Shown here piece by piece: positions 1 to 14,749 of a DNA stretch of 14,749 bases. Numbering within the stretch: position 1 is the first letter of the stretch; each line of letters begins with the position of its first letter. The position numbers and the translations under genes were made by a program. The notes below the pieces were generated by a model that saw only the letters and a list, made by a program, of their open reading frames with translations, had not been told where the DNA came from and made no database searches. Source of the stretch: a virus (taxonomy: Duplodnaviria > Heunggongvirae > Uroviricota > Caudoviricetes); the IMG/VR virus record IMGVR_UViG_3300042879_003909, positions 143,772 through 158,520 of that record; one strand, given 5' to 3'.

Positions 1-112
1 AAACAATGTCTATCACTTGCCAACAACCAAGAAATACTAATATGATTAAAATAATGCAAATTAAATTTGCAATACAAAAATTGAAACATTCTTTGTCGGA
101 GCACGATTTCAT
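1..112 (-). CDS. small hydrophobic protein, runs off the left edge of the window
   Basis: Hand translation MKSCSDKECFNFCIANLICIILIILVFLGCWQVIDIV...; ATG at 112 overlaps the TGA of the 109-198 ORF (ATGA); one TM-like stretch. Confidence 0.4.
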   Translation of the reverse strand, partial: MKSCSDKECFNFCIANLICIILIILVFLGCWQVIDIV

Positions 113-198
113 ATAAAAAAATCCAATAATAATAAGGATAAAACCAAAGATGCTAAACAGAGAGCATAAGCTACAAGTTGATTTGTATTTAGATTCAT
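109..198 (-). CDS. 29-aa putative membrane peptide
   Basis: Hand translation MNLNTNQLVAYALCLASLVLSLLLLDFFI*; ATGA overlap with the next ORF; weak RBS. Confidence 0.45.
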   Translation of the reverse strand: MNLNTNQLVAYALCLASLVLSLLLLDFFI

Positions 199-213
199 GC
201 TATTTTCTTTAAA

Positions 214-278
214 GGGCTGGGCGGGATTTTACCCGCGAGTCTAGGCTTGTCACCCTGTCTAATACCGACTTCCAGCCA
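214..278 (-). pseudogene. degenerate tRNA-like element (possibly Val-GAC derived)
   Basis: GGCTGG/CCAGCC acceptor, GTC/GAC D-stem, AGG-GTGACAAG-CCT anticodon-like arm, GCGGG-TAAAAT-CCCGC T-arm with a 6-nt loop. Confidence 0.5.
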
Positions 279-280
279 AA

Positions 281-352
281 TAGGTCTGCCCAGAATTGAA
301 CTGAGACCAAATCCTTAGAAGAGATTTGTGCTATCCTTTACACCACAGACCC
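281..352 (-). tRNA. tRNA-Arg(TCT)
   Basis: Cloverleaf; acceptor GGGTCTG/CAGACCT; anticodon loop CTTCTAA; T-loop TTCAATT. Confidence 0.9.
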
Positions 353-356
353 GAAG

Positions 357-687
357 TGGAGGTAATGGCATTGAGCCATGTCCAGTATAAAAATCAAAAT
401 AAGTATCTACATTGATAGTAACTTGTTTTTGCACAAATTACAAAGCTACCAGAATTATCTGGGTCAAGTTAATTATAACTATTGATTCCTTATTGTCAAG
501 TAGAATCACACTTTATCCGATTATCGGAGTCATCACAATTTGGTAAAAAGGTTTGTGCAACCCCCGCTGCTAAGCAGCTAAAGCGAAAGTTTCGCCAGTT
601 ATCATATTAATCGATTTTTAAACTAGCCACTCGATTAACTAGTCAATGCAACCTAAATCTATTTTACCTGTCGATACTTTTACCCCC
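357..687 (-). ncRNA. ssrA: tmRNA, tag peptide (A)GETFALAA
   Basis: 5' GGGGGTAAAAGTATCGAC and 3' GAC-ATGG-CTCAATG-CCAT-TACCTCCA give a 7-bp acceptor with G3.U70; ATAACT-GGC resume context; tag ORF at 570-596 ends in ALAA-TAG. Confidence 0.9.
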
Positions 688-784
688 ATATTCTTCCGAC
701 TAAAACTATCGCTAGCATACCAATAAAGTATACAAATATCATTGATTCAATAATAAAACAAAATACTGATAAAAGTCTATTCAT
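680..784 (-). CDS. 34-aa putative single-pass membrane peptide
   Basis: Hand translation MNRLLSVFCFIIESMIFVYFIGMLAIVLVGRIWG*; ATGA overlap with the 781-1284 gene; stop overlaps the tmRNA 5' end. Confidence 0.55.
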   Translation of the reverse strand: MNRLLSVFCFIIESMIFVYFIGMLAIVLVGRIWG

Positions 785-1284
785 GTTATACACCAATTTG
801 GAGGATTTCTTTTTGTCCACTGAAACATGTTCTTGCCATTTTTATCGGTCTTCTTGTCTGATAAATAATAGGCCCGGTATGCTGCGACTGCATCTTTATG
901 CTTGTACTGTTCTGGCATAGCCTGAGCAAAAGGAGTTAGTTCATCACTAACCACTGGAGCATTATTAAAACACCAAACTAAAAAAGAATAACAAAAATGA
1001 TCTTTATCAAATCTAAACTTGCGTTCGTTGTATAAAGAAAAAGTATGAAGTAAAAGCCATTCGAAATTTTTGGCTGACTCTAAAACCCATTTAGAGCAAG
1101 GATGATGTAGATAAGAATGTTTGCGAGGGGTGCCATTTGCAGTTAAAGGCGCTTCTTTTAATTTATCTAGCGAGAAGCGATTAGCAAGCATTTGGCACCC
1201 TTCGACAACCATTTTGTTAACATGAATATCTATGAGAGACTGTGCCGCAACTTCTGGATCATAATCTACAACAAAGATGTTCAT
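781..1284 (-). CDS. pyrimidine dimer DNA glycosylase/endonuclease V-like protein
   Basis: MNIFVVD..P..AAQ...D.HV.KM..E..QML N-terminus, HHPC.KW and PFAQAMPEQYK...V.AYR.YY motifs typical of this phage family. Confidence 0.75.
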   Translation of the reverse strand: MNIFVVDYDPEVAAQSLIDIHVNKMVVEGCQMLANRFSLDKLKEAPLTANGTPRKHSYLHHPCSKWVLESAKNFEWLLLHTFSLYNERKFRFDKDHFCYSFLVWCFNNAPVVSDELTPFAQAMPEQYKHKDAVAAYRAYYLSDKKTDKNGKNMFQWTKRNPPNWCIT

Positions 1285-1322
1285 ATTTTATTCCTTATTC
1301 TGCATTATCGCAATAACAATAA

Positions 1323-2204
<882 letters not shown>

Positions 2205-2232
2205 AAATTTAAACTACAAACACCACGAATAC

Positions 2233-2260
2233 ATTATAACAATACTACTAGAGATATCAA
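2233..2260 (-). promoter_or_regulatory. sigma70-like promoter upstream of rIIB
   Basis: TTGATA-N16-TATAAT with TGn extension. Confidence 0.6.
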
Positions 2261-4173
2261 GATGCAAACTGAATATATTTTGCTAATTCTGAAATTATTT
2301 TATCAGAACAGCAACTACCATCATTAACAAATGTCAACAATGGATACTTTTCTAGAATTTTTTCTTCTAAAGTATCAATAGGATTTGTCGTAACAGTGAC
2401 ATTTGTATCATACAATTCAATAAACTTAATAGCATCTTTATTAACAGTTTTGCATAGCTCAACACTTTTAACAAAATCTTTAAACTCTGTAAAAGCATCA
2501 GGTAATACATTAGCAAGCCTACAGATTAGCCCGCTTCTTTCAGAAGAATTTTGGTCTCGTATAGGGTTTGCTTTCTTCAAATCTTCAATCATGCTTTTTA
2601 GATACTGATCAAGGCTAATCCAGCTTTTGTCGTTCAAGAATTCTTTTGAGTGTGCGAACTTAGATTTTATTCCAAATAGTTCAGTACCACTCATAAAGCT
2701 ACTTGTCATTAATTTTCTTAATCTATAAAAATTATTGTTAAATTGTCCACTGCTAACAATATCATTATTAAAAATTTCTACATAAATCTTTTGTTTAGCA
2801 GGAATACTTGTTGCACTGCATTCAATCCAAGCTGTTTTTTTGATTGAAGAGTTATTATATCTATAAACATATCCTTTCTTTACAGTCGCAGTAGTATTAC
2901 TGCGTTCTACTTTTGGTAAAGATGATGGATCACTAATAAACTGTGGCTCAATTCCTGCCTCCTTGATCTGATCTTCTGTAAAAACAGCAACTCTAGAATT
3001 AGTATCACGAACAAGATTTTTAATACGAGCAGAACAACCTTTAACATATTTAAATAGTTGCGAGTTTAAATTCAGGTGTGATGTATTAGTAGTCTGATAA
3101 CTAGATACACGACCTCTCGACGACTCATAAATTGTAAAAGAAGTCTTTGTATTCTTGAGAGAATATTTATCAGAAAGTTTGTCAATATAGGCATGACCAA
3201 ACATGTACCTAATACAATAGCCCTTTAGAATATTTTGTAATGCTAAAGCCTTCTCAAAATTTGTTGTTTTTGATTCAATGATATCTTCTACGTAAGATTT
3301 CATATTGTTTTTAATTAGTGCAATTTTTTCTTTAAGAGCGGCAATAGTCTTCTTGTCCATAGACAAATTTTCTCGCCCGGGATCAAAACTAAGCTCTCCA
3401 ATATTAAAGTAAAGATTAAAATCAATATCTAATCCTTCGCAATACTGGTGAGGAATAGTGTATGCAACATTTCCCATGACTGCATGCTGATAACCACTAA
3501 TGAAGTTTGCTTTAAACTCCGGCGTATCAATAGTATATTTCTTTTTATTATTTAATTTTTCTACTACGCTTGGAATATTGATATTAGGTAGTTTATTAAA
3601 AAAAGAATAAACATATTCCGCTTCTTCGCGGAAACTATCTATAGAGTTATTCTCAACATCTACGCTAATATTTAATCCGTTTGGTTCGTCCGTAGCTACT
3701 TCAGAAAGTAGGGCGATCTGAGGCTCACCATCTTCAGACTTATAGCAGCTATAGCTACGCTTAAAACCATTGTGATAGCTAACAACAGTAAAACTATCAA
3801 CTAAGCAAAAAGGAGATTTAGACCCAAGACCTAATGCTCCAATATAATCATTGGAATTAGTCTTTGTGCTATAGAAATATGTAGTAAATACTTCTCTGAT
3901 ATCTTGGTCAGACAGACCGATACCATAATCACGCACCGAGAACCAAGGTTCAATATGGGTAGGAAGATGAACATCGAATAGAGCATCATTGCCCGCTGCA
4001 ATATGTGCATCGTGTGCGTTGCAGCTAATCTCACGAATAACGGCCCGGATTTTATGGGTATAAATATTTGAACTAAGAATTTCGAAAGCCTTAGAGCTTG
4101 CCTGAATTTTAAAACCGCTGTTCTTGATAGAACCAGACACAATAACATCGCTCTTTGAATCGCCAATAATCAT
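2257..4173 (-). CDS. rIIA: rIIA-like protein with N-terminal GHKL/HATPase domain
   Basis: F.IQASSKAF.ILS..IY..KIRAV.RE.SCNA.DAH, VRDYGIG and IGALGLGSKSPF motifs; paired with rIIB; GAGG RBS. Confidence 0.85.
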   Translation of the reverse strand: MIIGDSKSDVIVSGSIKNSGFKIQASSKAFEILSSNIYTHKIRAVIREISCNAHDAHIAAGNDALFDVHLPTHIEPWFSVRDYGIGLSDQDIREVFTTYFYSTKTNSNDYIGALGLGSKSPFCLVDSFTVVSYHNGFKRSYSCYKSEDGEPQIALLSEVATDEPNGLNISVDVENNSIDSFREEAEYVYSFFNKLPNINIPSVVEKLNNKKKYTIDTPEFKANFISGYQHAVMGNVAYTIPHQYCEGLDIDFNLYFNIGELSFDPGRENLSMDKKTIAALKEKIALIKNNMKSYVEDIIESKTTNFEKALALQNILKGYCIRYMFGHAYIDKLSDKYSLKNTKTSFTIYESSRGRVSSYQTTNTSHLNLNSQLFKYVKGCSARIKNLVRDTNSRVAVFTEDQIKEAGIEPQFISDPSSLPKVERSNTTATVKKGYVYRYNNSSIKKTAWIECSATSIPAKQKIYVEIFNNDIVSSGQFNNNFYRLRKLMTSSFMSGTELFGIKSKFAHSKEFLNDKSWISLDQYLKSMIEDLKKANPIRDQNSSERSGLICRLANVLPDAFTEFKDFVKSVELCKTVNKDAIKFIELYDTNVTVTTNPIDTLEEKILEKYPLLTFVNDGSCCSDKIISELAKYIQFAS

Positions 4174-4214
4174 TTCTTTTACCTCAATAAGTCAAAAGTA
4201 AATACAACAACAAT

Positions 4215-4242
4215 AGTATAACTAGAAAGTTTCAGAAGTCAA
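4215..4242 (-). promoter_or_regulatory. sigma70-like promoter upstream of rIIA
   Basis: TTGACT-N16-TATACT overlapping the end of the HD gene. Confidence 0.55.
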
Positions 4243-4734
4243 GATGTCAAAAGCTTGTAAAAATTCTTCTTTTGCGTTTTTTGAAAAAAATAACTTTTCA
4301 GAAGATTTTGTTCCCCACAAAACTTTTTTCTCAACTTTGAGAATCTTTCTGTCGTACTTCTTGATTATAGCATTATGTACTTGGAAGTCAAGGTTAAATT
4401 TTTTTTCTATTACAGAATTCATTCTAGATTCTATATCCAAGTATTCTTTCAGGTGTTTTTTTAGAGGAGATACAATATCACCTAAATAAGCCTCGCTAGC
4501 ATCATGCATTAACAGTGCAAACAATACATCCCTGCCCGATATTCCATCAAACATAGCCATTTGAACCATGCCCAAGCTATGCTCTGCCACGCTATAGTCT
4601 TGCGGTGACTGAGCCCCAAAACGAGAAACTCTACTTAATCCATGAGCAATAGTTTGAATAGAAATCATTTCTTCAACAGGATTAATCAAATCAATTTTAC
4701 TACCATCGCACAAAGTAATACAGCTTTCGTTCAT
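4222..4734 (-). CDS. HD-domain phosphohydrolase, YfbR/5'-deoxynucleotidase-like
   Basis: IAHGLS...RF, YSVAEHS, LMHDASEAYLGDI..PLK motifs. Confidence 0.85.
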   Translation of the reverse strand: MNESCITLCDGSKIDLINPVEEMISIQTIAHGLSRVSRFGAQSPQDYSVAEHSLGMVQMAMFDGISGRDVLFALLMHDASEAYLGDIVSPLKKHLKEYLDIESRMNSVIEKKFNLDFQVHNAIIKKYDRKILKVEKKVLWGTKSSEKLFFSKNAKEEFLQAFDILTSETF

Positions 4735-5792
4735 TTTGCACCTAAATATTCATGAGAGTAACAAGTTCTAACGGCATCTATTTCTTTTCTTTTATCTTCT
4801 TTTCTAATTTTATCACCTTTTGGAATATATAAATAATCCTTTCTGGCTCGGCCATTTTTGCTAGTAGCTTTCCATAGTGGCGATCTATTTCTATACTCGC
4901 CCATTCTGGGGTGCGCGGTTTTAGAAAAATATCTATGTCCGCTATCAGTAAAAAGCTTTGCTATAAAATCAGAAAATCTAACGCCTATACCAAGCCCCTG
5001 ATAATCTGGCAATACTACTGTTCTATGTTCTCTCCAAGCATTTTTAACCGTACCACTAGGATAAGCTAAAGCAGAACCAAAAGCAATAGGTTTAGTGTCA
5101 TATAATCCCAAAAAACACCGGGCAGATTTATTTATTTTATCGTCTAAATAATGATGGTGCCTAAAAACTTCCCACCACTCGGTTGTGCAAGAGTAGATTT
5201 CGAGTTGTATTTCTGGTCTACTCCGAAGAGACCTCCTTGAAGTCAAAACTCCTGTTTGTGTGTCAAAAATCCAGTCTGGTTGTAGCCATTCAATAATATC
5301 GTAATGACAGGTAGAAAAAACTACACCTGAAATATTATTTTGTCTAATATATCTTTGTGTGGCATGACAACTACTTTTGGCCACAGTACGATCAATAACA
5401 CTGGTAAATTCATCTATTGATACATTGCTATCTAAAATTCTAGCAAGTCTTGCCCGGAATTGTTCTCCATTACTTAATACGTGAAAGGGTCTGCACCATG
5501 AAGGAACACTATTTAAACCAACAGCAGACAGTTTTTGTTGCTCTACTTGGCTAACAATAGCAAGTTCCGGATTCCAATCGGGATCATTTGTGATGCCATA
5601 ATAATGTTTTAATAGAGAGGTTTTACCGCTTCCGCTTGACCCTACAATGAGACCTATTGCCCAAGAATTATCTCTTTTAGGAGCATTAAAATCTGGCAGT
5701 TCAAATACGCTATTGCCGTTAAAATTATAATCAAATGGTTGAATAGCATTTATTAAATTTTCGTCTAGTTTAACAGAGGTATATAGTTTCAT
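4731..5792 (-). CDS. ABC-type ATPase fused to a C-terminal GNAT acetyltransferase
   Basis: Walker A GSSGSGKT, signature LSNGEQFR, Walker B IDEFTS, H-loop TCHYD; C-terminal R.VVLPDYQGLGIG acetyl-CoA motif; 4-bp overlap with the HD gene. Confidence 0.8.
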   Translation of the reverse strand: MKLYTSVKLDENLINAIQPFDYNFNGNSVFELPDFNAPKRDNSWAIGLIVGSSGSGKTSLLKHYYGITNDPDWNPELAIVSQVEQQKLSAVGLNSVPSWCRPFHVLSNGEQFRARLARILDSNVSIDEFTSVIDRTVAKSSCHATQRYIRQNNISGVVFSTCHYDIIEWLQPDWIFDTQTGVLTSRRSLRSRPEIQLEIYSCTTEWWEVFRHHHYLDDKINKSARCFLGLYDTKPIAFGSALAYPSGTVKNAWREHRTVVLPDYQGLGIGVRFSDFIAKLFTDSGHRYFSKTAHPRMGEYRNRSPLWKATSKNGRARKDYLYIPKGDKIRKEDKRKEIDAVRTCYSHEYLGAK

Positions 5793-5928
5793 GATTATGT
5801 TTCGTCAAAAATTCCAACCAAAGATATTCCCAGATTTGATTTCTGGTTTCTGTTCTTATTTGCCCCATGATTTTTGTAGAGACCTGTTTTCTATTTTGAT
5901 AGCCTACTTGACTTCTAACTGTTTTCAT
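5770..5928 (-). CDS. 52-aa degenerate Q-tetrad micro-ORF
   Basis: Hand translation MKTVRSQVGYQNRKQVSTKIMGQIRTETRNQIWEYLWLEFLTKHNHETIYLC*; overlaps both neighbours; N-terminus matches the QVxx family. Confidence 0.55.
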   Translation of the reverse strand: MKTVRSQVGYQNRKQVSTKIMGQIRTETRNQIWEYLWLEFLTKHNHETIYLC

Positions 5929-6094
5929 TTTCGTCTTTAAACTGATCCCAGACTTGGTCCCCGACTTGGTCCCCGACTTGGCTCCAGACTTGGTTCCTGA
6001 CTTGGCTCTCGACTTGGTTACTGACTTGGTTCCAGACTTGTTTCGTGGTTTGGTTCCAGACTTGGCTCCTGACTTGGATCTTAACAGTTTTCAT
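5915..6094 (-). CDS. 59-aa QVxx tetrad-repeat protein
   Basis: MKTVKIQVRSQVWNQ...QVWDQFKDENENS; true start is most likely ATG 6094 (ATGA overlap), not the GTG at 6151 used by the ORF track. Confidence 0.75.
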   Translation of the reverse strand: MKTVKIQVRSQVWNQTTKQVWNQVSNQVESQVRNQVWSQVGDQVGDQVWDQFKDENENS

Positions 6095-6155
6095 TTCTTG
6101 CTCCTGACTTGGTTCCCGACTTGGTCCCAGACTTGGTCCCCGACTTGGCACCTGA
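5945..6155. repeat. 12-bp tandem repeat tract (GACTTG-N6 on + strand)
   Basis: Units such as GACTTGGTCCCC, GACTTGGCTCCA, GACTTGGTTCCT. Confidence 0.95.
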
Positions 6156-6177
6156 TTTCATATTGAATCGGCTTCAT
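6091..6177 (-). CDS. 28-aa QVxx tetrad-repeat peptide
   Basis: Hand translation [28 protein letters not shown]; same SKK-ATGA junction as in the right-hand array. Confidence 0.55.
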   Translation of the reverse strand: MKPIQYEIRCQVGDQVWDQVGNQVRSKK

Positions 6178-6190
6178 TATACACCCGCAT

Positions 6191-6226
6191 AAAAAAAGGT
6201 ACAGTATATTTTACTATACTGTACCT
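6191..6226 (-). terminator. Rho-independent terminator after the DUF6745-like operon
   Basis: Perfect 12-bp inverted repeat AGGTACAGTATA/TATACTGTACCT (6197-6226), followed on the minus strand by a T run. Confidence 0.75.
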
Positions 6227-6236
6227 AATTTGTCAA
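6208..6236 (-). promoter_or_regulatory. sigma70-like promoter embedded in the terminator hairpin
   Basis: TTGACA-N17-TAAAAT; the -10 lies in the hairpin loop. Confidence 0.65.
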
Positions 6237-6250
6237 GTAGTAATTAAAAA

Positions 6251-6715
6251 TTAGTCGCGGGCTCGGCGTTCTCGCTCTAGTTCCTTATCATACTCACGCT
6301 GATAGGTGCATTCGATGATAAACCCAGCAGGAACAGTAACGTCTCCATGAGTTGGGTGTAGTACCGTTGTTTCAGAATTACAAACCAGTACTGGACCCTT
6401 CAAGGACTCTTCATTCCAAACTGGTGGTAAATAAACATCTACACCATTTAAAGATTTAAGACAGTGCTTTGCTCCCTCGGTATTACCAACAACAAGCTGG
6501 CGATTAACCTCGGAAAGCTTTTCTACTTTCTTGTAATCCTTTGGAACAGATGCGACAACAGTTAGTGCCAAGTCGCCCTGCCAGATACGATCACGCACAG
6601 TTGATGCCTCAGTAAAACGCACTGGGGTACCGGGCTTAACTGCTTCTTCGTTGTTAAGAACACGCTTCACAAAACTCTGGATTTCTTCAATTGCATTAAT
6701 AATTGCATTAATCAT
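6251..6715 (-). CDS. conserved hypothetical protein (QGD...H...QREY motif), usual neighbour of DUF6745-like genes
   Basis: WQGDL, G.TEG.KH, L.HPTHG.V..P.G and QREY....R..RD motifs; AAGAGG RBS; pairing recalled from other genomes, not searched. Confidence 0.75.
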   Translation of the reverse strand: MINAIINAIEEIQSFVKRVLNNEEAVKPGTPVRFTEASTVRDRIWQGDLALTVVASVPKDYKKVEKLSEVNRQLVVGNTEGAKHCLKSLNGVDVYLPPVWNEESLKGPVLVCNSETTVLHPTHGDVTVPAGFIIECTYQREYDKELERERRARD

Positions 6716-6727
6716 AATAACCTCTTA

Positions 6728-7618
6728 CTAAGTACGAGCCAAAACATTAAACTTTTCACCACCACCTAGCCAAACTTGAGCGTCTTCACATGTTTCAATG
6801 CTATCAGGAACGCCCAGAACAAACATTCTACCCGTTGGACAAGTTACAACAAGCCGATTGCCATAGTTTTCAGTATTATACAGTGCCTCTTTAGTATTTT
6901 CAATATCGTTATGACGATAATCTAAACATTTTGCACCGGATTCCTGTAGATATCTCGCCCAACCAAAACGATTAATCATAATGGCCCGGGCTTCATTATT
7001 GTTGGTAGCATTAATTTCCTCTACCGTCAACGTCTCTGGAGCCATAACAGTCTTTTCATTTAGTCTTACACCATCAATAGCCCAAACCTTGTATCCATCA
7101 CGATATGCAACGGCTGGACCATTTTCATTATGTAAACGAAATTGATCGTCTAAGTGAATCTCTGAATGCTTGTGCTGAAAAATAACACAGGTATCATAAG
7201 GAGCCCACCAGCCAACATTCTTGGCAATACCAATTAGTCCTTCTAGCTTGCGGCATTCTTCAACACCTAGCTCATTAAGAACATAATCATAATATCCTAG
7301 CCAGCCAGCTTCATGACTACCAAAAGTTTGATTATTTAATTCATCATAAACAGCAGAGCGATATCTCTCAGTATCCGACTCATTGACTTCTCCCTTGAGT
7401 TTAACCGCTAGCTTTGCAGCAGCAATCGGACTATCGGCTAAATAAAAGTTTTCTGGACAAACTAAACCAGCAGCTTCGTATGCAAGCCGGGCATACTTCT
7501 TGGCTTCTTCTAGGTTACACTCTCCGCAGTCAAGGCCAATATCGATCCACTTCTGCCGATACTTTGGCAACAATGCTTCTTGTTCTGGCGTTAGCTTGTC
7601 GATAGTCTTCTTACTCAT
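6728..7618 (-). CDS. DUF6745-like protein without an internal tetrad repeat
   Basis: LTPEQEA.LP.YR.KW..IG, DSP, GSHEAGWL.YYD, GWW.PY and RLHNENGPAV.YRDG..VW..DGV motifs. Confidence 0.8.
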   Translation of the reverse strand: MSKKTIDKLTPEQEALLPKYRQKWIDIGLDCGECNLEEAKKYARLAYEAAGLVCPENFYLADSPIAAAKLAVKLKGEVNESDTERYRSAVYDELNNQTFGSHEAGWLGYYDYVLNELGVEECRKLEGLIGIAKNVGWWAPYDTCVIFQHKHSEIHLDDQFRLHNENGPAVAYRDGYKVWAIDGVRLNEKTVMAPETLTVEEINATNNNEARAIMINRFGWARYLQESGAKCLDYRHNDIENTKEALYNTENYGNRLVVTCPTGRMFVLGVPDSIETCEDAQVWLGGGEKFNVLART

Positions 7619-7671
7619 AAAACAAATCCTCTCAATAAAGTCTCAAAAAAAACATAACCAACTACATGCTC

Positions 7672-7699
7672 ATTATACAATCTATTTATCGACTGTCAA
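7672..7699 (-). promoter_or_regulatory. consensus sigma70-like promoter for the DUF6745-like operon
   Basis: TTGACA-N16-TATAAT. Confidence 0.75.
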
Positions 7700-8125
7700 C
7701 CTCTTTTTTACAAATTCTTTCACTAAGATAGAAAAAGATTCTTCAAAAACAATATTGCCCGGTATTCTGGTGCAGGCAAACATCTCGGCCATTTCTTCAT
7801 TGGTATAATGACTAAGATTCTTTCCAGTTCCGCTATAAGCAATTAAAAATTCTTTATCCTTGTGCTGTTCTGCGTAAAAATAAAGGTCTTTAATCTGACG
7901 CATTATTTCTGCTCTAGACACACTAGGATGCTTTTCTGCATTTAAATCTTTAGTGCAAATAGCATACGATTGACCTTGAGGCCCCCTGCCCTGATTCCAT
8001 TTAGCTCCAAAAAACTTGAAGGCATAAGCAGCAGCACCAGCCCCATGAAAACCATCTACATTTGAACCAAAAACAAATACTTGATTCTTGTCTAGCTTTT
8101 CTATTATTCCAGTATATGTTTTCAT
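7682..8125 (-). CDS. A1S_2505-family phage protein (macro-domain-like)
   Basis: VFVFGSN..G.HGAGAA..A...FGA.W..G.G..GQSYAI.T motif; GAGG RBS. Confidence 0.75.
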   Translation of the reverse strand: MKTYTGIIEKLDKNQVFVFGSNVDGFHGAGAAAYAFKFFGAKWNQGRGPQGQSYAICTKDLNAEKHPSVSRAEIMRQIKDLYFYAEQHKDKEFLIAYSGTGKNLSHYTNEEMAEMFACTRIPGNIVFEESFSILVKEFVKKRLTVDK

Positions 8126-8134
8126 TTTTACCTC

Positions 8135-8160
8135 AAAAAACAGGGGCCTTTCAGCCCCTA
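8135..8160 (-). terminator. Rho-independent terminator ending the tRNA array
   Basis: AGGGGC-TGAAAG-GCCCCT-G-TTTTTT. Confidence 0.7.
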
Positions 8161-8199
8161 TTTAACATCGATGTAACTTTTGTCTACTCCACCAAAAAG

Positions 8200-8271
8200 A
8201 GGCCGATGGGGAACTCGAATCCCCTTAACTTATTTACGAAATAAGCGTTTTACCATATAAACTAAAAGGCC
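8200..8271 (-). tRNA. tRNA-Thr(CGT)
   Basis: Anticodon arm CTTAT-TTCGTAA-ATAAG; T-arm GGGGA-TTCGAGT-TCCCC; two acceptor mismatches. Confidence 0.85.
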
Positions 8272-8274
8272 AAG

Positions 8275-8303
8275 TTGGAGCGGGCGGAATCGAACCACCT
8301 ACC
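8275..8303 (-). pseudogene. tRNA 3' remnant (T-arm plus acceptor 3' strand)
   Basis: GGTA-GGTGG-TTCGATT-CCGCC-CGCTCCAA with no 5' half. Confidence 0.75.
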
Positions 8304-8306
8304 ACT

Positions 8307-8335
8307 ATTATAACAAGTATCTAGATAATTGTCAA
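8307..8335 (-). promoter_or_regulatory. consensus sigma70-like promoter
   Basis: TTGACA-N17-TATAAT with TGn extended -10. Confidence 0.8.
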
Positions 8336-8354
8336 GCTGATTATTTATTTTTAG

Positions 8355-8425
8355 TGCGAGTAGTCAGAATCGAACTGACGCATTTTCGTTGGCAACGAAA
8401 TATACTACCATTATATTATACCCGC
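8355..8425 (-). tRNA. tRNA-Gly(GCC)
   Basis: TTTCG-TTGCCAA-CGAAA; T-arm GTCAG-TTCGATT-CTGAC. Confidence 0.92.
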
Positions 8426-8438
8426 ATGTTTTGTTAAG

Positions 8439-8511
8439 TCCTCTCGTCCGGCACTGCCCCGGATTCCCCAATTTAAAAGATTGGTGATAATCTAGTTACA
8501 TCTCCGAGAGG
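8439..8511 (-). tRNA. tRNA-Lys(TTT), atypical D/T loops
   Basis: CCTCTCG/CGAGAGG; CCAAT-CTTTTAA-ATTGG; T-arm TCCGG-GGCAGTG-CCGGA. Confidence 0.8.
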
Positions 8512-8520
8512 TTATTTAAA

Positions 8521-8591
8521 TTATCCCGCCTAGATTCGAACTAGGGCCGTCATAGTCAAAGTATGAAGTGCTACCTTTACACTACGGGATA
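8521..8591 (-). tRNA. tRNA-Gln(TTG)
   Basis: TATCCCG/CGGGATA; TCATA-CTTTGAC-TATGA; TTCGAAT T-loop. Confidence 0.92.
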
Positions 8592-8592
8592 A

Positions 8593-8664
8593 TAGTCCCG
8601 CAGAGACTTCAACTCTGACAGGCATGGTAAGAGCATGCTATGCTAGCCGTTACATTACGGAACG
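8593..8664 (-). tRNA. tRNA-Lys(CTT)
   Basis: GCATG-CTCTTAC-CATGC; T-arm CAGAG-TTGAAGT-CTCTG; C1/U72 mismatch. Confidence 0.8.
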
Positions 8665-8666
8665 AA

Positions 8667-8873
8667 TTAATCACCATCATTAGTTGCCGGATAAAATACC
8701 ATATTTCTATTTTTACATACTGGGCATTTTTCTACAGATTTTTGTAAATATGGCGTAGAACCTTGAATATCGCTCATTTCATATTCTTCGGCCCTAGCTT
8801 CTGTTCCACAAATATGACATGTACCATACCATACTCTCTGGGGTAGTCTTTTACCCTTTTTGATGATTTCCAT
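8667..8873 (-). CDS. small zinc-ribbon protein
   Basis: CHIC...CPVC; ATG at 8873 (MEIIKKG) preferred over the TTG at 8888. Confidence 0.7.
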   Translation of the reverse strand: MEIIKKGKRLPQRVWYGTCHICGTEARAEEYEMSDIQGSTPYLQKSVEKCPVCKNRNMVFYPATNDGD

Positions 8874-8876
8874 CTC

Positions 8877-8904
8877 ATTATATCTCAATAAAAAAGAAAG
8901 TCAA
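8877..8904 (-). promoter_or_regulatory. sigma70-like promoter
   Basis: TTGACT-N16-TATAAT; the -10 is only 3 nt from the ATG at 8873, so its target is uncertain. Confidence 0.5.
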
Positions 8905-8907
8905 GCT

Positions 8908-9420
8908 CTATTTTATTTTTCTTCTTTTAATATTATGAGCTTTTTGAGCACATATTTTATTACAATATTTTTTATCTACCCTAACAGAGCACTCGAAATC
9001 GTTGTGACAAATTTCGCATTGTTTTAGATGTGTTTTAATTTCTACATTTTTAACATTAGAATCTTCTTCAAAATGAAGTTCTCTATGACAATTAGAACAT
9101 AATAAATCACATTTATCAAGTTCAATTTTTGTTTTTTCCCAAGACCTAGTTAGTCCTTTTTTACTTAATCCAAACTCTTTATCAGAAGACTCCCTATGAT
9201 GAAAATCTAATGCGGCAGAACATTTATCATAGCCACATTTTTGACACTTTCCGCCTTTATATTCTAAGGCTAATTGTTTTAATTTTAATCTTCTTCGATG
9301 AACAGCGTTGGTGCGACATTTTTTACATTTTCTTCTTTCTTTAGGAGTTCCAAAATTTTCTAAAGCAAATTCTGTTTCCCCATGTTGCTTACAAGTCCAT
9401 ATTATTGTTTTTTCTGGCAT
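8908..9420 (-). CDS. free-standing HNH endonuclease with Cys-rich modules
   Basis: GGKCQKCGY.KC..ALDFHH...KEF...ELDKC.LLCSNCHRELH; AGGAG RBS before ATG 9420. Confidence 0.9.
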   Translation of the reverse strand: MPEKTIIWTCKQHGETEFALENFGTPKERRKCKKCRTNAVHRRRLKLKQLALEYKGGKCQKCGYDKCSAALDFHHRESSDKEFGLSKKGLTRSWEKTKIELDKCDLLCSNCHRELHFEEDSNVKNVEIKTHLKQCEICHNDFECSVRVDKKYCNKICAQKAHNIKRRKIK

Positions 9421-9427
9421 ATATAAT

Positions 9428-9462
9428 CTCCTATACCTATATATACACAAAATGTATAGGTA
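9428..9462 (-). promoter_or_regulatory. RBS-sequestering hairpin with a candidate promoter motif in its loop
   Basis: CCTATAC (9454-9460) pairs with GTATAGG (9430-9436), which overlaps AGGAG; loop contains TTTTGTGTATAT. Confidence 0.5.
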
Positions 9463-9486
9463 GTAAGATTATTTTTATTTTACTAG

Positions 9487-9576
9487 CTCCGAAGTCAGGA
9501 TTCGAACCTGAATACCGTTCGAGACGGGTTACACAAAATTAACAGTTTTGCCGCTTTCCAATTAGCGTACCTCGGA
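9487..9576 (-). tRNA. tRNA-Asn(GTT) with long variable arm
   Basis: CAAAA-CTGTTAA-TTTTG; variable arm CCGT-CTCGA-ACGG; TCAGG-TTCGAAT-CCTGA; G73. Confidence 0.88.
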
Positions 9577-9607
9577 ATGTTTGGCTAACGTTGATCAGCC
9601 GATACAA

Positions 9608-9676
9608 TGCCTACAATTGGAATCGAACCAATCAATCCAGACTTATGAAATCTAGTTCTGCTCCAACAGCATAGGC
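9608..9676 (-). tRNA. tRNA(CAT) Met or Ile2, short and atypical
   Basis: TAGAT-TTCATAA-GTCTG; ATTGG-TTCGATT-CCAAT; reduced D-arm; 69 nt. Confidence 0.7.
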
Positions 9677-9681
9677 GTAAG

Positions 9682-9753
9682 TTGTGGATCATGGTATTGC
9701 ACCACACTCATTCGCGGCTTATGAGGCCGGAAGGATCACTTGATCTATCCACA
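9682..9753 (-). tRNA. tRNA(CAT) Met or Ile2, atypical
   Basis: TGTGGAT/ATCCACA; CGGC-CTCATAA-GCCG; T-loop TGCAATA. Confidence 0.65.
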
Positions 9754-9758
9754 ATAAA

Positions 9759-9829
9759 AGCCCCCAGCAAGAATCGGACTTGCTTTTCTAAATTACCAAT
9801 TTAGTGTTCTACCATTGAACTATAGGGGC
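9759..9829 (-). tRNA. tRNA-Thr(GGT)
   Basis: CTAAA-TTGGTAA-TTTAG; GCAAG-TCCGATT-CTTGC. Confidence 0.9.
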
Positions 9830-9832
9830 AAG

Positions 9833-9903
9833 CATGGGCGGACAGAGTCGAACTGTCGCTTACGATTTTGGAGATCGTTGTGCTACCGTAACACTTCGCC
9901 CAT
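9833..9903 (-). tRNA. tRNA-Trp(CCA)
   Basis: ACGAT-CTCCAAA-ATCGT; GACAG-TTCGACT-CTGTC. Confidence 0.93.
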
Positions 9904-9905
9904 GT

Positions 9906-9933
9906 ATTGTATCATTCTTTTACTCATTGTCAA
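9906..9933 (-). promoter_or_regulatory. sigma70-like promoter
   Basis: TTGACA-N16-TACAAT with TGn; the -10 is very close to the tRNA-Trp 5' end. Confidence 0.5.
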
Positions 9934-9934
9934 G

Positions 9935-10006
9935 TGCGTCTGCCCGGAATCGAACCGAGAACTTAAAGTTGGAAGCTTTTTATTTTACCGTTGAAACTAC
10001 AGACGC
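9935..10006 (-). tRNA. tRNA-Gly(TCC)
   Basis: GCGTCTG/CAGACGC; loop CTTCCAA; CTCGG-TTCGATT-CCGGG. Confidence 0.92.
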
Positions 10007-10010
10007 TTAG

Positions 10011-10162
10011 GTTTGTCTTTGTAACTTGCTCTAGCCAGCTTCGCTAGGCCGGATTGATGCCGTTTTCACTGTCGAATATTATATTCCATAGGGGCTCTCT
10101 TTTCACTGCCCGAAAGATATATTATTCATTTAAGTCACTTTTATTTATCCAGAAAGACAAAC
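10011..10162 (-). ncRNA. candidate structured ncRNA of unknown family
   Basis: 10-bp terminal stem GTTTGTCTTT/AAAGACAAAC plus GTGACTT/AAGTTAC, internal hairpins; fills the spacer between tRNA-Val and tRNA-Gly. Confidence 0.5.
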
Positions 10163-10165
10163 AAA

Positions 10166-10237
10166 TGGGCAATAATGGAATCGAACCATTTTCCTCTAAT
10201 TGTAAGTTAGAAATTTTAGCCATTAAACTAATCGCCC
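10166..10237 (-). tRNA. tRNA-Val(TAC)
   Basis: TCTAA-CTTACAA-TTAGA; AATGG-TTCGATT-CCATT. Confidence 0.92.
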
Positions 10238-10268
10238 TATATAAGTCGCCACTAGGAATGGACGACAA

Positions 10269-10340
10269 TGGATCGCTAGAGAATCGAACTCTACCAGATT
10301 GCTTGCAAAGCAGTCTCGCCCCCTTGGAACATGGCAACCC
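10269..10340 (-). tRNA. tRNA-Ala(TGC)
   Basis: GGGTTGC/GCGATCC with G3.U70; loop TTTGCAA; TAGAG-TTCGATT-CTCTA. Confidence 0.9.
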
Positions 10341-10509
10341 TTATTTTGCAGTCTCTCCCGCTGTGTTCCGTTCGGCATCACCCGTTGACCCTCTCTTACA
10401 ACCCCCATTCGGGAATAATAGTCCTTGAGGCACTTCATAACAACTTCACGGTCTTTTGCTTAAACTGAATATTTTCAGCATTTACCGATAGCATGTTTCG
10501 CATAAGCAG

Positions 10510-10582
10510 TGACGCGCACCGAAATCGAATCGGTGTAATATGGATTGAAAGTCCATACTGGGAAACCAACACCCTGCGCGCC
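10510..10582 (-). tRNA. tRNA-Glu(TTC)
   Basis: ATGGA-CTTTCAA-TCCAT; ACCGA-TTCGATT-TCGGT. Confidence 0.9.
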
Positions 10583-10590
10583 ATATTTTT

Positions 10591-10618
10591 ATTGTAACAG
10601 ATGATTTTAAGTTGTCAA
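10591..10618 (-). promoter_or_regulatory. sigma70-like promoter for the Glu-onward tRNA block
   Basis: TTGACA-N16-TACAAT with TGn; predicted start just upstream of tRNA-Glu. Confidence 0.75.
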
Positions 10619-10619
10619 G

Positions 10620-10639
10620 CGGAAGGTACACGATTCGAA
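10620..10639 (-). pseudogene. tRNA 3' remnant (Ser-like end)
   Basis: TTCGAAT-CGTGT-ACCTTCC-G, abutting the upstream region of the + strand endonuclease gene. Confidence 0.65.
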
Positions 10640-10685
10640 ATTAATATTTTTGTGTATATTATATTATACCAACAGGAGATATAAT

Positions 10686-11294
10686 ATGATATTTAAATGT
10701 ACTTTATGCAATAAAGATTTTGAAAGAAGCAAAAGAAATGCTTATATGAGCATTAAAAAAAATTGCAAGCCGTTTTGTTCAAAAACATGTTTTAACTCTT
10801 TTCAAACAACAAAACAACAAGTTTTGTGTAAAAATTGCAACAAAGCTTTTTATAAATTATTAAATCAAATCAAACAATCAAAAAATCATTTTTGTTCTAG
10901 GTCTTGTTCTGTTACTTATAATAATAAAAATAAGACAAAAGGAAACAGACGATCTAAACTAGAACAATATATTGAATTAAAACTTTCTGAAATATATCCA
11001 AATCTTCAAATATTATACAATAATAAAGAAGCTATAAAATCTGAATTAGATATCTATATACCATCTTTAAAATTAGCTTTTGAATTAAATGGAATTTTTC
11101 ATTATGAACCAATTTTTGGTGAAGATAAATTATCTAACATTCAAAATAACGATAATCGCAAATTTCAAGCTTGTTTAGAACAAAATATAGAACTTTGTAT
11201 TATCGACACTTCTTCACAAAAATATTTTAAAGAATCTTCTTCGGAAAAATTTTTAAAAATTATATGTGAAATTATCAACAAAAAAAATAATTAA
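10686..11294 (+). CDS. putative homing endonuclease: Cys-rich (CxxC/FCSxxC) modules plus a DUF559/Vsr-like PD-(D/E)xK domain
   Basis: ELDIYIPSLKLAFELNGIFHY motif; two CxxC...FCSxxC units; AGGAG RBS before ATG 10686; only convincing + strand gene in the window. Confidence 0.8.
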   Translation: MIFKCTLCNKDFERSKRNAYMSIKKNCKPFCSKTCFNSFQTTKQQVLCKNCNKAFYKLLNQIKQSKNHFCSRSCSVTYNNKNKTKGNRRSKLEQYIELKLSEIYPNLQILYNNKEAIKSELDIYIPSLKLAFELNGIFHYEPIFGEDKLSNIQNNDNRKFQACLEQNIELCIIDTSSQKYFKESSSEKFLKIICEIINKKNN

Positions 11295-11295
11295 G

Positions 11296-11377
11296 CGGAG
11301 AGTTGAGATACCGCCCCCCATGCTTTCGCACCAACAGTTTTCAAGACTGTGTCCACAACTTTGTGAATTAACTCTCC
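11296..11377 (-). tRNA. tRNA-Ser(TGA), probable 8/4 fold
   Basis: GGAGAGTT/AACTCTCC; 6-bp D-stem with 4-nt loop; ACAGT-CTTGAAA-ACTGT; variable arm TGC-GAAA-GCA; T-loop GGCGGTA; G73. Confidence 0.8.
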
Positions 11378-11438
11378 ATTTGCTACGGACGCCCGAAGAC
11401 GCCCGTGTTACTCACTGTACACTTGGTACATGAGCTAG

Positions 11439-11527
11439 CGGAGAATAATGGAATCAAACCATTACCGGGTTTTAAACCGGACGAATTTAGCAAATTCGCG
11501 TAGCAAATCAGTATCTACCTATTCTCC
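11439..11527 (-). tRNA. tRNA-Ser(GCT)
   Basis: CGAAT-TTGCTAA-ATTCG; long variable arm; G73; acceptor can extend to 8 bp (GGAGAATA/TATTCTCC). Confidence 0.88.
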
Positions 11528-11531
11528 AAAG

Positions 11532-11604
11532 CGACTCATAGGGTAATCGAAACCCTGCTTCAAGATCGACAATCTTGCGTCCTGCCCGTCTGGACCAATG
11601 AGCC
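11532..11604 (-). tRNA. tRNA-Asp(GTC)
   Basis: CAAGA-TTGTCGA-TCTTG; AGGGT-TTCGATT-ACCCT; G73. Confidence 0.92.
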
Positions 11605-11609
11605 AAATA

Positions 11610-11677
11610 AGAGGAAGAAGGGAGTCGAACCCTTTTAGCTTGTTTTGCAGACAAGCGCCCCACCTTGGGACAACCTC
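11610..11677 (-). tRNA. tRNA-Cys(GCA)
   Basis: CTTGT-CTGCAAA-ACAAG; AAGGG-TTCGACT-CCCTT; U73; short D-arm. Confidence 0.85.
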
Positions 11678-11680
11678 AAG

Positions 11681-11756
11681 CACCCCACACAGGAATCGAA
11701 CCCATTCTTACTAGTCCGTAGCTAGTCGTGCGAAAATTCCACTACACCAGTGAGGC
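11681..11756 (-). tRNA. tRNA-Arg(ACG)
   Basis: ACTAG-CTACGGA-CTAGT; TTCGATT T-loop. Confidence 0.9.
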
Positions 11757-11909
11757 ATATTCTTTTATTAACTCGGCCAATCTCTCGGCCTCTTCTTTTG
11801 TTAAAAGTATTCTAACCTGCTCTTCATTATTTGTCAACTGTAAAAGTATTCCATACGAATTTTTATTTACACCAACAAAATGACCAGATTCTAATTTTTT
11901 GCTAAACAT
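11742..11909 (-). CDS. 55-aa hypothetical protein
   Basis: Hand translation MFSKKLESGHFVGVNKNSYGILLQLTNNEEQVRILLTKEEAERLAELIKEYASLV*; AGGA RBS; 3' end overlaps tRNA-Arg(ACG). Confidence 0.65.
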   Translation of the reverse strand: MFSKKLESGHFVGVNKNSYGILLQLTNNEEQVRILLTKEEAERLAELIKEYASLV

Positions 11910-11930
11910 TTTATAATCCTATATAAACAG

Positions 11931-12004
11931 TAGTCCCAGTCGGAGTCGAACCGACAAACACTTCGTCCTAAGCGAAGCCGCTTTTCCAGTTTGCGTACAG
12001 GACT
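11931..12004 (-). tRNA. tRNA-Leu(TAG) with short variable loop
   Basis: CTTCG-CTTAGGA-CGAAG; 5-nt variable loop; GTCGG-TTCGACT-CCGAC; A73. Confidence 0.9.
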
Positions 12005-12111
12005 ATTTTTGGCCATGCTTAATGATTTTTGCTGATGGTCATTATACCTTGCTGACGCATTAATACAAGTCGAACAAAATATTTTTTCGCAGCTTTTTGT
12101 CCCAAGCCAAG

Positions 12112-12183
12112 CCGGTATTAATGGTATCGCACCACTCTCTTATGCTCTTCAGGCATACGCTAATCTATCTCAGCTAAATACCG
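12112..12183 (-). tRNA. tRNA-Phe(GAA)
   Basis: TATGC-CTGAAGA-GCATA; T-arm AGTGG-TGCGATA-CCATT. Confidence 0.82.
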
Positions 12184-12189
12184 ATAAAG

Positions 12190-12263
12190 GTGGAATGGAA
12201 AGAATTGAACTTTCGTAAGTTTTGTTCACAGCAAAACCCCCAAACCAACATGGGACAGTCCAC
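12190..12263 (-). tRNA. tRNA-His(GTG)
   Basis: G-1/C73 pair; TTTTG-CTGTGAA-CAAAA; GAAAG-TTCAATT-CTTTC. Confidence 0.88.
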
Positions 12264-12269
12264 ATAAAA

Positions 12270-12342
12270 TCTCACACGGCAGAATCGAACTGCATCCTCG
12301 ATACCCCAAATATCGCGTACAAACCATTATACGTCATGCGAG
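12270..12342 (-). tRNA. tRNA-Pro(TGG)
   Basis: CGATA-TTTGGGG-TATCG; GCAG-TTCGATT-CTGC. Confidence 0.9.
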
Positions 12343-12379
12343 TTAAAAAATACACAACCAAATTGTAAAAGATCGAAAG

Positions 12380-12452
12380 TAGTGCGTGACAGAGTTGAAC
12401 TGCCGTCTCTTGTGTATCAGACAAGGATACTAAACCGTTGTACTAACGCACT
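12380..12452 (-). tRNA. tRNA-Ile(GAT)
   Basis: CTTGT-CTGATAC-ACAAG; GGCAG-TTCAACT-CTGTC. Confidence 0.92.
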
Positions 12453-12464
12453 GTTGGTATTCAT

Positions 12465-12492
12465 AGTATACACCAAAAAAGACTTTTGTCAA
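12465..12492 (-). promoter_or_regulatory. sigma70-like promoter at the head of the tRNA array
   Basis: TTGACA-N16-TATACT. Confidence 0.75.
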
Positions 12493-12501
12493 TGATATTT
12501 T

Positions 12502-12732
12502 TCAATTTTCTTCTGGGCCCGAACAAAATCCAAGCACAGTTCCGCCCTCGCCATCAAAAATAAGCCCGGCATAATCTGCTTCCGGATTGCTTTTTTGTAT
12601 ATCTTTATAACAAAAAGCCTCTAACTGATACCAAAAATCCTCGGCATCTTTTTCTTTTAGCCCAAGCTTCAGCATTTTTGCAAGCACGAAACCTTTTGGT
12701 GTTATTTTATATACTACATTTTCTTCGTCCAT
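12502..12732 (-). CDS. hypothetical protein (76 aa)
   Basis: Co-oriented ORF packed tightly against its neighbour; no recognisable motif. Confidence 0.7.
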   Translation of the reverse strand: MDEENVVYKITPKGFVLAKMLKLGLKEKDAEDFWYQLEAFCYKDIQKSNPEADYAGLIFDGEGGTVLGFCSGPEEN

Positions 12733-12734
12733 TT

Positions 12735-12953
12735 TTATTCCTTGCTTAAAATAAAGTATTTAATATAATCGGCCGGGTCATACTGGTCATATCCGAAACA
12801 TTTGACTTGTATCTCTTCAAATATAACAGATACTTTTGAAATGTCAACATCTTCGCCCCATTTTTCTTGGGCAAAAATAATTAAATCATTTATGTTTTGC
12901 ACTAAATATTCTTCGATATGAATTTTGTTATCGGTATCTTTTGGTAGTCGCAT
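12735..12953 (-). CDS. hypothetical protein (72 aa)
   Basis: Co-oriented ORF, 2-3 bp from both neighbours; no recognisable motif. Confidence 0.7.
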   Translation of the reverse strand: MRLPKDTDNKIHIEEYLVQNINDLIIFAQEKWGEDVDISKVSVIFEEIQVKCFGYDQYDPADYIKYFILSKE

Positions 12954-12956
12954 AGT

Positions 12957-13136
12957 CTATCTCTGTTTTTTCAAATCATTGAAATAAATATATCTGAGAA
13001 TTCTGTAAAAAATAGTACCCGATGCATTACCGCAAACACCAACCCAAGTCTTGTCTATAGCTTTAATACCTATTTTTTTTCTAATTGCTGACTCAATTGT
13101 TGCACGAGTATTTAATTTATATATAACTGATTTCAT
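12957..13136 (-). CDS. 59-aa micro-ORF (MKSVIYKL...)
   Basis: Hand translation; overlaps the upstream ORF; N-terminus resembles MKSLIYQV of the repeat family. Confidence 0.6.
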   Translation of the reverse strand: MKSVIYKLNTRATIESAIRKKIGIKAIDKTWVGVCGNASGTIFYRILRYIYFNDLKKQR

Positions 13137-13293
13137 TTTCTTTTATCCAACTTTGTATTTGCGATTTAACCCAACCAATCTGGCTCATGGTTTTATCAAT
13201 TCGTATATCAACATCGCCATTAATATTATCCCAAGTTGCTTCGCAAGCCTGTTTGTCAACTTCATTTCTGATTTCGTATATTACTGATGTCAT
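13117..13293 (-). CDS. 58-aa micro-ORF, probable divergent QVxx-family member
   Basis: MTSVIYEIRNEVDKQACEATWDNINGDVDIRIDKTMSQIGWVKSQIQSWIKENEISYI*. Confidence 0.6.
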   Translation of the reverse strand: MTSVIYEIRNEVDKQACEATWDNINGDVDIRIDKTMSQIGWVKSQIQSWIKENEISYI

Positions 13294-13438
13294 CTTTTAT
13301 GTAGTCTTTAAATCTATAAAATAGTAAAGATGGGAAACTTATTTTTTTTATAAAAAGGCTCCAGATAGGATATGATATGTGGCGATGAACGTCAATACCC
13401 TGTACGACCTCTCTTTGGAGCTTTTCTCTAAGTTTCAT
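13262..13438 (-). CDS. 58-aa micro-ORF
   Basis: Hand translation [32 protein letters not shown]...; overlaps both neighbours. Confidence 0.5.
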   Translation of the reverse strand: MKLREKLQREVVQGIDVHRHISYPIWSLFIKKISFPSLLFYRFKDYIKDDISNIRNQK

Positions 13439-13565
13439 TGTTCTTAGTCTTTAAAAAATCGTGAATAGCAATAAATGGCAATCTAAACATTATACGGCCA
13501 TCATAGTCGATAGTCATCCCAAATTCCCAAACAATTTTTTCTAATTTAAAATTAACAGTTTTCAT
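13428..13565 (-). CDS. 45-aa micro-ORF
   Basis: [45 protein letters not shown]; ATGA overlap with 13562-13744. Confidence 0.55.
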
Positions 13566-13744
13566 TTTTTGCTTACAACCTGACTCCTAATTCGATCTAT
13601 GGCTTGTATCCAGACTTGGCTCCAGACTTGGTCCCCGACTTGGCTCCAGATTTGGCTCCTGACTTGGATCAAGATTTGGTCCCCGACTTGGCTCCTGACT
13701 TGGTTCAAGATTTGGTTCCTGACTTGATTTTTGACAATTTTCAT
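13562..13744 (-). CDS. QVxx tetrad-repeat protein (60 aa)
   Basis: [16 protein letters not shown]...VVSKK; ATGA overlaps at both ends. Confidence 0.75.
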
Positions 13745-13947
13745 TTTTCGTCCCAGACTTGCTCGCAGATTTGGTTCCTGACTTGGTTCCAGACTTGGTT
13801 CACGACTTGGTATCCGACTTGGCTCCCGACTTGGTTCCCGACTTGGTCCCAGACTTGGCTCCAGACTTGGTCCCCGACTTGGCTCCAGATTTGGCTCCTG
13901 ACTTGGATCAAGACTTGGTCCATGATTTGATTCTTAGTTGTTTTCAT
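13741..13947 (-). CDS. QVxx tetrad-repeat protein (68 aa)
   Basis: [12 protein letters not shown]...QVWDEK; ATGA overlaps at both ends. Confidence 0.75.
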
Positions 13948-14102
13948 TTCTTGCTCACGATTTGGCTCCCGACTTGGCTCCAGACTTGGCTCCTGACTTG
14001 GTTCAAGATTTGGTCCCCGACTTGGCTCCAGACTTGGCTCCAGACTTGGTATCCGACTTGGCTCACGACTTGGGCCCTGACTTGATTTTTGACAATTTTC
14101 AT
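13944..14102 (-). CDS. QVxx tetrad-repeat protein (52 aa; absent from the ORF track)
   Basis: [52 protein letters not shown]; ATGA overlaps at both ends. Confidence 0.75.
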
Positions 14103-14329
14103 TTTTCGTCCCAGACTTGCTCCCAGATTTGGTTCCTGACTTGGTTCCAGACTTGGTTCACGACTTGGTATCCGACTTGGCTCACGACTTGGGCCCTGAT
14201 TTGATTCCAGACTTGGTTACTGATTTGGTTCCTGACTTGGCTCACGACTTGGCTCACGACTTGGTTACTGACTTGGTTCCAGACTTGATTCATAGCTCGA
14301 TGCCTGACTTGACTGCTGACAGCTTTCAT
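14099..14329 (-). CDS. QVxx tetrad-repeat protein (76 aa)
   Basis: [16 protein letters not shown]...QVWDEK; ATGA overlaps at both ends. Confidence 0.75.
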
Positions 14330-14508
14330 TTTTCGTCCCAGACTTGGCTCCTGACTTGGAACCTGACTTGGCTCCTGACTTGGTCCCAGACTTGGCTCCT
14401 GACTTGGTCCCAGACTTGGTTCCCGACTTGGTTCCAGACTTGGTTCCCGACTTGGTTCCTGACTTTGCTCAAGGCTTGGCTCCAGACTTGGTAAATAAGT
14501 GATTTCAT
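14326..14508 (-). CDS. QVxx tetrad-repeat protein (60 aa)
   Basis: [11 protein letters not shown]...QVWDEK; ATGA overlaps at both ends. Confidence 0.75.
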
Positions 14509-14675
14509 TTTTCGTGCCTGACTTGCTTCCAGACTTGGTTCCCGACTTGGTTACTGACTTGGTTCAAGAATTGGTTCCCGACTTGGATCATGACTTGGTA
14601 TCCGACTTGGCTCACGACTTGGGCCCTGACTTGATTCATAGCTCGATGCCTGACTTGACTGCTGACAGCTTTCAT
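14505..14675 (-). CDS. QVxx tetrad-repeat protein (56 aa; absent from the ORF track)
   Basis: [56 protein letters not shown]. Confidence 0.75.
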
Positions 14676-14749
14676 TTTTCGTCCCAGACTTGGCTCCTGA
14701 CTTGGAACCTGACTTGGCTCCTGACTTGGTCCCAGACTTGGCTCCTGAC
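14672..14749 (-). CDS. QVxx tetrad-repeat protein, 5' end beyond the window
   Basis: ...[25 protein letters not shown], identical to the end of 14326-14508. Confidence 0.7.
   Translation of the reverse strand, partial: VRSQVWDQVRSQVRFQVRSQVWDEK

Follow-up and report, generated by a model that had tools for sequence, protein, structure and literature searches.

The tetrapeptide-repeat micro-ORFs of this large uncultured phage are shown, by comparison with homologues of the neighbouring DUF6745 gene, to represent in free-standing form the (Q/S)Vxx tract of that family, which is hypervariable. The explanation that best accounts for the data as a whole, to which we give a probability of about one half, is that of a free mini-gene family encoding a variable element that would dock in trans on DUF6745. 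Positions are those of the window (the whole 14,749-nucleotide stretch of DNA that was analysed), unless they are given as positions of the viral record from which it comes.

We investigated the DUF6745 gene, located at 6728-7618 on the minus strand and encoding a protein of 296 aa. It matched Pfam PF20530 with an E-value of 5e-29 (5.3e-29) and 101.4 bits, for a gathering cut-off of 27, and a six-frame genome search (101.7 bits) found no other copy in the 158.5-kb record. The motifs of the family, i.e. the N-terminal LTPEQ...W..IG, DSP, G.H[DE]A.W, CGWW and LHNE.GPA..Y.DG, are all present according to the alignments A1 and A2, with DSP at residues 62-64 and GSHEAGW at residues 100-106. When aligned with tract-bearing homologues, the linker between these two motifs (residues ~62-106) is non-repetitive, and in the AF2 model of the protein (pLDDT 82) it is predicted to form a helix-loop-helix, H64-75 and H83-95. 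The internal (Q/S)Vxx tract, frequent in the DUF6745 family but not defining it, is absent from the product of this gene, which is a repeat-less allele. Comparison of the model with solved structures gave no Foldseek match in the PDB at E<=0.001 and a best VIA-align Z of 4.6, none of them credible. No functional name was obtained from PADLOC, NCBIfam or PHROGs, ESM Atlas look-ups returned unnamed viral clusters only, the locus had no nucleotide match among GenBank phages and a protein search gave two distant matches only. Related loci were found with the narrower alignment A2, while a query with the single protein gave none and the diversity of the broad alignment A1 was too great.

Downstream on the same strand, at 6251-6715, lies a partner gene encoding 154 aa with QGD...QREY motifs, whose homologues also stand beside DUF6745. 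Its invariant residues are QGDL, H84, H120, H123, Q139, E141, R150, R151 and D154, and the model (pLDDT 80) presents a predicted N-terminal helix followed by a beta-rich domain. Partner homologues directly adjoin DUF6745 in L010, L011, L012, L023, L043, L044, L045 and L165, as well as in most of the array-bearing DUF6745 loci of the pattern scan described below. The partner has no family in Pfam, PHROG, PADLOC or NCBIfam, no curated family existing for it; its model had no Foldseek match at E<=0.001 and a best VIA-align Z of 3.5, none credible, and its profile had no match among PDB sequences. Since neither model gave a credible match to a solved structure in these searches, no biochemical activity can be named.

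Three overlapping micro-ORFs follow on the minus strand. Micro-ORF1 (6091-6177) encodes 28 aa with the layout MKPIQYEIRC-(QVxx)4-SKK, micro-ORF2 (5915-6094) encodes 59 aa from its ATG, MKTVKI-(QVxx)n-QFKDENENS, and micro-ORF3 (5770-5928) encodes 52 aa with an MKTV head, a degenerate period-4 Q/K/E-V/I pattern and a non-repeat tail. The first two overlap by 4 nt (ATGA, the stop lying over the next start), the second and third by 14 nt, and micro-ORF3 overlaps the downstream 353-aa gene by 23 nt. In general, each micro-ORF encodes a series of Gln-Val-x-x tetrads set between a short head and a short, charged tail; head, (Q-V-x-x)n and tail in an ATG-to-stop frame, chained by start/stop overlaps, were found throughout, in micro-ORF3 only in degenerate form. 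Such stop/start overlaps would allow translational coupling between the chained micro-ORFs.

A larger array at 13562-14749 on the minus strand was delineated from its open reading frames and with TRF. It contains six complete ATGA-chained micro-ORFs of 52-76 aa, at 14505-14675, 14326-14508, 14099-14329, 13944-14102, 13741-13947 and 13562-13744, with one more running off the window, and it goes on at record positions 1-800 and 3477-4796. A terminal ORF of 45 aa (13428-13565, minus strand), with an MKTV head and no repeat, is ATGA-coupled to the last repeat ORF. A homology between its tail and that of micro-ORF3 was considered and dropped, as the DNA aligns over the ATG-head region only, 16 nt. 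In the entire record the QVxx clusters lie at positions 1-777, 3504-4073, 4513-4761 and 157384-158506. Eighteen complete micro-ORFs have at least 3 tetrads and the family amounts to ~18-20 genes of 24-76 aa, most of them 6-13 kb away from DUF6745. The 12-bp repeat was detected by TRF as 16.6 copies at 5951-6148 and 95.6 copies at 13609-14749. The pattern CAAGTC-N6 repeated four times occurs 82 times on the minus strand, 0 times on the plus strand and 0 times in the backwards control, far beyond chance. A repeat-less DUF6745, its partner, three micro-ORFs of 28, 59 and 52 aa and a second locus of the same family are thus all found where the original prediction had placed them, and its description of the free peptides as an amplified (Q)Vxx module holds for the ~18-20 genes.

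A sigma-70-type promoter-like site, TTGACA-16-TATAAT, matches the consensus at 12/12 positions at 7672-7699 on the minus strand, ~54 nt upstream of the DUF6745 start codon; this assignment is a consensus match only. On the same strand, 25 nt past the partner stop codon, a terminator-like hairpin presents a 12-bp stem followed by T7 (6197-6226), and a further promoter-like site, TTGACA-17-TAAAAT, lies at 6208-6236 (11/12 of the consensus), its -10 hexamer sitting in the loop of the hairpin. Both are conserved in strain L165. DUF6745 and its partner would then be framed by putative promoter and terminator signals, close to consensus, such as an early-type operon would have, and transcription from the site at 6208-6236 would begin shortly before micro-ORF1. 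No consensus promoter-like site was detected immediately ahead of the large arrays.

In all cases it is the QVxx frame that runs from an ATG to a stop. Within a lineage the heads, the tails and the geometry of the overlaps are conserved; between lineages they differ: MK[ATS]V...DEK with an overlap of -4 in the present genome, MKNLK...KKDLK with -4 in L010, MNSV...DTEKNE with -8 in L043, and MQIKREQV...REDLWDAN with -11, in ten copies, in L044, where the gene caller left 2.7 kb with ten micro-genes uncalled. In the same way, the codons are uniform within a lineage and differ from one lineage to another, Gln being CAA or CAG, Val GTC or GTT and the fourth codon ending in C, T or G. The tetrad peptide also occurs in frame inside DUF6745 proteins. 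Judged from these sequence features, the micro-ORFs are real genes and not bare DNA repeats. The comparison with strain L165 gave identities of 93% for DUF6745, 93% for the partner and 88% for the intergenic DNA, compared to 35-47% for the micro-ORFs. The L165 orthologue of micro-ORF1 has 61 aa instead of 28 and is 36% identical, that of micro-ORF2 has 64 aa and is 47% identical, and that of micro-ORF3 is 35% identical, the three-ORF ATGA layout being kept. The peptides are shown, at the level of these alignments, to evolve much more rapidly than the neighbouring sequences, through slippage of the 12-bp unit and through first- and second-position changes in the two variable codons.

DUF6745 (PF20530; phrog_31813) is found mostly in phages and comprises 16,291 cluster representatives at 50% identity (E<=0.001). 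Among the 150 best of these representatives 76 carry a (Q/S)Vxx tract, as do 16 of the 32 viral loci; the tract occupies exactly the DSP-to-G.H.A.W interval, between the N-terminal helical part and the C-terminal domain, and consists of 5-52 tetrads, the tract-bearing protein of L012 reaching up to ~1,100 aa. The internal tract that the original prediction ascribed to many homologues is therefore borne out for about half of the representatives examined (76/150), in the interval between DSP and G.H.A.W. This tract and the free peptides share the (Q/S)-V-x-x unit of period 4, with W/R/G at position 3 and D/S/N/A at position 4, and in both the 12-bp unit has homogenised third positions and a variable number of copies, from 5 to >50. 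The difference here is that DUF6745 lacks the tract, the tetrads being encoded by ~18-20 separate genes, every one with a start, a head and a tail of its own.

The order DUF6745, partner, array, plus a second array, is found in the present genome and in L010, L043 and L044, and free arrays are present in L015, L016 and L017 as well. In a pattern scan, small-ORF arrays lay 28-714 nt from a DUF6745 frame in 13 of the 80 loci, 12 of them with the partner; these frames measured 288-303 aa, except for two that continue the partner frame and have 372-383 aa from stop to stop. No DUF6745 was present in the stretch examined for 52 of the 80 pattern loci, which are mostly fragments, with some unrelated Q-rich repeats. 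The apparent arrays of G005 (172 kb, complete), which seemed to have no DUF6745, were also rejected as unrelated Q-rich repeats. All three further records (at least 63% complete) with bona fide arrays have an open frame of ~297-304 aa, which is the repeat-less size for DUF6745, with the array directly downstream on the same strand. A same-strand array beside a repeat-less DUF6745 was observed in L015, L016, G001, G002, G004 and G008, with second clusters 5-40 kb from DUF6745 in G001, G004 and G008. Altogether, at least 20 other viral contigs have free arrays next to repeat-less DUF6745 genes, in most cases together with the partner, so that the co-occurrence proposed as a check was found, and none was seen beside the tract-bearing alleles of the 16 tract-bearing loci. 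For many repeat-less genes (L013, L014, L018, L038, L045 and a short-form group) no free array lies within 10 kb, so that the module is not obligatory for the DUF6745 core.

In a midpoint-rooted tree the repeat-less, free-array lineages are nested among the tract-bearing ones, forcing at least 2 changes. On this tree the split layout arose at least two or three times, in two or three independent clades. The suggestion that the module was split off agrees with this nesting, as far as a tree with midpoint rooting only can give the direction. The layout that recurs in many phages consists of a repeat-less DUF6745, usually the partner, a same-strand array and larger arrays elsewhere in the genome. 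The proposed three-component system fits that recurrence, with the exception of the partner, which accompanies tract-bearing DUF6745 genes too and is not specific to the split form.

A co-fold of DUF6745, the partner and the micro-ORF2 peptide, the latter being the scored chain, reached a score of 0.55 (runs of 0.53, 0.55 and 0.75), compared to 0.01 for the best control and 0.00 upon replacement of DUF6745. The runs share at least 57% of their contacts and the peptide pLDDT is at least 55. Of 80 solved complexes, 58 attained the co-fold mark, as did 2 of 110 mismatched pairs. Since only 7 of those 80 complexes, and both mismatches, attained it with a score of 0.60 or under, the result is classed as weak support. 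The model may reproduce remembered fused DUF6745 forms, as with the halves of a split gene. The supply of the peptide in trans, as originally put forward, is weakly supported by this score. In the mechanism that we propose, the tetrad segment would be a variable specificity or spacer element of a DUF6745 machine; a set of differing mini-gene peptides would, in the split form, dock in trans on one conserved DUF6745 core, which could then be combined with many peptide variants. Early host takeover or counter-defence would be the likely arena, by analogy with the gp54 of mycobacteriophage Tweety.

The main competitor of docking on DUF6745, which we consider possible although less probable, is that real micro-peptides, born by fission of a DUF6745 tract and then amplified, act alone as helical decoys, inhibitors or scaffolds against a host factor, with no DUF6745 complex. 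The distances of kilobases between DUF6745 and most copies, the second clusters of G001, G004 and G008, the promoter-like site that the adjacent array has for itself behind a terminator-like hairpin, the repeat-less genes that have no arrays and the weak co-fold support are all in its favour. Nevertheless, almost all records examined have one array immediately downstream of DUF6745 and on its strand, and the co-fold score falls to zero when DUF6745 is replaced. Moreover, the lack of any free array beside a tract-bearing allele fits a peptide that replaces the tract and would be unexpected for an independent function. Competition with an internal tract, which had also been raised, is not applicable here, as the genome has no tract-bearing DUF6745 copy.

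The arrays contain a 122-bp identical block that spans junctions and is present three times, at record positions 1, 158053 and 158399. Together with the third codon positions homogenised within each lineage, these blocks point to frequent recombination or slippage among array members, and they could suit donor cassettes that copy tetrads into DUF6745 or among themselves for diversity. We regard this reading as improbable, since no 11-mer is common to the arrays and either the DUF6745 or the partner gene, DUF6745 is tract-less in all close relatives too, and donors would have no use for conserved ATG heads, charged tails and overlaps that bear Shine-Dalgarno sequences; the recombination reservoir of the original prediction is not supported for this gene on the same ground, there being no tract left as recombination partner. 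The same blocks, read as a "terminal repeat" within arrays that lie at both record ends, could belong to non-coding DNA (iterons, packaging or recombination signals, assembly-prone satellites) that contains small ORFs by accident. The CAAGTC hexamer and all third positions are indeed nearly invariant while first and second positions vary, and in the plus-strand xPDL frame the main variable base is the synonymous third position of Pro. The xPDL reading was rejected, however, as start and stop are reset at every unit only in the minus-strand QVxx frame, the plus-strand frames drifting through three peptides. Synonymous codons vary by lineage while Gln-Val stays, every lineage conserves its own heads, tails and overlaps, the same tetrads stand in frame in thousands of proteins, and the translated Tweety gp54 repeat has the same "odd" codon pattern, all of which makes a non-coding origin very improbable. 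The last reading, to which we give the least credence, joins the chained ORFs into one long repeat protein through programmed -1 slippage at the A-rich junction GAAAAATGAAA. Every junction in this genome reads A AAA ATG A, where the tRNA-Lys could slip back by one base at the stop codon; but every unit begins with an ATG of its own, preceded by a purine-rich stretch, and no slippery site conserved at the junctions was found across lineages (overlaps of -4, -8, -11, -14 and -17 nt). As the overlaps of -8, -11, -14 and -17 nt in other lineages go with junctions of unrelated sequence and shift the frame the opposite way, slippage is not the general mechanism.

The closest analogue, although not a homologue, is the Tweety gp54, a non-essential early-region gene (PMC2884959; PMC9262239) with a central array of 15-48 tetrapeptides of two fixed and two variable residues, G/W being found at position 3 and S/Y at position 4 (PMC2884959). 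Its codons have invariant third positions and variable first and second ones, which Pham et al. read as selection for variation (PMC2884959). The number of repeats varies from phage to phage and among the escape mutants that overcome the Phrann gp29/gp30 defence (PMC2884959; PMC9262239), and it tunes counter-defence (PMC9262239). The QVxx 12-bp unit likewise encodes two fixed and two variable residues with invariant third positions, which is a resemblance and not membership, as the fixed residues are Ala-Ala in gp54 and Gln-Val here, the gp54 repeat is always internal with no free-standing mini-genes described, and its flanking domains are unrelated to DUF6745. Homology was rejected, gp54 having no Pfam family or DUF6745 match and hhalign of A1 against gp54 giving a probability of 0.04. 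A further phage gene from a 2007 study, as cited in PMC2884959, is also non-essential with an in-frame tandem repeat of variable copy number; going by that citation only, it is set apart by its 24-bp unit and by having no tetrad and no split form.

DUF6745 is a very large family without a published study, a full-text literature search finding no paper that mentions it, and its tetrad tract bears the codon signature seen in Tweety gp54. The split form separates the variable element from the core and, since the two are encoded apart, the system is experimentally tractable: the core and the peptides lend themselves to separate expression, exchange and pull-down. A class of real small genes that escapes gene callers is brought to light as well. 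In its most far-reaching version, which we hold to be unlikely, this would be a modular phage system in which a DUF6745 core and its partner are armed in trans by ~20 diversifying, co-expressed helical peptides, providing combinatorial specificity against host defences, and which would have been reached several times independently by tract fission. If true, it would be a protein-level counterpart of a variable-region repertoire and a new way for a virus to build variants.

The window is the final 14.7 kb of the 158.5-kb virus record, and the locus proved to be as the original prediction described it in all particulars. On the minus strand, a promoter-like site with perfect consensus (TTGACA-16-TATAAT, 7699-7672) precedes the 296-aa DUF6745 gene (6728-7618), which matches Pfam DUF6745 with 101 bits against a cut-off of 27 and is the single copy in a six-frame search of the whole record. 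The partner gene (6251-6715, minus strand, 154 aa), which matches no known family, lies 13 nt beyond it, followed by a second, near-consensus promoter-like site (TTGACA-17-TAAAAT, 6236-6208, minus strand) with its -10 hexamer in the loop of a hairpin with a 12-bp stem and a T7 tail (6226-6197, minus strand). Three minus-strand micro-ORFs come next, ORF1 (6091-6177, 28 aa) and ORF2 (5915-6094, 59 aa) being Gln-Val-x-x runs and ORF3 (5770-5928, 52 aa) presenting a degenerate period-4 pattern only. The overlap of ORF1 with ORF2 is ATGA; ORF3 shares 14 nt with ORF2 and 23 nt with the next gene. That gene (4731-5792, minus strand) encodes 353 aa with a P-loop/ABC-like N-terminus and a GNAT acetyltransferase C-terminus (phrog_11143, E 1e-106). 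Further along are the genes of a 638-aa HATPase_c_3 protein (2257-4173, minus strand) and of a 293-aa protein (1323-2204, minus strand) with a C-terminal poly-Asp stretch encoded by the (TCA)16 repeat at 1348-1397. Their order is that of the rIIA-like and Phage_T4_rIIB genes beside DUF6745 in the viral loci L043 and L045 and in the P0019 contig, and points to a putative T4-type early region.

Among 120 close-to-moderate homologues of the DUF6745 protein, the closest ~60 are free of the internal tetrad tract, and ten among the more distant carry 5-27 QVxx units, which align exactly between DSP... and G.H[DE]A.W. An internal period-12 array, QVxx, SVxx or mixed, was found in 16 of 32 viral loci. 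A profile search of 1.84 billion representatives gave 16,291 family members at E<=0.001, and 76 of the best 150 of these have at least five consecutive period-4 V/I/L positions, up to 52 units, mostly of QV (43) or SV (16) type. The alignment, the loci and these best 150 members bear out the claim, made in the original prediction, that homologues carry a QVxx-type tract in the DSP-to-G.H interval. The tract is longest in L011 (~700 aa) and L012 (~1,100 aa). The DUF6745 proteins of these two loci, read as stop-to-stop frames, comprise 1,018 aa (L011:7622-10675) and 1,425 aa (L012:6380-10654), with N- and C-terminal parts ~700-1,100 aa apart, degenerate tetrads between them and the partner gene present. 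A 399-aa viral protein (L064:1191-2387, minus strand) has a sub-threshold Macro-domain match (E 0.013); its QVxx/QIxx tract comes after this, ahead of a short C-terminal part, and it is possibly a different host protein for the tract.

The repeat unit of the window's lineage is 12 bp, CAA GTC NGG NNC on the minus strand, and forms clusters at record positions 1-777, 3504-4073, 4513-4761, 149722-149913 (the locus beside DUF6745) and 157384-158506 (window 13.6-14.7 kb). Minus-strand translation of the clusters gives 18 complete ORFs of 24-76 aa, each with at least three consecutive tetrads, nearly all of which start with MK[ATSI]V and finish with [DE]EK or SKK, chained so that the TGA of one overlaps the next ATG (GAAAAATGAAA). 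The 122-base block counted by IMG/VR as a direct terminal repeat is inside the array and present three times (record 1-122, 158053-158174 and 158399-158520, the last two being window 14282-14403 and 14628-14749), so that the label 'complete, DTR' of the record may be an artefact that the repeat caused in assembly. The window also has tRNA genes at 281-352 and 8199-12452 (minus strand), 20 by ARAGORN and 14 by Rfam, of which the Rfam tRNA at 12112-12183 is missing from the ARAGORN list; the latter stretch separates the DUF6745 locus from the large array. Among the tRNAs are those for the main mini-gene codons, Gln-TTG (CAA), Arg-TCT (AGG), Trp-CCA (TGG), Gly-TCC (GGG), Asn-GTT (AAC) and Asp-GTC (GAC), a match that may be a coincidence, given 20 tRNAs. 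Two Cys-rich genes among the tRNA cluster, one with an HNH-like CxxC...H...CxxCH pattern read by eye (8908-9450, minus strand) and one with a zf-FCS zinc finger match (10650-11294, plus strand, E 2e-7), may be mobile endonuclease genes.

Third codon positions of the mini-genes are near-invariant; it is the first two positions of both x codons that vary, and these codons here encode R/W/G and then N/S/D. As this pattern is unlike ordinary coding sequence, we tested whether the arrays are read on the plus strand, or are a non-coding repeat, rather than being QVxx genes; on the plus strand, the base that varies most would be the third of a Pro codon, and so synonymous. However, ATG and stop are reset at each unit in the minus-strand QVxx frame only, while the plus-strand frames cross three different peptides. 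Related phages have the same array architecture with heads, tails and overlaps particular to each lineage: MKNLK...KKDLK with an overlap of -4 in L010, MNSVS...DTEKNE with -8 in L043, MQIKREQV...REDLWDAN with -11 in ten consecutive copies in L044, and an MKSVK head with -14 in L016. The codons are uniform inside each lineage and differ between lineages (Gln CAA/CAG, Val GTC/GTT, fourth codon ending in C/T/G) with the peptide kept, which argues for selection on the peptide and concerted evolution on the DNA. The tetrads also occur in frame within DUF6745 proteins. These four observations favour the minus-strand QVxx frame as the probable coding one. The translated repeat of Tweety gp54 likewise has invariant third and variable first and second positions, read by Pham et al. 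as selection for variation (PMC2884959). A 2.7-kb region without public gene calls (L044:3548-6252) contains ten chained QVxx mini-genes of 63-99 aa; gene callers systematically miss such mini-genes.

The original prediction had linked free arrays to repeat-less alleles. In L010, L043 and L044, whose proteins are 62-65% identical to the DUF6745 of the window, the order is DUF6745, partner and QVxx micro-ORFs, as in the window, and a second, larger array lies ~5 kb off in L043 and L044. No QVxx array was found in L045 (51% identical, same clade), which has the partner and two DUF6745 genes in tandem (L045:9318-10954). One is of the full form, at 317 aa; the other is short, at 209 aa, and similar to the members of group L026-L036 (204-213 aa), which are without the C-terminal domain. 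In a second clade, arrays flank the gene on both sides in L015 and are upstream in L016, and a free RVxx ORF of L017 ends 35 nt before the repeat-less DUF6745 gene. A naive count over loci that are not phylogenetically independent gives free arrays at 5 of 17 repeat-less loci vs none of the 16 tract-bearing ones.

A reverse scan, in which IMG/VR was searched for five CAAGTC spaced 12 nt apart, gave at least 118 stretches, of which 80 loci were read. Internal tracts were present in 11, and in 13 a DUF6745 frame 288-303 aa long (372-383 aa stop to stop in L046 and L082, where it is continuous with the partner frame) lies 28-714 nt from small-ORF arrays; the partner is present in 12 of these 13. 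For 52 loci no DUF6745 was found within the fetched stretch, and whole-record search of 13 of them revealed a repeat-less-size open frame of 293-305 aa in 5. All three records with bona fide arrays and a completeness of 63% or more (G001, G002 and G004) hold such a frame, which is followed immediately by an array on its own strand; additional array clusters lie 5-40 kb off in G001 and G004. The repeats of G005, an apparent array record without DUF6745, proved to be unrelated and Q-rich. Free arrays are thus genomically associated with DUF6745 genes, and co-occur with repeat-less alleles in both clades, in the reverse scan and in these three records.

A maximum-likelihood tree of the conserved parts (37 rows, tract columns taken out, midpoint root) joins the window's lineage with L044, L010 and L043; their sister is L045, and that of the resulting group is the giant-tract pair L011/L012 (SH-aLRT 100). 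The tract-bearing L021-L023 are sister to L015, L016 and L013, and L017 has a long branch of its own. At least two changes in the free-array state are required by branches with good support. As tract-bearing forms are on both sides of the midpoint root, itself provisional, the simpler reading is that the internal tract would have been lost while free mini-genes appeared. L165, a contig from another sample with the same locus, is identical to the window at 93% in DUF6745, 93% in the partner, 81% in the upstream gene and 88% in the 73-nt intergenic promoter/hairpin region, vs 36, 47 and 35% in the three micro-ORFs; ORF1 goes from 28 aa in the window to 61 aa, and the layout of three ORFs is preserved, as are the two ATGA junctions. 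The mini-genes are therefore the fast-evolving part of a conserved cassette, and they appear constrained to remain translatable.

Partner homologues adjoin DUF6745 in the split lineages and in the tract-bearing L011, L012, L023, L048, L062 and L085, upstream in some lineages and downstream in others. DUF6745 and partner make up the conserved core, with the peptide genes as an add-on in tract-less forms. The partner has invariant QGDL, three His, Q.E and RR..D, and its model is beta-rich (pLDDT 80); structure and profile searches with residues and model gave no solved-structure match, nor did fold searches with the DUF6745 model (pLDDT 82), in which the insertion point of the tract is a helix-loop-helix (H64-75 and H83-95).

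One co-fold of DUF6745, partner and the 59-aa ORF2 peptide, with the peptide as scored chain, gave 0.55 (runs 0.53, 0.55 and 0.75) vs 0.01 for the best control. Of 80 solved complexes, 58 reach the mark of this score, 7 of them at 0.60 or below; of 110 mismatches, 2 reach it, both at 0.60 or below. An unrelated protein in place of DUF6745 gave 0.00 though the 154-aa partner was still present. In the three runs with DUF6745, contact agreement was at least 57% and peptide pLDDT at least 55. The co-fold lends weak support to complex formation. Since fused DUF6745-tract proteins are abundant, the model may recall the fused arrangement, and the odds of docking in trans are only modestly raised; we put at about 0.5 the probability that the peptides dock on DUF6745 in trans.

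Of the other roles proposed for the peptides, that of a recombination reservoir for DUF6745 is unlikely here, since the DUF6745 and partner genes share no common 11-mer with the arrays and the homologue alignment revealed no tract in close relatives; the 122-bp junction block, present in triplicate, does show that the mini-genes recombine with one another. As the only DUF6745 copy of this genome is tract-less, there is no internal tract for the peptides to compete with. The observation behind the original prediction holds, and its interpretation is supported in part: the tract and the association stand, supply in trans gains a little and the reservoir is unlikely here.

No mention of DUF6745 or of the characteristic peptide strings was found in the papers searched. 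The nearest described system is Tweety gp54, in which unique N- and C-terminal regions flank 40-48 Ala-Ala-x-x units and whose repeat number differs in escape mutants overcoming the Phrann gp29/gp30 defence (PMC9262239). We considered gp54 as a DUF6745 protein and rejected this, as no homology was found; the likeness is thus an analogy of design, not membership, and free-standing repeat-only mini-genes, present here, are not described for gp54. Judged from their sequences, the mini-genes are real and hypervariable, with overlapping stops and starts, the same in kind as the DUF6745 tract and recurrently linked to tract-less DUF6745 and its partner. By analogy only, their role may be in early host takeover or counter-defence.

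Follow-up and report, generated by a model that had tools for sequence, protein, structure and literature searches.

The question raised by this locus is whether a run of 12-bp tandem repeats at the end of the record of a large, uncultured T4-like phage is a plain DNA repeat or a series of very small genes and, in the latter case, which protein family those genes belong to and what they might do. The window analyzed here is a stretch of 14,749 nucleotides that forms the end of a 158,520-bp IMG/VR virus record; coordinates refer to this window unless they are given as genome positions. The first and last 122 bp of the record are identical, which indicates that it is a circular assembly. An initial annotation, made from the letters of the window, had read the repeat as a set of translationally coupled micro-ORFs encoding variable peptides, and it is this reading that we examine and extend in the present work.

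Organization of the micro-ORF array

The minus strand between 13562 and 14749 contains six complete ORFs and the 3' end of a seventh. Each of them consists of a head starting with MK, a run of Q-[VI]-x-x tetrads (QV tetrads) and a DEK, SKK or HEK tail, and all six complete ORFs appear in the mechanical ORF list of the window:

13562-13744, minus strand: QV-tetrad micro-ORF of 60 aa, the last of a 10-ORF array
13741-13947, minus strand: QV-tetrad micro-ORF of 68 aa, used as query of the library search
13944-14102, minus strand: QV-tetrad micro-ORF of 52 aa
14099-14329, minus strand: QV-tetrad micro-ORF of 76 aa, used as search query and as partner in complex prediction
14326-14508, minus strand: QV-tetrad micro-ORF of 60 aa, with a close paralogue at genome 3632-3838
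14505-14675, minus strand: QV-tetrad micro-ORF of 56 aa
14672-14749, minus strand: 3' end (last ~25 codons and stop) of a QV micro-ORF of 68 aa, the remainder of which lies across the record junction at genome 45-251

At the DNA level, Tandem Repeats Finder reports a single 12-bp array at 13609-14749, with 95.6 copies and a score (621) far beyond chance. The array runs on into genome 45-800, and it is hence composed of ten contiguous ORFs that extend from genome 800 down to window 13562. The count given in the initial annotation, at least seven consecutive minus-strand ORFs of which six complete ones span 52-76 aa and one is cut, was therefore right as far as the window reaches. The same holds for the uniformity of the junctions, since AAATGAAA, with its 4-nt ATGA stop-start overlap, is present at every junction of the window array. 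The stop of the last QV ORF overlaps in turn the start of a non-QV ORF of 45 aa (13428-13565), and AAATGAAA is also used by neighboring non-QV small ORFs, so that the junction should be seen as a style of this early region and not as a mark of the family. Identical blocks, each comprising a junction and the ensuing head, recur both inside the array and from one cluster to another (window 14329 and 14675; genome 3632-3838), with one 16-residue head occurring twice and one 20-residue head found in two clusters, which indicates that entire junction blocks have recently been duplicated or recombined.

Beyond the array, the genome contains three smaller groups of QV ORFs:

genome 3477-4025: cluster of four QV ORFs
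genome 4474-4796: cluster of two QV ORFs
window 5770-6177, minus strand: cluster of three QV ORFs, just downstream of the DUF6745 gene described below
6091-6177, minus strand: QV micro-ORF of 28 aa, the first of the three-ORF cluster
5915-6094, minus strand: QV micro-ORF of 59 aa, counted from the ATG at 6094; one A has been lost at its next junction, where the stop falls 10 nt past the next ATG, with no overlap
5770-5928, minus strand: degenerate QV-like ORF of 52 aa, overlapping the start of an ATPase-GNAT gene

The genome total is thus 19 QV micro-ORFs in four clusters, in which ~190 copies of one hexamer are found. These ORFs encode 24-76 aa with 5-16 tetrads, and some of them are degenerate or very short (24, 28 and 52 aa). 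An ATG and a stop are kept in all 19, and the coupled ATGA overlap is preserved at all internal junctions but one.

Conservation of the repeat at the protein level

The tetrads of this genome are almost uniformly encoded as CAA GTC NNG NNC. Across 171 tetrads, glutamine is always CAA, and the second position is taken up by 158 GTC and 13 ATC codons. All of the characteristic codons are rare within their codon sets in the rest of the genome (GTC 9%, AAC 23%, AGG 13%, GGG 13%), and GTC, which represents 9% of Val codons genome-wide, makes up nearly all Val codons in the array. Such an atypical codon usage fits a recent amplification from one founder unit. The initial claim that the ORFs stay in frame holds over the complete array, with no internal stop in the 624 codons of the QV phase, as opposed to the 34 and 9 of the remaining same-strand phases and the 2, 18 and 63 of those on the opposite strand, one antisense frame being almost open. 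Nonetheless, if the array arose by amplification of a founder unit, a stop-free QV phase is by itself weak evidence within this genome.

Decisive here is what other lineages show. Two scans of viral contigs yielded ~60 loci with the same amino-acid repeat, among which all eight synonymous Gln-Val hexamers are found, each of them uniform within its locus (the unit types across loci are CAAGTC, CAAGTT, CAAGTA, CAAGTG, CAGGTC, CAGGTT, CAGGTG and CAGATT-type). The peptide is therefore conserved between lineages and the DNA motif is not, which argues for a coding function and upholds the initial view that this is no plain DNA repeat. Under the hexamer changes of other lineages, the antisense frame would switch between D, N, Y and H at one position. 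Within loci, and in every lineage, whether the tract is free-standing or fused to a larger protein, nucleotide entropy peaks at unit positions 7, 8, 10 and 11 and falls to low values at positions 3, 6 and 12, which are synonymous, a pattern which indicates that slippage or recombination homogenizes the units, whereas residues 3 and 4 stay diverse. Together with the shared ATGA overlaps, the variable tetrad positions are in keeping with the polycistronic family of variable peptides that had been put forward for this locus. Mutagenesis of the DGR type, a candidate raised by the NNC codons of the fourth position, was rejected, as no RVT_1 match was found in the 158.5-kb genome; it is also disfavored by the fact that other lineages use mostly AAT or GAT.

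Many of the ~60 viral loci are themselves arrays of free-standing micro-ORFs with lineage-specific heads (MNQV, MTLSEEQIQPV, MTSQNKV, MKSLRDQV or MKSV[IK]DQV) and tails, and at their junctions the ORFs either overlap (by ATGA or by 17 nt) or are set apart by a 4-nt gap. Across viral contigs the family ranges from 20 to 220 aa, and tetrad-only free-standing proteins attain 138-220 aa (L027 4725-5384; L008 3-443 and 791-1207). The initial annotation had expected frames and junctions to persist in related arrays, and the arrays of other phages do keep their frames and coupled junctions, apart from a few frameshifted units in locus L040. There, two micro-ORFs (3820-4044 and 4775-5023) contain frameshifted tetrad stretches and one of them reads into the next unit, an instance of decay or chimera formation within such an array; the constraint on frame is accordingly not absolute. 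With regard to close relatives, megablast returned no phage record matching the window, an exact 34-mer from the array flank had no match in viral contigs, and the one locus found via a neighboring 72-aa protein was not syntenic and lacked the array.

The tetrads as a module of DUF6745 proteins

Scans of the peptides against Pfam, PHROGs and NCBIfam gave only sub-threshold matches to unrelated helical families. A phmmer search over 1.84 billion representatives, on the other hand, produced 663 clusters (50% identity) at E ≤ 0.001 and 150 at E ≤ 1e-10, and a search limited to longer proteins returned 98 homologues, with E-values down to 2.5e-53, most of which carry PF20530 (DUF6745). The usual layout of these proteins comprises an N-terminal region of ~75-85 aa ending near a DSP motif, a tetrad tract of 40-260 aa, and a C-terminal domain of ~200-245 aa. 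Two homologues from NCBI assemblies are located in phage-like replication modules, and gene 38 of the mycobacterial prophage prophiGD102-1 displays the same N-domain/tetrads/C-domain architecture with Q-L-x-x tetrads. As a lead only, the ESM Atlas contains clusters of viral proteins, 57-68 aa in length, at 0.91-0.92.

The likeness between the DUF6745 tract and the window peptides extends to several features. Both are made of Q-[V/I/L]-x-x tetrads arising from in-frame 12-bp units, both favor W/R/G at position 3 and N/D/S at position 4, they share 50-65% identity, and their within-locus variation patterns are alike. They differ in that the tract of DUF6745 proteins is one in-frame segment of 40-330 aa between domains, whereas here it is distributed over 19 genes, each with a start and a stop of its own. 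The genome does contain a DUF6745 gene, and the tetrad tract is absent from it:

6728-7618, minus strand: the one gene in the genome for a DUF6745 (PF20530) protein; 296 aa, no tetrad tract, 101 bits against a cut-off of 27
6251-6715, minus strand: ORF of 154 aa that separates the DUF6745 gene from the three-ORF QV cluster, with no family match and no homologue in other split loci

Most of the QV ORFs (16 of 19) lie more than 5.9 kb away from the DUF6745 gene. What the initial annotation had missed, then, is that the tetrads are the detached middle module of DUF6745 proteins, a repeat-less representative of which is encoded at 6728-7618. A second tetrad architecture, without DUF6745, was also observed, in which an N-terminal region of 150-300 aa is followed by tetrads and a conserved ~56-aa tail (P0055, P0070, P0048, P0049, P0057 and P0069); the N-terminal region of P0055 has Macro and DUF7666 matches that are weak and sub-threshold. 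Profiles of PADLOC-DB, which cover described systems only, matched neither the peptide nor DUF6745. In the papers searched, neither DUF6745 nor the tetrad strings are mentioned and no description of the family was found, in agreement with the suggestion that it had gone undescribed.

Viral loci were classified with an HMM of the DUF6745 C-domain. The fused layout corresponds to proteins of 384-652 aa, and the split layout to a repeat-less DUF6745 gene followed by one to seven QV micro-ORFs on the same strand (L012/L013, L017, L040, L049, L055, L056 and L057). On an unrooted maximum-likelihood tree of 59 DUF6745 cores from which the tract had been removed, the split state requires six changes, at least four of which are forced by well-supported branches, and the AU test rejected a tree in which the six split proteins examined form one clade (lnL difference 254.9, p-AU 8e-59). 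Transitions between the fused and split forms have hence taken place repeatedly, in a direction that an unrooted tree does not give. In the manner of a Rosetta-stone argument, these repeated switches provide strong genomic evidence that tract and DUF6745 act together, and we consider it very probable that the QV ORFs are real genes linked to DUF6745.

Predicted structure and docking of the peptides

The AlphaFold2 model of the DUF6745 C-domain has a pLDDT of 89. A Foldseek search of this model against the PDB returned nothing at E ≤ 0.001, and the best Z in a VIA-align comparison with 48,161 chains was 4.9, with no solved fold alike; the AlphaFold DB clusters matched were mainly those of other DUF6745 entries and unnamed proteins, along with some entries annotated as LRR or as '17 kDa surface antigen'. 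In the model of a fused homologue (P0059), the tract forms two long helices (75-107 and 115-150) between packed N- and C-domains, although confidence over the tract is low (pLDDT 45-78). The initial annotation had proposed either helices with a four-residue period or amyloid-like strands: both predictions made here favor helices, and nothing points to amyloid-like strands.

The complex of the repeat-less DUF6745 protein with the 76-aa peptide was predicted from alignments built in this analysis. It obtained a score of 0.62, as compared with 0.00 for the best control; the mark adopted for this score is attained in 58 of 80 solved complexes and in 2 of 110 mismatched pairs. At least 85% of contacts are shared between prediction runs, and the partner has a pLDDT of 73 or more. 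Given that no similar complex has been solved, the outcome is unlikely to stem from the memory of the model. Confident contacts include all tetrad positions of the peptide that are occupied by Q or V/I and exclude 13 of 15 fourth positions. The best-defined contacts of the peptide are V16, V20, V24, V28, I44, V48, V52, V56 and V64, and the DUF6745 residues in the best-defined pairs are 17-28, 46-50, 108-113, 122-128 and 140-142. The docking score is the model's own confidence, a prediction rather than a measurement, and on this basis we see belief and doubt as evenly balanced on whether QV peptides dock in trans on the repeat-less DUF6745 protein.

Location in a putative early region

The array is part of a same-strand block that includes 20 tRNA genes, rIIA, rIIB, a denV-like gene and nucleotide-metabolism genes, a combination characteristic of early regions in large T4-like phages. 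The following features were identified in its surroundings:

281-352 and 8199-12452, minus strand: 20 tRNA genes, of which a single cluster immediately downstream of the array comprises 19
781-1284, minus strand: denV-like gene (Pyr_excise)
1323-2204, minus strand: rIIB-like gene
2257-4173, minus strand: rIIA-like gene
4731-5792, minus strand: gene for a protein of 353 aa in which an ABC-type P-loop ATPase is fused to a GNAT acetyltransferase (phrog_11143, E 1e-106)
8908-9450, minus strand: HNH/homing-endonuclease-like gene within the tRNA cluster
10650-11294, plus strand: HNH/homing-endonuclease-like gene within the tRNA cluster, with a zf-FCS motif
12847-12820, 12492-12465 and 11837-11809, minus strand: three near-consensus sigma-70-like promoters downstream of the array (TTGACA, 16-17 nt, TATAxT; 11/12 matches), preceding small ORFs and tRNA genes

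Neither sigma-70-like promoter nor intrinsic terminator patterns were found on the coding strand inside the array, an absence that fits, if weakly, a polycistronic unit. The tRNAs for Gln-UUG, Trp-CCA, Asn-GUU, Asp-GUC, Gly-UCC and Arg-UCU match the dominant codons of the array; the cluster is a general one and the link is unproven. No tRNA-Ser is present among the 20 tRNA genes of the window.

Proposed mechanism and alternative explanations

The explanation that we favor, and that we hold to be rather probable, is that the QV ORFs give rise through coupled translation to separate helical peptides that dock on the repeat-less DUF6745 protein, providing dose and variants of its middle module in an accessory early role. 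Each micro-gene would yield a protein of 24-76 aa with an MK head, tetrads in predicted long helices and a short charged tail. Lying upstream of rIIA/rIIB in the early region, the array is probably transcribed as one unit, and its ORFs would be translated successively by termination-reinitiation at the ATGA overlaps. The QV ORFs would thereby represent the free-standing and multiplied form of a tract that most phages keep inside DUF6745 proteins, the single DUF6745 protein of this genome having presumably lost its tract and being predicted to receive the peptides in trans. In the docked peptide, the invariant Gln and the Val/Ile would face DUF6745, leaving the fourth position exposed. Slippage and unequal recombination would homogenize synonymous sites, with variation kept at positions 3 and 4, and the 19 genes would supply both the dose and the set of variants. 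Reasoning by analogy with gp54 of mycobacteriophage Tweety, a tetrapeptide-repeat protein that is not a homologue (see below), the most likely role would be a tunable accessory function in early infection, such as counter-defence or host takeover; a counter-defence role in particular must be viewed as doubtful.

Several other explanations deserve consideration. A tract operating at the DNA level, as iterons, as an origin or packaging site or as a recombination hot spot, with incidental ORFs, could account for the packing of the hexamer copies into four clusters, for nearly invariant synonymous sites in a background of atypical GC content and codon usage, and for the almost open antisense frame. 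It leaves unexplained, however, the conservation between lineages of the amino-acid tetrad and not of the DNA motif, the presence of a start codon, head, tail and coupled stop on each unit in many lineages, and the occurrence of the tract in frame inside hundreds of DUF6745 proteins, and we deem it extremely improbable. If the ORFs were instead debris that is not expressed, having arisen by slippage from a former DUF6745 tract and now being lost, one would anticipate degenerate and very short copies, frameshifted units like those of L040 and a founder-like codon usage, all of which are seen; but debris would hardly retain an ATG and a stop in every one of the 19 ORFs and the ATGA overlap at all internal junctions save one, nor would the same layout be maintained across several independent lineages, which makes this a very unlikely account. 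The composition of the junction also invites a reading of the array as one tetrad polyprotein, produced by -1 slippage of tRNA-Lys at the shifty stop GAA AAA TGA, since a -1 slip on AAA before TGA re-pairs perfectly and continues as ATG AAA in the next frame. This shifty stop with its A-run is, however, specific to the lineage of this phage; the junctions of other lineages cannot slip (CAC CAA TGA, the 17-nt overlap and the 4-nt gap) and keep their own ATGs, implying that separate peptides are the common product, and a polyprotein is accordingly hardly credible.

The remaining alternatives accept separate peptides and concern their mode of action. The peptides could act alone, without DUF6745, as self-associating helical bundles, as a scaffold or as decoys of host factors. 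The distance of 16 of the 19 ORFs from the DUF6745 gene speaks for this possibility, as do QV-only proteins of up to 220 aa with no DUF6745 gene seen nearby (L027 and L008) and the existence of the tract in other architectures, such as that of P0055 with its weak, sub-threshold Macro match. Repeated independent transitions between fused and split forms nevertheless tie the tract to DUF6745, and the docking prediction passed its controls, so that we regard independent action as unlikely. Bolder, and decidedly unlikely as a whole, is the notion of a two-part combinatorial system in which a constant DUF6745 base would be loaded in trans with ~19 interchangeable helical tetrad peptides, the array being a fast-evolving, recombination-driven library of specificity subunits directed against changing host factors, e.g. 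defence proteins. Under such a combinatorial arrangement, the Gln/Val face would dock and each peptide would show a different W/R/G and N/S/D surface.

Comparison with other phage systems and implications

By analogy, the QV family resembles in kind the hypervariable tetrapeptide-repeat accessory proteins of phages. Among these, gp54 of mycobacteriophage Tweety is a tetrapeptide-repeat counter-defence protein whose activity has been tested, and its repeat varies at positions 7, 8, 10 and 11 with invariant third codon positions (PMC2884959). Just as in the QV tetrads, its 12-bp unit specifies two invariant residues followed by two variable ones, with Gly and Trp at position 3; the number of repeats varies between relatives and the gene is non-essential and accessory. 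The repeat of gp54, on the other hand, is Ala-Ala-x-x and not Gln-Val-x-x, and it forms a single fused protein, as opposed to the array of free-standing genes found here. Homology between the two was examined and rejected (no Pfam family at E ≤ 0.1; hhalign probability 0.2%), and gp54 is the closest studied analogue rather than a relative. Were the combinatorial arrangement correct, it would correspond to the tunable repeat of gp54 in a split and multiplexed form.

T4-like phages are also known to carry, upstream of rIIA/rIIB, small early genes arranged in tandem families. The present locus shares with them the many small, packed or overlapping ORFs on the same strand, and here too rIIA and rIIB lie downstream. 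Unlike the QV ORFs, those early genes are not known to be built from an internal short repeat or to be paralogues that reproduce a module from another protein.

More generally, the locus offers an example of a protein repeat that has been released as an array of micro-genes, and it carries a warning for annotation, in that 12-bp 'tandem repeats' of this type are genes that gene callers often miss. The split form makes the tract experimentally separable, with small peptides on one side and a repeat-less partner on the other. Its reach is broad, for the 663 clusters at 50% identity indicate that hundreds of phage lineages carry the tract, and, if the analogy with Tweety gp54 holds, the QV tetrads would constitute a widespread, fast-tuning counter-defence module.
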